From NCBI GenBank assembly GCA_001778235.1, contig MFGJ01000001.1, positions 165,605 through 229,604 of the forward strand: a stretch of DNA of 64,000 nucleotides. Direction: 5' to 3'. Source of the DNA: Candidatus Falkowbacteria bacterium RIFOXYC2_FULL_36_12 (GTDB lineage: Bacteria > Patescibacteriota > Patescibacteriia > UBA11705). The notes beneath the pieces were generated by a model, which was given only the letters and a program-made list of their open reading frames with translations, was not told where the DNA came from and did no database searches. Made by a program: the position numbers and the translations under genes. Shown here in pieces: positions 1 to 64,000 of this stretch; the stretch's first letter is position 1; each line of letters begins with the position of its first letter.

Positions 1-54
1 TATAATTAGTATCAGGAATTAATATTATATTAAAGAATTGATTTTGTCAAGTTG

Positions 55-146
55 AAATGACCTCCCCATGGGAAGATGACCTCCCCAAGCAAAGAGGGAT
101 GTGAGACCCCTCCTTGTAACATAAGGAGGGGAGGTGAGTGAGAGTG
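55..146 (+). repeat. REP-A hairpin element, copy 1. Two gacctcccca sub-repeats precede a cccctcctt-gtaacat-aaggagggg stem-loop. The stem contains an SD-like AAGGAGG about 20 nt upstream of the ATG at 148.
   Basis: Direct reading. The same ~90-nt element recurs at 3140-3232, 4668-4755 and 58290-58350 in the same orientation. Confidence 0.7.
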
Positions 147-147
147 T

Positions 148-1458
148 ATGAATATAGTGTTTTTAATTATTTTTGCAGGGGTGTTTGGGTGGTTTGCCTG
201 GAGACACATGGTGGGTGCTCTATGTGTGCTGATTTTTTTATTACCAAGTTATCTAATTCGGTTTAGTTTGTTTGGGATTCCTGTGACATTACTTGAAGTA
301 ATTATTGTGATTTTGTTTGGGATTTTTGTTTTTAAAAGAATGCACTTTGAAAGATTCAAGGTGACAAAAATAGATAAGATAAGTGGTTCAAATTATAAAT
401 GGTTGATTATTGGGATATTATTTTTTTCAACGATAGCAATATTTTTTTCTCCTGATAAAATTTCTGCACTTGGAATTTGGAAAGCGTTTTTTGTTGAACC
501 AATGATGGTGTTTGTGGTTTTTATTAATGTAATAAAAGACAAACATCAATGGGATTTAATAATAAACAGTTTGGGTGGAGTAGCTTTGATAGTTGCCTTG
601 TTTGCGATTTATCAAAAGATTACGGGGCAATTTATTTTCAATGAAGTTTGGCAGGTGGCTGAAACCAGAAGAGTGGTGAGCTTTTATGGCTTTCCGAATG
701 CGGTGGGATTGTTCTTGGCGCCGATTGTGGTGTTGTTTGTAGGAAGGATTGTTACGAATTTACAAAAACTACAAAAATTACTCCACCAAAGGCGGATGCA
801 CCTATGGCGCAAAATACTAGAATTGGTGTTTGATGTGAGTGTTGTTGTTATGGGTGGTTTGGCAATATGGTTTGCGAGGAGTGAAGGGGCGATAGTGGCT
901 GTGGTGATAGGTCTTTTGATGTTGGGATTGTTTTTCAAGAGATTGAGAATATTTACTTTGATTATGATGGCGATTGGGGTGCTGATTGTAGCGGTGGTGC
1001 CACAAGTGAGAGAATTGTTTATTGAAAAAATAAGTTTAGGTGATTTTTCAGGTAACATCAGAGTAATAGTTTGGCAAGAGACTTGGCAAATGTTACGAGA
1101 TCATCAGATATGGGGTGCGGGTTTAGCAGGATTTCAAGCAGTAATCGGGAATTATCATCATGCAATTCAAAATTTTGAAGTTTATTTGTATCCACATAAT
1201 TTTATTTTGAATTTTTGGAGCGAGGTTGGAATTTTTGGGATGTTATTTTTGGTTTTTTTAATAATAAAGTTTTTTTACAATTATCTCCAGGCAAAAAAAA
1301 TAAACAAAGAATGGTATTTGATTTTAATGGCGGTGTTTGTGACTATTTTGGTGCATGGAATTGTTGATGTACCGTATTTTAAAAATGATTTAGCAGTGCT
1401 TTGGTGGTTGGTGGTTGGTATGAGTGTGGTGTTGTTTCGGGAAAAGATTGAAGAATGA
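148..1458 (+). CDS. Polytopic membrane protein of the O-antigen ligase/polymerase (Wzy_C-like) family
   Basis: 436 aa with about 10 hydrophobic helices. The C-terminal half shows a W..E.G.FG pattern, with an HNF...W.E.GIFG motif typical of the O-antigen ligase family. Confidence 0.5.
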   Translation: MNIVFLIIFAGVFGWFAWRHMVGALCVLIFLLPSYLIRFSLFGIPVTLLEVIIVILFGIFVFKRMHFERFKVTKIDKISGSNYKWLIIGILFFSTIAIFFSPDKISALGIWKAFFVEPMMVFVVFINVIKDKHQWDLIINSLGGVALIVALFAIYQKITGQFIFNEVWQVAETRRVVSFYGFPNAVGLFLAPIVVLFVGRIVTNLQKLQKLLHQRRMHLWRKILELVFDVSVVVMGGLAIWFARSEGAIVAVVIGLLMLGLFFKRLRIFTLIMMAIGVLIVAVVPQVRELFIEKISLGDFSGNIRVIVWQETWQMLRDHQIWGAGLAGFQAVIGNYHHAIQNFEVYLYPHNFILNFWSEVGIFGMLFLVFLIIKFFYNYLQAKKINKEWYLILMAVFVTILVHGIVDVPYFKNDLAVLWWLVVGMSVVLFREKIEE

Positions 1459-1563
1459 AGATTTCTTGTTTTTATATAAAAAGAATATTATTGACGAAAT
1501 ATTATTTTTTTGTTATAAATAGATGTTGTGTTCCTTTAAAGGCCAAAGGAAAGAGAGCTCAAA

Positions 1564-2460
1564 TTGAATAAAAAACAAGTAAAAGCCATGTTGTCTGAAA
1601 TGAGGAATCCAGAGAGTGTTTGGCGAATTGGAGAATTGTCGCAGGCTAAATCAAGTGAGATTATGCAACTCATGACTTGGTTTGGTCAGAGATTTGGCAG
1701 AAATGGCAATGCTAGATTTATATTCGGGTGGATGCTGGGGCCGGCTTTTTGTATGATTATTTGTTCTCTGGTGCTTCAGTTGATTTATCATGAGTTTATG
1801 ACTTGGTTTATTCTTTTCATTCCTATGGTTATCATTTCCATGGGTTATGTGTTTATCAAGTATGTGAACAGAGATAGGCAATTTGTAAAAGAGGGAAAAG
1901 ACAGTATTAATAATATTTTCCAACTTTTGAATATTGTGCCAGAGTTAAACAGTGAGAAAAATGATGGATTTTTTTGTCTAGTAAGAACAAATGAAGATGA
2001 GCAGAGCGAAATCATCCGAGTATTTGGAAGTAATGAAATTCCAAAAGATATCAACTTTGTTTTATGTTTTGTCATCTCGGCTGTTGCTTTGCCCGAACAA
2101 AATGTTATCACTTTAGTCCAAGGTTATAATACTATTCTCGGTGGAAGAGTTGCAGAGCTAATTATCAAGATGAAAATGAAAGATGGCTTTGGGAGTATTA
2201 GAGCGATGTTTGAAGATGGGGTGTTTCCAGATGACTTTATGCTCAAAGTTATGCTAGAATTCAAAAAATTGCTTGGTGATTTTATTCAGAATATTTGCAA
2301 TGTAAATATGTTTCTCGGATTGACAGATGAACAAAGAGAATCTTTTCTTGGCCAATTGAGAGAGTGGAATCGTAATGCAAAATATTCGGAGTTGGTTGAT
2401 GTAATGCTTACGATGAATGCGTCAGAAAGTAAAACTTATGAATTTGGAGAGTTTGAATAA
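1564..2460 (+). CDS. Hypothetical protein with N-terminal TM helices. Shares an MFLGLTD(E/D)E..SF motif with the ORF at 27472..28125.
   Basis: Long ORF with coding-like composition. No recognisable family motif. Confidence 0.4.
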   Translation: MNKKQVKAMLSEMRNPESVWRIGELSQAKSSEIMQLMTWFGQRFGRNGNARFIFGWMLGPAFCMIICSLVLQLIYHEFMTWFILFIPMVIISMGYVFIKYVNRDRQFVKEGKDSINNIFQLLNIVPELNSEKNDGFFCLVRTNEDEQSEIIRVFGSNEIPKDINFVLCFVISAVALPEQNVITLVQGYNTILGGRVAELIIKMKMKDGFGSIRAMFEDGVFPDDFMLKVMLEFKKLLGDFIQNICNVNMFLGLTDEQRESFLGQLREWNRNAKYSELVDVMLTMNASESKTYEFGEFE

Positions 2461-2603
2461 AGTTTGACTAATAGGTTGAACTTTTTTATTTATAAAAAGT
2501 AAATTGATAATTAGCGTAGTTGACAAAACAAAATTAATATGATAATTTTGGATGTTTCTGTTGGGGGAATCTATTCAAGGCTGGACCAACGAGGAGAAGA
2601 GTC

Positions 2604-3107
2604 ATGCTTGATGGAGCAGAGTTGTCCCAGAATGATGCAGTGATTTATTCCGGGTTAGAATATTATTTGAGAGTAGAAGAAAAATTAAGAGAGTTTTTTT
2701 CTTTGGTAAATTATTGTGGCGGGTATTGTTATTACACTGATGGCGTTGGTTGTTGCACTGGAGAATTTTATATTGATGCTAATGTGGAATTAAATCGTCA
2801 AAGAAAATCTTTGTATGGTGGTAAGGTCAAGCGGAGTAATTGTGATGATACAAAACCGTGTAGATTTCATTGCCCAAGCTCTGGTTGTAGTTTAGTAACT
2901 CATAGATCGGTGGTATGTAATTCATTTGTTTGTCAGTCATTTAGACGATATTTGATGCAACAATATCAAATTAGTTATGATTCAGGTGAAATGGCGCAAT
3001 TATTGAAAATTTTGCTACGAAATGTACTCAAAAAAAGAGAACTTGATTATTTGCTAAACAAAATAAATTCGTGGATATTTCAAGTAAAGAAAGTGGACAA
3101 TCGTTAA
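2604..3107 (+). CDS. Cysteine-rich hypothetical protein (14 Cys in 167 aa, possible metal-binding)
   Basis: ORF with a GGAGAAG RBS about 8 nt upstream. Contains a CGGYCYYTDGVGCC...CRFHC cluster. Confidence 0.35.
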   Translation: MLDGAELSQNDAVIYSGLEYYLRVEEKLREFFSLVNYCGGYCYYTDGVGCCTGEFYIDANVELNRQRKSLYGGKVKRSNCDDTKPCRFHCPSSGCSLVTHRSVVCNSFVCQSFRRYLMQQYQISYDSGEMAQLLKILLRNVLKKRELDYLLNKINSWIFQVKKVDNR

Positions 3108-3139
3108 ATACGGTTGTTTTTTAATTGTAATGTAGGTTT

Positions 3140-3232
3140 AGAAGGCCACCCCATGGGAAGATGACCACCCCATGGGAAGAAGGATGTGAGACCCCTCCTT
3201 GTAAAATAAGGAGGGGAGAGGGTGAGTGAAAT
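3140..3232 (+). repeat. REP-A hairpin element, copy 2 (between convergent genes)
   Basis: ccaccccatgggaagatgaccaccccatgggaag...gagacccctccttgtaaaataaggaggggag. Confidence 0.7.
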
Positions 3233-3271
3233 AAAAAACTTGAGAAGTTTCTCAAGTCAAATTGATTATGT

Positions 3272-4000
3272 CTAAATAAATGGTTTGATTGACAAATCTG
3301 CACTGCAAAACGGGCAATAATTGATTTCAAAGGGTGAAACGGATGGCGGAGTAATGACGACCAAGCCTCTATTTTGTTCATTGAGGTAAATAATTTCGAA
3401 GTTTGTTGGAATTGTTTGACAAAAATGGCGAAACTGGTTTGGTTTTGATTCAGTATAATGTGTAGTCCAGATTGAATTCAGCTGTCGCCAGTACTTTTGT
3501 AGCCAAAAGATAACATACCAGTGGTCAAAAGCCATATCATTTGGGTGGAGCCAAAGCAATGATGATAGATATACAGCATTAGCATCATCGCCAGCTTGGA
3601 GAGATTTAGAAGAGAGTCCAGAAGTTGTAATGTTAATCCAGTATGGTTGGGAGAAATGACGCGCGTCAGGACGAGGATCTCGGTTGTCTGAATCCATGAT
3701 TGGAAGTGCACGCCACTTATTGGGCAGACAGCCAGTCAAATCAAGATTGGTTTCTTCAAGCAGTTCGCGGATGGCAGTTTGCAGTGTATTTTGATCGCCA
3801 TTTTCAAAGCGTAAGTTTTCAGGGTTAAAAGTTCCAGATTTGACATGGCCACCCGGTAAAGCGTAAATAGTTGGCTCATTAAATGGAGGGTGGAGTCTAT
3901 TGATCAGGATAATTTTAGGCTGTGGAGAATAAAAGTTGATGGTGACAACGGCATCAGCTGTGACAGATTGGGGTGCATGTCTGGGCATTGGTATTCCCAT
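3272..4000 (-). CDS. NUDIX hydrolase
   Basis: Nudix box GGHVKSG-x14-AIRELLEETNL, matching G-x5-E-x7-REUxEExGU. Confidence 0.7.
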   Translation of the reverse strand: MGIPMPRHAPQSVTADAVVTINFYSPQPKIILINRLHPPFNEPTIYALPGGHVKSGTFNPENLRFENGDQNTLQTAIRELLEETNLDLTGCLPNKWRALPIMDSDNRDPRPDARHFSQPYWINITTSGLSSKSLQAGDDANAVYLSSLLWLHPNDMAFDHWYVIFWLQKYWRQLNSIWTTHYTESKPNQFRHFCQTIPTNFEIIYLNEQNRGLVVITPPSVSPFEINYCPFCSADLSIKPFI

Positions 4001-4313
4001 TCCCCCTGGTTTTTTGTTGCCGTGGAGTAGGTCGGAATTGCTTGTAGCACATTCTCATAAAGTAGATAATGACAGGAATTGGTAAAAGTTCAAATGTCAG
4101 GGTCATCAAGATTAGTGTAGATTGTTCTGAATAATGACATAAACGAACGATGCTGATAAAAATGCTTAAGACTAAAAGACTAAGAATAACTCCGCAGACA
4201 ATATATGTAAACCGAGGATTTTTTTTCCAGAGGAAATAAATCATTAAGACAATTGCGACACTGGTCAGAACAGTGAAAATAGTGGAAAGAATTTTTAGAG
4301 TTTCAAGTGACAT
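3954..4313 (-). CDS. Small membrane protein (3 TM). Start chosen at the internal ATG preceded by GGAGGG.
   Basis: Hydrophobic segments. RBS ggaggg lies 6 nt upstream of ATG 4313. Overlaps the NUDIX start by about 45 nt, so the ends are uncertain. Confidence 0.3.
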   Translation of the reverse strand: MSLETLKILSTIFTVLTSVAIVLMIYFLWKKNPRFTYIVCGVILSLLVLSIFISIVRLCHYSEQSTLILMTLTFELLPIPVIIYFMRMCYKQFRPTPRQQKTRGNGNTNAQTCTPICHS

Positions 4314-4407
4314 GAATCCCTCCTGGCGTGGTTTGGTCAATGAACTATGATGAAGTAGAATATAATAAAAATAATAAATTGTCAAGAGTAAAATAAAATG
4401 ATATAAT

Positions 4408-4671
4408 TTGGTTATAAATAATATTGAAAATATGAATTTGAATGACATTTATCATTTTATAAGGAAGTTTTTATTTGAGGTTGCGTCGTATTTGCTCCTT
4501 CAGGCAATTGTGATGCTTGTTTTGGCGGTGGTGATAATTTTATATCCATATACCTTGAATTTATTGGTTGCTCTTGGATTTTTTGTTACTGCATTGGTTA
4601 GTCTTTATTTTATGGTACGAGTTGGTGTGCTGTTTCATAAGGTAAGAAAATTTGGTAAATTGGTGAAGTGA
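4408..4671 (+). CDS. Small membrane protein (2 TM), hypothetical
   Basis: Hydrophobic ORF, followed by REP-A copy 3 and a terminator. Confidence 0.3.
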   Translation: MVINNIENMNLNDIYHFIRKFLFEVASYLLLQAIVMLVLAVVIILYPYTLNLLVALGFFVTALVSLYFMVRVGVLFHKVRKFGKLVK

Positions 4672-4755
4672 TGACCTCCCCATGGGAAGATAACCTCCCC
4701 AAGCAAAGAGGGATGTGAGACCCCTCCTTGTAAAATAAGGAGGGGAGCGGTGAAG
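4668..4755 (+). repeat. REP-A hairpin element, copy 3
   Basis: gacctccccatgggaagataacctccccaagcaaagagggatgtgagacccctccttgtaaaataaggaggggag. Confidence 0.7.
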
Positions 4756-4756
4756 A

Positions 4757-4786
4757 AGTCGTTGGTGGACGACTTTTTATTTTTTG
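4757..4786 (+). terminator. Rho-independent terminator (agtcg-N9-cgact followed by a T-run)
   Basis: Hairpin followed by TTTTTATTTTTT. Confidence 0.55.
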
Positions 4787-4801
4787 TAAAATTGTGATAA
4801 A

Positions 4802-6016
4802 TTGGAATATATGAAAGAAAAATATTGTGAATATTGTTTTCCTGAAAAACCTAGACACTTTTTTGATAAGTTTACCAGTTCAGTAACGATTTTTTTAGTT
4901 GATCCATTGTATGTGTTTATTGGGAAAATATTAAATGCAAGGAATGTAAATAGACTTGGTAAAATTTTGGAAGATTTTATGATAAAATTTTTTTTCTTTT
5001 TTAATTTATTGGAAAGGGTGACTGAAATTGAAAGAGAGTATTATCCTAAAAGGGCATTAACTATTTGGGATGAAGCAAAGAAGCGCAATTTGGATATTTC
5101 CAGTGTGGTTTTTGGTAAGGGAAAAAAGTATTTGAATATATTTTGTTGGGAACAGGGAAATAAAAAACATTATTTCAAAGACAGTCCGGTATTTGAATTT
5201 GATGATATTCGGCCGAATGATATTTTGGTTGATGATAAAGCAAGATTTAAAGCGTTTTTAATTAAAAATGGATTACCATGTGCTGATGGCGGATGTTTTT
5301 TTTCAATGAAAAAAGCAATCAAGCATGGTCTTGAAATTGGGTGGCCGTTGGTGGTGAAGCCAGTTGCTTCGTCGCTTAGTCGGCATGCAATAGTGAAAAT
5401 TGATTCAAGAGAAAAACTGGTGAATGCAATAAAAATAGCAAAACAGATAGGTGCAAAAGTGGTGGTGGAAAAGTTTGTCGAGGGCAATGTTTATCGTGCA
5501 GTTGTTTTGGCTGGCTGTTTGATAGCGGTTGCTAAGAGATTGCCGGCAAACATTGTTGGCGATGGGGTTAATGTGGTGGAAAAATTGATAAAACAAAAGA
5601 ATTTGAAATTAAAAACAGATAGCCAGATTGTGATTGACGAAAATTTGATAAAAATGCTTGGGATGAAAAATAAGAATCTAGGTACAATATTGAGTTTTGG
5701 TGAAAGATTGGAATTGTCAGGCAAGGTGACTGTAAGGAGCGGTGGGGAAATTCATAATGAGACGGACTTTATCAATGCAGAAACAAAGAAAATGTTTGAA
5801 AAATTACAACTTGATTTAAATATTCCATATTGTGGGTTTGATTTTATCTGTCAGGATGTTAGCAGGAGTTATTTGGAGCAAAATTTTGCGATAATTGAAA
5901 ATAATACCTTACCATTTATTGAAATGCATCATGAACCAGATTTTGGAGAGCCGATTGATGTTGCTCGGATGGTTTGGGATTATGTGATTGAAAAAGAAAA
6001 AGAACTGGTTGGTTAG
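4802..6016 (+). CDS. ATP-grasp amino-acid ligase, cyanophycin-synthetase N-terminal-like. Paralog of 21440..22408 and 22405..23349.
   Basis: GWPLVVKP...KVVVEKFVEGNVYRAVVLAGCLIAVAKRLPANIVGDG resembles the ATP-grasp region of CphA (VPAxVVGDG). No Mur-ligase domain follows. The true start may lie downstream. Confidence 0.55.
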   Translation: MEYMKEKYCEYCFPEKPRHFFDKFTSSVTIFLVDPLYVFIGKILNARNVNRLGKILEDFMIKFFFFFNLLERVTEIEREYYPKRALTIWDEAKKRNLDISSVVFGKGKKYLNIFCWEQGNKKHYFKDSPVFEFDDIRPNDILVDDKARFKAFLIKNGLPCADGGCFFSMKKAIKHGLEIGWPLVVKPVASSLSRHAIVKIDSREKLVNAIKIAKQIGAKVVVEKFVEGNVYRAVVLAGCLIAVAKRLPANIVGDGVNVVEKLIKQKNLKLKTDSQIVIDENLIKMLGMKNKNLGTILSFGERLELSGKVTVRSGGEIHNETDFINAETKKMFEKLQLDLNIPYCGFDFICQDVSRSYLEQNFAIIENNTLPFIEMHHEPDFGEPIDVARMVWDYVIEKEKELVG

Positions 6017-6153
6017 TTTGGGGTCAGTTTTTATAAAATTTCTGGAGAATTTTATTCACTTTACGATTTGGGAAGTAAGAGGAAATTGTGGTATAATATT
6101 TTTGTAGAAATCAATGTGAGTGAGGGGAAACTCATAAGTTTTGTATTAAAATT

Positions 6154-7029
6154 ATGCAAAGACAAAAAATTCGAAAAGCAGTTATTCCTGTGGCTGGCTA
6201 TGGAACAAGATTTTTGCCAGCAACGAAAGCTCAACCAAAAGAAATGTTACCGGTAGTTGACAAACCTATAATTCAATACGCGGTAGAAGAAGCGGTGGCG
6301 GCTGGAATCACTGATATTATCTTGGTAACCGGGAGTGGAAAACGAGCGGTTGAAGATCATTTTAGTTACAATTTTGAAATACAGCATTTCCTCAAAAAAG
6401 TTGGTAAGGAAAAAGAAAGGGAAGAGATAAAAAGGATTGCGGATATGGCAAATTTTATTTATATTCGTCAAAAAGGTCCATATGGAAATGGTACTCCAGT
6501 ACTTTGTGCCAAAGATGTGGTTGGTGATGAACCATTTGTGGTGATTTGGGGTGATGAATTTTGGGATTGTCCGAAGGTGCCAAGAATAAAGCAACTTATT
6601 GATGTTTATGAAAAATATGGTGATCCAGTAATTGTGGCGAAAGATATTACAAAAGAAGAAACAAGAAAATATGGGGTAATTGATGGAGTGAAGGTTGGAA
6701 AAGATGTTTATGAGGTGAAAAAGTTGGTAGAAAAGCCTGGACCAAAAGATGCCCCATCACTGCTTGGGTCTGTTGGTGGATATTTGTTGACTCCTGATAT
6801 TTTTGAGGCTTTGGAACATACAAAGTTGGGTAAGGGTGGAGAGCTTTGGTTGCCTGACGCGATATCAAGATTGATGAAACAGAGAGCTTTGTATTGTAAG
6901 CGAATTGACGGGACTTATTATGATACTGGTTCGGTATTTGGCTATTTGAGAGCTAATGTTGAATTGGCGTTGAAACGAACTGAACTGAAAAAAGAGTTTA
7001 GAAAATATTTGAAAGGGTTGAATATATAG
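6154..7029 (+). CDS. galU: UTP--glucose-1-phosphate uridylyltransferase
   Basis: KAVIPVAGYGTRFLPATKAQPKEMLPVVDKP is the GalU signature. Confidence 0.9.
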   Translation: MQRQKIRKAVIPVAGYGTRFLPATKAQPKEMLPVVDKPIIQYAVEEAVAAGITDIILVTGSGKRAVEDHFSYNFEIQHFLKKVGKEKEREEIKRIADMANFIYIRQKGPYGNGTPVLCAKDVVGDEPFVVIWGDEFWDCPKVPRIKQLIDVYEKYGDPVIVAKDITKEETRKYGVIDGVKVGKDVYEVKKLVEKPGPKDAPSLLGSVGGYLLTPDIFEALEHTKLGKGGELWLPDAISRLMKQRALYCKRIDGTYYDTGSVFGYLRANVELALKRTELKKEFRKYLKGLNI

Positions 7030-7058
7030 TTGGGATAATAAAAATAGAAATTGGTAAA

Positions 7059-8522
7059 GTGGGAAAATTTTTGTTAATTGTTAAGGTGAAAAATTATATG
7101 CAGAAAATTAAAAAATGGCGAACAGTTTTAACAGTGTTTTTGATTGCAATTTTTCTTGTTACAACTGGGGCTAGTTGTGCTAAGGGTGGAACCAGTGACG
7201 CCAAAGAATCTTTTAAGCCGGTTACCCTGAAATTTTGGACGGTTTTTGATGATCGAGATGCGTATGCTGATATTATTACTGCATATAAACAGTTACATCC
7301 AAATGTGACGATTGAATTCAAAAAATTGCGGTTTGAAGAATATGAAAAAGAGTTGATAGAAGCTTTTGCTCTTGGACAGGGCCCAGATATTTTTTCAATT
7401 CAAAATACATGGACAAATCAGTATTTAAAATTGCTTGATCCCATGCCACTGACTGTAAGTGTGCCAATAAAAACAATAGAAGGAACTGTGAAAAAAGAAG
7501 AAGTCATAAAATTGGTTACTGAAAAAATGTATACTCCAAGTCAGGTAAAAACAATTTTTGGCGATAATGTGGCAGAAGATACGGTGTTTCAATATAATGA
7601 AGGAACTGAAGATGAACCAATTTTAACACCACGAGTTTTCGGATTGCCAACGAGTTTGGATAATATGGTGCTTTATTATAATCGAGATATTTTGAATAAT
7701 GCAGGTGTGCCTGAACCAGCAAAATATTGGACTGATCTGGAAGGACAGATAGAAAAGATAAGAAAAGTTGATAATGATAATAATATTTTACAAGGGGCGA
7801 TTGCTCTTGGTACTGCAAAAAATGTTGTTCGAAGTTTTGACATTTTATCCTTGTTAATGATGCAACTCAAAACAGAAATGGTTGATGATCGCGGTCAAGT
7901 AAATTTTCATAAGATACCAGCATCTTTATCTGGTCAGGGAATAACAACTCCACCAGGAATTAATGGTTTGGAATTTTATGCGGCTTTTGCGGATCCAATA
8001 TTGAATACTTATACTTGGAATGAGAAAATGTTGGAATCATTGCAGGCTTTTACTTCAGGAAAATTAGCTTATTTCCCTGGATACGCCTATCATAGACCAT
8101 TTATCGAGGCGCAAGCACCTACAATGAATCTGGAAATTGCTCCAATGCTTCAGCTCGAAGGTTATGATACTGTAAACTTTGCTAATTATTGGCTTCAGTC
8201 AGTTTCAGCCAATAGTCAAAATAAAGGTTTTGCCTGGGATTTTGTAAGATTCATGACTTCACCTGAACAGGTAATAAAGTATTTAGATAAAACTGGAAAA
8301 CCAGCAGCTGTTAGGAGTTTGTTTGATAAACAGGTTCAAGATGAAGAGATGTCAGTTTTTGTTGAGCAGACTTTGACTGCAAAATCATGGTATAGAGGGA
8401 AGGATTATAAAGCAGCTGAAAAGATTTTTGATGATATGATAGAATCTGTTGGATTGGGTGAGGTGACGGCAAAAGAAGCGGCTGGATTGGCAGTGCAAAA
8501 GATTCAGCAGACGATGAAATAA
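7059..8522 (+). CDS. Extracellular solute-binding lipoprotein (ABC transporter substrate-binding, SBP family 1-like). The start may be at M 7098.
   Basis: Signal peptide with a TTGASC lipobox. About 450 aa mature periplasmic-binding-protein-like sequence. Confidence 0.6.
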   Translation: MGKFLLIVKVKNYMQKIKKWRTVLTVFLIAIFLVTTGASCAKGGTSDAKESFKPVTLKFWTVFDDRDAYADIITAYKQLHPNVTIEFKKLRFEEYEKELIEAFALGQGPDIFSIQNTWTNQYLKLLDPMPLTVSVPIKTIEGTVKKEEVIKLVTEKMYTPSQVKTIFGDNVAEDTVFQYNEGTEDEPILTPRVFGLPTSLDNMVLYYNRDILNNAGVPEPAKYWTDLEGQIEKIRKVDNDNNILQGAIALGTAKNVVRSFDILSLLMMQLKTEMVDDRGQVNFHKIPASLSGQGITTPPGINGLEFYAAFADPILNTYTWNEKMLESLQAFTSGKLAYFPGYAYHRPFIEAQAPTMNLEIAPMLQLEGYDTVNFANYWLQSVSANSQNKGFAWDFVRFMTSPEQVIKYLDKTGKPAAVRSLFDKQVQDEEMSVFVEQTLTAKSWYRGKDYKAAEKIFDDMIESVGLGEVTAKEAAGLAVQKIQQTMK

Positions 8523-8528
8523 GCGAGA

Positions 8529-8636
8529 AAAGCGAGTACAGCGAGTACAGCGAGTACAGCGAGTGAAGTGAGTACAGTGAGTGAAGTGAGTGAAGTGAGT
8601 ACAGTGAGTGAAGTGAGTACAGTGAGTGAAGTGAGA
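8529..8636. repeat. Tandem 9-bp repeat tract: 12 units of two variants, gcgagtaca and gtgagtgaa
   Basis: Direct reading. Lies immediately upstream (about 25 nt) of the first pilin gene. Confidence 0.85.
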
Positions 8637-8660
8637 AAGTAAATAATTGATTTAAATAAA

Positions 8661-9020
8661 ATGAAAAATAAGAGAATATTAATTTTAATGGTTGTGGTGA
8701 TTAGTTTCATGCTAGTAAATGTTGTGTCGGCAGCTGGTCTGGTGCCTGATGAATGCCGTGGGGATGCGGATTTAAGTACTTGTAATTTGAGTTCAGTTGA
8801 AGCCACAATATTTAATATTGCAGAATTTTTACTTGGGATTGCTGGTAGTTTGGCTCTGCTAATGTTTGTTTATGGCGGATTTCTGTATATAATCGGTGGA
8901 GCCAGTGAAAAACAAGTAGGGAAAGCAAAAGATGTTTTCAAATATGCAATCACAGGATTAATTATTATATTTTTATCGGGATTAATATTGAGGGTGGTTG
9001 TTCAGGCTTTGGCAGGGTGA
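8661..9020 (+). CDS. TrbC/VirB2-like (CPR-type) pilin family protein 1. Contains a Cys pair.
   Basis: Signal peptide. C-terminal YGGFLYIIGGASEKQVGKAKD...TGLIIIF motif shared with the seven downstream paralogs. Confidence 0.55.
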   Translation: MKNKRILILMVVVISFMLVNVVSAAGLVPDECRGDADLSTCNLSSVEATIFNIAEFLLGIAGSLALLMFVYGGFLYIIGGASEKQVGKAKDVFKYAITGLIIIFLSGLILRVVVQALAG

Positions 9021-9100
9021 GAGTGAAGATTAAAGATTGAAGATCAAAGAGTAAAGATTAGAGATTAAAGATTGATTGGCTGACGGTTTGAAACCGTCAG
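9003..9100 (+). repeat. aagatt(a/g) heptamer/nonamer repeats followed by a conserved palindrome ggctgacggtttgaaaccgtcagg. Likely acts as a terminator.
   Basis: The same composite element occurs at 32975-33057. Confidence 0.7.
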
Positions 9101-9136
9101 GTATGGATGCTAGATATAAATGATTGAGGAGTTTTT

Positions 9137-9736
9137 ATGAAAAAATATTTATTAGTTTTTACATTGATGTTGCTTGTTGGAAGTTTTGTTTTTTCACATA
9201 ATGTTTTGGCTGAAGTCAATGATGATTTTAAGACAATCTGTATTCGTTTGGCAGGACCGGATGCACTATTACAGGGAAAGTGTGCTGAAATAACGCCGGT
9301 TTCTTCCTCGGATTTTGCAAGGTTAAAATGTAAGGAAGTAGCTGAAGCCTTGTCTGATGAAGATGGGGTTCAGGATTGTGAAAATGTGGGAATTATTGCC
9401 CCAAGCACAACAGGTGATACTGCAAGCGGAGAAGGAGCAGAAGATGATTTGATAAAAGGAATATATGATAGTATTGGAAAGTTTGAAGAATTGGGAATTA
9501 CTTCGGCGAATCAAGATGTGCCAACATTTGTAGGAAATATTTTGAAATTATTTTTTGGTATAATTGGTTCAGTTGCTTTAGTAATGTTTATTTATGGTGG
9601 ATTTGGTTATATGACATCAGCGGGCGATCCGAAGAAGGTGGCAAATGCTAAAAATACTTTTATTTGGGCATCACTTGGACTTTTGTTGGTTTTTGGTGCT
9701 TATGCTCTAGTAAATTTTGTAATCAGTAATTTATAA
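9137..9736 (+). CDS. TrbC/VirB2-like pilin family protein 2, with an extended Cys-containing N-domain
   Basis: Signal peptide. ...YGGFGYMTSAGDPKKVANAKNTFIWASLGLLLVFGAYALVNFV. Confidence 0.6.
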   Translation: MKKYLLVFTLMLLVGSFVFSHNVLAEVNDDFKTICIRLAGPDALLQGKCAEITPVSSSDFARLKCKEVAEALSDEDGVQDCENVGIIAPSTTGDTASGEGAEDDLIKGIYDSIGKFEELGITSANQDVPTFVGNILKLFFGIIGSVALVMFIYGGFGYMTSAGDPKKVANAKNTFIWASLGLLLVFGAYALVNFVISNL

Positions 9737-9790
9737 AGGTCGGATAATAATACTCGCGGGGCGAGAATTTAAATATTAATTGAAAAAAAC

Positions 9791-10165
9791 ATGTTAAAAA
9801 AAATTATCGCAATTACAATGGTTTTGACTCTTGCAATAGCAGTCGCAACTCCGGTATTGGCGGCAAGTGATCCGTTCGGAGTAGAGACTGTTGGAACAGA
9901 ATTGAACCTTGGAAACAAAGATATTCGTCAGACAATTGGTGAGATTATCAATGTTGGTTTGGGATTTCTTGGAGTGGTTGCTATTATCATTGTACTTATT
10001 GGTGGTTTCAAGTATATGACTGCTGGTGGAGCTGAAGAAAAGACTAAAGAGGCAAGAAAATGGATAATTTCAGGTGTGATTGGTTTAGCAATTATTTTGT
10101 CTGCATACGCAATTACAACTTTTGTTGTAAATCAACTGGTTACAGCGACTGGTAGTGGTGTTTAG
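9791..10165 (+). CDS. TrbC/VirB2-like pilin family protein 3
   Basis: GGFKYMTAGGAEEKTKEARKWIISGVIGLAIILSAYAITTFV. Confidence 0.6.
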   Translation: MLKKIIAITMVLTLAIAVATPVLAASDPFGVETVGTELNLGNKDIRQTIGEIINVGLGFLGVVAIIIVLIGGFKYMTAGGAEEKTKEARKWIISGVIGLAIILSAYAITTFVVNQLVTATGSGV

Positions 10166-10181
10166 TCACGAAAATTATTGA

Positions 10182-10217
10182 GGCAGAGTTTTAGCAGCTG
10201 AAAAACTCTGCCGTTTT
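10182..10217 (+). terminator. Rho-independent terminator (ggcagagtttt...aaaactctgcc + TTTT)
   Basis: 11-bp stem followed by a T-run. Confidence 0.6.
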
Positions 10218-10252
10218 CACTAGAGTAAAAAGTCTATAAATTTTTTGCCTTA

Positions 10253-10642
10253 GTGAAAGATATGAAGAAATATTTAGTTTTAATTACAATATTAATGCTT
10301 TTTCCCCTTGGGGCGTTAAAGGCGTCGCCAATTGAAGATGGGTTGAATTTATCAGCTACAACTTCAGGCTTGGTGACTGAAGAGCAGACACAATCAGAGG
10401 CGGATTTATTGGTGGCGGAAAAGATAGGAACTATTATCAAGGTTTTTTTGTCAATTATTGGTATTATATTTTTGATGTTGATCATTTTCGGTGGTACTCT
10501 ATGGATGACTGCTGGTGGTGATCAAACTCAACTGACTAAAGGTAAGAACTATATTATTTACGCGGCGATTGGGCTGGTTATGATTGCCGGTAGTTATGCT
10601 GTAACAGATTTTGTGATAAGAGCATTTATTGATCAATTTTAG
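10253..10642 (+). CDS. TrbC/VirB2-like pilin family protein 4
   Basis: FGGTLWMTAGGDQTQLTKGKNYIIYAAIGLVMIAGSYAVTDFV. Confidence 0.6.
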   Translation: MKDMKKYLVLITILMLFPLGALKASPIEDGLNLSATTSGLVTEEQTQSEADLLVAEKIGTIIKVFLSIIGIIFLMLIIFGGTLWMTAGGDQTQLTKGKNYIIYAAIGLVMIAGSYAVTDFVIRAFIDQF

Positions 10643-10656
10643 ATATTATAAAAATT

Positions 10657-11043
10657 GTGCTAAAATGCATATTAAGTATGAAGAATAAAATTTTAATTTG
10701 TTTGGTACTGTTTGGTCTGGTTGTTGGAGGTCAAGTTTTGGCTTTTGATGTGGAAAATACTGGTTTGGGAAAAACTGCGGAAACGGCAGGGTATAATCTG
10801 ACTAAATCTGATCCAATAGTGATTGCTGGTAATGTAATTCAAATATTTTTGGGACTATTAGGTTTAATTTTGATGATTATTTTGGTTTATGCTGGTTTTA
10901 TGTACATGTTGGCTGGAGACAGATCTGATCAGGTGACAAAAGCTAAAGCTTGGATTACTAATAGTATAATAGGAATTGTGATTGTGGCAGGAGCCTATGC
11001 AATTTCAACCTATGTGATTGAGGCATTAATAAGTAGTGTTTAA
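10657..11043 (+). CDS. TrbC/VirB2-like pilin family protein 5
   Basis: AGFMYMLAGDRSDQVTKAKAWITNSIIGIVIVAGAYAISTYV. Confidence 0.6.
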   Translation: MLKCILSMKNKILICLVLFGLVVGGQVLAFDVENTGLGKTAETAGYNLTKSDPIVIAGNVIQIFLGLLGLILMIILVYAGFMYMLAGDRSDQVTKAKAWITNSIIGIVIVAGAYAISTYVIEALISSV

Positions 11044-11045
11044 AT

Positions 11046-11426
11046 ATGAAAAAAATTGTATTGTGTTTAATGATTATTTTGGCTTTATTTGTGATGACAA
11101 CGGTTGTGGTAAATGCCAGTGCTTTTGATCAAGCAGCAGTAAATTTGACCAAAGGTGGAGATCAAGCTTATGGAGAAGGGACTGAAACTGATTTGCCGAT
11201 TTTGGTTGGGAGTATTGTAAATGTTTTTTTGGCTGTGCTTGGTATTGTGCTGACAATAATAATAATTCGTGGTGGTTTTATGTACATGTTGGCTGGTGGT
11301 GATCCAAATCAAACTCAAAAAGCTAAATCATGGATTATTAATGGTGTAATTGGGTTAATAATTATTTTGGCGGCCTATGCGATCTCATCGTTTGTGGTCA
11401 GCAGTTTGGTAGAAGCGGGCAAATAA
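11046..11426 (+). CDS. TrbC/VirB2-like pilin family protein 6
   Basis: GGFMYMLAGGDPNQTQKAKSWIINGVIGLIIILAAYAISSFV. Confidence 0.6.
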   Translation: MKKIVLCLMIILALFVMTTVVVNASAFDQAAVNLTKGGDQAYGEGTETDLPILVGSIVNVFLAVLGIVLTIIIIRGGFMYMLAGGDPNQTQKAKSWIINGVIGLIIILAAYAISSFVVSSLVEAGK

Positions 11427-11441
11427 TTTAAGCTGAAATAT

Positions 11442-11843
11442 ATGAAAAAAATTTTAATATTTTTATTTCTGTTTGTTCTAGTGTTTCTAACATTGCAAAT
11501 AAGTCCGGTTTTAGCAGGGACCACCGAAAGAACTATTGAATCAGAGCTTGGTAAATTTGGGGATACTGGTTACGGAAGTGAAGAAGCAACTCCATTACCA
11601 TTACTTGTTGGGCGAATTATAAGTGTGGTTTTGGGGCTTTTGGGAATTGTGTTATTATTTATAATAATTCGCGGTGGATTTATGTATATGACTGCTGGCG
11701 GTGATCCAAATCAAACCCAGAAAGCTAAATCGTGGATTATAAATGGTGTGATTGGATTGGTGATTTGTTTTACTTCATATATGCTAAGTTCATATATTGT
11801 TGGGAGGCTGATGGAAGATGTGTTGCAGGTGACATTGTTGTAG
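11442..11843 (+). CDS. TrbC/VirB2-like pilin family protein 7
   Basis: GGFMYMTAGGDPNQTQKAKSWIINGVIGLVICFTSYMLSSYI. Confidence 0.6.
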   Translation: MKKILIFLFLFVLVFLTLQISPVLAGTTERTIESELGKFGDTGYGSEEATPLPLLVGRIISVVLGLLGIVLLFIIIRGGFMYMTAGGDPNQTQKAKSWIINGVIGLVICFTSYMLSSYIVGRLMEDVLQVTLL

Positions 11844-11867
11844 ATGTGAGAAGTACTGAAATTTGAT

Positions 11868-12062
11868 GATACAAATATACAAATACTACGAATATTACAA
11901 ATACTAGAGATACGAATATACAAATATTACGAATATTACAAATGCTAGAGATACGAATATACAAATACTACGAATATTACAAATGCTAGAGATACGAATA
12001 TACAAATATTACGAATATTACAAATACTAGAGATACAAAGATACAAATATTACGAATGCTAG
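11868..12062. repeat. Tandem repeat of about 41-42 bp, roughly 4.5 copies (agatacgaatatacaaatattacgaatattacaaatgctag)
   Basis: Direct reading. Lies between pilin 7 and pilin 8. Confidence 0.85.
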
Positions 12063-12148
12063 AAGTATGTATTATAGATATTACGGATTTATGAAAGTAA
12101 TGTATTTAATATATAATTGGAGATATAAAAAATAATTAAATAAAAATT

Positions 12149-12544
12149 ATGAAGACAAAAGTTATTGCAATGGTTTTATCACTCGTAGTGTGTTTATTGC
12201 TCGTTGCACCAGTAGCTTTGGCACAAATTGATATTCAAAGCAATTTGAATGCAACTGGTGAAGGTGTATATGGACCTGGGGATCAACCTTCAGATGAATT
12301 GCCAGTAATTATTGGACGAATTATCAATGTGGTGCTTGGTTTTATGGGTGTAGTCATGGTATTGATTGTAATTTATGGTGGATTTCTCTATATGACTGCT
12401 GGTGGTGAGCCAGGGAAAGCAGACAAAGCAAAAAGCTGGATTATAAACGGTATTATTGGTTTGATTATCATGCTGTCTGCCTATGGAATCACCAGTTTTG
12501 TTATCACTCGGTTAACAGCTGCCACAGGAACAACTGCAAATTAA
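12149..12544 (+). CDS. TrbC/VirB2-like pilin family protein 8
   Basis: GGFLYMTAGGEPGKADKAKSWIINGIIGLIIMLSAYGITSFV. Confidence 0.6.
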   Translation: MKTKVIAMVLSLVVCLLLVAPVALAQIDIQSNLNATGEGVYGPGDQPSDELPVIIGRIINVVLGFMGVVMVLIVIYGGFLYMTAGGEPGKADKAKSWIINGIIGLIIMLSAYGITSFVITRLTAATGTTAN

Positions 12545-12559
12545 AAAATAAGAAATATA

Positions 12560-12582
12560 GCCCCCGAAAGGGGGTTTTTTGT
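12560..12582 (+). terminator. Rho-independent terminator gcccccgaaagggggTTTTTT, closing the pilin array
   Basis: Perfect GC stem with a GAAA loop and a T6 run. Confidence 0.8.
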
Positions 12583-12693
12583 TTAAAGGTAAAGTCGTTG
12601 GAAGTAGTGGTCACTAGTGTAATTTAAATGTAAGTTGTTGTTTTGCTATGGCAAATTTTTTTGAGAATACGGGATTGATTACGAGTAGAATCC

Positions 12694-12768
12694 CCCCAGA
12701 CCTGCTTTCATTAAGATTACGGCAGGCAAGCCCCGAGGTTGATCATGTTCGTGGGGTTTAAAGTTAGT
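12694..12768. repeat. F1 repeat (ccccagacctgc.ttcat.aagattacggcaggcaagccccgaggttgatcatgttcgtgggg). Copies also at about 12983-13050, 48050-48105, 48375-48440, 48478-48545; partial copy at 15905-15945.
   Basis: Direct reading. Internal inverted repeat cctgcc...ggcagg. Confidence 0.75.
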
Positions 12769-12790
12769 GATTGATTTTGCTAAAGCAAGT

Positions 12791-12960
12791 TTTTTTGACA
12801 CCCTGCCTGAAAGCATAGCCTGTCTCGACTTCACGGTGAAGACGGGCAAGATGCGTTAAATGTTATTGTTGTTTATATATTTAAATTTGTCACTCTGAAC
12901 TTGTTTCAGAGTATAAAGGGATAGCTTGATTATACCCTGAAATAAATTCAGGGTGACAAG
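12791..12960 (+). repeat. F4 ~170-bp repeat, copy 1 (ttttgacaccctgcctgaaagc...gtcactctgaacttgtttcagagtataaag...)
   Basis: About 90% identical to copy 2 at 15719-15900, in direct orientation. Confidence 0.8.
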
Positions 12961-13121
12961 TGAGCGTATTGGTAGCGCGCATTGCGCCCCAGACCTGACT
13001 TCATCAAGATTACGGCAGGCAAGACCCGATGATGTTTATGTTCGATGCTTTAAATATATTGGCTTGGTGGTGGTGTTTGCGGTAAAAAGCCTTAGTCATA
13101 ATAACTGGTGATTTTTATTGA

Positions 13122-13166
13122 AAAAGCTCTTCGCCAAGCATGGGTGCGAAGAGCCTTTTTTATTTT
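13122..13166. terminator. Bidirectional terminator (gctcttcgc-N11-gcgaagagc flanked by T-runs on both strands)
   Basis: 9-bp stem. Terminates the minus-strand SIS gene. Confidence 0.55.
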
Positions 13167-13182
13167 GACGGGCAATGCCCGA

Positions 13183-14208
13183 TTATTGATTTAGCAGAGC
13201 TTTGAATTGTTCAACCATTTCTACTGGCGCAGGATCTACTCCATATTCCAAAGCTAAATAATATGATGTCCAAAGACCAATAAGCAGTGATGAAAATAAT
13301 TTTGAAAAGGCTGACTGTCCTGACATTGGTATTATTTCAACCTCAAGTTTATTTTCCATTAATTTTTGAAATACTTTTATTCTTTGATTGATTTTTTCAT
13401 TATCATCAGGGTCTTGGAAAATTAGAATTTTGTAATTGGTAAGAGGATTGGTATAGCCAACCATTTCATTGTGATTTAATTCAGGAAAAACATTCCAGAA
13501 ACAGGGGATTTTTGAATTTTCATTGAAATTTATTTTTATTACCATAGCAAGATATTTCCAGTGGTCAGAAGTATAAATGATTGGAGTTTTGTCTCGTAAT
13601 GATTTGGCTAGAGTCTGTGCTTGATGTTTGAATTTAGGTGTGTCTGAAAGTAAGGAATCAATTTCTGGTTTGAGCTCTGGCAGATTGAATTGTAATAAAT
13701 CAGAAAGTGTCAGAATTTTTAATAAACTGCCAACAAAGTAACCGTAGCCCATTCGTGGTTCAATAACATCGTTTGGAATTTTTACAAATGGAATATGATT
13801 GTCAAGCGCGAGTTTTTCAATTTTGCCACCGGTTGCAAGTACGATTAAATTGGTGAAGCCGGTTTTAATTGCTTGCCCCAAGGCTGAAAGAGTTTCTTCA
13901 GTATTGCCAGAATAGGAAATAAAAATACCGCCACTTTTTGCATCAAAATTTTTCGGTAAAGTGTATGTGCGGTTAATGTGAATCGGTATATTGAATTGTA
14001 GGTCGGAATTGGCTAAGAAAGTTTTTAAAATATTGGCAGGAAGAGCAGAACCACCCATACCAGAAATAAAAATTTTATCTGGTGTGGAAGAAAATTTGGT
14101 CGATGTAAAGTCCCAAGCTTGTAAAAGCTGTTCAGGTAATTTTTCAATTACTGAATAAAGGTTTGATTGATCAAATTTATTTATCAATTCTTCCATAGAT
14201 AACCTCAA
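13183..14208 (-). CDS. SIS-domain bifunctional phosphoglucose/phosphomannose isomerase family protein
   Basis: FISGMGGSALPANIL...FISYSGNTEETLSA...ATGGKI pattern of the PGI/PMI (archaeal-type) family. Confidence 0.65.
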   Translation of the reverse strand: MRLSMEELINKFDQSNLYSVIEKLPEQLLQAWDFTSTKFSSTPDKIFISGMGGSALPANILKTFLANSDLQFNIPIHINRTYTLPKNFDAKSGGIFISYSGNTEETLSALGQAIKTGFTNLIVLATGGKIEKLALDNHIPFVKIPNDVIEPRMGYGYFVGSLLKILTLSDLLQFNLPELKPEIDSLLSDTPKFKHQAQTLAKSLRDKTPIIYTSDHWKYLAMVIKINFNENSKIPCFWNVFPELNHNEMVGYTNPLTNYKILIFQDPDDNEKINQRIKVFQKLMENKLEVEIIPMSGQSAFSKLFSSLLIGLWTSYYLALEYGVDPAPVEMVEQFKALLNQ

Positions 14209-14542
14209 TATTTTTTAAGATAAATTAACTTTAACAAAAGAAAAATTTTTTGGCAATAAAATTTATGCACAGAAAGTTTGTAGGAAATTTAAGTGATGGC
14301 TAAACTTGTGACTACACAGGCTAACGGTCAAGGTTGCTCGAGAAATCAGATGGGTTATAAAGGTCTGAAAATGATTAAGCGGTACGGGAATAGTATCTTT
14401 TTGGAAGAAGTTTTCAGTATATTAATGGATCGTTGGAGTTTTGAAAAAGGATAATTTTTTTATCCGCAATGATTGACAGAATATTGGTTTTGGTGTTAAA
14501 TGGATTAATTGTAGGTTCTTTTCACAAGCGGGGAGGGAAACA

Positions 14543-15148
14543 ATGGATAAACAAAGAGTTCAGAAACAGTATGAGATTGTAGCCCAGGTAATGCGGGTTT
14601 TTCGTCCTGGAACTTTTCTTGAAGTAGAATATAAGGTGTTTACACTTGATGAGGTTGGTAAGTCAGATGAGAAAGAAAAATTAGAGATTTTGCATTCAGC
14701 TGGATTTTGGACCAGTATTGATAATGACGCTTTGGTGGCGGAAATTGAATCTGCTCACTTGGAATTTGTTGGGGATACAATGCTCTTATCTATAAGGATT
14801 AAATTTTTTAGGGGTAATGTTTTTATTGATGATTCAAATCAAGAGTTTATGACAAGGGTGTCTCTGCAGTTTAGTAAGAATTATATTGGAAGAAATGATT
14901 TGGGATTGTTGGTTGAACAGAGGCAGGCTAACCTGGAGACTATTGATGATGAGTTGTCAGATGCTGATGATTTACTTAAAAGATTTTCCAGCGGAAATTA
15001 TATTTATGAAAGTAATGGCGGTTATATTTGTTTGTTGGGAAAAGATGTTTTGGTGTTTATTATGGAAGAGATGCAGATAGTAAAAAGGAATATAAAGACC
15101 CTAGAGCTGGCGGTGCAAGCGATGCAGACACAGTTGAGTAGAAAATGA
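14543..15148 (+). CDS. Hypothetical protein
   Basis: Long ORF whose TGA stop overlaps the ATG of the next ORF (ATGA), indicating coupling. Confidence 0.4.
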   Translation: MDKQRVQKQYEIVAQVMRVFRPGTFLEVEYKVFTLDEVGKSDEKEKLEILHSAGFWTSIDNDALVAEIESAHLEFVGDTMLLSIRIKFFRGNVFIDDSNQEFMTRVSLQFSKNYIGRNDLGLLVEQRQANLETIDDELSDADDLLKRFSSGNYIYESNGGYICLLGKDVLVFIMEEMQIVKRNIKTLELAVQAMQTQLSRK

Positions 15149-15603
15149 GTAAAACCAGAGATAATGTGATTAGAAGGGCTAACAAGGTCTTTGAAACAGG
15201 AAAAGCAATTTTTGCTCATTATGATTGTTTTAATTGTGAGATAGAGATTTTAAAAAGTATAAGTTTTTGTACTAGAGATGATGAAGTTTTGTCTGTAATT
15301 AAAGGGTTTAGACCTGTCCCGGGCAGTAAAGATGAAACAGATATTAAAATTGAAGTTAGTTTGGAAATACTTCATCTGGGTAACGGCATTGTCTATGCGG
15401 GTAAATTGGTGCTTGATAATCTTTCTGTTTGGGAATTGGGTGAATGCAGTGATGATTTTATTCTTGGTCGGTATGTTATTGGAGATGATAGTAATTGGAT
15501 TAGAACTTTAACTTCGCAGGAAGTGGAGAGGCTAGTAGCTAATTTAGATGAAGCAGACAGTATATCCAAAAGAATTTTACAAATTATTACGATGGAACCT
15601 TGA
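15145..15603 (+). CDS. Hypothetical protein (translationally coupled to the upstream ORF)
   Basis: ORF. No recognisable motif. Confidence 0.4.
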   Translation: MSKTRDNVIRRANKVFETGKAIFAHYDCFNCEIEILKSISFCTRDDEVLSVIKGFRPVPGSKDETDIKIEVSLEILHLGNGIVYAGKLVLDNLSVWELGECSDDFILGRYVIGDDSNWIRTLTSQEVERLVANLDEADSISKRILQIITMEP

Positions 15604-15718
15604 AAAAATATTCAGGGTTTTTTGTTAATTTTAAAAATTTACTGGGGTTTTAATTGCATGTTTTTATTAAGTTTTAATTTGTTCACGGCAAAAAGTCTAC
15701 GGTTCCGCGGTGTGGGTC

Positions 15719-15900
15719 CTTTTTGACACCCTGCCTGAAAGCCTTAGCCTGTCTCGACTTCACGATGAAGACGGGCAAGATGCGTTAGATGTTATTGTTG
15801 TTTATGTATTTAAATTTGTCACTCTGAACTTGTTTCAGAGTATAAAGAGATAGTTTGATTATTTTTGTTATATCCTGAAACAAGTTCAGGATGACAAAAT
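15719..15900 (+). repeat. F4 ~170-bp repeat, copy 2
   Basis: Near-identical to 12791-12960. Confidence 0.8.
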
Positions 15901-16258
15901 AAAATTTTTAGACTCCGAGGTTGATCATGTTCGTGGGATTTAATATAAAAGTAAATGCTTAATACAATGGAAAATGAATTGCAGGTGATTAAATTATTTA
16001 AAGATGGAGTCCTTATGGCCTGTAAAATAGAAACCATCAGTTGTTATTCAGTCGTAAGCTGGCTTAGTTGCTGGTTTAAATCAAGATGGATTATGCGTTC
16101 AGACAAGGTAGAGTTATTGGGTTGACAGTTTGCTTGAAAAAAGAGGATTATTTTGGTATGATTTGATTGCGGAAATACAAAGTATTTTCGTAGATTTTTA
16201 TTATTTATATGTACAATTTTTAGGAGGGAGATTTGTAGGCATTTTAATTTTGAAAAAT

Positions 16259-16975
16259 ATGTCAGGACACTCAAAATGGGCAAATATTCAAGTAAGAAAA
16301 GGAACCCAAGATAAAAAACGGGCAAATTTGTTTTCTAAATTAACTAGAAATATTATTCTAGCAGCTCGAGGTGGGAGTGATTTAGATACAAATTTCAAGT
16401 TACGATTGGCAGTTGAAAAAGCTAAAGAATCTAATGTGCCGAAAGATAATATTGAGCGAGCGATTGCAAAAGGATCTGGTGAGTCAGGTGCGGATCAAAT
16501 CGAAGAAATAATTTATGAAGGTCATGGACCAAATGGGGTAGCGATATTAATTGAGGTTGTAACGGATAATCGCAATAGAACTTCTTCGGAAGTAAAGCAT
16601 ATTTTATCCAAGTATGGCGGAGCTTTGGCTGGGCCAAATTCAGTTAAATGGATGTTTGAACATAAAGGTGTTTTACGCATAAATGAAAATCAATATTCTG
16701 AAAAAGATGAATTTCAATTGGAATTAATTGATTTTGGGGCTGATGATGTAATTGAAGAAGATGGTGGATTGACGGTAATGGCAAAATTTGAGACTTTTCC
16801 CAGATTAAAATTGGCGTTGGAAAAAAAAGGAATAAATTTAGAATATGCTAGTCTTGACTGGGTGGCTAAAGAAACCATTGATGTAAAAGATGATGTTAAG
16901 GAAAGGCTTGATAAGTTATTTGAGGCGCTTGAAGACGATGATGATGTGGCTAATTATTATAGTAATGCCCGATAA
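16259..16975 (+). CDS. yebC: YebC/PmpR family DNA-binding transcriptional regulator
   Basis: MSGHSKWANIQVRKG...NIILAARGG...NVPKDNIERAIAKG. Confidence 0.9.
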   Translation: MSGHSKWANIQVRKGTQDKKRANLFSKLTRNIILAARGGSDLDTNFKLRLAVEKAKESNVPKDNIERAIAKGSGESGADQIEEIIYEGHGPNGVAILIEVVTDNRNRTSSEVKHILSKYGGALAGPNSVKWMFEHKGVLRINENQYSEKDEFQLELIDFGADDVIEEDGGLTVMAKFETFPRLKLALEKKGINLEYASLDWVAKETIDVKDDVKERLDKLFEALEDDDDVANYYSNAR

Positions 16976-17035
16976 AAATAATTAAGTTTGAGTGATCGGT
17001 CAATAGTTGGTATTAAAAGAGCAAAAATATTTATT

Positions 17036-17539
17036 ATGAAAAATGAATTGATAGTATTAGGGATTGATCCAGGGTTTGCTTTGACCGGTTATGGGGTAAT
17101 AAAGGCTAGTTCACAGAAAATTGAAGCAATTGATTTTGGTTGTTTTGAAACAAAAGTGGGTGAAGATTTTTCAGATAGATTATTATATTTGAGCAAAGAA
17201 TTGAAGAAAATCATTATAAAATATAAACCGGATATTGTTGGTGTGGAGGAATTGTTTTTCAATAAAAATGTAAAAACCGCTTTGAAGGTAGCGCATGCGC
17301 GCGGTGTAGTCTTACTGGTGTGTGGTCAGTTTGGAATTCCAGCATTTGAATTTACTCCGACACAGGTCAAACAAGCGATTTCTTGTTATGGTCGAGCTGA
17401 TAAAAAACAAGTACAACAAATGATAAAAATTTTGTTAAATTTAAAAAAAACACCAAAGCCTGATGATGTAGCCGATGCTTTGGCGGTTGCTGTTTGCGCA
17501 GCAAATTCTTATAAAATAAAATCGGTTTATGAAAAATAA
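17036..17539 (+). CDS. ruvC: Crossover junction endodeoxyribonuclease RuvC
   Basis: LGIDPGFALTGYGVI...DALAVAV motifs, in the conserved yebC-ruvC arrangement. Confidence 0.85.
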   Translation: MKNELIVLGIDPGFALTGYGVIKASSQKIEAIDFGCFETKVGEDFSDRLLYLSKELKKIIIKYKPDIVGVEELFFNKNVKTALKVAHARGVVLLVCGQFGIPAFEFTPTQVKQAISCYGRADKKQVQQMIKILLNLKKTPKPDDVADALAVAVCAANSYKIKSVYEK

Positions 17540-19082
17540 AATTTTAGTTTTAACTGTGGTTATTCTGGGCTTGATGTTGAATTTTTCAGCGATTATGGCA
17601 CAGGAATTGCCAGCTTCAGATGATGTTTTGTTTAGCAATGAACTTCAAGCAATAGCTGGTAGTGATAGAAATGTGGTTGTTGGCAGACAGGTGTTATTTA
17701 GTGGCAATGCTTCTGTCCAGCCAGCAGGAAAGAATGTTAAATATTTATGGGATTTTGGCGATGGAATAAAAATTGAAGGGGTTGATGTAACACATGTTTA
17801 TACACGGTCAGGAGTTTATCGAACAGTTTTGACAATCAGCTATGATGACCAAGTTGCTTCAGATGAAATAATTGTTTCGGTTGATAAAGATATTGTGTTA
17901 TTAATCACAGATTCATTTGTGAAAGAAGATGTGAGGGATCGGTTGCAAGAAAAAGCCAGTACGCAGGGAATTCTTTTGGTAGATTTGCATGTTGATGATA
18001 GTTCGGTTGATTATTTGACGGTGAATGATTTGATGCAGAAAATTATTGATAACAAGGAAGATATAAAACAAGCAACAAATGTAATTTTGTTGACTCATAA
18101 CAATATTGGTCTTGATGCCTTGATTAGTGCCAGTCAGGAATTGTCAAAAACAACTAATTTGAATACTCTGGGTTTTAAAAATAAAAATTTAGTTGTATTG
18201 ACTGATGAAAGTTTGAATGTTACTGCGAAAATAGCCCAAAATGTTTATGGTTTGTTGACTCCGCAATCATTGCTGGTAGCCAAAGCTGAAGCTCTGGAAT
18301 TGGTGATAGGAAGACTGCAAATAAACCAAGTGGTTGAAGATTTGAAAAATAGTGAAATTGAGTATCAATTGTTAGGAGTACACACTCAAAGGCCTTTGAC
18401 TAATTTACGGGTTTGGAATGTATTCTCCTATATGGTAAGTTTTATGGTCAATAACGGTGTTTCACTAAATACGATTTATTTAATATTAATTTTGCCAGTG
18501 ATTGCGACATTGATTGCTTTTTCGCGCCAAATAATTGGTGTTAAATCTTTTGGTTTGTATGCGCCAACTTTGGTAGCTATGTCATTTCTGGTGACTGGAA
18601 TTAAATATGGCATTGCTTTTTTTGTGGTGGTGTTGTTGGTGGGAACACTTGGAAGATTGGTAGCGAGAAAGATTCGTTTGATGTACTTGCCGAGAATGGC
18701 GATTGTATTGTCGATTGTAAGTTTATCAATTTTTGTTTTGTTTTTTGTCGGATCTTTGATGGAGAAAACTGATTTGATTGCGATTTCTATTTTCCCCATA
18801 TTAATCATGGTGATTATTACGGAGAAATTTATTTCTTCCCAGATTGAACTTGGTAGTTTGACGGCTTTTAAGTTGGTATTAGAAACTTTGGTGTTGTCAA
18901 TTGTTAGTTATTTATTGGCTAATTGGCAACCGCTTAGATCATTAATTTTAGGTTATCCTGAATTTATTTTTGTTACATTCCTCCTAAATTATTTAATCGG
19001 TAAATGGAATGGATTGAGGTTGCTAGAATTATATCGTTTTAGAAAGGTAATAAAAAATGTTGAGATTTCTGAAAAAAAGTAA
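17529..19082 (+). CDS. Membrane protein with signal peptide, extracellular PKD-like domain (WDFGDG...HVY..SGVY), and C-terminal ~7 TM helices. Possibly of the 7TM family associated with ATP-grasp peptide-ligase systems.
   Basis: PKD motif read directly. About seven hydrophobic helices in the last ~220 aa. Immediately upstream of an ATP-grasp/retropepsin gene. Confidence 0.55.
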   Translation: MKNKILVLTVVILGLMLNFSAIMAQELPASDDVLFSNELQAIAGSDRNVVVGRQVLFSGNASVQPAGKNVKYLWDFGDGIKIEGVDVTHVYTRSGVYRTVLTISYDDQVASDEIIVSVDKDIVLLITDSFVKEDVRDRLQEKASTQGILLVDLHVDDSSVDYLTVNDLMQKIIDNKEDIKQATNVILLTHNNIGLDALISASQELSKTTNLNTLGFKNKNLVVLTDESLNVTAKIAQNVYGLLTPQSLLVAKAEALELVIGRLQINQVVEDLKNSEIEYQLLGVHTQRPLTNLRVWNVFSYMVSFMVNNGVSLNTIYLILILPVIATLIAFSRQIIGVKSFGLYAPTLVAMSFLVTGIKYGIAFFVVVLLVGTLGRLVARKIRLMYLPRMAIVLSIVSLSIFVLFFVGSLMEKTDLIAISIFPILIMVIITEKFISSQIELGSLTAFKLVLETLVLSIVSYLLANWQPLRSLILGYPEFIFVTFLLNYLIGKWNGLRLLELYRFRKVIKNVEISEKK

Positions 19083-20454
19083 GGGAGTTTTGGGCATGAA
19101 TGCTCGGAACTTGGATTTTATTCGTCCAGGCGGGTCAAAGGCTGCTCGAAGGTTGGTTGATAACAAACTTCGGACAAAAAGAATGTTGAAAAAAAATGGA
19201 TTGCCAATAGCAAAATTGATTGCAGCTATAAAAACACGCGATGAATATGATAAATTTGATTGGGGTAGTCTACCTGATAGTTTTGTGTTAAAACCAAATC
19301 AGGGACTTGGTGGTGAAGGTATAATGGTGACATTTGGAAGAAAGAAAAATGGAGGTTGGGTATTGCCACTTGATAGAGATGCTGAATTACCTGATATTAT
19401 GCTCCGGGTCAGTAATATTCTTGATGGAGATTATTCAATGACATCAACACCTGACGCAGCATTTTTTGAAGAGAGAATAAAAATTCATCCGACTTTTAAG
19501 CTTTATTCATATAAAGGTGTGCCTGATATTAGAATAATTGTTTATAATAAAGTACCGGTAATGGCGATGCTCCGATTGCCGACCAAATATTCCAATGGAA
19601 AGGCAAATTTGCATGCTGGCGGTATTGGTGTGGGTATTGATATTGAAACTGGGATTACCACTCAAGCAATATTTAGAGGTAAGCTAATTGAATTTCTGCC
19701 TGATAGAAAATTTCCGATTCGAGGTATAAAAATTCCTTATTGGAATCAGATGCTAGATATCGCAGTAGAGTCTCAAATTGCTTGTGGTTTGAATTATGTT
19801 GGAGTTGATATTGCCATAGATCGTGAAAGAGGTCCAATAATTTTGGAGTTAAATGCCAGACCTGGATTGGAAATTCAGGTAGCAAATTTGGCGCCACTGA
19901 AAGATAGGCTGATTCGAGTAAAAGGGTTGAAGATAAAAACTGTTAAGAAGGGAATAAAGATGGCTAAGGAGTTGTTTGGTGGTGAAGTTGAACAGGAAAT
20001 TGAGGAGATTTCAGGAAAGCAGGTTGTTGGTTTGATTGAGACGGTGAAATTGCAAGGGAAAAATAATGAAGTGATTGAGCTAAAAGCCAAAATTGATACA
20101 GGAGCTGGTGTTACTTCAATTGATGAGGATTTGGCTATTGCCCTTGGGTTTGAAAGTGCGTTGGAATATTGTAAATCATTTAATTTGCCTGATGTGATGA
20201 CTCGGGAACAGGTAGCAGAACTTAGTAGTAAAAAACTTTGGAAGGATTTTGAAAAGCACCCGGACATTATTTCAGTAATAAAAACATTTAGTTCACATGG
20301 GGCATCATATCGAATGGGGGTGCCGATTAAATTAACTTTGTCTGGGGTAAAATTTACTTCTACGGTCTCTGTAATCAGCCGAAAAGGTATGCAGTACCCG
20401 ATAATTATTGGTAGAAGGGATTTGAAAAAATTTTTAGTTGATCCGAGTAAGTGA
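19057..20454 (+). CDS. ATP-grasp ligase (alpha-L-glutamate-ligase/RimK-related) fused to a C-terminal retropepsin-like aspartyl protease domain (DTGA)
   Basis: N-terminal ATP-grasp-like region (LKPNQGLGGEGI, NLHAGG, ILELNARPG). C-terminal VVGLIETVKL...KAKIDTGAGVTSID retropepsin active-site motif. Confidence 0.6.
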   Translation: MLRFLKKSKGVLGMNARNLDFIRPGGSKAARRLVDNKLRTKRMLKKNGLPIAKLIAAIKTRDEYDKFDWGSLPDSFVLKPNQGLGGEGIMVTFGRKKNGGWVLPLDRDAELPDIMLRVSNILDGDYSMTSTPDAAFFEERIKIHPTFKLYSYKGVPDIRIIVYNKVPVMAMLRLPTKYSNGKANLHAGGIGVGIDIETGITTQAIFRGKLIEFLPDRKFPIRGIKIPYWNQMLDIAVESQIACGLNYVGVDIAIDRERGPIILELNARPGLEIQVANLAPLKDRLIRVKGLKIKTVKKGIKMAKELFGGEVEQEIEEISGKQVVGLIETVKLQGKNNEVIELKAKIDTGAGVTSIDEDLAIALGFESALEYCKSFNLPDVMTREQVAELSSKKLWKDFEKHPDIISVIKTFSSHGASYRMGVPIKLTLSGVKFTSTVSVISRKGMQYPIIIGRRDLKKFLVDPSK

Positions 20455-20557
20455 GGGGGAATGAGTTGGAAAGATGGTGAAATGTTGAAATATTGGGTAA
20501 ATAAGGTTGAAAAAATAGTTGGAAATAATGAAATAGTGAAATAAAGTTGAAAATAGA

Positions 20558-21436
20558 TTGAAAATAAGTTGTAAATATAGGATTATGAGATTATTAATTG
20601 TAGGGCCTGATACGCAGGAAAATAGGATGATTGTGCAGGAGGCAAAAGACAGAGGACATGAAGTTTATAGAATATCAATTACAAGATTGAGTTTCATAAT
20701 GGCGAATGGTGATTTCAAAGTTTTTTTCAATAAAAAAGAGTTGAAGGGAATTGATGCTTGTTTAATTCGTGGGGTAAGCCCTCATTTTGCTAAAGCAATA
20801 ACGCTGGCCAAGACATTGCATCGGCAAGGGACAAGGGTTGTTGACCGGGAGCTTTACCAAAAAGTTTATGCTTTAAATAAAATGTTTACGTATTCTGGAT
20901 TGAGCTATCATGGTTTGCCTTGTTTGCCATCATATTATTTTTCAAATAATGAGGAATTTAATAATTATAAGAAAAAATTGAAATTTCCAGTGTTGGTTAA
21001 GGATATTAATGGAATGCACGGCAGAAATATTTTTTTCAAATATTCATTGAAGGAATTGGAAGATTTTTTCAACTGGAGAAAAATTAATAAATATTTTATA
21101 CAAAAATTTGTCGACTCGGAATATTATTACCGCGTGCTGGTGGTGGGGAAAAAGGTCCTTGGTGCAATGAAAAGAAATACACTAAAAAGTATTAGAAGAA
21201 AAAGAATTCCTTTAGCAAAGAGATCACATTACAGTAAACTGACAAGAGAATTAAAGCGGTTAGGTAAAAAAGCCGCAAAGGCAACTAATTCAGATATTGC
21301 AGGAGTTGATATTATTTATGATGGCGATAAGCCATATATTCTAGAGGTGAACAGATCACCACAGTTTAAAAGGTTTACGCAAATTATGCAGGTAAAAGTG
21401 GCTGAAGAAATTGTTAAATACATAGAAAAATATTAA
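20558..21436 (+). CDS. RimK-like ATP-grasp ligase (start probably at MRLLIVG, 20585)
   Basis: FPVLVKDINGMHGRNIF, YRVLVVGKKVLGAMKR, AGVDIIYDGDKPYILEVNRSP. Confidence 0.6.
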   Translation: MKISCKYRIMRLLIVGPDTQENRMIVQEAKDRGHEVYRISITRLSFIMANGDFKVFFNKKELKGIDACLIRGVSPHFAKAITLAKTLHRQGTRVVDRELYQKVYALNKMFTYSGLSYHGLPCLPSYYFSNNEEFNNYKKKLKFPVLVKDINGMHGRNIFFKYSLKELEDFFNWRKINKYFIQKFVDSEYYYRVLVVGKKVLGAMKRNTLKSIRRKRIPLAKRSHYSKLTRELKRLGKKAAKATNSDIAGVDIIYDGDKPYILEVNRSPQFKRFTQIMQVKVAEEIVKYIEKY

Positions 21437-21439
21437 TAT

Positions 21440-22408
21440 ATGAAAATTTCTCCATATTCAAGAGTTTTAATCAGAGAGGCAAAGAAGTTTGGAATAAAAA
21501 TACACCCTGTTGGTGAAGCAGGGAAAATGTTTATATTGCGTAGAGGAGAAAAGCATACTTTTATTTATCAATCATTAACAGAGCTGACAAGTGACCCAAT
21601 GTATAAGATTTCGGCAAATAAATATTTAACTAATTTTACACTGAAAAAGTTTGGATTGCCAATCACAAATTTTAAACTGGGAAAAGATATAAATGATGCT
21701 AAAAAATTTCTGAAAAAATACAAAAAGATTGTTATAAAACCATTGTCAGCCAATCAGGGTAAGGGAATTACTATTGGTATAAAGAAAGCCAGTGAATTGC
21801 AAGAAGCGATTGATGGGGCTCTGAAATATACTGTAAGAAATAAGTTGGATAGCACTTACAAGAAAAATTTTTTATTGGAGAAGGCGGTGCCCGGTGATGA
21901 TCACCGTCTGTTAGTGATTAATTTCAAAATTGTTTTTGCGATAAAAAAAATTCCTGCGTATGTCGTAGGTGATGGTGAAGGTACAATTAAACAATTGATT
22001 GAGAAAAAGAATATTTTAAAATTAAAACATAAAAAGCCAATAATAATTGACGAGACATTGAGACATGTTTTGGCAAGGCAAGATTTGAGATTGAGAGATG
22101 TGCCTAAACTTGGTCAAAAAATATTTGTTCGAAGAACAGCAAATCTGGCAACGGGTGGTGAATCAATTGATATAACAGATGATCTTAATCCCAAGATAAA
22201 AAAAATGGCGATTCAGGCGGCGAAAATAATGAAAATGCCTGTGGCTGGGTTTGATTTTATGTGTAGAGATTATACAAAATCAAAAGGGTTTTTTATCGAG
22301 GTAAATCCAATCCCGGGGTTGATGATTCATCATTTTCCACATATAGGAAAGCCGAGAAATCCTGCTAGAGAAATAATAAAAATGTTAATAAAAAAGAAAT
22401 TGATATGA
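21440..22408 (+). CDS. ATP-grasp ligase, cyanophycin-synthetase N-terminal-like (paralog A)
   Basis: KKIVIKPLSANQGKGI...DHRLLVINFKIVFAIKKIPAYVVGDGEGTIKQLIEKKN...AGFDFMC. Confidence 0.6.
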   Translation: MKISPYSRVLIREAKKFGIKIHPVGEAGKMFILRRGEKHTFIYQSLTELTSDPMYKISANKYLTNFTLKKFGLPITNFKLGKDINDAKKFLKKYKKIVIKPLSANQGKGITIGIKKASELQEAIDGALKYTVRNKLDSTYKKNFLLEKAVPGDDHRLLVINFKIVFAIKKIPAYVVGDGEGTIKQLIEKKNILKLKHKKPIIIDETLRHVLARQDLRLRDVPKLGQKIFVRRTANLATGGESIDITDDLNPKIKKMAIQAAKIMKMPVAGFDFMCRDYTKSKGFFIEVNPIPGLMIHHFPHIGKPRNPAREIIKMLIKKKLI

Positions 22409-23349
22409 AAAGTTTGCATGTAAAACTCCTAAAGGAAACAGCAAAACAGCTAGGATTAAAGTTCAAATCTTATGATGGTGAAAATGTTTTGCATGAAGTA
22501 AGTAATGGAAAGAAAAGTTTTTTAATTGATCGTTCTGCGACTGAACTGACGAGCAGGTTGGGCTATATTTTGGCGGACAATAAACATTTGACAATTTCAG
22601 CATTGAATAAATTTGATATTCCGGTACCGCAACAAAGAATGGTAAAAAAGTATCAGGATAGTTTGGCTTTTTTCAAAAAAAATAAACCAATAGTAGTAAA
22701 ACCTAACAAATGTTCTCTGGGAAAAGGGGTGACGGTAAATGTGAAGACTTTAGAAGATTTGAAAAAGGCTTTTCATTATGCAAAAAGATATGATAGTAGA
22801 GTCTTGGTAGAAGAATTTATCCCAGGTGAAGATTATCGTTTTACAGTGATTGATTACAAACAGGTTTATGTGGTGAAGAGAATTCCAGCTTTTGTAATTG
22901 GAGATGGCAAACATAGCATTCTATATTTAATTAAACAAAAAAATAAGGTGAAAAAATCTTATAAAAAAGATATAAAAACTAATGAAAAAACAATTGAGAT
23001 CTTGAAAGAAAAAAAATTGACTTTGAGATCTATTCCAGCAAAAGATGAGATTGTTTATTTGCGGAAGGCGGCTAATATTGCTGAAGGGGGAACCAGTATT
23101 GATTTTACTGATATTGCTTCAAAGCCGTTAAAGGATTTGGCAATTGCTGCTTGCCGTGTTCTTCATTTGCCAGTGGCGGGGATTGATATTCTGACTGAAA
23201 ATATCAATGGTGATAAGGGCGTTATAATTGAAGTAAATCCTAGACCACACATAATTTTGCATCATTATCCGCATGAGGGTGAATCAAGATATCCAGCTAG
23301 AGATATTTATAATATGTTATTTGGAAAAAAATTAAAATTGAGAAAATAA
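22405..23349 (+). CDS. ATP-grasp ligase, cyanophycin-synthetase N-terminal-like (paralog B; start overlaps the upstream stop)
   Basis: KPIVVKPNKCSLGKGV...DYRFTVIDYKQVYVVKRIPAFVIGDGKHSILYLIKQKN...AGIDIL. Confidence 0.6.
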   Translation: MKSLHVKLLKETAKQLGLKFKSYDGENVLHEVSNGKKSFLIDRSATELTSRLGYILADNKHLTISALNKFDIPVPQQRMVKKYQDSLAFFKKNKPIVVKPNKCSLGKGVTVNVKTLEDLKKAFHYAKRYDSRVLVEEFIPGEDYRFTVIDYKQVYVVKRIPAFVIGDGKHSILYLIKQKNKVKKSYKKDIKTNEKTIEILKEKKLTLRSIPAKDEIVYLRKAANIAEGGTSIDFTDIASKPLKDLAIAACRVLHLPVAGIDILTENINGDKGVIIEVNPRPHIILHHYPHEGESRYPARDIYNMLFGKKLKLRK

Positions 23350-23361
23350 TCTAAAAAAAAT

Positions 23362-26229
23362 ATGCCATTCCCACAATTTAAAAAGGTTAGTAACCATCAG
23401 CCATACAATGATGATAATTTGATGGTAAAAAAAACAAAGAAAAAAAAGAAGTTGATAAAAATTTTATTGCGTTATGGTGTAATGGCTGGAGCGGTTTTGC
23501 TGATACTAATTGTGGCGCTGTTTGCTTGGTTTTCTCGCGGGTTGCCAAATCCAGATAGAATAATTGATAGAACAATTGCTCAAAGTACTAAAATTTATGA
23601 CAGTAAACAGGAGACTGTGCTGTATGAAATTCATGGTGATGAAAAAAGAACTTTGGTAAAGTTGGACGAAATGCCAGATTATATTCCAAAGGCAACAATC
23701 GCGGTTGAGGACAGGTATTTTTATGATCATCATGGCTTTAATGTTGTAGCGATGATAAAGGGAACATTAATTGATCCTTTACTTGGTAGAGGTGTGCGTG
23801 GAGGTTCGACTTTGACACAGCAGTTAGTAAAAAATGCTATTTTGACCAATGAAAGAAGTATTTCTCGTAAAATAAAAGAGTTTATTTTGTCTTTTCAGAT
23901 TGAAAGTAAATTTACAAAAGATCAGATTTTGCAAATGTATTTGAACGAGATTCCTTATGGTTCAACTGCTTATGGTGTGGCTTCGGCAGCTCAAACTTAT
24001 TTTGGTAAAGAGTTGAAAGATATAACACTTGGTGAAGCAGCGGTTTTGGCAGCTCTGCCACAAGCTCCGACATTTTATTCACCATATGGCAATAATGTTG
24101 ATAGATTGATTGTCAGACAGCAGTATGTTCTTGATCAGATGACTGATCTTGGCTATATCACAAAACAACAGGCTGATGAAGCTAGGTCTGAACAAATTGT
24201 ATTTAGAAAAAAGAGCGAATCAATTCAAGCTCCGCATTTTGTGATGTATGTAAAAGAAAAGTTGGCTGATATGTTTGGTGATAAAATGGTTGAACAGGGT
24301 GGATTGAAAGTGATTACAACACTTGATGTTGAAATGCAGAAAAAAGCTGAAGAAGCGGTAGTGAATGGAGTGGATAGACGAGGTGGTCAATATGGTTTTA
24401 CCAATGCAGCGCTTTTTGCTATGAATCCAAAAGATGGTCATATCTTGGCTATGGTTGGATCAAAAGATTATTTTGATGATACGATTGATGGTAATGTAAA
24501 TGTGACAACTAGACTGCGACAACCTGGGTCTTCTATCAAACCATTGGTTTATGCAGCTGCTTTTAATAAAGGATATACACCAGAGACAATGCTTTTTGAT
24601 GTTAATACTATTTTCAAAACAGATACCAAGAATTATGAACCTAAGAATTATGATTTGAAGGAAAATGGACCAGTTACAATGAGAAAAGCTTTGCAGGGGT
24701 CTCTAAATATTCCAGCGGTTAAAACTTTGTATTTAGTTGGTATTGATAATATGATTAATTTCCTTGAGATGATGGGATATACTTCATTTCAAGACAGAAG
24801 TCGGTTTGGTTTAGCCTTGGTTCTTGGTGGAGGTGAAGTAACCTTGGAAGAGCATGTTGCGGCTTTTTCGGTTTTTCCTAATGAAGGTATTTACAGAGAA
24901 TCAGTAGCAATCCTGAAAGTAGAGGATGCAAACGGAGAAGTTTTGTTTGAAGCTAAAGAAAAAGAAAGAAAAGTGCTTGATAAAAATATTGCGAACACAA
25001 TGAATAATGTGTTGTCAGATAATGGGGCTCGAGCCTATATTTTTGGAGCAAATAATTATCTAACAATTTCTGGTCGACCGGTTGGAGCCAAAACAGGAAC
25101 AACCAATGATTATCGCGACGCTTGGACTGTTGGCTATACTCCGTCAATTGCAGCTGGTGTTTGGGTGGGAAACAATAATAATTCTGAAATGAAAAGAGGA
25201 GCAGATGGAAGTGTGATTGCGGCACCGATTTGGAATGAATTTATGTCAGCAGTATTACAGGGTCAACCAGTTGAGTCATTTAATAGTTTTATCCCAGCTA
25301 AAACCGATAAACCAGTATTGAATGGTAATTTCGCCAATGAACAAATTTTGAAGATTGATAAATTTTCCGGTAAATTGGCAACGGATAATACTCCAGCATC
25401 AGCGGTTGAAGAGAAAACTTTTAAGGAAGTTCATAATATATTGCATTATGTAAATAAAGATGATCCACAGGGCGGATATCCAAACACGCCTCAATCTGAT
25501 CAGCAATATTCTAGCTGGGAATCTGGAGTCCAAAAGTGGATTGAGAAACAAAAAACCAGTGATGATCCGGCAAAGAGAGAACAGTTTGATTTTATAAATC
25601 AAGCACCACCAACAGAGTATGATGATGTTCATATTCCAGCAAATAAACCTAGCTTGCAAATATATTCTCCGCAGAACAATGAGACTATTTCCAGTTCAAA
25701 TTTAAATGTAGAAGTAAATGTTTCAGCGCCAAGAGGGATTAGTCGTGTAGAATATTATCTTGATGAACAGTTGATAAATACGGTTTATAGTGCACCATTT
25801 AACCTTAGTTTTAATATAAGTTCTATTTTTGGTAATGGTTATCATAAATTGAAAGTGGTGGTATTTGATGATGTTGATAATAGTGCGGAAGAAGCAATTG
25901 ATATAAATGTTTTGGCTGAACGAAAAGATCCTTCGGTCAATTGGATTAACCCGATTGGCAATAGGAGTCTTTCGGCTGGGGATTTCCCGTTTGTAACGAC
26001 TGTTCAGCTAAATGATGTTTTGGCTTCGAAAAAAATTGATTTTTACTATAACAAAAATGGGAGTTCGGCAACCAGTCTTTATGGCTCTGAAGTGGCCCCA
26101 GGAAACCAGAATATAAGTGTTCCGATGGAATACCCAGGTGAGGCTGGAGTATATGAGCTTAGAGCAATTTTGACCTTGCAGGATAATAGAACTTTTAGTT
26201 CTGGAGTGGTGAAGGTGAAGGTTGATTGA
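23362..26229 (+). CDS. Class A penicillin-binding protein (glycosyltransferase + transpeptidase, PBP1A-like) with a C-terminal ~250-aa extension
   Basis: GT51 motifs EDRYFYDHHG, RGGSTLTQQ. Transpeptidase motifs SSIKP and KTGTTND. Confidence 0.9.
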   Translation: MPFPQFKKVSNHQPYNDDNLMVKKTKKKKKLIKILLRYGVMAGAVLLILIVALFAWFSRGLPNPDRIIDRTIAQSTKIYDSKQETVLYEIHGDEKRTLVKLDEMPDYIPKATIAVEDRYFYDHHGFNVVAMIKGTLIDPLLGRGVRGGSTLTQQLVKNAILTNERSISRKIKEFILSFQIESKFTKDQILQMYLNEIPYGSTAYGVASAAQTYFGKELKDITLGEAAVLAALPQAPTFYSPYGNNVDRLIVRQQYVLDQMTDLGYITKQQADEARSEQIVFRKKSESIQAPHFVMYVKEKLADMFGDKMVEQGGLKVITTLDVEMQKKAEEAVVNGVDRRGGQYGFTNAALFAMNPKDGHILAMVGSKDYFDDTIDGNVNVTTRLRQPGSSIKPLVYAAAFNKGYTPETMLFDVNTIFKTDTKNYEPKNYDLKENGPVTMRKALQGSLNIPAVKTLYLVGIDNMINFLEMMGYTSFQDRSRFGLALVLGGGEVTLEEHVAAFSVFPNEGIYRESVAILKVEDANGEVLFEAKEKERKVLDKNIANTMNNVLSDNGARAYIFGANNYLTISGRPVGAKTGTTNDYRDAWTVGYTPSIAAGVWVGNNNNSEMKRGADGSVIAAPIWNEFMSAVLQGQPVESFNSFIPAKTDKPVLNGNFANEQILKIDKFSGKLATDNTPASAVEEKTFKEVHNILHYVNKDDPQGGYPNTPQSDQQYSSWESGVQKWIEKQKTSDDPAKREQFDFINQAPPTEYDDVHIPANKPSLQIYSPQNNETISSSNLNVEVNVSAPRGISRVEYYLDEQLINTVYSAPFNLSFNISSIFGNGYHKLKVVVFDDVDNSAEEAIDINVLAERKDPSVNWINPIGNRSLSAGDFPFVTTVQLNDVLASKKIDFYYNKNGSSATSLYGSEVAPGNQNISVPMEYPGEAGVYELRAILTLQDNRTFSSGVVKVKVD

Positions 26230-26263
26230 ATGAGTCAAATAAGTTGGAAATATGTTGGAAATA

Positions 26264-26293
26264 AAAAAGCCTTACGATTTAGTAAGGTTTTTT
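26264..26293 (+). terminator. Rho-independent terminator (ccttac-N6-gtaagg + T6)
   Basis: Hairpin plus T-run after the PBP gene. Confidence 0.55.
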
Positions 26294-26386
26294 GCTGGAC
26301 TTTACGAAAGATTTAATTTATGCTAAAAATAGGTGTTGATCCTTGATAATATACATTATGATAACCGACCATGGACATGAGGACAG

Positions 26387-26605
26387 ATGTACAAAAGAAA
26401 ATACAAGGTAATTACCAGTATCCTTTTTTTATCAAGTTTTTTTATTTTTTGGATTGGATCGCTGGTAACTATTGTTTATAGAAATCTGGACATTTTACTG
26501 CCGGGTATTTTATGTTCATTTATTTTTGGTGCTGTAGCAAGTTTGATTGATGATGATAAAAATATGTATGAATCGAATAAAATAGCCAATAGAAGAAAGG
26601 AGTGA
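26387..26605 (+). CDS. Small membrane protein, hypothetical
   Basis: 2 TM ORF. Confidence 0.3.
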   Translation: MYKRKYKVITSILFLSSFFIFWIGSLVTIVYRNLDILLPGILCSFIFGAVASLIDDDKNMYESNKIANRRKE

Positions 26606-26608
26606 AAG

Positions 26609-26833
26609 GTGGAAAAGAATCTGAAATGGTGGCAATGGATTGTTGTTGGTGTGATTGCTAGTTATATGATATTTGCTTTATCCTTTATGTTTGGACTGAT
26701 ATTAGTGTTAATACGAGAATGGATAATACAGCAATTTTGGTCTGGATTAGTAATTGTTTTAATTATTAGTTTGATTGTGAAAAAAACTGTTGATTATTGT
26801 TCTTGTTCGGCAACAGAAGAAAGGGGTGAATGA
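26609..26833 (+). CDS. Small membrane protein, hypothetical
   Basis: 2 TM ORF. Confidence 0.3.
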   Translation: MEKNLKWWQWIVVGVIASYMIFALSFMFGLILVLIREWIIQQFWSGLVIVLIISLIVKKTVDYCSCSATEERGE

Positions 26834-26879
26834 TGGAAGAAAAAGATGCCAAGAGACAGACTGAAATGGAAAAACAGAA

Positions 26880-27308
26880 TTGGGTGAACTGGTCATGAAG
26901 CAAGAAAGTAATCAGGTGGTTGAAATGAGTAAAAAAGTAATAGTAATTTCAAATGTTTGCTTGATCGGGATTTTAATTTCAATTCCAGCAATTGCTTTAC
27001 TCCTTTATAATGACTGTTGGCATTCGGCTTTGGCAGTATTTTATCTGCCATTTGTGTTGGTTATAATTAGGCAGAGGTATAGAAGAAATGAAACTGTGGT
27101 TAGAACAATTTATGAACTATTGGAAACGAGTACTTTTTATTTGCTGATAGTGTTCTTGCTTTTTCTGGTGTTGCTTAAAATGGTTTATTTGCTTGTAACC
27201 GTAGTGGTGTTTGGAGTCGTGTGTTGGGTGGGAACGAAAATGAAAGAACATTATGGCTTTATTGATTATTTTGAGGAAAATCAAAATAAAACGGAAATAG
27301 TAGAATAA
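26880..27308 (+). CDS. Small membrane protein, hypothetical
   Basis: 3-4 TM ORF. Confidence 0.3.
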   Translation: MGELVMKQESNQVVEMSKKVIVISNVCLIGILISIPAIALLLYNDCWHSALAVFYLPFVLVIIRQRYRRNETVVRTIYELLETSTFYLLIVFLLFLVLLKMVYLLVTVVVFGVVCWVGTKMKEHYGFIDYFEENQNKTEIVE

Positions 27309-27403
27309 GATTTTCATGAGAATTTGTAATATAAATCTTTACTTCATATAGTGAAGATTTTTTTATAAGGAAAAAGTCAAAATAATTGTTAATGATAGTA
27401 GTA

Positions 27404-27432
27404 TTGACAAATTAATTCAATTATGTTATTAT
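27404..27432 (+). promoter_or_regulatory. Sigma70-like promoter TTGACA-N17-TATTAT
   Basis: Direct reading. Lies 40 nt upstream of the ORF at 27472. Confidence 0.5.
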
Positions 27433-27471
27433 TTAATGTCATTTTGACAAAGGAAAACAAGGGGGGAAGTC

Positions 27472-28125
27472 ATGGAAATCAAGTGTTGCAAGTCAGTGAC
27501 ATTCAAATGGCGGTTGGAATCTTTGCGATACAGATATTGTGTCCCTGCTGAATTTTCAAATGGAGAGTGGACGAATGTTGATTTGGAAAAAGTAATTGAA
27601 GTTGTGTATTTTGGCTTGCTTGAAAAGAATATTGGTAGAGCAAGTATTTGCGAAATTACTCCGACGACTTTGGTCTTGTTCCAGATTCACTATTGTAGTG
27701 AGCAGACGATTTTTGTCAGAGGTAGTGAATATGAGATGAGAGATTTGTTGCAGTTGATTCTCCTCAAAATCAGATGGGAAAAGGAATTTGGTGATCAAGT
27801 GTCAGGTGACACTGGGACTTCGATTGAACGATTCAGACGAGTAGTGGGAGATGATTTGGTGTCACGAGTAACAGTTTCATCGGATAAAATGCAACAAATG
27901 GCAGTACTGATTGGACAGAATGGTAGAGAGTCTTATCGAGTATCATATTCTCACATGATGGCACTGTTCATGTTTCTGGGGTTGACTGATGATGAGATGT
28001 CAAGCTTTTATGAAATGTATTACAATTATGGACAAGGAAAGAATTTGATTCCTTTGGTGATGTGGAAGATTGATGAACCGGATATTTCTCTGGAATTGTT
28101 ACATGAACTCATGACTGCGGTCTAA
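27472..28125 (+). CDS. Hypothetical protein (paralog motif MFLGLTDDEMSSF shared with 1564..2460)
   Basis: ORF preceded by a GGGGGGAAG RBS. Confidence 0.4.
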   Translation: MEIKCCKSVTFKWRLESLRYRYCVPAEFSNGEWTNVDLEKVIEVVYFGLLEKNIGRASICEITPTTLVLFQIHYCSEQTIFVRGSEYEMRDLLQLILLKIRWEKEFGDQVSGDTGTSIERFRRVVGDDLVSRVTVSSDKMQQMAVLIGQNGRESYRVSYSHMMALFMFLGLTDDEMSSFYEMYYNYGQGKNLIPLVMWKIDEPDISLELLHELMTAV

Positions 28126-28189
28126 TATTAGAGAGCGTGTAAATTATGCGTTCTTTTTTTATTAATAAATTCAGTGATATAATGAATTT

Positions 28190-28741
28190 ATGAATAAAGA
28201 ATTTGAAGCAACAGCTGATTTTGCCAATATTTATAGTAAGATTCTGGATTATCTTGCTCGGCAGGACTATTCCGAAGCTAAACTTCTAGAAAAGGTTTTG
28301 AATTTGCCAAAGTATTATTCAAAGACAAAGAGGTATGAAAACTATACGCGGGAAAATGTTGAAGCTGTAATAGAAGTATTAAAGGAAAAAGGATTGATAG
28401 ATGAAAATAAGTTTCTTGAACGAATGTTGGAGAGGTCGTTGAGTGGAGAGCATGGGCTTAGACGAATTCAACAGAAAATGTATCAGCGAAGGTATAAAAA
28501 AGAAAATATAAAAAAAGTTTTAGATGAGTTTCAGGAAAAAAATATACAATTTGATTTGACGAGAATAAGTGAAAAAACAAAAAAGAAAAAACAGGATTTT
28601 GAAAGAAAATATAAAGGTGATAAAGTAAAGTTGAGTCAGATCAGAGGTAGGTTGTTTCAATTTCTTGGTCAGAAAGGGTATGGGGTTGAGGAAATTAATA
28701 AGGTTTTGAAAGAATTATACCCTGAAATGAATTCAGGGTGA
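28190..28741 (+). CDS. RecX-like regulatory protein (tentative). The 3' end and stop codon are supplied by an F2 repeat.
   Basis: ILDYLARQDYSEAKLLEKV resembles the RecX N-terminal motif (LxxLSRRxxSxxEL). Weak. Confidence 0.4.
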   Translation: MNKEFEATADFANIYSKILDYLARQDYSEAKLLEKVLNLPKYYSKTKRYENYTRENVEAVIEVLKEKGLIDENKFLERMLERSLSGEHGLRRIQQKMYQRRYKKENIKKVLDEFQEKNIQFDLTRISEKTKKKKQDFERKYKGDKVKLSQIRGRLFQFLGQKGYGVEEINKVLKELYPEMNSG

Positions 28742-29100
28742 CAAGTGGGGGTTGGTTGATTATACCCTGAAATCCATCTTCGTTAAAACTTCCGACTACG
28801 CTCTTTTGGGAGCTTCGACGGACAAGTCGATGGACAAGCAAATTCAGAGCCTGCCCTGAATTTAGTTCAGGGGTGACAAGTGGGAGATCCTGAAATCCAT
28901 CTTCGTTAAAACTTCCGACTACGCTCTTTTGGGAGCTTCGACGGACAAGTCGCTGGACAAGCAAGTTCAGAGCCTGCCCTGAATTTAGTTCAGGGATGAC
29001 GAGTGTTGGGTTCAGAGCTTGCCCTGAATTAATTTCAGGGGTGACAAGTGAGGTGTTTAGGGTGACGAATTAATGATATCAGGGTGAGGGTTGGTGGTTG
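28742..29100. repeat. Repeat island: F2 hairpins (ccctgaa-N-ttcaggg + tgacaagtg) and two tandem ~117-bp F3 units
   Basis: Direct reading. gtgacaagtg occurs at least 5 times. F3 units at about 28775-28875 and 28893-28993. Confidence 0.8.
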
Positions 29101-29101
29101 A

Positions 29102-29734
29102 TTGTTAAATAAAAATAAATTTATGAAGAAAAAAATGTTGTGGTTTGGATTGATTCTAGTTTTATTAATAATCGGAGTAGCGTTGTATATTTATTTTGTA
29201 ATTGGTCCGCAGTCTTTATGTGATTCAAAAGATGGAAATTGTGTACCTGTAACAAATTTTGAAGAATGTATTGAAGCAGGAAATCCAATTATGGAAAGTT
29301 ATCCTCGTCAATGTCGGAACAATGATCAATTGTTTGTTGAGGAGATCAATGTTAGTAATAATAATGATAAAAATAGTAATTTTATAGAAAAAGAACTAGA
29401 AGACACGGACAAGGAGGAACAATTGGAAAGTCGGGATAGTATGCAGGCAAGAATTGCCACGATCAAATCATGGTTTGAGGAAAATATTGGAACTTATAAG
29501 TTTGATGGAAGTAATTTGAGTTTCAAAGATTTTGAAGAAAGTTCTGATTGTAAAAAAGTTGATGGTTGTGAGGTTATGGTTTTTCAATTTAATTCAAGCC
29601 ATGCAGGATATGGTGATAGAGGTGATAGTGTTTTAGCGCAAGTAATAACAACACATGTAACGGTTTTGAAGGTAAAAAATGGTCAGGTGATTGAGGCAAT
29701 TACGGATAAGAAGTTTGATGAATTGGGTGAGTGA
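29102..29734 (+). CDS. Membrane-anchored hypothetical protein
   Basis: N-terminal TM followed by a Cys-containing soluble domain. Confidence 0.4.
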   Translation: MLNKNKFMKKKMLWFGLILVLLIIGVALYIYFVIGPQSLCDSKDGNCVPVTNFEECIEAGNPIMESYPRQCRNNDQLFVEEINVSNNNDKNSNFIEKELEDTDKEEQLESRDSMQARIATIKSWFEENIGTYKFDGSNLSFKDFEESSDCKKVDGCEVMVFQFNSSHAGYGDRGDSVLAQVITTHVTVLKVKNGQVIEAITDKKFDELGE

Positions 29735-29917
29735 ATATAAAGTTGGAAAAATGTTGAAATATTGTAATAGTGAAATAAAGTTGAAAATAGGTTGGAAATA
29801 GAGATAAAATAAAACAGGCTAGAAATTGGCTTGTTTTTATCAACAAAAAGAGGATTGAGAAGCCAGTCAAATTTTGATATAATAGTATTAGCTTAATTAG
29901 CTATTTTTTATTGTTTT

Positions 29918-32900
29918 ATGTATTTGGAACGAATTGAAATACAGGGTTTTAAGTCTTTTGCCAATAAGACTATTTTGGAATTCCCGGCTGTTTCACATAA
30001 AGATAGTAAATCTAGAAGTAAGACAGCAATTGTTGGTCCAAATGGTTCAGGAAAATCAAATATTTCTGATGCTGTTCGATGGGTTTTAGGTGAACAAAGT
30101 ATAAAGATGCTTCGAGGTAAAAAAACAGAGGATGTGATTTTCGCTGGTTCAGAGCAAAAAGCCAGATTGGGTTTTGCTGAAGTCTCATTATATCTAAATA
30201 ATGAGGATAAAACAGCGCCGATTGATTATTCGGAAATTGTTATTACAAGAAGAGTGTATAGAGATGGTGAAGGTGAGTATTTGATAAATAAGAGTAAAGT
30301 TCGGCTTTATGATATTTTGATGTTACTGGCAAAGGCGAATTTTGGGCAGAAGAGCTATAGTATTATTGGTCAGGGAATGGTGGATCATATTATTAATATT
30401 TCTCCTTGGGAAAGAAAAGAATTTTTTGATGAAGCAACTGGTGTTAAGCAGTATCAAATCAAACGAGACCAATCAATTAATCGTCTGAATCGGGCAAAGG
30501 AGAATTTAGAACAGACAAATAATATTGTGACTGAACTTGAGCCACGATTGAGGCTTTTGACTAGACAAATAAAAAAATTGGAGAAGAGAAAAGAGGTTGA
30601 ACAAAGTTTGAGACAACTACAGGAAAAATATTATGCTAGTATTTGGAAAGGTTTGAAAAAAAATCATGATGAATTTGATGAAAGATTTTCAATAAAAGAT
30701 GCATTGAAGCAAGAATTGGACAGCAAATTAGCAATATTGCAAACTAAATTGGCAGAGATTGCCAGATCAGAGTCAAGAAAAGATATTTTTAATAATTTGC
30801 AGAAAGATTATAGTAAGCTTCAGACCGAAAAAAATGATTGGCTGAAGGATTTAGCGACTGTAAAAGGTAAAATGAGTGTTGAATATGTGAAAATAGGTAA
30901 GCAGAATCTAAGTTGGTTGGAAGATAAGAAAGAAGAAATTGAAAATCGCATCAAGGAGATTCAAGAAAGTTTGAATAACATTAAAAATAAGCTTGAACAT
31001 AAGCGGGAAAAATTGTCGGAAAAAGAAGAAAAAGAAAAAGATGTTTTAGATGAGTTGATTGTTTTAGAAAATAATTTGAAATCTGTTGAATCAGCATTGG
31101 TTCAAATAAAGTCTGGTTCAACAAATTATTTTTACGATTCGGTTAGAGCAATTATTCGACAAAAAGAAACAATAGAAGGAATTTATGGCACTGTTGGTGA
31201 TTTGGCTAAACTTGATTCAATGTATGAGGTTGCTTTGTCGGTGGCAGCTGGCCACAGAACAACGGCCGTGGTGGTAAGTGATGATGAGGTGGCTGTAAAG
31301 TGCATTAATTATTTAAAAGAAAATAAATTAGCGCCTGTAACATTTTTTCCATTAAATAAAATAAAATCACAGAGTATTAGAGAAAATAATAGAGCAATCT
31401 TGGCTGAAAATGGGGTAATTGGTTTTGCAATTGATTTGATTAGTTTTGACTCAAAATTCAGGAAAGTCTATGAGCAGATTTTTGGTAGCACAATAGTTGT
31501 TGATAAGGTTGAACATGCTAGAGAGGTTGGTATTGGCAGAGAGAGAATGGTGACCTTGGGTGGAGATATTTTTGAAAAAAGTGGAATGATCAGAGGTGGT
31601 TTTCGCGTTTCAGGTAAATCAAGCTGGTTTATGACTGAAAATAATGGAAAAATAGTTTCACAAGAAGAAAAGTTGAAAGAGATTGCTATTCTGAAATCAA
31701 AAATTGAAGATTTGACTAAAGAAAAAGTTGATTTATTGACTGAAACAAATAATTTGCGAGTTGAATTGCAAGTAGATGATACAAAACAAAAAGCTTTAAG
31801 AAATGATTTAGAGGATTTGATAAAAGAACGGGATAATTTGGGCAGAGAAATATCAGACAATGAAATTGATCCAAAGGATAAAGATCGATTAGTTACACAG
31901 CTCCAAGCAAGAAGGCGAGAAATTGAAAACAAGGTAAATGCAGTTGAAGAAATAATTGTTGGTGTTAGAAGTAAAATTGATAAGTTTAATCTTGATGAAG
32001 AGAAGAAAAAAGAAGAAGTTTTTCGGTTGCAAGATGAAATGCAATCAGCCCAGAGTAAATTAAACGAAATTAGTCGTGAGGTAAATGAAATAAAAATAGA
32101 GCTGGCAAAATTGGATACTCGTGAAGAAGATTTGGTAAAAGAAGTGTTGCATGAGCTTGGAGAAAATAAGAAGATTGAGGAATTGAAAATTGAAGGTGAA
32201 GTCAATTCAGATCAGTTGTGGTTTGATATTAATAAATTGAAGCAGAGTTTGGAAATGATTGGTGGAATTGATCCTGAAGTGGTTGATGAACATAAAGAAG
32301 TTTCAGGAAGGTATGAATTTTTGAGTAAACAAACTGATGATTTGGAAAAGGCGATAAGAAATCTTGGCAAGATAGTGGAAGAACTTGATGCTGTAATAGG
32401 TAAACAGTTTAATGCTTCATTTAATAAGATAAATAAATCATTTGAACAGTATTTCAAAAAAATATTCCAGGGAGGAAAGGCTAAATTAACCTTGTTGCAA
32501 AAAGAAAAGATTGGAAAAGATGATGAGGAACAGACTGAAGCTGAACAAGCATTGATTGAAGGACAAGAAAATGAAGCGGAAGAAACAGTAAAGAAAGAGA
32601 AAGCAATATTTACCCAAACAGGAATTGATTTATATGTTTCACCGCCAAATAAAAAACTGAATACAATCTCTGCGCTTTCTGGCGGTGAAAGAACTATGAC
32701 CTCTTTGGCGCTTTTGTGTGCTATTATTGATAGCAATCCAGCTCCGTTTGTAGTGATGGATGAGGTAGATGCAGCGCTTGATGAAGCAAATTCTGAACGG
32801 TTTGCGGCAATCATTGAAGAAATAGCTTATAAAACTCAATTTGTTTTTATTACTCACAATCGTATTATTATGCATGTAGCTGATGTTTTATATGGAGTGG

Positions 32901-32974
32901 CGATGGGAGAAGATGGTGTTTCAAAAACTTTATCACTTGATATGAAAGATGCAGAAAAACAAGCAAGGGAATAG
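29918..32974 (+). CDS. smc: Chromosome segregation protein SMC (compact, 1018 aa)
   Basis: N-terminal Walker A IVGPNGSGKSN. Long coiled coils. C-terminal LSGGERTMTSLALL...VMDEVDAALD signature/Walker B. Confidence 0.85.
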   Translation: MYLERIEIQGFKSFANKTILEFPAVSHKDSKSRSKTAIVGPNGSGKSNISDAVRWVLGEQSIKMLRGKKTEDVIFAGSEQKARLGFAEVSLYLNNEDKTAPIDYSEIVITRRVYRDGEGEYLINKSKVRLYDILMLLAKANFGQKSYSIIGQGMVDHIINISPWERKEFFDEATGVKQYQIKRDQSINRLNRAKENLEQTNNIVTELEPRLRLLTRQIKKLEKRKEVEQSLRQLQEKYYASIWKGLKKNHDEFDERFSIKDALKQELDSKLAILQTKLAEIARSESRKDIFNNLQKDYSKLQTEKNDWLKDLATVKGKMSVEYVKIGKQNLSWLEDKKEEIENRIKEIQESLNNIKNKLEHKREKLSEKEEKEKDVLDELIVLENNLKSVESALVQIKSGSTNYFYDSVRAIIRQKETIEGIYGTVGDLAKLDSMYEVALSVAAGHRTTAVVVSDDEVAVKCINYLKENKLAPVTFFPLNKIKSQSIRENNRAILAENGVIGFAIDLISFDSKFRKVYEQIFGSTIVVDKVEHAREVGIGRERMVTLGGDIFEKSGMIRGGFRVSGKSSWFMTENNGKIVSQEEKLKEIAILKSKIEDLTKEKVDLLTETNNLRVELQVDDTKQKALRNDLEDLIKERDNLGREISDNEIDPKDKDRLVTQLQARRREIENKVNAVEEIIVGVRSKIDKFNLDEEKKKEEVFRLQDEMQSAQSKLNEISREVNEIKIELAKLDTREEDLVKEVLHELGENKKIEELKIEGEVNSDQLWFDINKLKQSLEMIGGIDPEVVDEHKEVSGRYEFLSKQTDDLEKAIRNLGKIVEELDAVIGKQFNASFNKINKSFEQYFKKIFQGGKAKLTLLQKEKIGKDDEEQTEAEQALIEGQENEAEETVKKEKAIFTQTGIDLYVSPPNKKLNTISALSGGERTMTSLALLCAIIDSNPAPFVVMDEVDAALDEANSERFAAIIEEIAYKTQFVFITHNRIIMHVADVLYGVAMGEDGVSKTLSLDMKDAEKQARE

Positions 32975-33057
32975 TGAAGATTGAAGATTAAAGATTAAAG
33001 ATTGAAGATTAATGTAATAATGAAATTGTTGGCTGACGGTTTGAAACCGTCAGGTAC
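32975..33057 (+). repeat. aagatt(a/g) repeats plus the ggctgacggtttgaaaccgtcagg palindrome (second copy of the element at 9003-9100)
   Basis: Direct reading. Confidence 0.7.
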
Positions 33058-33089
33058 AAATGCAAATATATTTTATTGACAAGGTATAA

Positions 33090-33116
33090 AAAAATCAGCC
33101 AATAGGCTGATTTTTG
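33090..33116. terminator. Bidirectional terminator (atcagcc-aat-aggctgat with T-runs on both sides)
   Basis: Hairpin lying between convergent genes. Confidence 0.55.
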
Positions 33117-33134
33117 TGAGGCTAAATTTTATTA

Positions 33135-35033
33135 TTAAGCTGCTTTATCAAGTTTTTCCTCGGTTAAACCTGCTTGTTTGGCTTCTTTCAGTAAGCGTTT
33201 GAGTTTATCAAGGTCTTGGGTTTCAAAATAAGTTAGCAATTGTTGATCTCTAGTTGAGAGTCTTTTGCCAGAAGCAGTTCGGCGAAATAAATCTTCTGAA
33301 TTATCTATAATTCCTTGGATATGGGCTAGACCCTGATATTCATTGGGGCTTGTTGGGTTTGGTGTGAGCCAGAAGCCGTATTTAACAAATAAATTTGAGA
33401 GCTGTTCGGCGTTATTTTCAGACTCGGTTGTTGTTTCTATTTTGGCGTGGATTAAGTCAGCAAATTCCGTTTCAATTTGATCTAAAATTTTTCCGTGAGT
33501 TTTTGGTTTTTTTAATTCTGCTAGTTCATCATAATAGGGTTTTTTTTCATCAAACGGTAATTCCATCATGTCTATAAATTCTTGTAATTGTGATAAGACA
33601 GATTTTTTTTCTTTGTCAGAGGATGCTTCGAGAAGATCTTTTTTTAAATTGTCAAATCTTGTTTGATATATTTCTGCACGATTTTTAGTTTCAGATTCTT
33701 TTGCTTGGTTTAATTTTTTTGAAAGCAGGGCTATTTTTTGTTCGGCTTGACCTAATTCATCTTTAGTTAGGCCCATTTGTCCGAGTAAACTTTTTAGGTT
33801 TTTTAGATTTTTAGAGGCCTTATTTAGGTTTCCAGAAGCAAGATTTTTTTCAAATTCTGGTTGATGGGTGCTAAAGGCTAAATCAGCGCGAGGTGCTTGG
33901 TCTGGATTTGGTTTGGATTCTGGGAACCTAGGATCAATCGAAGGACCGTGGTTGAGCTGTTCTAATTCTTCGGGGGTTAGGAGGACTTCGTTAACTTTGG
34001 CATCAAATGATGATGGCTCTATATCTGGTTTTTGAGGGATTGATTCGCTGATAGATTTTAATCTAGCAATAATTTCTTTTTGTTGAAAAGGTGTAATGTC
34101 AGACAAATAGTCATTTTCTATGTGGACTTTGAATTTGTCGAAAATAATTTTGGCATTTTCAATGTGTCCAAGTTTAATCAAATTGTCTAAAACCATTTCT
34201 TCACGATCAATTTCTTCGTGAATGTCTTGTAAAATTTTTTGTTCGTTTTCTACTTGTTGTAGTAGTTCTTGGTTTGAATCATTTGTTGGTTGTTCGGTTG
34301 TGCTTGGAGTAGAAGTTGCTGGTTTATTTTTTTCTTGATCAATAAAGGCTTTTACTTGTTCAAGTGTATCAAACAAATGGGCCTCACCCCCAGCACCTGG
34401 TGGTGGCCAAATCTCAAATCCACCAGTGATCATTTCTGACAAAGTGTAGCCTGGTGGTAAATCAAGCTGTGCTAGCTGTTCTTGGTTAAAATAATTTTTT
34501 AATTGTTCAATTGTTTCAAATGAATGTACCTGACCGTCTGGGCTGTCTACTTCATAACCGCCAGATTCTAATTGGGAAACAGAATAATTTGGTAAAATAT
34601 TAACTTGTTCTTGAATGTTTAAAAAGTCGGTTTCTGATTGTACTTGTTCTTGGAGTCTGGCAAAAGCTGATTGAGCTTCTAGTTCTATTTGGGTTAATTG
34701 TTGTTTCCCATCGCCCGAATCAACTTTTTCAATAAGTTTTTTTGTTGATGCATTGAAGTCATCAACCTCTGCTTGTGCCTGCCCGGTTATTTTCTCTTTG
34801 ACTTGATTCATGGCTTGTTCGTTTTCTTGCTTTTCAATTTTGTCAGCGATTTTTTCCCAGAAATCTTGACCGGCAAATGGTCTTTGTATTTTTTCCCAAA
34901 AAGATAACTTGATCTCGTCAGAAGATTTTTTTTCATTTTTTTCTTTCTTATCTTTTGGTTTTTCTTTGGCAATTTTTTTTCGGAGTTTATTAATTTGTTC
35001 TGGTGAGGCCATGTTAGATGCTGGGAGTGGCAT
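33135..35033 (-). CDS. Hypothetical coiled-coil-rich protein with two internal ~40-aa repeats (GGYEVDSPDGQVHSFETIEQLK / GGFEIWPPPGAGGEAHLFDTLEQVK)
   Basis: Long ORF. Repeats read directly. Confidence 0.45.
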   Translation of the reverse strand: MPLPASNMASPEQINKLRKKIAKEKPKDKKEKNEKKSSDEIKLSFWEKIQRPFAGQDFWEKIADKIEKQENEQAMNQVKEKITGQAQAEVDDFNASTKKLIEKVDSGDGKQQLTQIELEAQSAFARLQEQVQSETDFLNIQEQVNILPNYSVSQLESGGYEVDSPDGQVHSFETIEQLKNYFNQEQLAQLDLPPGYTLSEMITGGFEIWPPPGAGGEAHLFDTLEQVKAFIDQEKNKPATSTPSTTEQPTNDSNQELLQQVENEQKILQDIHEEIDREEMVLDNLIKLGHIENAKIIFDKFKVHIENDYLSDITPFQQKEIIARLKSISESIPQKPDIEPSSFDAKVNEVLLTPEELEQLNHGPSIDPRFPESKPNPDQAPRADLAFSTHQPEFEKNLASGNLNKASKNLKNLKSLLGQMGLTKDELGQAEQKIALLSKKLNQAKESETKNRAEIYQTRFDNLKKDLLEASSDKEKKSVLSQLQEFIDMMELPFDEKKPYYDELAELKKPKTHGKILDQIETEFADLIHAKIETTTESENNAEQLSNLFVKYGFWLTPNPTSPNEYQGLAHIQGIIDNSEDLFRRTASGKRLSTRDQQLLTYFETQDLDKLKRLLKEAKQAGLTEEKLDKAA

Positions 35034-35356
35034 AGTTGTTTAATAGAGTTTATTAATTTTGGCTAAAATATCTTGACTCTTTTTTTGCGATGAATTTTGC
35101 TGTTCATCTTTAAAAATAGAGAATCTCTTTTTTTGTAATGTAAGCATTTTTTGGTGAAAAGAATCATATGCCTCAACAAGGAATTGAAGCTTTTTTGTTA
35201 ATTTTGAGGTTGAAGTGCTTTTTGTTTTCATATATGTTTTAATTATATAGTTATTATAACAGAAATTTAGCAAAGGGAAAATTTATTTGTAAAATATTGT
35301 TAGGTGAGTGTTTTGGTAATCAAAGTGGTAGCATTTGTTAGAATTTTAACTCTGTA

Positions 35357-35385
35357 TTGACAAAATTGGGTTAATTTGTTAAAAT
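35357..35385 (+). promoter_or_regulatory. Sigma70-like promoter TTGACA-N17-TAAAAT
   Basis: Direct reading. About 80 nt upstream of the ORF at 35465. Confidence 0.5.
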
Positions 35386-35464
35386 ATGTGAGGAATTAGA
35401 TTAGTTCTTTTAATTTATCATGAGGCTGTGAGCGCCAGAGAAACCCGCAAACCAGGAGGAACAC

Positions 35465-36286
35465 ATGCGGAGCTCTCGGTTTATTTATGGCTTGTTTGTA
35501 CTGATGTTGTTTGTAGGCTGTGGTTCAGATGTGAATACTGGAAATTGTGAAGATGATATGGTTGAACTCGATGGTTATTGCTTTGATGAATGTGATGATA
35601 ATCGTGATTGTGTGAGAATGGGTTATGAAGATGGTTGGTCTTGTTGGCGTGGTGTGTGTGATGAAGATAGTTATTACGAGACTGGTAGAAGTAATCCGCC
35701 GATGGGTTCTTCAGATCGGTCAGATGATAATTGCTGTGATGATGATAATGATTATACACCACCGAGTAACTATAATCCGCCATATACACCTCCGTATACA
35801 CCTCCGTCTTCGAATGATGATGAGATCCCCTGGGTGCCTGATACTGCTCCTGATCCTGACAATTTGGATCGAGTGTCCTCATATACTATCAAGGTTTGTT
35901 ATGACTGGAATGATTTGCAGGACGCGGGTGCACTTTATGGTAATATTTCTTGGTCAACTGGAAATACTGGTGTGGAAGATTGGAGTCATATGAGTGGTTG
36001 GAATAGAACTATTTATCGTACCAGTTGCAATAGTTTTTGTGGATATTCATATTCTCGCGACTGTGGTTGTTATTCGGTTGTGGCGACTGATGTTTGCAAG
36101 GGATTTTGGACTGATGTGACTCGTTGGAGAGTGTCATATCCTGAAGATGCTGGTTCTGGCGCATGGCTTCGAGATGCTGTGAGGCCGGTGGCTGTGACTG
36201 TGAATGGTGTTAGGCGCGGTACATCAAAGGAATCATGGGGGTGGTTCATGGGAGCCTTCTCCAATCAGAGTGAGTGCGTACATTAG
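35465..36286 (+). CDS. Secreted cysteine-rich protein with a PPYTPPYTPP proline-rich linker
   Basis: Signal peptide with a lipobox-like FVGCGS. 20+ Cys. Confidence 0.45.
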   Translation: MRSSRFIYGLFVLMLFVGCGSDVNTGNCEDDMVELDGYCFDECDDNRDCVRMGYEDGWSCWRGVCDEDSYYETGRSNPPMGSSDRSDDNCCDDDNDYTPPSNYNPPYTPPYTPPSSNDDEIPWVPDTAPDPDNLDRVSSYTIKVCYDWNDLQDAGALYGNISWSTGNTGVEDWSHMSGWNRTIYRTSCNSFCGYSYSRDCGCYSVVATDVCKGFWTDVTRWRVSYPEDAGSGAWLRDAVRPVAVTVNGVRRGTSKESWGWFMGAFSNQSECVH

Positions 36287-36443
36287 ATAATTAAGTATAG
36301 TAAATAAAATAAGTAAAGTATAAAAAATAAACTGACATTGTTCAGTTTTTTCGTTTTAAAATAAAAGCTACCTAATATGTAAACATATAAGGTAGCTTAA
36401 GTAGGGAAATCATCCACATCAGTTGGATGAAGTTCTTGAGGTT

Positions 36444-36710
36444 TCATAAATTTTTGTTGGCTACCTGCTTTTTTTTCAAATAATTGAAAATACTTGTTAC
36501 CAGCATTGTGCCGGTGGTGCAGCCAAGCGCATACCAGAAAATTAATTGCCAATTGCTTAGATCGTTTAAAAGAGTTTGTAAAACATAGTACCAGACAAAA
36601 ATGTTTCCAAAAGTGATAATACCACTTAGTAAGATTTTTTCTTCACTAACTGTTTTGGTCCAAGCTGAAATAATGGCCATTTCCAATATGCCGATTAAGA
36701 ATAGCATCAT
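36444..36710 (-). CDS. Small membrane protein, hypothetical
   Basis: 2-3 TM ORF. Confidence 0.3.
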   Translation of the reverse strand: MMLFLIGILEMAIISAWTKTVSEEKILLSGIITFGNIFVWYYVLQTLLNDLSNWQLIFWYALGCTTGTMLVTSIFNYLKKKQVANKNL

Positions 36711-36851
36711 AAAATTGCTGTAAAATTACAAATAATCTATAGACGACCTTTATTTATCTATAAATCGTGTCCATATTATACCGCAGTTTTAGGAGTTTGT
36801 AAAGGTTGATTATTAATAAAAAAATGTTGAAATATGTTATAATAAACTAAT

Positions 36852-37820
36852 ATGATTAATGAAAATAAAATTTTAACAAGGGGAGAATTTGCTGAAATGC
36901 GTGTTAATCAACCAATTGTTGGGGAAAAAAACATGGAAAAAGGAAGGACTGAAATTTATGATTGTGATGCTGAATTATCACGAGCTATTATTGCTCGAAG
37001 ACGAAATTTTGATAATGATGTAAATGAGGTTCAGGATAATTTTTTAATTATGCCAGGAATCAATATGTACGCAGTTTTTGATGGGGCAAGCATGAGTGAT
37101 GGTGCAAGGGCGGCAAAATTGGCAGCAAAAGCCATAAAAACGAAAATTGAACAATTTTTAATTGAAAAAAATATAAGAATTCGAGAATTAAGCATTGATC
37201 AAGTAAAGAAATTATTACAACATGTGGTTCGATTTGCTAATAAAGAATTGGCTGTTCGCAATATGAATATAGAAAGTTCTGGAGAAAAATTAATTACTAC
37301 AATGACTCTAGCATTAGTGATTGAAGGTAAGTTGATAGTTGTAAATGTTGGAGATAGTCGAGCATATTTTATTCCAAATGATACTGAAATAGAGCAAATA
37401 ACAGTGGATCACGATGCGATGAGGCAGGATGCTGAACTTCGAAAGGGTTTTCCAAAAGAGATTGATGAGATAAAGCAGGGGCGAATAGAGGCAAGTGGAC
37501 TGCGTCAAGCTCAAAGAAATCCGTTACCTTTTTTAAAGAATAAAATTACAAATAGTTTAGGCCGGGGCGCTAATTTGGATGAGATTAAAGATTTCCCGTT
37601 GGATATTTTTGTTCGAGATGTTGCTTCTGGAGATAAGGTGTTATTGTGTTCTGATGGTATTACAAAAGAATTAAGTGATGATGAAATTGATAAGGGTGTG
37701 AGAGGGGTAGAAATAGGTGATATGATTTCTGGAGTAAAAGATTTGATGAAAAATGTCAGTAAAAATGAAGGGAATTCAGAACAAGATGATAAGGTTATGG
37801 CTGTAATTGAAGTCAAATAA
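36852..37820 (+). CDS. PP2C-family Ser/Thr protein phosphatase
   Basis: YAVFDGASMSDG...VVNVGDSRAY...LLCSDGI motifs. Confidence 0.65.
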   Translation: MINENKILTRGEFAEMRVNQPIVGEKNMEKGRTEIYDCDAELSRAIIARRRNFDNDVNEVQDNFLIMPGINMYAVFDGASMSDGARAAKLAAKAIKTKIEQFLIEKNIRIRELSIDQVKKLLQHVVRFANKELAVRNMNIESSGEKLITTMTLALVIEGKLIVVNVGDSRAYFIPNDTEIEQITVDHDAMRQDAELRKGFPKEIDEIKQGRIEASGLRQAQRNPLPFLKNKITNSLGRGANLDEIKDFPLDIFVRDVASGDKVLLCSDGITKELSDDEIDKGVRGVEIGDMISGVKDLMKNVSKNEGNSEQDDKVMAVIEVK

Positions 37821-37834
37821 TTTTTAATAAAAAG

Positions 37835-37858
37835 AAAAGAGCCATTGAGGCTCTTTTT
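37835..37858 (+). terminator. Rho-independent terminator (gagcc-attg-aggctc + T5)
   Basis: Hairpin plus T-run. Confidence 0.6.
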
Positions 37859-38017
37859 AGGTTTGAAATAGTTGTTTGCGGTAATTTGTAGCTGTTTTTT
37901 GTCTTTGATTGGGATTTTTTTATATAAATATTAATTTTTAAGATTATCATCGGTAGGCTGTGGTATAAAAAAACATTATTTTGACATGATGTTTTTGAAG
38001 AATTATTAAACAATATT

Positions 38018-38353
38018 TTATGAGTTGTTCTGCTTAAGTTTATTTTCTATTCGCGACGCCATAACTGATAATATAATGAAGTTGCTGATGACAATAAGTA
38101 ATAAAATACCATAAATGATAACCACTCCAATCTCTTCCATCCCTTGTGCATCGTATAAACCGAAAATAAAAACTAAGGTAAAAATGATGAAAAGCGTGAT
38201 AGACGAAATGTATTTTAGTTTTAAGATTGTATTTTTGTGTTTGATATTCTTTTTTATGTATTGATAACAAAAAATAAACCAAAAAGCTAGAATAATAATA
38301 AATCCGCCATATGAGCCATAAAAAAGAATGGAATAATTGATTGTTGAATTCAT
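38018..38353 (-). CDS. Membrane protein, hypothetical
   Basis: 3 TM ORF. Confidence 0.3.
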   Translation of the reverse strand: MNSTINYSILFYGSYGGFIIILAFWFIFCYQYIKKNIKHKNTILKLKYISSITLFIIFTLVFIFGLYDAQGMEEIGVVIIYGILLLIVISNFIILSVMASRIENKLKQNNS

Positions 38354-38906
38354 AGGAAAAGATTAAAATTAATAGCAAAATTATTCAATATGAATAGATT
38401 TGATTTGGGACTTAAATAATTTGATATAAGGGTTTCAGAGCTACCTATTGCACCTGCGAATAAGATTATAATCGGTTGTTTTTCCTTTATATATTTTTGA
38501 TTTAATTATATTATAGTTCTATTTTTGATGTGGGGCAAGAAAAGGTAAAAGAAAAAACCGCTAAGTTAAAATTTAGCGGGCAATTTTGAATTATTGTTTT
38601 GGTTGCAAATGTTCAGTTGCAAGATCGTACCTTAGTAGGAAACGTCTAAGATACAACTTATGAGGTCCGATGGCTTCAATAGTACAGTTCGTGTGAGTAA
38701 AGTCGGTGGAGATAATTGGAACTGGTTGCTCTGTAGCTACTATCCTAGTGCAGACATACAGCATATTAGCACCTTATATTTGAATGCTATCTTTCTGTTG
38801 AATGGGGAAAACAATTTGTGGGGGTATTTACATGAAAAAATGTATGATTAAGTTGAAATGGATATGTTTAAATGACAGATTAATTAAAATACATTACAAT
38901 GGCGCT

Positions 38907-40535
38907 ATGTTAACAACACAGCTTAAACAATTTTTTCAATTTTCCGAATTCAAGCCCGGACAACAAGAAATTGTCCAATCGATTGTGGCAGGGCGGGATG
39001 TGGTGGCTTTGATGCCGACCGGTGGCGGAAAATCTTTGTGTTATCAATTGCCGGCATTGGTTAGTGGCGGTTTGACGATTGTGATTTCACCACTGATTGC
39101 CCTGATGAAAGATCAGGTGGATAGTTTGCGAGCCAGGGGCATTGAAGCGGTTTTTATTAATAGTTCACTTAATTTTAATCAGATTAATGATATTGTCGCT
39201 GATCTTAAACATGGGAAAGTTAAATTGCTATATGTGGCACCGGAGCGATTGAAAAATTCAGAATTTGTTCAATTAATTAATGAGCTTGATGTCAGTTTGG
39301 TGGCGGTGGATGAAGCTCATTGCGTATCGTCGTGGGGACACGATTTTCGACCGGATTACATGCTGATTCAAAATTTTATCGCTCAATTTACTAACCGGCC
39401 GGCTGTGGCAGCATTTACAGCCACGGCAACGCCGGAGGTTAGGGATGATATTGTTAAGCATTTGGGTTTAACCAATCCGAAAATTTTCGTGCGCGGTTTT
39501 GACCGGCCGAATTTAATGTTTGAAGTTCAATCAGGTTTATCTCAAAAGAAACGAAAATCAGATTTATTAAATTTGGTACAATCCACAGCCGGATCAGGAA
39601 TTGTTTATACGTTGACCAGAAAAATGTCAGAGGAAATCGCCGGATATTTTTCCGCGAACGGCATTAAGGCGGCGGCGTATCACGCGGGACTTGAGGGGGC
39701 GGTCAGAACGCGAGTTCAGAACGAATTCATGGATAATCAGTACAAGGTAATCGTGGCGACGGTGGCTTTTGGTATGGGGGTAAACAAGGCGGATATCAGA
39801 TTCGTGATTCATTGCGGGTTGCCGGCCAGTGTGGAAAATTATTATCAGGAAGCGGGTCGCGCGGGCAGAGATGGGGAGCCGGCGAGGTGTATTTTATTAG
39901 CTTCAAAGCAGGATAATGGGTTGCATTCCTTTCTCATAAATAAAAGTCAGGAGGAAATGATCAAGCAGGGAAAGAGCCGATTGGAAATAAATGCTTTGAT
40001 TGATATTAAGTATAAAAAATTGCGACAAATGAAAGACTACGCGGAGGCGTTTAAATGTCGACGTCTGGCGGTGCTAAAATATTTCGCGGATCCGGATATT
40101 GAAAAATATCAAAACGGTTGTGGAGGCTGTGACGTTTGTCTTGGTATGAGTAACAGCAAAATGATTTTGGATAATACAAAAACGACCAAGCGCTTGAAAA
40201 ATATAAATGAAATAACAGGAACAGTAGCTCAAAGCGTGGATTTTTATCAAAAAGGATTCAGTTTGGATCAAATCGCTAAAATCAGAGAGTTGGGAGTTAG
40301 AACGATTTGGAATCATTTGATTGAGTGGTATGCGGTTGGCGGTGATTTTCGAGTTGAAGAGTATATATCTAAAGATCAACGTCAACGAATTTTGGCAGTG
40401 ATTGACGAACTGGGCGATTATTCCAAACTAAGGCCGATTAAGGATCTACTTCCGGAAAATATTTCTTATGAACAAATTAAGATTGTGATTGCGAAGATTG
40501 AGCAGGAAAAAAATGTAATAATTAAAATTACTTAA
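38907..40535 (+). CDS. recQ: ATP-dependent DNA helicase RecQ
   Basis: FKPGQQEIVQSIVAGRDVVALMPTGGGKSLCYQLPAL, DEAHCVSSWGHDFRPDY, and RecQ zinc-binding Cys cluster. Confidence 0.85.
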   Translation: MLTTQLKQFFQFSEFKPGQQEIVQSIVAGRDVVALMPTGGGKSLCYQLPALVSGGLTIVISPLIALMKDQVDSLRARGIEAVFINSSLNFNQINDIVADLKHGKVKLLYVAPERLKNSEFVQLINELDVSLVAVDEAHCVSSWGHDFRPDYMLIQNFIAQFTNRPAVAAFTATATPEVRDDIVKHLGLTNPKIFVRGFDRPNLMFEVQSGLSQKKRKSDLLNLVQSTAGSGIVYTLTRKMSEEIAGYFSANGIKAAAYHAGLEGAVRTRVQNEFMDNQYKVIVATVAFGMGVNKADIRFVIHCGLPASVENYYQEAGRAGRDGEPARCILLASKQDNGLHSFLINKSQEEMIKQGKSRLEINALIDIKYKKLRQMKDYAEAFKCRRLAVLKYFADPDIEKYQNGCGGCDVCLGMSNSKMILDNTKTTKRLKNINEITGTVAQSVDFYQKGFSLDQIAKIRELGVRTIWNHLIEWYAVGGDFRVEEYISKDQRQRILAVIDELGDYSKLRPIKDLLPENISYEQIKIVIAKIEQEKNVIIKIT

Positions 40536-40602
40536 TAATCATGGTTTGTATTGGTGAGTTTTTATTTGTGAAATTAAGCATGAGTAACAAATTATTAAAA
40601 AG

Positions 40603-40632
40603 AAAAACACTATCGATCAATAGTGTTTTTCT
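40603..40632 (+). terminator. Terminator hairpin aaaaacactatcgatcaatagtgttttt
   Basis: Perfect palindrome with a T-run. Confidence 0.6.
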
Positions 40633-40722
40633 TTGGAGCTCCATAGTGTGGGATGTTAGAACTTGTTTTTTATAGATATAATGAGATATACTATTAATAT
40701 TGATTATTAAGATATATTTATT

Positions 40723-41034
40723 ATGTCACAAGACAAAATGCCGAGCTCAGGTGAGCCACAAGTGGGGGAGAGTCAAGAAAAAATGAAATTTGAAGTAGAA
40801 ATTGAATTTGGCTATGATGATTATAGGGAATTTAAGGACGAAGGTTTTTTAGGAGATGTCAAACGTAAAACGTATGTTGTTGAAGCAGTAAGTGAATTAG
40901 AAGCAAAAAAAGAAGCGTATAAGGTTGCAGAAAAGGATATGCCTGATGATTCAGGATTAAGAGATTCTGGTGTTATGTCACCGGCGGTATATCGTAATAT
41001 GGAAATTAAAACGATTAAAAAAATTGAAGGTTAG
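40723..41034 (+). CDS. Hypothetical small acidic protein
   Basis: ORF preceded by a repeat/promoter module. Confidence 0.35.
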   Translation: MSQDKMPSSGEPQVGESQEKMKFEVEIEFGYDDYREFKDEGFLGDVKRKTYVVEAVSELEAKKEAYKVAEKDMPDDSGLRDSGVMSPAVYRNMEIKTIKKIEG

Positions 41035-41191
41035 TATTTATAAAAGTGAAGATATTCAGATCTTCATTTTTTTATTAGTGTAAGGTTCTAACTTCGTGTA
41101 TTAATGAGAAATTGAATAACAAAAAACAGCTAAAATAGCTGTTCTTTGCTGGAGCTCCATAGTGGGGGATGTTAGAACTTGTTTTGTTGGG

Positions 41192-41220
41192 TAGTTGACA
41201 GAATATTTTTTTTGTTATAA
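41192..41220 (+). promoter_or_regulatory. Sigma70-like promoter TTGACA-N17-TAATAT inside a repeated intergenic module
   Basis: Direct reading. Confidence 0.45.
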
Positions 41221-41358
41221 TATGGTATGAGATATAAATAAGCTTAGTTTTTATTGTTGGTGAATGTCAGTTATAGAAAAATGATTCGCCAACAAATCAA
41301 GAGGTAGCCAATAAGTCTACGATCACGCCTGAATAAAATTCAGGCAAGGAGGAAAGAC

Positions 41359-41550
41359 ATGAAGAAGGCTGAATCGAGTTATTTAGTCAGAGTTGGTAGC
41401 TTCTATTATCGAGTTTTTTATCAGGGAGCCGGTATTTACTCTGTCGTTGATGTTCGTGGGGACTGCTGTCAAAGTAATCGAGGTGAGGCGCCCGAAGATT
41501 TTGTAGCTCGTTGTCTAGCTCAGGGTGATTTTATTGCACCAGAACGATAA
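41359..41550 (+). CDS. Hypothetical small protein
   Basis: ORF with an aaggagg RBS 6 nt upstream. Confidence 0.3.
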   Translation: MKKAESSYLVRVGSFYYRVFYQGAGIYSVVDVRGDCCQSNRGEAPEDFVARCLAQGDFIAPER

Positions 41551-41894
41551 AACATTTTTGAGAGCAAGTTTTTCTTTCGAGAAAATATGGAAATCCGTTT
41601 TTTTGGAACAAAATTATACTAAAGTAAAATTAATGGTAAAGATTAGCTTTGACAGAATGTTAAGGGTTTTTTATTTAAAAAGTTCTATTATCCTATGGGG
41701 TCAAGAAAATTTAAAAGAAAAAACCGCTAATATAAGTAAATAAATTAGTGGTCTTTTCTGGAGCTCCATAGTATGGGAAGTTAGAACTTGTTTTGTTGGG
41801 TAGTTGACAAAAGATATAATGGGAGTTAAAATAATATATTCAAATATAATTGTTCTTTTAATATATAAAATAACCCTACCAGAGGAAAGGGGAG

Positions 41895-42218
41895 GTGACT
41901 ATGGCTGGAAAGAGAAGGAAATATTCTGTAGTGAAATTTGTCGAAAAAGTTGTTCTTCCTATTATGAAAGAATTTGAAAGAAGGTATAGATATAAGCCCA
42001 CTCTTCCTGTAATTGAATTAAAAATAACTACGCATAATAAAAGAGAATGTGTTAGGTTAGAGATGCTTTATGGAAATGAACCTGCTCGGAATACTCATAT
42101 GTTAGATTTAGGATGGGTTCGGCATATCGGTGATGATGATCATTTCCATAAATGTGAATTTGCTTCTATGTGCACCTGTTCTAAGGCTGAAATAGAAGAA
42201 AATACAATAAAAATTTGA
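41895..42218 (+). CDS. Hypothetical small protein
   Basis: ORF with a gaaaggggagg RBS. Confidence 0.35.
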   Translation: MTMAGKRRKYSVVKFVEKVVLPIMKEFERRYRYKPTLPVIELKITTHNKRECVRLEMLYGNEPARNTHMLDLGWVRHIGDDDHFHKCEFASMCTCSKAEIEENTIKI

Positions 42219-42343
42219 TTTTTATTATAATCATGATAAAACAGTCATGATTTTTTGTTTGGAAAAGTTCTATTTTTGTATGGGGTCAAGAAAATTTAAA
42301 AGAAAAAACCGCTAATATAAGTAAATAAATTAGTGGTCTTTTC

Positions 42344-42419
42344 TGGAGCGGGTAGAGGGAATCGAACCCTCATCTCTAGCTTGGAAGGCTAGCATAATAA
42401 GCCATTATACTATACCCGC
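42344..42419 (-). tRNA. tRNA-Gly (anticodon TCC)
   Basis: Manual fold of GCGGGTA...CTAGC-CTTCCAA-GCTAG...GAGGGTTCGATTCCCTC-TACCCGC-TCCA. Confidence 0.85.
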
Positions 42420-42832
42420 CTACGCTCTTGTTGCACAGAGCTTCGGCGGGTAAACCCGCCATAGGCTATTGATTATTTTGGCGGTAAACCCGCCATAGAT
42501 GATTTAGATTAATCTTTTGTTGATAAAGGCTCTTTCCTGATCCAAATTTTAAGTATGTCTCAAACGCTAGAGCCTTACTTTTGTTTTCAAAAGCACAGTA
42601 AAATATGATTTTCCAAGGTTTATATTTTTGGGTGTGCTCGGATAAACCTAGATTGTGTTCAAGTAATCTATCATCTGGGGTTTATTGTATATCCTTTATA
42701 AAGTTCATTATCCTTACTTAAACTTTTTGCAATATAAACAAAGTGTTTTATGTTTGCTGGCATATAAGTTAAGAATTCCAATCTTCGACAAATTTTCTAA
42801 CTGGCCGTGCCAGCCGAAGCCTTGGCGAAGGC

Positions 42833-42853
42833 TGGTCGGGGAGGTGGGACTCG
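42833..42853 (-). pseudogene. Orphan 21-nt duplicate of the tRNA-Pro 3' end (tggtcggggaggtgggactcg)
   Basis: Exact match to 42996-43016. No upstream tRNA body. Confidence 0.6.
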
Positions 42854-42995
42854 GCTTCGACTCTCGCCTCGTTCCCTCGGCTCGGTCTAGCCACCGCCTC
42901 GCGGTCTCGTTCGCCATATTGCTCACTCGACAACGCTCCAGCGTTCTCGTCCCAACGCGAGCAAATCAATTTGCTCGCTCCTCTGATATAAAAAT

Positions 42996-43072
42996 TGGTC
43001 GGGGAGGTGGGACTCGAACCCACGACCTCATGGTCCCAAACCACGCGCGCTAGCCAACTGCGCTACACCCCG
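42996..43072 (-). tRNA. tRNA-Pro (anticodon TGG)
   Basis: Fold with anticodon loop TTTGGGA, T-arm GTGGGTTCGAGTCCCAC, and one acceptor mismatch. Confidence 0.8.
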
Positions 43073-43184
43073 AAGTATGTGCTCCGCACAACTTCGGGGC
43101 AAACCCCTCGAAAAATTGTACGAAGTAATTGATAAGTTTATTTATTTTAATGTGAATTGTGTTTTCGAAGCAACCTCTAATTCA

Positions 43185-43259
43185 TGGTGCCGAGGGGCAG
43201 AATTGAACTGCCGACACGAGGATTTTCAGTCCACTGCTCTACCACTGAGCTACCTCGGC
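43185..43259 (-). tRNA. tRNA-Phe (anticodon GAA)
   Basis: GCCGAGGTAGCTCAGTGGTAGAGC...CTGAAAA...GGCAGTTCAATTCTGCC-CCTCGGC-ACCA. Confidence 0.85.
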
Positions 43260-43323
43260 ATGAGAAATTTCTACTTTATAAATTATTAATCTTTTAAGTT
43301 TATTGCCTCTCGATAAACTCGAG

Positions 43324-43400
43324 TGGTGGGCGTGACAGGAGTCGAACCTGTGACCTCAACATTATCAGTGTTGCGCTCTAACCAACTGAGCTACACGCCC
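43324..43400 (-). tRNA. tRNA-Ile (anticodon GAT)
   Basis: GGGCGTGTAGCTCAGTTGGTTAGAGCG-CAACA-CTGATAA-TGTTG... Confidence 0.85.
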
Positions 43401-43486
43401 GTCTTCGCTCTAACGAACTTCGACGGGCAAGCCCAATTTAAAAAATGGCCTGCCAGACGAAGCTCCATGAAATTAGGATCGTAGTC

Positions 43487-43563
43487 TGGTGGGTGCTGAA
43501 GGATTCGAACCCTCGACCCCTTCGGTGTAAACGAAGTGCTCTAACCAGCTGAGCTAAGCACCC
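43487..43563 (-). tRNA. tRNA-Val (anticodon TAC)
   Basis: GGGTGCTTAGCTCAGCTGGTTAGAGCA-CTTCG-TTTACAC-CGAAG... Confidence 0.85.
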
Positions 43564-43794
43564 TAAATATTATAAATGATTAGCGAAGCTGCCAGCCTAA
43601 GCCAGCTGCTTGTCCGCCGAAGTCAAAAGACGAAGGCGGGAGCTAAGCACCCTTGAAAAGCGAGTTCAGCAAGACAAGAGGAAAAGCAAGTAATGCGGAA
43701 AACGATTTATACTCAAAAAGTATGACCCAATTATAATATGATTTTTAAAAAAAGTCAATAAGAAGATTGCGATTTATTCAAAATATTTTTAAAC

Positions 43795-43826
43795 AAAAAA
43801 ATTGATGTTCGACATCAATTTTTTTG
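43795..43826. terminator. Palindromic hairpin aaaaaaattgatgttcgacatcaattttttt between the 16S rRNA and the tRNA cluster
   Basis: Direct reading. Confidence 0.5.
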
Positions 43827-43927
43827 ATGATTTTGATAGCAATTTTGCGACAGGAACTACGTACTCGAATCATATCGATTCAAGTTCGACTGAATCTAAT
43901 GGCGTGAACCATTGATTCTAATCTCCC

Positions 43928-45425
<1,498 letters not shown>

Positions 45426-45941
45426 AGAGTTTATAGCTCTATTAAATTGTCCATTTTGAAAGGTTGGACTAACCTAAAATTTTGAAATTAACGAGTTCCT
45501 GTCACAAAATTGCTGTCAAAGTTCATGTGGTCATCATTATAATGTATTTTAAAAAGAATGTCAAATCTTTTGCCTTAATTTAGAGGGATTTTTATACACA
45601 GTAAAATATTGGGCTAAAATTAGTATAAAATAGCAATGTGTTTATACTAAATTAGATAAAATATGATATAGTTTTTGTTGAATAAATATGCATGAAATTA
45701 AACCATTATTACAACGCGCTGAAGATGTACTAGATAAGCCTGATAAATTAACTTAAGTCTTGAATATTATGGAAAAAAAGTATTGGACGAAAGGGGTCTT
45801 ATTTACAAACAATTGAAGTGATTATTGAAGGCGTATTATATGTTTTTGCTTGGAACGAATTTTTTCAAGAAATAGTGTGTGAATTGGATCATGAAAATCA
45901 AATATAGCATAATTTAAAAAACAGTCTGATTTCAGGCTGTT

Positions 45942-46424
45942 TTATGTTTTGTTTGGTTGTTGATAGGTAGATGGTTTAAGATCTTCTTTTATCGGATGAA
46001 GAATCCATGCCCGGTCGATGGTTAATAGAATAACGAAAATACCAGAGTATAGCGCAATGATGAGAGCGACCATTGACCATTCGGCTGAAGACATGTTCGT
46101 TATGATTGTTGACGGTGGGTAAATTTTGGACAGCAGATATGGGAGGCTGAAATAAATGAGATTGATCAACAGAAGAATTATACTGCGGATTTTCCATTGT
46201 CGTTTAGTGTAAGAGGTTTTTCCCATTTTGAATAACCACAATCCTAGAAAGACAATCACGGCAACTTCAACTAAAATAATTGGTAGGACTGAAAGAAATG
46301 CTTCAAGAGAAAAATTGGGAAGAAAAATGGTGATAGCGACATAAAAGCAAAGAGTAATGGTGATGGTAAGTGTCCCCAGAATACAAATTCGGCTAATAGT
46401 TTTGCTTGTTTTCGGTTGAGTCAT
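45942..46424 (-). CDS. Membrane protein, hypothetical
   Basis: 4-5 TM ORF. Confidence 0.35.
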   Translation of the reverse strand: MTQPKTSKTISRICILGTLTITITLCFYVAITIFLPNFSLEAFLSVLPIILVEVAVIVFLGLWLFKMGKTSYTKRQWKIRSIILLLINLIYFSLPYLLSKIYPPSTIITNMSSAEWSMVALIIALYSGIFVILLTIDRAWILHPIKEDLKPSTYQQPNKT

Positions 46425-46486
46425 TGTTTTCTCCGGTCTTGTCGGTTGGTTGTTTGCAAAGTGTAATTTATTTCAGTTGTACGGTT

Positions 46487-46729
46487 TTAAGTGACAAGTT
46501 TATTTTTTACTTCAGAGGTGATGGTTATTAGAATTAAAACTGTCGCAATAAGTCCATAATAAAACAAGAGTATATAAGATTTATCAATTCCGATCAGCTG
46601 AACGAGAAAGTAGGTGATGTCATCAATGAATAATGCCCAGATAAAGGTAAAAGCGCATTGAATAATTAATAACAGCCATAGAAAAATTTCGAATTTATTT
46701 AGGATTGAGCTGTATTTAATTTTTTTCAT
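46487..46729 (-). CDS. Small membrane protein, hypothetical
   Basis: 2 TM ORF. Confidence 0.3.
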   Translation of the reverse strand: MKKIKYSSILNKFEIFLWLLLIIQCAFTFIWALFIDDITYFLVQLIGIDKSYILLFYYGLIATVLILITITSEVKNKLVT

Positions 46730-47009
46730 TTTGTTTTCTCCTGTTTTTTATGGTGAGGTAGTTCACGCTGGGGACATAGTCGAGAATTGAGCATAATGAG
46801 TAAAGGACTATAAATATAGTCATGCTGGAAAGACAGAATATTGTTGTTAAATGACTGAAGTTGATTCCCAGTGGTTGAAAAAGATTTGGAAAAAAGTCAG
46901 GAGAGTAATCGTTGATAATAAAACCAGAAACAATCACAAGATATATTGATACAAAAAAAACTCTGGTGATGGTATCAATTATATTTTTAGCATTCAGTAG
47001 TTTGTTCAT
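46716..47009 (-). CDS. Small membrane protein, hypothetical
   Basis: 2 TM ORF. Confidence 0.3.
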   Translation of the reverse strand: MNKLLNAKNIIDTITRVFFVSIYLVIVSGFIINDYSPDFFPNLFQPLGINFSHLTTIFCLSSMTIFIVLYSLCSILDYVPSVNYLTIKNRRKQNEKN

Positions 47010-47059
47010 TGTTACCTCTGTTTGTTGTCAAAGGGCAATAAGATGGGACAAAGAAATTG

Positions 47060-47722
47060 TTATTTTTTTGTCAGATTACTTGATTGATGTTTTCGCCATT
47101 TTTCGATTTCAGCATGATGTCCAGAAAGCAGAATTTCAGGAACTTTGTATTGCTTTTTTTTGTACTTAAAAATTTCTGGTCGAGTATATTGCGGATATTC
47201 CAGGTAACCGGTAGTTGAATGAGATTCGTCGATAAATGATTGCTCTTTGCCGAGAACTCCTGGTATTAATCTGGAAATAGAATCCATTATAACTAAAGCG
47301 CCAAGATCTCCACCTGTTAGAACATAATCACCGATTGAAATTTCATCATCAATAAATTGTTTCACTCGTTCATCAACTCCTTCATATCTTGGGCAGACAA
47401 AAATAATTTGGTCAAGTTTGGAATATTTTTTTGCGAGTGATTGATTCCAAGTTTTTCCTTTAGCTGAAAGTAAAACAATTTTTGAGTTTTTTTTGCGACG
47501 GATTTTAGCAAGAGTTTTTACAATTGGTTCTACACGGAAAACTTGTCCGACTCCTCCACCGAATGGAGGACTGTCAACTGTACCATGTTTGTCGACGGCT
47601 TGAGCGCGAAGGTCGTGATATTTTATATTGATGAGTTTTTTTTCTTGGGCAATGCGAAGCATGCCTTTGTCGGTGTAGGATTTTAGCATGTCGGGGAAAA
47701 TTGTAAGTAGATGAAAATTCAT
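47060..47722 (-). CDS. trmD: tRNA (guanine37-N1)-methyltransferase
   Basis: MNFHLLTIFPDM...HDLRAQAVDKHGTVDSPPFGGGVG matches the TrmD signature. Confidence 0.85.
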   Translation of the reverse strand: MNFHLLTIFPDMLKSYTDKGMLRIAQEKKLINIKYHDLRAQAVDKHGTVDSPPFGGGVGQVFRVEPIVKTLAKIRRKKNSKIVLLSAKGKTWNQSLAKKYSKLDQIIFVCPRYEGVDERVKQFIDDEISIGDYVLTGGDLGALVIMDSISRLIPGVLGKEQSFIDESHSTTGYLEYPQYTRPEIFKYKKKQYKVPEILLSGHHAEIEKWRKHQSSNLTKK

Positions 47723-48637
47723 AATAAGATTAAAGTTGTAAGTTGTAATGTGAAAGTTGTCTTTGCTTGTATTATAGGGGAGAATAAAGGAAATTTCAAT
47801 GAGGGGGTTTAATTTCTGGTTACAATTAATATTTGCGAATTGAAAATAAATATTTAGAAAGTTTATTACATTTGCTAGCGTAAGTTTTTTGAGAATAAGT
47901 GATTGATTTCGCTTTGCGATTTCTTTTGACGCCCTGCCTACCCTGCCTACCGGCAGGCAGGCGGCAGGCAGGCAAAAGAAACAGAAGCGCTGGGGTTTTC
48001 TAATTGAATGCCTTTAAATACCCTTTTGTGCGCTCATGACAGCAACGAAAACCCCAGACCTGCCTTCATCAAGATTACGGCAGGCAAGCCCCGATGTTAA
48101 TCATGTAAAAATAAAGTAAGTGGTTGATGTTGCTAAAGCAAGCCCTTTTTGACAGCAAAAAGGGCAAACCGCCTACACTAAAGTTTCGGCGGTCAAGAAA
48201 CTGCTGGGGGGATTCAATGCGAATTGCATGGCAAACAAGTTCTCTGTAGGAAAAGTTTAGAGTGAGAAGTGAGAGTTGATTGATTATACCCTGAAATCCA
48301 TCTTCGTTAAAACTTCGATGGACAAGTAAATTCAGGGTGACAAGTGAGAGTGTTGGTGGCACGCACATGACCACCCCAGACCTGCCTTCATCAAGATTAC
48401 GGCAGGCAAGCCCCCGTGATGTTCATGTTCGATGCTTTAAATATATAGCCTTGGTGGTGTTGTTCATGGCAAAACAAACCCCAAACCTGCCTTCATCAAG
48501 ATTACGGCAGGCAAGCCCCGAGGTTGGTCATGTTCGTGGGGTTGAATATTTAAAGTAAGTGATAGTATTAATTGTGTTTAAAACAGAAAAATCGCAGTAA
48601 TGCGATTTTTCTGATCTATTTGAAATTGATTGAAGTT
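47723..48637. repeat. Repeat island: long imperfect palindrome cctgcctaccctgcctaccggcaggcaggcggcaggcagg, three F1 copies, and an F2/F3 unit
   Basis: Direct reading. Sits where rimM would be expected in the rpsP operon. Confidence 0.75.
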
Positions 48638-48958
48638 TTAGATTTTCAAATCATCAACTACATCAGTATCAACGCTTTGAGCTTCAGCTCTTGGTCCTCT
48701 TGTTGATCCTTCTGGTTCAACAATCTTTAGATTGACACGAGCTTGGTTCTTAGCACCGATAATCTTTAGCAAAGTTCTAACAGCTTTAGCTGTTTGACCT
48801 TGGCGACCGATTACATTACCCATGTCTTCTTGGTTGATGTATAGAGATAAAAGTACTCCCATTTCATCAACTGTTCTTTCGATTCTTACATCATCTGGGT
48901 TGTTTACAATCCCTTTGATGATAAATTCCAAGAAAGCTTGGTCTTTTTCTGTTGCCAT
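48638..48958 (-). CDS. khpA: KH-domain RNA-binding protein (KhpA/YlqC-like) with a C-terminal extension
   Basis: IIKGIVNNPDDVRIE...EDMGNVIGRQGQTAKAVRTLLK. Position downstream of rpsP. Confidence 0.65.
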   Translation of the reverse strand: MATEKDQAFLEFIIKGIVNNPDDVRIERTVDEMGVLLSLYINQEDMGNVIGRQGQTAKAVRTLLKIIGAKNQARVNLKIVEPEGSTRGPRAEAQSVDTDVVDDLKI

Positions 48959-49126
48959 AGTGTTCTGAATTACTTACTTATTAATCTTTAATTATCCCTG
49001 TCTAATGACAGGTAGTTTCAAATAATATCTAAAATGCAAGCATTTCAAATATTGTGTGAAATTCTATAAATGTATTATAGCAAAATATTTTCCGATTGTC
49101 AATGCTAGTCGTTTTTTTTGCCTAAT

Positions 49127-49624
49127 TTATTTAGTTTCTTCTGGTTTTGCTATTTCTTCTTTTACTGGTGTTTCAGTTTTTTCTTCAACTTTTTCTTCTT
49201 TTTTAATTTCTTCCTTTATTGGTTCTGTAATTGGTTCAGTTTTTTCTTGTTTCTCTTCTTCAGCGGGTTTTTGCTCTTTTTCCTGCTCCATAGCTTGTTT
49301 GGTTGCGGCTTTTTCAGCTTTTTCCTTTGTTTCTGTTTCAAGTTTACCTTGTCTTTTTTTGCTGATTGTACTGACGGATCGTTTCTTGCCAGAGATTATA
49401 TTATTGGAAATTAGCAAATTAGTGACTGTAGCTGATGGTTGAGCTCCTTGGGAAATCCAGTATTCAATACGATCTTTTTCGATAATAAGTTCATTGCTTC
49501 GAGGGTTGTATGAACCTAGAATTTCAAGGGTTTTACCCCATGGGTCTTTTTGTTTGTCCAAGGCAATAATTCGGTAATGAGGTTGCTTTTTTTTGCCTAT
49601 TCTTGAAAAGATAATTTTTACCAT
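49127..49624 (-). CDS. rpsP: 30S ribosomal protein S16 with a long Lys/Glu-rich C-terminal tail
   Basis: MVKIIFSRIGKKKQPHYRIIALD...YWISQGAQPSATV. Confidence 0.9.
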   Translation of the reverse strand: MVKIIFSRIGKKKQPHYRIIALDKQKDPWGKTLEILGSYNPRSNELIIEKDRIEYWISQGAQPSATVTNLLISNNIISGKKRSVSTISKKRQGKLETETKEKAEKAATKQAMEQEKEQKPAEEEKQEKTEPITEPIKEEIKKEEKVEEKTETPVKEEIAKPEETK

Positions 49625-49814
49625 AGTTATTTAGTGCTATTAGCCTTTGCTATTAGCTTTGAAGTTAGTTTTTTAGAAAAATGACGGTTTGATTAGTTTT
49701 TACTAATTAACATTGAGCATGTTAGGTCTATAATAGTTTTTTTTTAGGGAAAAGTCAAGTTATTGACGGAATTTTCAGTTTTTGATAAGCTGGGGTGTTT
49801 GATAATGAGGAGTA

Positions 49815-49843
49815 TTGACATTTTTAATAAAAAATGATATAAT
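49815..49843 (+). promoter_or_regulatory. Consensus sigma70 promoter TTGACA-N17-TATAAT
   Basis: Perfect -35 and -10 hexamers with a 17-nt spacer, about 115 nt upstream of the ORF at 49957. Confidence 0.6.
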
Positions 49844-49956
49844 ATAGTGTTGTAAATAAGTTACAGCATGTTATGCATGGAGATTTTTGGCTAAAATTAA
49901 CAGAATAAGATCAGTTTTTGAGAGTTTCTGTGTAGTTCTAGTCATAAAAATCTTTT

Positions 49957-50544
49957 ATGCAAAATAAGCTAAATATGAAAAGAATTGAAATTAATACGCA
50001 ATCAACTGTTCTTGAAAAAGTTGGTTTTGGTGTAATTTTAATTGCATTTCTAGCCAATATATTTTACCCTAATATAGTTTATGCTGAAGATATCAGTTCG
50101 CTTAGCACTATCCCTACCGAGCTTGCCAGTTTGACTGGTACTGATATTTTAGCTAAACGATTTGCTGAAGCAGAAAAAAAATATGTTTCAGTCACAAAAA
50201 ATGTTAGTGAAAAAAAAGTTGAGGAAATTACTTCTGAAGGGAAAGTAATGCGTGTAAGTTCAACAGCTTATTCATCTGATGTAGCTCAAACCGATGCTAC
50301 TCCATGTATTACAGCTGATGGATTTAATGTTTGTGCCAATGGTCAGGAAAATGTAGTTGCTGCTAACTTTTTGCCGTTCGGTACAAAAATTAAAATTCCA
50401 GAACTTTTCGGCGATCGTGTCTTTACTGTACACGACCGTATGAATAAACGATACTATTATAAAGTTGATATCTGGATGACTTCTCGTGACCGTGCTATTC
50501 AGTACGGTGTACGAAATATTAAGATTGTCATTCTTGATAAATAA
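49957..50544 (+). CDS. 3D-domain (MltA-like) cell-wall protein
   Basis: TATPCITADGFNV...AANFLPFGTKIKIP...DRVFTVHDRMNKRYYYKVDIWM. Confidence 0.65.
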   Translation: MQNKLNMKRIEINTQSTVLEKVGFGVILIAFLANIFYPNIVYAEDISSLSTIPTELASLTGTDILAKRFAEAEKKYVSVTKNVSEKKVEEITSEGKVMRVSSTAYSSDVAQTDATPCITADGFNVCANGQENVVAANFLPFGTKIKIPELFGDRVFTVHDRMNKRYYYKVDIWMTSRDRAIQYGVRNIKIVILDK

Positions 50545-50552
50545 ACTTTTCA

Positions 50553-50578
50553 AAAACGAGCCTGATGGCTCGTTTTTG
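50553..50578 (+). terminator. Rho-independent terminator aaacgagcc-tgat-ggctcgttttt
   Basis: Hairpin plus T-run. A similar hairpin lies at 56953-56985. Confidence 0.65.
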
Positions 50579-50647
50579 TTTGGTATAAGATGGAAAAATT
50601 ATAGTTCAGCTGATGGTTTGCTCCTATACTATATTTTTGGTAATTTG

Positions 50648-50983
50648 TTAGAATTTTTCAAATAGCAATAAAGTTGATAGATAACCGAAAGTGATGATTA
50701 CGAGTAATCCAGAGATTGTAATAACTACTGCTTGCATCCAAGTTGTATTTAGCTGTTTTTTAATTGGCCAGAGTAAACAAATAATTGTTGCTATCGTAGT
50801 TGAGAAGGGGAATAAATTTTTAAAGACACTTCCCAATAGTAAACCGATAAATGTAAGAAGTAATAAATGTTTATAATTTAGATTATTGCTAACGACTTTT
50901 AACTTGTTTCCAACTATCAGCATTATTGCTGGGGCAATGAATAGACTAACAAGCGGGGCCAACAACCATGTTAGTAATGTCAT
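50648..50983 (-). CDS. Membrane protein, hypothetical
   Basis: 3 TM ORF. Confidence 0.3.
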   Translation of the reverse strand: MTLLTWLLAPLVSLFIAPAIMLIVGNKLKVVSNNLNYKHLLLLTFIGLLLGSVFKNLFPFSTTIATIICLLWPIKKQLNTTWMQAVVITISGLLVIITFGYLSTLLLFEKF

Positions 50984-51290
50984 AATGTTTAGTAAAATTA
51001 AATTAGTAAAATTAAAATGGAAAGAAAATTTAATTTTTTATTTTATAATGTTGCTAAATTCACGATGTGATATAACTTGCTGTTTTGTTCTGCGTCCTCA
51101 ACTTTAAATACATAGCGAATTCCGTCTTTATCATACATAGAATATGTTCCAGCTCCTAAATCTTCTGATGTATTATTTGTTGTGTAGGTTGTAAATTCAA
51201 TTGCGAAGTAAACCTCCGAAACGAACGAGCAATTTTGAACCCAATATGCCGTGCTAGCGAATGTAAATAAATTCGCGAGCGGATAGCGAG

Positions 51291-52424
51291 TTATTGTTTG
51301 CGAATTCGCTCTATTTCTTTAACATCCTTTACTTTTCGTCTCATCTTGTTTAATTCTTGTCGTTTTTGATTATTTTTTTCTTCAACTCCAAAAAGGCTAA
51401 TAGCGATAGCTAATATGTTATCAATTGATTTATCTTCCGATTCTACAATTTTTTTTCCTAATTTTTTTAGCCCTTCTGTCATATCTTCTCGTTTCTGAAA
51501 TTCGGGCTGGTTTTGCATAAGATCGAAAATTTCGTTCGCATTCATTTCTGGTCTGATTTGATTGGCGAAACCCTCAAAAATTTTTCGTCCGCGTTCAACA
51601 TTTGCCTTAAATTCATCTTCATAAACTTTTTCTATATCATCAATATCTTCTTCTGTGATTCTGCCTGTTTCAATTAATTTTTCTGCATCGGTAACATCAT
51701 AATTTCTACCTTGATGGAGCTTATAGTAAAGTACTTTTCCAGGATGTGAAATATTAATTTGTCTGCCTTGAAATTCTAGTGGTTGCGGTTGAACCCACTT
51801 TTCTGGAATAGGCGTGCGCGAAACACCTAAAGGTTTACCAGTCTCATCCCTTTGAATAATATGAACATCCACAAAATTTAATGCTTTATCTCGGCGAATT
51901 TTCCCATTTTCATCTATAGCCGCGATTAGCATGTGCTCTGTATCTAATTCGGCGAAATTCCTGAAACTTACTCGCCTCATTATTTTATTTTTGGTTTTAT
52001 CTTCTGTGCGAGATAAAAATAAGCCATACCCATTTTTAAGCAACTGCACCTCCAATGCTTCGAGTTCGTCTTTCTCTACCGAGATATCAACATCTTTATG
52101 TTCTCCTATGTATTTCTCAGGGTTTTCGCCAGCGCCATTCATTAAGGATATATTCAAAGCTCCATCAAGGTGCCAATTCAAATCAGACCCTTCAAATGCT
52201 TGGCCTAATTCTTCGATGCTTTGATTCATTTTTTTAACAATTTCAGGAGAAGGCCTTTTGCGGATGAAATTTTCATCAATTTTTCCAGTAAAATCTTCCC
52301 ATGGCGGTTGCTCCTGCTCGTAATATTCAGCCCGAATTTCAGAAGCACGCCTTTGTTCATCCGTCATCATGCTTTCGGCTTTGTTAATTTCCTCTTGTGT
52401 TGGATTGTATTTTTCTGGATTCAT
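51291..52424 (-). CDS. Putative nucleotidyltransferase of the ANT(2'')/Lnu-like family (tentative), with a long C-terminal helical region
   Basis: NWHLDGALNISLMNG...HKDVDISV resembles the W.LDGGWG.DAL.G...R.H.DID motif of aminoglycoside-2''/lincosamide nucleotidyltransferases. Confidence 0.4.
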   Translation of the reverse strand: MNPEKYNPTQEEINKAESMMTDEQRRASEIRAEYYEQEQPPWEDFTGKIDENFIRKRPSPEIVKKMNQSIEELGQAFEGSDLNWHLDGALNISLMNGAGENPEKYIGEHKDVDISVEKDELEALEVQLLKNGYGLFLSRTEDKTKNKIMRRVSFRNFAELDTEHMLIAAIDENGKIRRDKALNFVDVHIIQRDETGKPLGVSRTPIPEKWVQPQPLEFQGRQINISHPGKVLYYKLHQGRNYDVTDAEKLIETGRITEEDIDDIEKVYEDEFKANVERGRKIFEGFANQIRPEMNANEIFDLMQNQPEFQKREDMTEGLKKLGKKIVESEDKSIDNILAIAISLFGVEEKNNQKRQELNKMRRKVKDVKEIERIRKQ

Positions 52425-52569
52425 AAAAATAAAATTTGTCCAAGTAATTTTTCTGCGATAGCAGAAAAGAATTTAATTATTTCAGCTAACATCCGCGTGT
52501 ATGCGATGTCCGAGCGAAGTGAGGATATGGGTGCCAGCCGCATACACGCTGTTAGGCGACGTATCTTAA

Positions 52570-52761
52570 TTAAAAAAATACGCCAATTAACCCACCAATA
52601 ATTCCGGTTAGTATAATAATTTTCCAGCTTGGAAACCGTTTTTTTGTTAGCCGATATATTATTATTGTTGGAACTAAGAAAATAGCAGCACTAATGATGA
52701 ATACAAGAATGATGCCCAGTGCAATCCCCAGTTTAAATGTGTCACTAAATAAATAAATCAT
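52570..52761 (-). CDS. Small membrane protein (2 TM), hypothetical
   Basis: Hydrophobic ORF. Confidence 0.3.
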   Translation of the reverse strand: MIYLFSDTFKLGIALGIILVFIISAAIFLVPTIIIYRLTKKRFPSWKIIILTGIIGGLIGVFF

Positions 52762-52774
52762 ATTAAATTTAGAT

Positions 52775-53050
52775 ATGTCGTTGAATGGGCTGCGCCTAAT
52801 GCGAAGTTGCGGACGGGTAGCGGAGCTATCCGACAGGCAATTTCGTATAGGCGCTGTTGTGCGCTTGTCCGCCTAAGGCGGGATGCCATGCGAGCACACA
52901 GCGCCGGAGGCGCAGCCCATTGTGCAAAACAACGGGAGCGACACGCGGAGCGTGTGCGAGCGGTTTTGCACAATGTTTCGGCATCATCCGAAGTTGCGTA
53001 GCAATTTAGGTGGAGCGTAGCGGAACCAGATATGCCGTGTTGTGCGATGT
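52775..53050. repeat. GC-rich structured repeat, copy A (15-bp terminal inverted repeats aatgggctgcgcct/aggcgcagcccatt, plus a second palindrome tgtgcaaaac...gttttgcaca)
   Basis: Near-identical to 54336-54610 and 55150-55330. Very high GC relative to the surrounding sequence. Confidence 0.85.
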
Positions 53051-53074
53051 TCAAAAAATATTTTTCATTCCTTT

Positions 53075-53464
53075 TTATTTTGACAGGCTTTCATCTATAA
53101 ACAATTTTAACGCGTCAATATCTTTAGTATTTTGGTCGTAATGAAATGTATTAACACCAACAGATTGAGCGCTCTTTACAGCATCTAAATTATGCTCAAA
53201 ATACACAACATCTTTTACTTCAAGATTAAAATGCTTGAGCATAGTTTCAAAATATTTCGGATCTGTTTTTTCGGGGTCATGTTTAAGCGTAAAGACTTCG
53301 TAGGGCATCTTATTTAGGCCAAACATTTCCATCTCCTCATCATTAGCACCAGTCAAGATGATTTTCTTGTTTGGGTATTGCTCAAGCATTTTATACATTT
53401 CATTAAAGACACCCTCGCCCTTTATTACAAAAGCGTTAATTGCATCTACTAAAATTGTTTTCAT
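53075..53464 (-). CDS. Small HAD-like hydrolase (tentative)
   Basis: ILVDAINAF at the N-terminus and VVYFEHNLDAVKSAQSVG near the C-terminus are compatible with a short HAD-family fold. Confidence 0.35.
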   Translation of the reverse strand: MKTILVDAINAFVIKGEGVFNEMYKMLEQYPNKKIILTGANDEEMEMFGLNKMPYEVFTLKHDPEKTDPKYFETMLKHFNLEVKDVVYFEHNLDAVKSAQSVGVNTFHYDQNTKDIDALKLFIDESLSK

Positions 53465-53685
53465 AAGCGCCTGTCAAAATTATTAATAAAAGGAAAAATA
53501 TTTTTTGAATTTCGCACAACGTTAGTGATAAACGAAGTTCGTTTGACTGAAAGGAAAACGAATTTGGGAAAATGCCGAGCCGAGGCATTTTCCGGTTATC
53601 ACTTGTTGTACGACCCGAGGTCTGCCTTCCTTATTATTAATTAAGAAAAGGCAGGCCGAGAGCGCAGCGAGGCTTGATTTTTACT

Positions 53686-54303
53686 TTAAGAAATATTTTT
53701 TATAACTCCATAAATAGCTATCTTTTTTTTGTTTCTTTTTGCCCACCAAATATCGCCATATGACCAATGCCAGTATTCCTTTGGGTAATTAGACAAACCA
53801 GCTTTTTTCAGGGAGGCGAACATAGTTTCTCTATTTTGCTGAATGTATTTTGATAATTTAGGCTGAAATGATTTGGCGTTTTCCTGATATGTTAATTTTG
53901 AACTTTTCATCGGGATTTTTCTACCGTTTTTCCATAATCTTAAATCAACCGCCCCTCCTGTCATATGCCCAGAAGCGTTTTTACCGTCAGAAGGAGCAAC
54001 GTATTTCTCAACCTCTTTTATGATTTTGTCTTTAGTCCAGGAGGGGTGTTTTTTAGAAAAACGATCAATAAACCATTTTTTAATTTCTTCTTGAACATAT
54101 TGAGGCCGCCATGCATCATTAATTATGAATGTCATTCCATCTGGCAATTCTTTTTCAGCGCGCCAAATCATTTCAGCCACTGTTTTTCTTAGGTAGGCTG
54201 TTTTTTCTTTCTTCATTCGTCGCTTACCTAAATTGATAATTATATTTGGGCAAACTTTATTTATATTAACTAATGGTTCATTACATTCTTTGATATTTAT
54301 CAT
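53686..54303 (-). CDS. Peptidase M15 family D-Ala-D-Ala carboxypeptidase/dipeptidase (VanY/VanX-like)
   Basis: SGHMTGGAVDL (S.H...G.A.D) and EYWHWSYG (E.WHW) zinc-ligand motifs. Confidence 0.6.
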   Translation of the reverse strand: MINIKECNEPLVNINKVCPNIIINLGKRRMKKEKTAYLRKTVAEMIWRAEKELPDGMTFIINDAWRPQYVQEEIKKWFIDRFSKKHPSWTKDKIIKEVEKYVAPSDGKNASGHMTGGAVDLRLWKNGRKIPMKSSKLTYQENAKSFQPKLSKYIQQNRETMFASLKKAGLSNYPKEYWHWSYGDIWWAKRNKKKIAIYGVIKNIS

Positions 54304-54335
54304 AAAAAATATTTCTTAAAGTAAAATTTCGTACA

Positions 54336-54610
54336 ATGGGCTGCGCCTAATGCGAAGTTGCGGACGGGTAGCGGAGCTACCCGACGGGCAATGTCGCATA
54401 GGCGCTGTTGTGCGATGCCATAGCGAGCACACAGCGCCGGAGGCGCAGCCCATTGTGCAAAACAACGGGAGCGACACGCGGAGCGTGTGCGAGCGGTTTT
54501 GCACAACGTTGCCGATATCCGAAGTTTTCTGAAGCGAAGCGAAAGAAAATTTGGGTGAGCATTTGGCGGAGCCAAGCGCGAACCAGATATCGAGCTGTTA
54601 TGTGATGTAA
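54336..54610. repeat. GC-rich structured repeat, copy B
   Basis: Direct comparison with copies A and C. Confidence 0.85.
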
Positions 54611-54649
54611 TTTAATTAACGAGCGATAGCGAGTGTTGTTGGGGCAAAT

Positions 54650-55087
54650 TTATTTAATCTTGAATTCAGGAGTAGTTTCGTTTTTAAGTTCCTTTTTCCA
54701 GTTTGTTAGCTCAAAATATTGCTCAATGTCGCCAGCTTTATGTATGTGTTGTTCCGTTGGTTTTATTTCATCCAAATTTTCAATTACTAATTGGTTTTCA
54801 TCAAATTTCCTTGCCACTCCTTCTTCGACTTCCACTTCGTAAATGTAAACTTCTTTTTCAGGATTAAATAACTCAGGATTCTCAAACTCAATTGTATCGT
54901 TTTCATGATTAATACGTGTCACTCCATCGGGTCTTGCTGCCATAGCTAGCGCGTATTTATAATGCGGTGTTAAATAGATTCCGTCTTTTAATTCGTCTTC
55001 AGGGACTTCAACTCCTTCTCCTGCTTGCGCCTGCATCTTTTTAATTGTTTTAAGATTTCCATTTCTGGAGCCGTGATATAGTTTCAT
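54650..55087 (-). CDS. Hypothetical protein
   Basis: 145-aa ORF. No recognisable motif. Confidence 0.4.
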   Translation of the reverse strand: MKLYHGSRNGNLKTIKKMQAQAGEGVEVPEDELKDGIYLTPHYKYALAMAARPDGVTRINHENDTIEFENPELFNPEKEVYIYEVEVEEGVARKFDENQLVIENLDEIKPTEQHIHKAGDIEQYFELTNWKKELKNETTPEFKIK

Positions 55088-55149
55088 ACTAAAAGATTAA
55101 ATAAATTTGCCCCAACAACATTTTTGCAAGAGCAAAAATAATTAAATTA

Positions 55150-55330
55150 TTTCACATAATGGGCTGCGCCTAATGCGAAGTTGCGGACGGGTAGCGGAGC
55201 TACCCGACGGGCAATGTCGCATAGGCGCTGTTGTGCGATGCCATAGCGAGCACACAGCGCCGGAGGCGCAGCCCATTGTGCAAAACAACGGGAGCGACAC
55301 GCGGAGCGTGTGCGAGCGGTTTTGCACAAC
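55150..55330. repeat. GC-rich structured repeat, copy C (between the first cassette-like gene and the recombinase gene)
   Basis: Direct comparison. Confidence 0.85.
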
Positions 55331-55389
55331 TCCTTTTATGCGAAGTTAATTTATTTTATGGTATAATAAGTGCATAAAGGGAGTTTGAA

Positions 55390-56268
55390 TTGCTTAAAAT
55401 AGCAATTCATAAGTATATTATGATTATAGCAAATCAAAAAATAAAATCAAAACAACTAGATACTTTGATTAGTTTGAAAAATGAGCTTAAATTGAGGAAT
55501 TATTCTCCAAAAACATGTAAATCTTATATTGGGGTTAATTTGAGGTTTTTGGATTGGTTTGGAAAATCTCCGAGAGAAGTCAAAAATGAGGATATTCGGA
55601 GATATTTGGAGGATTTACGACATAGGGGAATTAGTGCTTCAACTCTTAGTGTTGATATTAATGCACTTAAATTTTATTATACAAAAGTATTAAAACGGAA
55701 GTTTTTTTCTGACATAAAACATCCCAAACAAAGACAAAGTTTGCCTGTAGTCTTATCAGTTTCTGAAGCAAAATTGTTGATAGACTCAACTAAAAATGAA
55801 AAATATAGGTTCGCTTTTTGCTTAATGTATGGTAGTGGACTTAGGTTGTCTGAAGTTTTAGATTTACGAGTTGCTGATATTGATTTTGATAGAAAAGTTA
55901 TTCATATCAAAGCGGGTAAAGGAAATAAGGATAGGATTACAATTTTGGCTGAAAAAATGATCCCTAACTTAAAATTATTTGTAAAAGATAGAGAGTCTGA
56001 TCAATTTGTTATCTTTGGTCTGGCTGGTCAAAAATTGACTGCAAGATCAGTGCAAAAAATGTTTCAAAAATCTTTATCTGAAGCACAAATTAGGAAACCA
56101 GCAACTTGCCATTCGCTTCGTCATTCATTTGCGACGCATCTACTTGAAAATGGTACTGATATTCGATATATTCAAGAGTTATTAGGTCATAAGAAGTTAG
56201 AAACAACACAGATTTATACTCATGTAACAAATTCTGTGTTGAAAAATATTGAAAGTCCTTATCAATAA
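55390..56268 (+). CDS. Tyrosine site-specific recombinase (XerC/XerD-like phage-integrase family)
   Basis: GLRLSEVLDLRVADID (Arg I), HSLRHSFATHLLENGTDIRYIQELLGHKKLETTQIYTHV (box II with catalytic Tyr). Confidence 0.8.
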   Translation: MLKIAIHKYIMIIANQKIKSKQLDTLISLKNELKLRNYSPKTCKSYIGVNLRFLDWFGKSPREVKNEDIRRYLEDLRHRGISASTLSVDINALKFYYTKVLKRKFFSDIKHPKQRQSLPVVLSVSEAKLLIDSTKNEKYRFAFCLMYGSGLRLSEVLDLRVADIDFDRKVIHIKAGKGNKDRITILAEKMIPNLKLFVKDRESDQFVIFGLAGQKLTARSVQKMFQKSLSEAQIRKPATCHSLRHSFATHLLENGTDIRYIQELLGHKKLETTQIYTHVTNSVLKNIESPYQ

Positions 56269-56288
56269 TATTTAATTAAATTAATTGT

Positions 56289-56948
56289 ATGAAAAAGAAA
56301 AAAATTATAAGTTTTCTGCTTGCAGGTTTGATGCTGATGTTTGCTTTACCAGTTTATTCGGCAACCAGCGAACTACCTGTTCGAGGGAGAATATTGCTTC
56401 AGGTTGAGGAGCATGGTGAGGCGTATTATGTGCCTGTAAATGAATACAAAAAGTATTATCTTGGCAGGCCAGATGATGCCTTTGCAATTATGCGAGAATT
56501 TGGCGTGGGAATTAGTAATAAGGATTTAACAAACATTCCGATTGCTAATTTTAATCTAAATGTGGCTTTTGATAGCGTGAGATTTGGAGATAGTGATGAG
56601 GATGGTTTGTCAGATGCAGTTGAGCGCTCATTTGGTACAAAGGTTAATCTTAAGGATACTGATGGCGATGGATTTAGTGACTATACTGAAATTATAAATG
56701 GTTATAGTCCACTTGACCCAAAGATTAATAGCAAAATAGTAACTGACAAAAGGTTTGCGAGTAAACATTTAGGAAAAATATTTTTGCAAGTTGAGAGTCT
56801 TGGGGAGGCTTGGTATGTGAATCCGGTTGATGGCAAAAGATATTTTCTAGGGAAACCGGAGGATGCTTTTTCGATAATGCACTATTTAGGGCTAGGAATT
56901 TCAAACAAAGATATAAATACAATACCGACGGTTGTTGGAATAAGATAA
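56289..56948 (+). CDS. Secreted protein with two ~50-aa internal repeats flanking a D-x-D-x-DG calcium-binding-like segment
   Basis: Signal peptide. Repeats GRILLQVEEHGEAYYVPVNEYKKYYLGRPDDAFAIM... and GKIFLQVESLGEAWYVNPVDGKRYFLGKPEDAFSIM... . DSDEDGLSD / DTDGDGFSD. Confidence 0.45.
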   Translation: MKKKKIISFLLAGLMLMFALPVYSATSELPVRGRILLQVEEHGEAYYVPVNEYKKYYLGRPDDAFAIMREFGVGISNKDLTNIPIANFNLNVAFDSVRFGDSDEDGLSDAVERSFGTKVNLKDTDGDGFSDYTEIINGYSPLDPKINSKIVTDKRFASKHLGKIFLQVESLGEAWYVNPVDGKRYFLGKPEDAFSIMHYLGLGISNKDINTIPTVVGIR

Positions 56949-56952
56949 TTAT

Positions 56953-56985
56953 AAAAAAAACGAGCCAGGTGGCTCGTTTTGTGTT
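56953..56985 (+). terminator. Rho-independent terminator aaaacgagcc-aggt-ggctcgtttt
   Basis: Hairpin plus T-run. Confidence 0.65.
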
Positions 56986-57004
56986 TGGAATAAAAAAAGT
57001 TTTC

Positions 57005-57079
57005 TGGAGGCCACGATCGGATTTGAACCGATGAATGACGGTTTTGCAAACCGTTGCCTTACCACTTGGCTACGTGGCC
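57005..57079 (-). tRNA. tRNA-Cys (anticodon GCA)
   Basis: GGCCACG...ACGGT-TTGCAAA-ACCGT...ATCGGTTCAAATCCGAT-CGTGGCC-TCCA. Confidence 0.85.
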
Positions 57080-57215
57080 ACAAACAGAAAACTAAAATAA
57101 TTATACTATAGAAAATGGTGTTTGTAAAGGCTAGAACTTTACTTTTTTGTTTAATGGGCTAAAATGTAATTGTATGTTTAATGTGTTGCCACAACCCCCG
57201 AGACAAGGAGGGATA

Positions 57216-58235
57216 ATGTTTGGGAAGAGACCTTTTAAATTTTTCCACGATGGTTCACATCCTGATTTGGTTAGAATGATTTGTGAAAGACTTGGGCAAG
57301 AAGAAGGTAGGTTGAATTGGGAATTGCATTCACAGGGTGAGTTTAGGGTACAAATAGACGATAATATTCGACTTTGTGATAATTTTGTTTTTGGAACTCA
57401 TGCTGATCCGGTTCAAACATTTAATAATCGATTGAAGACACTATTGAGGACTATTCGTCGACATTCAGATGGTTGGAGAAAGTTGTTGAATCCGTATATG
57501 AAAAATATTCGTTCTGATCGAGAAGATGAAGCAAGAGTTTCAATTGGTGTAAGAGATGAGGCAGATGAATTATTCGCAGCTGGTGCGCAAAGTATTGTGA
57601 TTGCAGAACCACATTTCGAACAAGTTGTTGGAGTTTTTAATCCTGAAATGCAAGTAGATTTCATTTTTGGTACACCATACTTTGTTAATTATATTAAACA
57701 ACAAGGTCCTCTGAACAATGTTACGGTTGTTTCTGCAGATTTTGGTGGTGCAAAACGAGCTGGTCGAGTAGCTTCAAAGATTGGAGCTCCAATTGCATTT
57801 ATTGATAAGCGTAGAGATGATCATATGGAGAAAGTTGTTCCAGTGGCTGTTATTGGGGATGTAAAGGGAAGAGACTGTGTGATTCCAGATGATGAAGCTT
57901 GTAGCTTGGGAACTTTGATTGAAGATACAAAATATTTGCTTTTACATGGTGCAAGATCGGTAAAAGCTGTTATCACTCATCCGATATTGACACATCCAGA
58001 GAGAATGAGAGAATTGCAAGCGATTGATGAGTTTAGTGAGTTGGTTGTTTGTAATACTGTGCCGGTGTCTGAAGAAAAAAGGAGTTGTTTACCAAAGATG
58101 AAAATTATTGATACTTCAAACGCCTGGGCGGAAGCGGTAAAATGTATTCGTGATGGTAATGGTTTTCGTGGTGGTCAGTCTGGACTATTGGCAAGAATGT
58201 ATGATGAAAAACAATTTCCAATTGAATTAATTTAA
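57216..58235 (+). CDS. Ribose-phosphate pyrophosphokinase (PRPP synthetase)-like, divergent
   Basis: AFIDKRRDDH...VIGDVKGRDCVIPDDEACSLGT...ITHPILT...VVCNTVPVS aligns with the Prs PRPP-binding and C-terminal motifs. DLHA is replaced by EPHF. SD aaggaggg lies upstream of ATG 57216. Confidence 0.6.
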   Translation: MFGKRPFKFFHDGSHPDLVRMICERLGQEEGRLNWELHSQGEFRVQIDDNIRLCDNFVFGTHADPVQTFNNRLKTLLRTIRRHSDGWRKLLNPYMKNIRSDREDEARVSIGVRDEADELFAAGAQSIVIAEPHFEQVVGVFNPEMQVDFIFGTPYFVNYIKQQGPLNNVTVVSADFGGAKRAGRVASKIGAPIAFIDKRRDDHMEKVVPVAVIGDVKGRDCVIPDDEACSLGTLIEDTKYLLLHGARSVKAVITHPILTHPERMRELQAIDEFSELVVCNTVPVSEEKRSCLPKMKIIDTSNAWAEAVKCIRDGNGFRGGQSGLLARMYDEKQFPIELI

Positions 58236-58289
58236 GTCAGAGTAGTGTAAAATCACTACTTTTTGTTTTAATTTGTGATTGAGTTGGGT

Positions 58290-58350
58290 GAGTGGTGGGA
58301 CCACCCCGAGCAAAGAGGAACAGACCCCTCCTTGGAAAGGAGGGGATGGT
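58290..58350 (+). repeat. REP-A hairpin element, copy 4 (shorter variant cccctccttggaaaggagggg)
   Basis: gggaccaccccgagcaaagaggaacagacccctccttggaaaggaggggatggtga. Confidence 0.6.
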
Positions 58351-58471
58351 GATTGAGCTGGAAATTTTTGTGGAAAATGATATAATTTAATTATTAAATT
58401 ACGAAAATTAGAAGATGTGAGTTACGAAATTACGAAAGATTACCTGCCGGCAGGTAGGCAAAAATTAGAAT

Positions 58472-61252
58472 ATGAGTAAAAAGAAAAAATTTGTGATATT
58501 TGATGGTAATGCTGTGGTGCATCGGGCATTTCATGCTTTACCGCCATTAAAAACAAAAGATGGCCGTCTAGTCAATGCGGTTTTTGGTTTTACATCAATA
58601 TTGTTAAAAGCAATGAAAGAATTGAAACCTGATTATATTGCGGTTACTTTTGATTTGAAAGGTAAAACTTTTCGTCATGAAAAATTTGCAGAGTATAAAG
58701 CAACTAGAGTAAAACAAGCTGATGAACTGTATGAACAATTTCCGATAGTAAAGGATGTTGTCAGAGCTTTTAATATAAATATTTATGAAAAACAGGGGTT
58801 TGAAGCGGATGATTTGATTGGGACGCTTTGTGATAAGAAACAAGTAAATCGAGATGATGTTACCAGCGTGATTGTGACTGGTGATATGGATACCTTGCAA
58901 CTGGTTGATGACAACACAGAGGTGTTTACTTTGCGAAAAGGTATGACTGATACGGTGATCTATGATGAAAAAGCTGTGAAAGAAAAGTTTGATGGACTTG
59001 GTCCGGATCAAATGATTGATTATAAGGCTTTGCGAGGAGATCCGTCAGATAATATTCCTGGGGTGAAAGGAATTGGGGAGAAGACAGCGATAGAGCTATT
59101 GAAACAATTTGGTAGTTTGGAAAAATTGTATAAAGAAATAAAGCAAGAAAGCAAAAAAACAATAAATCAAATTAAGGAACGAGTGAGGAATTTGTTGATT
59201 GAACATGAGAAGGATGCGTTTATGAGTCAGGATTTGGCGCGGATTAGGAGAGATGTGAAGGTGAAATTTAATTTGGAGGATAATAAGGTGAAAGATTATG
59301 ATAAGAAGAAAATTTTAGAGTTGTTTTCGGAGTTGCAATTCAATAGTTTGCTTAGTAGGTTGCCGGAGCAAGAAGGAGGTCAGAAAGATTTATTTGGGAA
59401 GGTTGATATAGTTTCGGAAGTGGAATATACGGGTGATAGAGGTGAGTATAAATTAATTGATAATGAGATTGCTTTTGCAAAGTTTTTGGGAGAATTAAAA
59501 CAGCAAAAAGTTTTTTGTTTTGATACAGAGACAGATTCTCTAGATGCGATGAATGCAAAACTTCTAGGAATTAGTTTTTGTTGGAAAGAAGGTGAAGCCT
59601 ATTATGTAAGTTACGGATTTACGAAAATTACAGATACTACAGATGATAATAACTGGTTAAAAAAATTGAAACCAATATTTGAGGATGAAAAAGTGAAAAA
59701 AGTGGCACATAATATGAAGTTTGATGCTAAACAGTTGAAGCTAAATGGGATAGAAATGAAAGGTTTTTATTTTGATACGATGATTGCATCATATTTGTTA
59801 AATTCTGGTTCTAGGCAACATGGTCTTGATGCTCTGGCGCTTGAAGAGCTTCGACATGAGATGATTCCGATCAAAGCTTTGATTGGTGAAGGTAAAAAAG
59901 CGATTTCATTGGCAGAGGTTGATGTTGCCAAGGTGGCTGAATATTCAGGTGAGGATGCGGATTTCACCTGGAGGCTTTATAAAAAATTTGAACCAAGATT
60001 GAAAAAAGAAAATTTATATAAGTTGTTTGAAACAATTGAAATGCCATTGGTGCAGGTGTTGCTTGAGATGGAAGTGAACGGTATAAAACTGGATGTTGAC
60101 CATTTGATGAAAGTTGGCAAGAAAGTGGATGCGAGAATTATAATTTTGGAAAAAGAAATCCAAGAATTAGCTGGAATGGAGTTTAATGTTAGTTCACCAA
60201 AACAGTTAGCGGAAATTTTATTTGAAAAATTGGAGATTCCAACTCATGGTTTGAAGAAAACTAAGACTGGGATTTCAACTGCAGCGCCTGAACTGGAAAA
60301 ATTGAGAGGACAACATAAGATTATTGATTTAATTTCAGAATATAGGGAATTAACAAAACTAAAATCAACATATATTGATGCTCTGCCAAAAATGATTGAT
60401 AAAAAAACTGGTAGAATTCATACCAATTTTAATCAAGCGATTACTGCGACAGGTAGATTGTCATCATCTGATCCGAATTTGCAAAATATTCCGATAAGAA
60501 CTGAATTAGGTCGTGAAATGAGAAAAGCATTTGTGTCAGACCGCGGTAACAAGCTCATTGCTGCTGATTATTCTCAAATTGAACTTCGAGTTGTAGCTTG
60601 TTTGGCCAAGGATCAAAATATGATGGAAGTTTTTAAACAAGGAAAAGATATTCATAGTGCGACGGCGGCAAAAATTTTTGATGTTGAGGAAAAAGATGTG
60701 ACCAAAGATATGAGAAGGAAAGCCAAGGAAGTTAATTTTGGGGTGCTTTATGGACTTGGTTCAAGGGGGTTGGCTCAACGGACTGGGATTACAACGGCAG
60801 AAGCGCAGGAATTTATTCAAAAATATTTTGATAACTATAAAAAAGTAAAAGAGTACACTGAAGAAATGGTAGAAATGGCAAGAAAGACTCAATTGGCTGA
60901 AACAATGTTTGGTCGAGTGAGACATTTGCCGGATATAAATGCTAGTATGCCAATGCTTCGAGCAGCAGCAGAGAGAATTGCAGTAAATATGCCGATTCAG
61001 GGAACAGCAGCTGATCTGATGAAGATTGCCATGATTGAAGTTTATAAAGAATTGAAAAAAATATCTCCAGAGTCAAAAATGCTTTTACAGGTGCATGATG
61101 AATTGGTGATTGAGACTCCAAATAAGGAAGTAAAAAAAGTGGCAAAAGTGATTGATGAAAAGATGGAGAAAATTCATAAGCTGGCAGTGCCGATCAAGGT
61201 GGATATTGAGGTCGGGGGGAATTGGGATGAGATGGAACGAGTGGTGGAATAG
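58472..61252 (+). CDS. polA: DNA polymerase I
   Basis: 5'-nuclease N-terminus, 3'-5' exo-like middle, and pol domain motifs RRKAKEVNFGVLYG, QVHDELV. Confidence 0.9.
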   Translation: MSKKKKFVIFDGNAVVHRAFHALPPLKTKDGRLVNAVFGFTSILLKAMKELKPDYIAVTFDLKGKTFRHEKFAEYKATRVKQADELYEQFPIVKDVVRAFNINIYEKQGFEADDLIGTLCDKKQVNRDDVTSVIVTGDMDTLQLVDDNTEVFTLRKGMTDTVIYDEKAVKEKFDGLGPDQMIDYKALRGDPSDNIPGVKGIGEKTAIELLKQFGSLEKLYKEIKQESKKTINQIKERVRNLLIEHEKDAFMSQDLARIRRDVKVKFNLEDNKVKDYDKKKILELFSELQFNSLLSRLPEQEGGQKDLFGKVDIVSEVEYTGDRGEYKLIDNEIAFAKFLGELKQQKVFCFDTETDSLDAMNAKLLGISFCWKEGEAYYVSYGFTKITDTTDDNNWLKKLKPIFEDEKVKKVAHNMKFDAKQLKLNGIEMKGFYFDTMIASYLLNSGSRQHGLDALALEELRHEMIPIKALIGEGKKAISLAEVDVAKVAEYSGEDADFTWRLYKKFEPRLKKENLYKLFETIEMPLVQVLLEMEVNGIKLDVDHLMKVGKKVDARIIILEKEIQELAGMEFNVSSPKQLAEILFEKLEIPTHGLKKTKTGISTAAPELEKLRGQHKIIDLISEYRELTKLKSTYIDALPKMIDKKTGRIHTNFNQAITATGRLSSSDPNLQNIPIRTELGREMRKAFVSDRGNKLIAADYSQIELRVVACLAKDQNMMEVFKQGKDIHSATAAKIFDVEEKDVTKDMRRKAKEVNFGVLYGLGSRGLAQRTGITTAEAQEFIQKYFDNYKKVKEYTEEMVEMARKTQLAETMFGRVRHLPDINASMPMLRAAAERIAVNMPIQGTAADLMKIAMIEVYKELKKISPESKMLLQVHDELVIETPNKEVKKVAKVIDEKMEKIHKLAVPIKVDIEVGGNWDEMERVVE

Positions 61253-61349
61253 TGTAATATTGAAATAATGTTGAAAATAAGTGGTAATATAGTTGGAAAT
61301 AGTGAAATAGTGTAAGGATGATTTTTGGGGTTTATTTAAAGTTTGTATT

Positions 61350-62342
61350 ATGGAAAAGAAAAAGCAAATATTTTTATGGTATGGTCAGAATAATTTTGAT
61401 CTTCAGCAAACCATGCAACAGTGGATGAGTTTATTTGAAAAAAAATATTCAGGATTTAATATTGTTCGGCTTGATGTGGATGAAAAACAAGTTAAAGGAA
61501 AATTTGTTACTGATTTAAAAACTGCTTTGCAGGTTGACTCATTGTTTGGGGCGAATAAACTAATCATTGTAAAAAATTTGTTAATACCAGCGAATCTGAA
61601 AGAGGAAGTTGAGGAATTGCTGTTTTCAAGTTTAGAAAAAATATCTGATAGTTTCTTTCTAATTTTTGTTCAGGATAAGAAACCGGATGCTAGGAGTAAG
61701 GTGTTTAAATTTTTGAAATCTCTGGAAAAAACAAATTTAGTAGAAATAAAAGAGTTTTTGGCGCCAAGACCATTTGAGTTAAACAACTGGATATTGAAAC
61801 GAGTTGAATATTACAAGGGAAAAATTGAAAACAAAGCTGTTGAGATGATGTCAGCTCTGGTTGGGCCGGATTTGTGGCTACTAGATAGTGAAATTCAAAA
61901 ATTAATTGCCTATGCTGAAGATGGGATGATTTCAGCTGATGATGTAAAGAAAATGGTAAAAGGTAAATATAATGAAGATATATTTCAATTGATGGATGCT
62001 ATCAGCCAGAAAAATAAAGTTAAAGCTTGGAAGTTAATCAGGGATCAGCTTGATAGCGGAGCTAATGAGATTTATTTGTTTACTATGCTGGTGCGACAAT
62101 TCAGATTATTGCGACAAATAAAAATATTTGTTACAGAAAAAAAAGTTAGTGATAGTCAAATTATTGCTCGAGAATTGAAAATACATCCTTTTGTGGTGCA
62201 AAAGATATTAGGACAGGTAAGTAGTTTTTCATTGGATCAATTAAAAGAAATATATAGACAACTTTTGGAATTTGAAATTGGTTTAAAAAATAAAAATTTT
62301 AAGTTTAATTTATTGTTTGACAAATTTATTACCCAATTATAA
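61350..62342 (+). CDS. holA: DNA polymerase III delta subunit (HolA-like)
   Basis: Size, N-terminal IFLWYGQNNFDL, and a helical C-terminal domain typical of delta. Moderate similarity only. Confidence 0.5.
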   Translation: MEKKKQIFLWYGQNNFDLQQTMQQWMSLFEKKYSGFNIVRLDVDEKQVKGKFVTDLKTALQVDSLFGANKLIIVKNLLIPANLKEEVEELLFSSLEKISDSFFLIFVQDKKPDARSKVFKFLKSLEKTNLVEIKEFLAPRPFELNNWILKRVEYYKGKIENKAVEMMSALVGPDLWLLDSEIQKLIAYAEDGMISADDVKKMVKGKYNEDIFQLMDAISQKNKVKAWKLIRDQLDSGANEIYLFTMLVRQFRLLRQIKIFVTEKKVSDSQIIARELKIHPFVVQKILGQVSSFSLDQLKEIYRQLLEFEIGLKNKNFKFNLLFDKFITQL

Positions 62343-62388
62343 GATTAATTATACCTTTGGTTCTAACAGCCAAAGGTAAGGGGGAATA

Positions 62389-63126
62389 GTGGATGAAATA
62401 ACCAGAGATTATGGTATTAGAATTGTAGGCTTTGGAAATGTTCTTTTTGTCTCACCACATAGCGCAGAAGGTTTTGAAGCGGGTGTAAACTATTTGGTGG
62501 CAAAAATTTGTGTAGCGACTGGAGCTTCGGCCATTATAAATACCCAAATTTTGCGTTCAAGAGTTGATTTGAATAGATTTGATCAGGTAAATGATAATTT
62601 TTTGATGGTTCCGGCGGTTGGGAAATATTTCAATGATTTGTGGCGGACAATTGTAGATTTGAAAGAAAAATTTGATCATCCGGTGGTTATTTTTATGCAT
62701 TTTTGTCCCCGAGTGTATATCAGACAAAGATGTTTGTATCAAAGGGTTGAGAATGGAGCTTTGGTGAAAAAACAAGTTGGTGAAAGCAGGGATTTTGATA
62801 TTGATATTGGTTGTGGTTTGACAATGATTAATTCAGGCACTTCAGGAATTTATGCCCCGGCAAAACAAATTATTCCGAGTCGTGGCAGAGGTAGACCAAC
62901 AATTGATTTGACTAGGTTGATTCAGATTCAAAATAGTTTGAGTCAGGGAAATCATTTGAAAGTAATGGTCGGTAGAGAGTGGGCGGCGGCTAACAGAGAA
63001 AATATGGTTCAGTGGTCAATCGAACATTATAATATTGATACTGTTCAGCTCGAAATATGTTCTGATGTAGCAGAAAGTGACAATGTTTTGTCTGTACTTT
63101 GTAAAATGGTAAATGATTTGAAATAA
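62389..63126 (+). CDS. Hypothetical protein (possible amidohydrolase-like; unassigned)
   Basis: ORF with a gggggaa RBS. Confidence 0.35.
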   Translation: MDEITRDYGIRIVGFGNVLFVSPHSAEGFEAGVNYLVAKICVATGASAIINTQILRSRVDLNRFDQVNDNFLMVPAVGKYFNDLWRTIVDLKEKFDHPVVIFMHFCPRVYIRQRCLYQRVENGALVKKQVGESRDFDIDIGCGLTMINSGTSGIYAPAKQIIPSRGRGRPTIDLTRLIQIQNSLSQGNHLKVMVGREWAAANRENMVQWSIEHYNIDTVQLEICSDVAESDNVLSVLCKMVNDLK

Positions 63127-63157
63127 CAAAAAACTCCTTATCAAGGAGCTTTTTTTA
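63127..63157. terminator. Bidirectional terminator aaaaaactcctt-atca-aggagttttttt between convergent genes
   Basis: Hairpin with T-runs on both strands. Confidence 0.65.
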
Positions 63158-63162
63158 TAGGG

Positions 63163-63432
63163 TTATTTTGAAGTTTTTTGTTTGTTTAGTTTTTTCATTA
63201 ATCTTGATTTGCGTCTAGCTACAGTATTTTTTTTCATGATTCCTTGTTTGATAGCTTTGTCTAAAAGTTTTTGAGCTTGTTTGATTTGAGCATCAATATC
63301 TTTGGCCTTGTTATCGATTGATTTACGAGTTTTCTTAACCAAAGTTTTTACAGTGCTTTTCAAAATCTTATTTTTTGCTTCGCGCTTTTTTGATTGTCGC
63401 AAAGCTTTTATGGCTTGTTGTTTTTGTGGCAT
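63163..63432 (-). CDS. rpsT: 30S ribosomal protein S20
   Basis: MPQKQQAIKALRQSKKREAKNK...KQGIMKKNTVARRKSRL. Confidence 0.85.
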   Translation of the reverse strand: MPQKQQAIKALRQSKKREAKNKILKSTVKTLVKKTRKSIDNKAKDIDAQIKQAQKLLDKAIKQGIMKKNTVARRKSRLMKKLNKQKTSK

Positions 63433-63686
63433 ATTTGATTGAGCGAGATAAGCAAGAACAGCAAGTACAGCAAGTACTGTACGGAATTTTGCTTAATTCG
63501 TTTGAAATTTAAAAATTTTCAGTATTTGATTAATAAATGTAACCCAGAGTATAAATGTCTGGATTGAGAACTGTGAGTATAATATAAAAAAGTTGATAAA
63601 TTGTCAAGTGGGAGCAAGTTTTGACTATTAGATTGAAGCTTGATACTATTCAAAGAGTTATTATTATGCAGGAAAGAGGGGGGAAA

Positions 63687-64000
63687 ATGCAAGGGAAAAA
63701 ATGTTCTTTTTGTGGTCAACCAATAGAAGTTGTAAAAAAGTTAATTCAAGGGGGGAAATTGCCAATTAAGACAATTTGTACAGATTGTGTGGCTCTGTGT
63801 AATCATGTTATTGCAGAGGAAACAAAATCAGGAATTGTAAAAGTGGTGTTGGTCAATGAAAAACATGTTGTTTTAATGTTGTCTGATGAGTTGAAGGTGA
63901 TCTTGAGTTTTGATGATAATCTTGAGGGTTTTTTGAAAATGTGGAGATTTTTATGCAATAATATTCTGGCTTCAGATGATGATGATATTGAGCCTAAATG
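63687..64000 (+). CDS. Protein with an N-terminal ClpX-type C4 zinc finger (CSFCG...CTDCVALCNHVIAEE). Not followed by an AAA+ module within 100 aa. 3' end truncated by the window edge.
   Basis: Motif match to the ClpX zinc-binding domain. SD gaaagaggggggaaa upstream. The ORF runs off the window. Confidence 0.4.
   Translation, partial: MQGKKCSFCGQPIEVVKKLIQGGKLPIKTICTDCVALCNHVIAEETKSGIVKVVLVNEKHVVLMLSDELKVILSFDDNLEGFLKMWRFLCNNILASDDDDIEPK

Follow-up and report, generated by a model that had tools for sequence, protein, structure and literature searches.

The closest described counterparts of the locus analyzed here are sedentary chromosomal integrons, known for example from Vibrio and from archaea (Ghaly et al. 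2022, PMC9668308). In these integrons, as in our locus, a recombinase gene stands divergent from co-oriented, mostly single-ORF cassettes, the crossover point reads G|TT, and the start of a cassette complements that cassette's own inverse core. Their recombination sites, too, are imperfectly palindromic and fold best as the bottom strand, the cassette in first position is polymorphic within populations, gene-less cassettes occur, and the integrase gene contains a promoter-like site directed at the cassettes. Integron researchers regard the I2 helix of the integrase as the innovation that permits folded single-stranded attC recombination, and the origin of integrons poses a chicken-and-egg paradox, whether the domain or the sites came first (PMC4792948, PMC7790495). 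Archaeal attC arrays are mostly found without a detectable IntI, with 6 IntI in 75 genomes (PMC9668308).

Xer/dif systems, and the elements that exploit them, form a second basis for comparison. Dimer resolution by Xer acts on a 28-bp site with two 11-bp inverted arms and a center of 6–8 bp, a build that our insertion site shares with a center of 6. CTXphi, whose folded single-stranded attP is recombined by XerCD (PMC4792948, PMC4246890), resembles our locus in its Xer-type recombinase without extra domains, its dif-like target and its incoming partner, a hairpin whose folded form imitates a duplex site. In contrast to CTXphi, our locus has a recombinase gene of its own beside the site and array that this gene serves, and it accumulates many small tandem cassettes, which are not phages. 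Acinetobacter pdif modules are small gene modules bounded by 28-bp XerC/D-like sites, and their arms ATTTCGTATAA/TTATGTTAATT are strikingly like our ACTTCGCATAA/TTATGTGAAAT (PMC9947245). However, pdif sites are complete double-stranded sites in alternating inverted orientation, carried on plasmids (PMC9947245), whereas our junctions are all in direct orientation, have spacers of 8–11 nt and are each accompanied by a hairpin partner. Finally, the 'Cand' subgroup (Smyshlyaev et al., bioRxiv 10.1101/542381) comprises Xer-related, arm-less recombinases, found in candidate phyla only; these are listed among putative chromosome-dimer resolution proteins, with no cassette arrays mentioned.

We analyzed a 64-kb stretch of DNA, called the window below, from an uncultured CPR bacterium of groundwater, a host that sets the system apart from the chromosomal integrons described above. 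The window holds three copies (BA1, BA2 and BA3) of a GC-rich element of 170–188 bp, all co-oriented within one 2.6-kb array, and no similar sequence outside this array. We consider it probable that the repeats are copies of one cassette without a gene, which the insertion site of a chromosomal integron-like array took up on three occasions. We regard the system as an integron-like variant; the literature searched yielded no description of it, nor of integron or attC arrays of this type in CPR/Patescibacteria.

The array begins beside a tyrosine recombinase gene (55390..56268, + strand; predicted start probably ATG 55420) whose product is Xer/IntI-like. Read along the − strand from this gene, the order is dif-like insertion site, BA3, c2, BA2, c4, c5, BA1 and c7. 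These seven units lie within 52490–55329, every ORF is on the − strand and divergent from the recombinase gene, and the layout is common to the loci L003, L088 and L012. The four gene cassettes, all on the − strand, each contain an ORF and an attC-like site. Cassette c2 (54507..55159) has a 145-aa ORF (54650–55087) and its site at 54507–54607; c4 (53520..54336) has a VanX/M15-like dipeptidase ORF (53686–54303) and a site at 53520–53614 that is homologous to sites in L003; c5 (52974..53519) has a HAD-like ORF (53075–53464) and its site at 52974–53049; and c7 (52490..52785) has a 63-aa membrane ORF (52570–52761) and its site at 52490–52560 (GCCTAAC...GTTAGCT). Beyond c7, positions 51291..52489 (− strand) are a possible last cassette or the flank of the array, with a cassette-like start TTAGCTGAAAT and a 377-aa ORF; a clear distal recombination site was looked for in this interval and not found. 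Unlike those of chromosomal integrons, the ORFs are each flanked by cassette-specific inverted repeats of 20–65 nt, which lengthen the core pairing. A promoter-like site matching the consensus, TTGATT-16-TGcTATAAT (55423..55450, − strand), is a Pc-like candidate: it lies within the 5′ end of the recombinase gene, faces the cassettes and is conserved in relatives.

The preliminary description had drawn attention to three near-identical GC-rich palindromic repeats, and these are real. BA3 (55160..55329, − strand) adjoins the insertion site as the first unit of the array and ends in GGAG|TTGTGC, at the insertion-site junction, and GCCCA|TTATGTG. BA2 (54337..54506, − strand) equals it letter for letter over the unit proper, and BA1 (52786..52973, − strand), the most distal and most diverged copy, differs from both by 5 substitutions, a 19-nt insertion and a 1-nt deletion. 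The insertion is itself a hairpin, located at the tip of hairpin 2. When aligned, the copies occupy 52775–52956 (including the internal insertion), 54326–54507 and 55149–55330. The first two intervals had earlier been drawn as far as 53050 and 54610, where they take in the recombination site of the preceding gene cassette; this extra part is loosely similar between the two copies and absent from the third. The reported GC excess is confirmed, at 58–66% in 100-nt windows compared with 25–40% in the surroundings and a background of about 35%, and spurious GC-rich ORFs are indeed called inside the copies, and are also annotated as genes in a public assembly. Another GC-rich stretch, at 39–40 kb, is a coding region (RecQ-like) unrelated to the repeats. 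Allowing 0–1 mismatch, the array contains 6 instances of the 15-nt arm CAATGGGCTGCGCCT; chance predicts 0.66 matches in 64 kb at ≤3 mismatches. A 15-bp inverted repeat is present in the copies, but the perfection ascribed to it holds for BA2 only; in BA1 and BA3, the left arm opens with a different base, as that base is part of the neighboring cassette.

Each putative gene-less cassette is composed of two modules. Module B is a 54-nt hairpin (55276–55329 in BA3, 54453–54506 in BA2) in which the opening 11 nt of the cassette, TTGTGCAAAAC, base-pair with the cassette's distal core, GTTTTGCACAA, across a filler of 32 nt. Module A (55160–55278 in BA3; outer-stem arms at 54334–54348 and 54441–54455 in BA2) serves as the recombination site, and on the window's + strand it folds into a three-way junction with an outer stem of 13–15 bp, one hairpin containing the recombinase left-arm motif ATGCGAAGT (ACTTCGCAT on the opposite strand) and the other carrying GTTGTGCGATG. 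The inner palindrome and the second palindrome, the latter 52 nt long, are present as first described. They correspond to an attC-like folded site and the cassette's terminal inverted repeat, in keeping with the recombination site that had been offered as one alternative. The repeat's own site is a three-way junction, unlike the sites of chromosomal integrons. It is atypical, which weighs against the cassette reading, in that its crossover reads AAT/ATT rather than AAC/GTT and its stem is continuous, lacking the 2–3 nt bulge of the nine gene-cassette sites. A generic hairpin scan for further B-like units had too much noise for use.

Unit boundaries are set by a common junction. All three copies begin and end on the motif ACTTC...(G/A)|TT, which also bounds the four single-gene cassettes. 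The composite motif occurs 7 times in 64 kb, every time on the − strand, in one orientation and at a predicted array junction, while shuffles expect 1.5. The crossover is generally G|TT, and the repeat's own is A|TT. In 10 cassettes from 4 genomes, cassette starts complement their own distal inverse core at 56 of 80 positions, and 7 of the 10, having seven different sequences, show no mismatch across five variable positions. Starts paired with cores other than their own average 3.4 of 8, and the observed total was reached in 0 of 100,000 permutations. The repeat follows this rule at 11 of 11 positions, and a Peregrinibacteria array follows it as well.

We now turn to the insertion site and the recombinase. 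The attI-like insertion site (55319..55346, − strand) is a dif-like 28-bp core (11-6-11), ACTTCGCATAA-AAGGAG-TTGTGCAAAAC, also written ACTTCGCATAA-AAGGAG-TTATGTGAAAT, with its G|TT crossover at 55329|55330; such a core distinguishes it from chromosomal integrons. Its arms are inverted repeats matching at 9 of 11 positions, and they agree with those of E. coli dif at 18 of 22 positions (the dif and pdif sequences used for comparison were confirmed from the literature). The junction TCGCATAAAAGGAG|TT is conserved in 8 related loci, and more distant CPR and DPANN loci also have dif-like junctions; a 16-mer scan of metagenome contigs for the insertion site gave, among the matches listed, mostly chance hits and two real ones (L152 and L202). 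The recombinase is catalytically complete by sequence and lacks the IntI-specific additional domain, the I2 helix around patch III. Its alignment to VchIntIA (2A3V) splits, with query residues 196–219 facing chain residues 179–245, about 43 residues of the Vibrio and Azonexus IntI are missing, and TIGR02249 scores 227, in two pieces, against a cutoff of 265. From these comparisons, the protein looks like a chromosome-resolving Xer enzyme without the extra domain that integron integrases supposedly require, and its family is probably the 'Cand' subgroup of simple tyrosine recombinases. A protein-pattern scan of genome contigs returned, among the matches listed, only distant relatives (best 49% identity). 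The missing domain is also a counterpoint to the cassette reading, as canonical integron integrases need it for folded-site recombination (PMC4792948).

A textbook dif-like junction, an Xer-like recombinase without I2 and a left-arm-like ACTTCGnATAw upstream of |TT at every junction would suit ordinary double-stranded Xer/dif recombination, in the style of IMEX or dif modules, as the builder of the array, with the hairpins put to another use, such as termination or the stabilization of RNA, and the repeat as a dif-flanked spacer module. We judge this explanation unlikely, as the arms at cassette junctions are spaced by 8–11 nt, not 6, and the complement of each cassette start sits 70–120 nt away, where only folding brings it beside the crossover. 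Folding is moreover strand-biased. The bottom strand, opposite the genes, folds better at 11 of 11 recombination sites, with 32 versus 7 G.T pairs; GCGNAGC mini-hairpin motifs number 14 versus 3 in the window array and 10 versus 0 in relatives; and GNA triloops in the site hairpins are confined to the strand opposite the genes. Such asymmetries are unexpected for double-stranded sites and for sense-strand RNA. The promoter and terminator scan found no enrichment, of terminator-like sites in particular, and no terminator role for the repeat. Cumulative GC skew climbs on both sides of the locus without a sign change within 64 kb, so that the locus is not at a GC-skew switch, the terminus position associated with Xer/dif. 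The folded sites have their own character: their palindromes carry AAC...GTT with a core of GTTRYRY, compared with RYYYAAC/GTTRRRY in integron attC sites, and the canonical extrahelical bases are not conserved, their place being taken by the 2–3 nt bulge beside the crossover.

The cassette reading also competes with another, by which the repeat would form the outer portion of a large composite recombination site of the preceding gene cassette (ORF-C-B-A) or of the platform, and would have been copied by duplication or gene conversion instead of being excised and captured by itself. BA1 and BA2 directly follow the related sites C1 and C2, which share ATCCGAAGTT...GAACCAGATAT, BA3 abuts the insertion site, and the repeat's site has neither the bulge nor the G|TT of the others. 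The position of two of three copies behind C1 and C2 is a counterpoint to the cassette reading too, and these copies may have been co-transferred with a neighboring cassette. However, C1 and C2 resemble each other only loosely, while no more than 5 substitutions and the indels given above separate the repeat copies; the C sites and the repeats were therefore not duplicated together. In addition, the normal site of c4 stands without a following repeat, and the repeat obeys the start/own-core rule by itself. Locus L072, whose recombinase is 43% identical, opens its array, directly at the insertion site, with a gene-less cassette that matches in topology and differs in sequence. We hold a composite site to be improbable.

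Folding of the repeats as single strands is very stable (z = −7.9 to −9.3 relative to shuffles), the Pc-like candidate promoter would read through BA3, and the architecture is conserved in L072. These observations could indicate a structured RNA, as the preliminary description had also proposed, for instance a leader, sRNA or insulator carried in the transcript of the array. The strong folding stands, but the RNA interpretation is very improbable: the better-folding strand is antisense to the array genes, the boundaries are recombination crossovers, and the promoter scan found no promoter-like site belonging to the repeat itself. Rfam 15 gave no match in the array at the gathering threshold, and at E ≤ 1 the interval 52400–55400 gave two chance-level eukaryotic hits alone, both outside the repeats. 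The first-proposed family of miniature inverted-repeat elements, for which the small size, the several near-identical copies and the terminal-looking 15-bp inverted repeats had spoken, is effectively refuted and scarcely credible, as there is no target-site duplication beyond the common TT/AA core, the inverted repeats are internal with the true unit ends elsewhere, and the co-oriented copies occur only at array crossover points, with none elsewhere in 64 kb or in the collections searched. CRISPR-like repeat, intron and IS-end readings were also rejected. A lack of conserved structure in other genomes, or an origin as fragments of a longer known element, had been named beforehand as telling against the initial proposals; the repeats do belong to a longer organized element, the integron-like array, and a second genome shows this architecture as well.

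Comparison of relatives reveals cassette turnover, as contigs with identical recombinase genes differ in their first cassette, the sequence switching exactly at G|TT. The P0004 contigs have 2 first-cassette variants; the P0012 contigs, whose backbones are 99.8–100% identical up to the crossover, have at least 4. All assemblies of the window's organism carry an identical array, and thus there is no polymorphism for the repeat itself. Homologues of the window's cassette proteins were absent from the other related loci compared, so the same cassette in two arrays is not demonstrable for this organism. The repeat sequence was likewise not found in genome contigs (exact-pattern scan with the inverted-repeat arms), metagenome contigs (exact 31-mer scan), viral contigs (exact-pattern scan) or plasmid and phage collections (blastn). 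This absence and the lack of polymorphism for the repeat both weigh against the cassette reading.

Returning to the gene-less cassette, we infer excision and re-insertion, the strand that reacts and the recombinase as catalyst. The neighboring recombinase would exchange strands at (G/A)|TT, and the cassette would depart as a circle and re-enter at the insertion site; three captures, interleaved with those of gene cassettes, would produce the three copies. The identity of BA2 and BA3, together with the divergence of the distal BA1, fits serial capture at the insertion site. Because the cassette has no gene, it most likely travels with the system as a minimal passenger, selfish or neutral.

More broadly, and tentatively, CPR bacteria and apparently some DPANN archaea could capture gene cassettes by means of an Xer-like recombinase that never had I2, acting on a dif-like insertion site and on cassette sites folded as single strands. 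If so, the system would be a living intermediate between Xer/dif and integrons, with the gene-less repeat as its minimal 'empty' cassette and possibly as a scaffold that takes genes into its hairpin loop; this origin would account for the long inverted repeats flanking every cassette ORF. The combination of attC-like folded cassettes, a dif-like insertion site, an I2-less recombinase and turnover at the population level would make the question of domain versus sites experimentally testable. An I2-less recombinase system might also explain the scarcity of IntI beside archaeal attC arrays. For annotation, it would account for the GC-rich spurious ORFs and the assembly breaks beside these recombinase genes. 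The Xer-related recombinases of CPR bacteria ('Cand', if the protein belongs there) would move from presumed dimer resolvases to cassette integrases, and cassette-based gene capture would reach the huge CPR radiation.

The three GC-rich repeat copies lie at 52775-52956, 54326-54507 and 55149-55330, and the preliminary description of them is confirmed. Copies 2 and 3 align without differences across the unit proper, whereas copy 1 departs from both by 5 substitutions, a 1-nt deletion and 19 inserted nucleotides that form a small hairpin of their own. Allowing 0-1 mismatch, the array contains six instances of the 15-nt arm CAATGGGCTGCGCCT, against a chance expectation of ~0.66 matches at up to 3 mismatches. 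Local GC content is 58-66% versus ~35%, and on either strand the folding is much more stable than that of shuffled controls (z = -7.9 and -8.9 for copy 2 and its neighbour, -9.3 for copy 3). Spurious ORFs are called within the copies, again as first described. Of the earlier interpretations, a recombination site holds and a family of MITEs does not.

To the right of copy 3 is a tyrosine recombinase gene (55390-56268, + strand). To its left are four small unrelated ORFs, all on the minus strand with GC-rich hairpins between them, encoding a 145-aa protein of unknown function, a VanX/M15-like dipeptidase, a HAD-like protein and a 63-aa membrane protein. Leftward from the recombinase gene, the array consists of BA3 (repeat copy 3, 55160-55329), the single-gene cassette c2 (54507-55159), BA2 (copy 2, 54337-54506), cassettes c4 (53520-54336) and c5 (52974-53519), BA1 (copy 1, 52786-52973) and cassette c7 (52490-52785). 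Each cassette ORF also lies between inverted repeats of its own, 21-31 nt long and 90-100% identical (53039-53069/53490-53520, 53679-53703/54302-54326 and 54598-54661/55093-55159), which extend the core pairing far beyond that of canonical integron cassettes. Each gene thus lies within the 'loop' of a long palindrome, and these inverted repeats may be relevant to how cassettes are made. Two near-identical 25-nt terminator-like palindromes (AAAAACGAGCCnGnTGGCTCGTTTT; 50552-50576 and 56956-56980) bracket the entire 6.4-kb block, which comprises the array, the recombinase gene and a TSP3-repeat gene and ends shortly before tRNA-Cys (57005-57079); these palindromes may be island boundaries or coincidental terminators. 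The genome (GC ~35%) has a 16S rRNA gene (43931-45425), with five tRNAs after it and no 23S gene within the window, and two public groundwater assemblies are identical to the window (GCA_001780315.1, contig MFGP01000019.1; ENA ERZ28563808, scaffold_706).

Recombination junctions delimit the repeats. In minus-strand orientation, every unit ends with a left-arm-like ACTTCGnATAw, followed after 8-11 nt by (G/A)↓TT (arrow, crossover) and the next start, TTrnnnGAAAT. A loose composite of this pattern matches seven times in 64 kb, compared with 1.5 matches in shuffled sequence; all seven are on the minus strand at predicted junctions, namely the insertion site (55319-55346) and six cassette junctions. 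The opening 8-11 nt of every unit is the reverse complement of its own distal inverted core, as in the pairs TTATGTG/CACATAA, TTGTACGA/TCGTACAA and TTGTGCGA/TCGCACAA and, for the repeat, TTGTGCAAAAC/GTTTTGCACAA. Across 10 cassettes from 4 genomes, 56 of 80 positions match between a start and its own core, a total reached in none of 100,000 permutations, versus a mean of 3.4 in 8 for non-own pairs; a Peregrinibacteria array also obeys the rule. A cassette start complementary to the inverse core, with a G↓TT crossover, is the classical signature of integron cassettes. Several genomes also have recombination-site families in common that are attached to unrelated genes (L003 7545-7591 and 8953-9010; L088 6246-6281; L012 intergenic regions), with three shared types: AGCGTGTATGCGG..., AAGnGATAA..GGAAAATGC... 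and ..CGATATCTGG..ACTTCrGATAT.

The cassette-specific complement of each start is 70-120 nt from the junction and adjoins the crossover only through folding. In all 11 sites, from 5 genomes, the DNA folding energy is lower on the strand opposite the ORFs (the window's + strand), which holds 32 G.T pairs versus 7 on the other. GCGNAGC, placed at hairpin tips, follows the same strand in the window's array (14 versus 3) and in relatives (6:0, 2:0, 1:0 and 1:0), compared with 6 versus 4 in the rest of the window; DNA GNA triloops closed by C-G form unusually stable mini-hairpins. On that strand, the nine gene-cassette sites have in common a 2-3 nt bulge directly 3' of AAC. Two BA1 substitutions are C-to-T changes that preserve G.T pairs on the + strand alone, a weak indication. 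To judge from these sequence features, the cassette sites resemble substrates that react as folded single strands.

Taken alone, the repeat is modest, a cassette that carries no gene. In its module A, an outer stem of 13-15 bp and two hairpins form a three-way junction; the first hairpin starts with ATGCGAAGT, a duplex version of the left-arm motif, and the second with GTTGTGCGATG. In module B (54453-54506 in copy 2), the cassette start is paired to its own core around a 32-nt filler, much as the ORF-flanking palindromes enclose their genes. Compared with the gene-cassette sites, the repeat's site is without the bulge and has the crossover AAT/ATT. Its own sequence has no match elsewhere in pattern scans of genome, metagenome and viral contigs or in blastn searches of plasmids and phages. 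Beside a recombinase 43% identical to the window's, the first cassette of locus L072 lacks a gene, is GC-rich and repeats this topology, with both motifs in an otherwise different sequence. In short-read assemblies, the repeat causes contig breaks on either side of c2. A second, unrelated family has three ~92-nt copies (48015-48106, 48337-48428 and 48442-48533) with a 45-nt core hairpin, CCCCAGACCTGCCTTCATCAAGATTACGGCAGGCAAGCCCC, in common; together with a GC-rich hairpin (47920-47981) it lies at 47920-48533, inside a ~900-bp non-coding gap of the rpsP operon, between a KH-domain gene and the next gene, putatively trmD on visual reading of the sequence.

The insertion site is in use in natural populations. 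In eight related loci, the sequence ...TCGCATAAAAGGAG↓TT is invariant on the upstream side of the recombinase gene, and divergence begins directly after it. Contigs with identical recombinases carry different first cassettes, two variants for P0004 and at least four for P0012, whose backbone is 99.8-100% identical up to the crossover; one contig stops exactly at GTT. Loci L006 and L152 differ in backbone, and the 23 nt available for comparison at the start of their first cassettes are the same. Junction and first cassette together form an 11-6-11 site, for example ACTTCGCATAA-AAGGAG-TTATGTGAAAT, with arms that are mutually inverted repeats at 9 of 11 positions. These arms match E. coli dif (GGTGCGCATAA-TGTATA-TTATGTTAAAT) at 18 of 22 positions and resemble those of Acinetobacter pdif (reference sequences confirmed in PMC3025954 and PMC9947245). 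Similar junctions stand beside more distant homologues in Peregrinibacteria, Gracilibacteria, other Patescibacteria and a Woesearchaeota MAG. No sign change of GC skew marks the insertion site, which is therefore not a terminus dif. The + strand's G-over-C skew is very strong (0.2-0.48 per kb) nearly throughout 1-64000, flattening or reversing only at minus-strand genes (rRNA/tRNA, 42-45 kb; array, 51-55 kb).

Within 55330-55390, an inverted second copy of the left arm and central region (GTGCATAAAGGGAGTT, 55370-55385) faces the insertion site, and the promoter of the recombinase gene (TGgTATAAT, 55359-55367) lies between the two. L001, L003 and L152 keep the inverted repeat AACTCCyTTTATGC...GCATAAAAGGAGTT; the pair could be an autoregulatory or hairpin feature. 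Contigs with homologous recombinase genes very often break off 50-400 nt short of the gene on its upstream side (L001, L002, L006, L007, L093, L095-L097 and many of L008-L087), consistent with assembly breaks from variable or repeated cassettes. GC-rich palindromes TTGTATCCGAAG...CTTCGGATACAA, flanked by AGAGGA/TCCTCT near recombinase homologues in Gemmatimonadales and Blastocatellia MAGs (L037 2599-2665; L065 2286-2356), may be related sites in other phyla.

The recombinase departs from the canonical integron integrase. Its closest homologues are 64-69% identical, one named Candidatus Kuenenbacteria, and Patescibacteria hold thousands of relatives of 280-290 aa. It has conserved catalytic residues. 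Among proteins of solved structure, VchIntIA (2A3V) is its best relative, but the alignment breaks at the IntI-specific insertion, ~43 residues being missing; all CPR and DPANN members show this gap against bona fide IntI from Vibrio and Azonexus. Archaeal XerA aligns with the window's recombinase end to end. The NCBIfam scores (NF040815, 228 bits, cutoff 220; TIGR02249, 227, cutoff 265) put it at the borderline of XerA and 'integron integrase'. A conserved outward promoter-like site in the gene's 5' end (55450-55423, TTGATT-16-TGcTATAAT) faces the array and resembles the class 1 integron Pc by consensus match alone. Toxin-antitoxin pairs (YafQ/ParE with RelB/DUF6364), common in chromosomal integrons, directly adjoin the gene in relatives (L001 1053-1585; L089 9268-9800).

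In the most likely mechanism, the recombinase would bind both the dif-like insertion site and a cassette site in folded form, with strand exchange at (G/A)↓TT. Cassettes would move around as circles and collect at the insertion site, leaving the newest one closest to the recombinase gene. The repeat would have been captured three times, which fits the gradient from identical proximal copies to a diverged distal one; that this recombinase is the catalyst, that the intermediate is circular and which strand reacts are all inferred.

Among known systems, pdif modules differ in site orientation and spacing. Xer/dif and CTXphi resemble the window's system in recombinase type and target and in relying on a folded mimic, and CTXphi is the sole comparable reaction according to Escudero et al. 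(PMC4792948). In its working the system is integron-like and agrees with integrons in array layout, crossover and turnover, but it differs in the defining integrase, because the I2 domain is absent here. The literature searched gives no description of integrons in CPR or of cassette arrays for the 'Cand' recombinases, the candidate-phyla subgroup listed as putative dimer resolvases (bioRxiv 10.1101/542381). Ghaly et al. found just 6 IntI among 75 archaeal genomes with attC arrays (PMC9668308). Escudero et al. knew of no Xer-family recombinase with an I2-like domain and called the origin of I2 and attC a chicken-and-egg problem (PMC4792948). The system that the repeat reveals is apparently a variation on the integron theme that has not been described before, with direct relevance to the origin of integrons.
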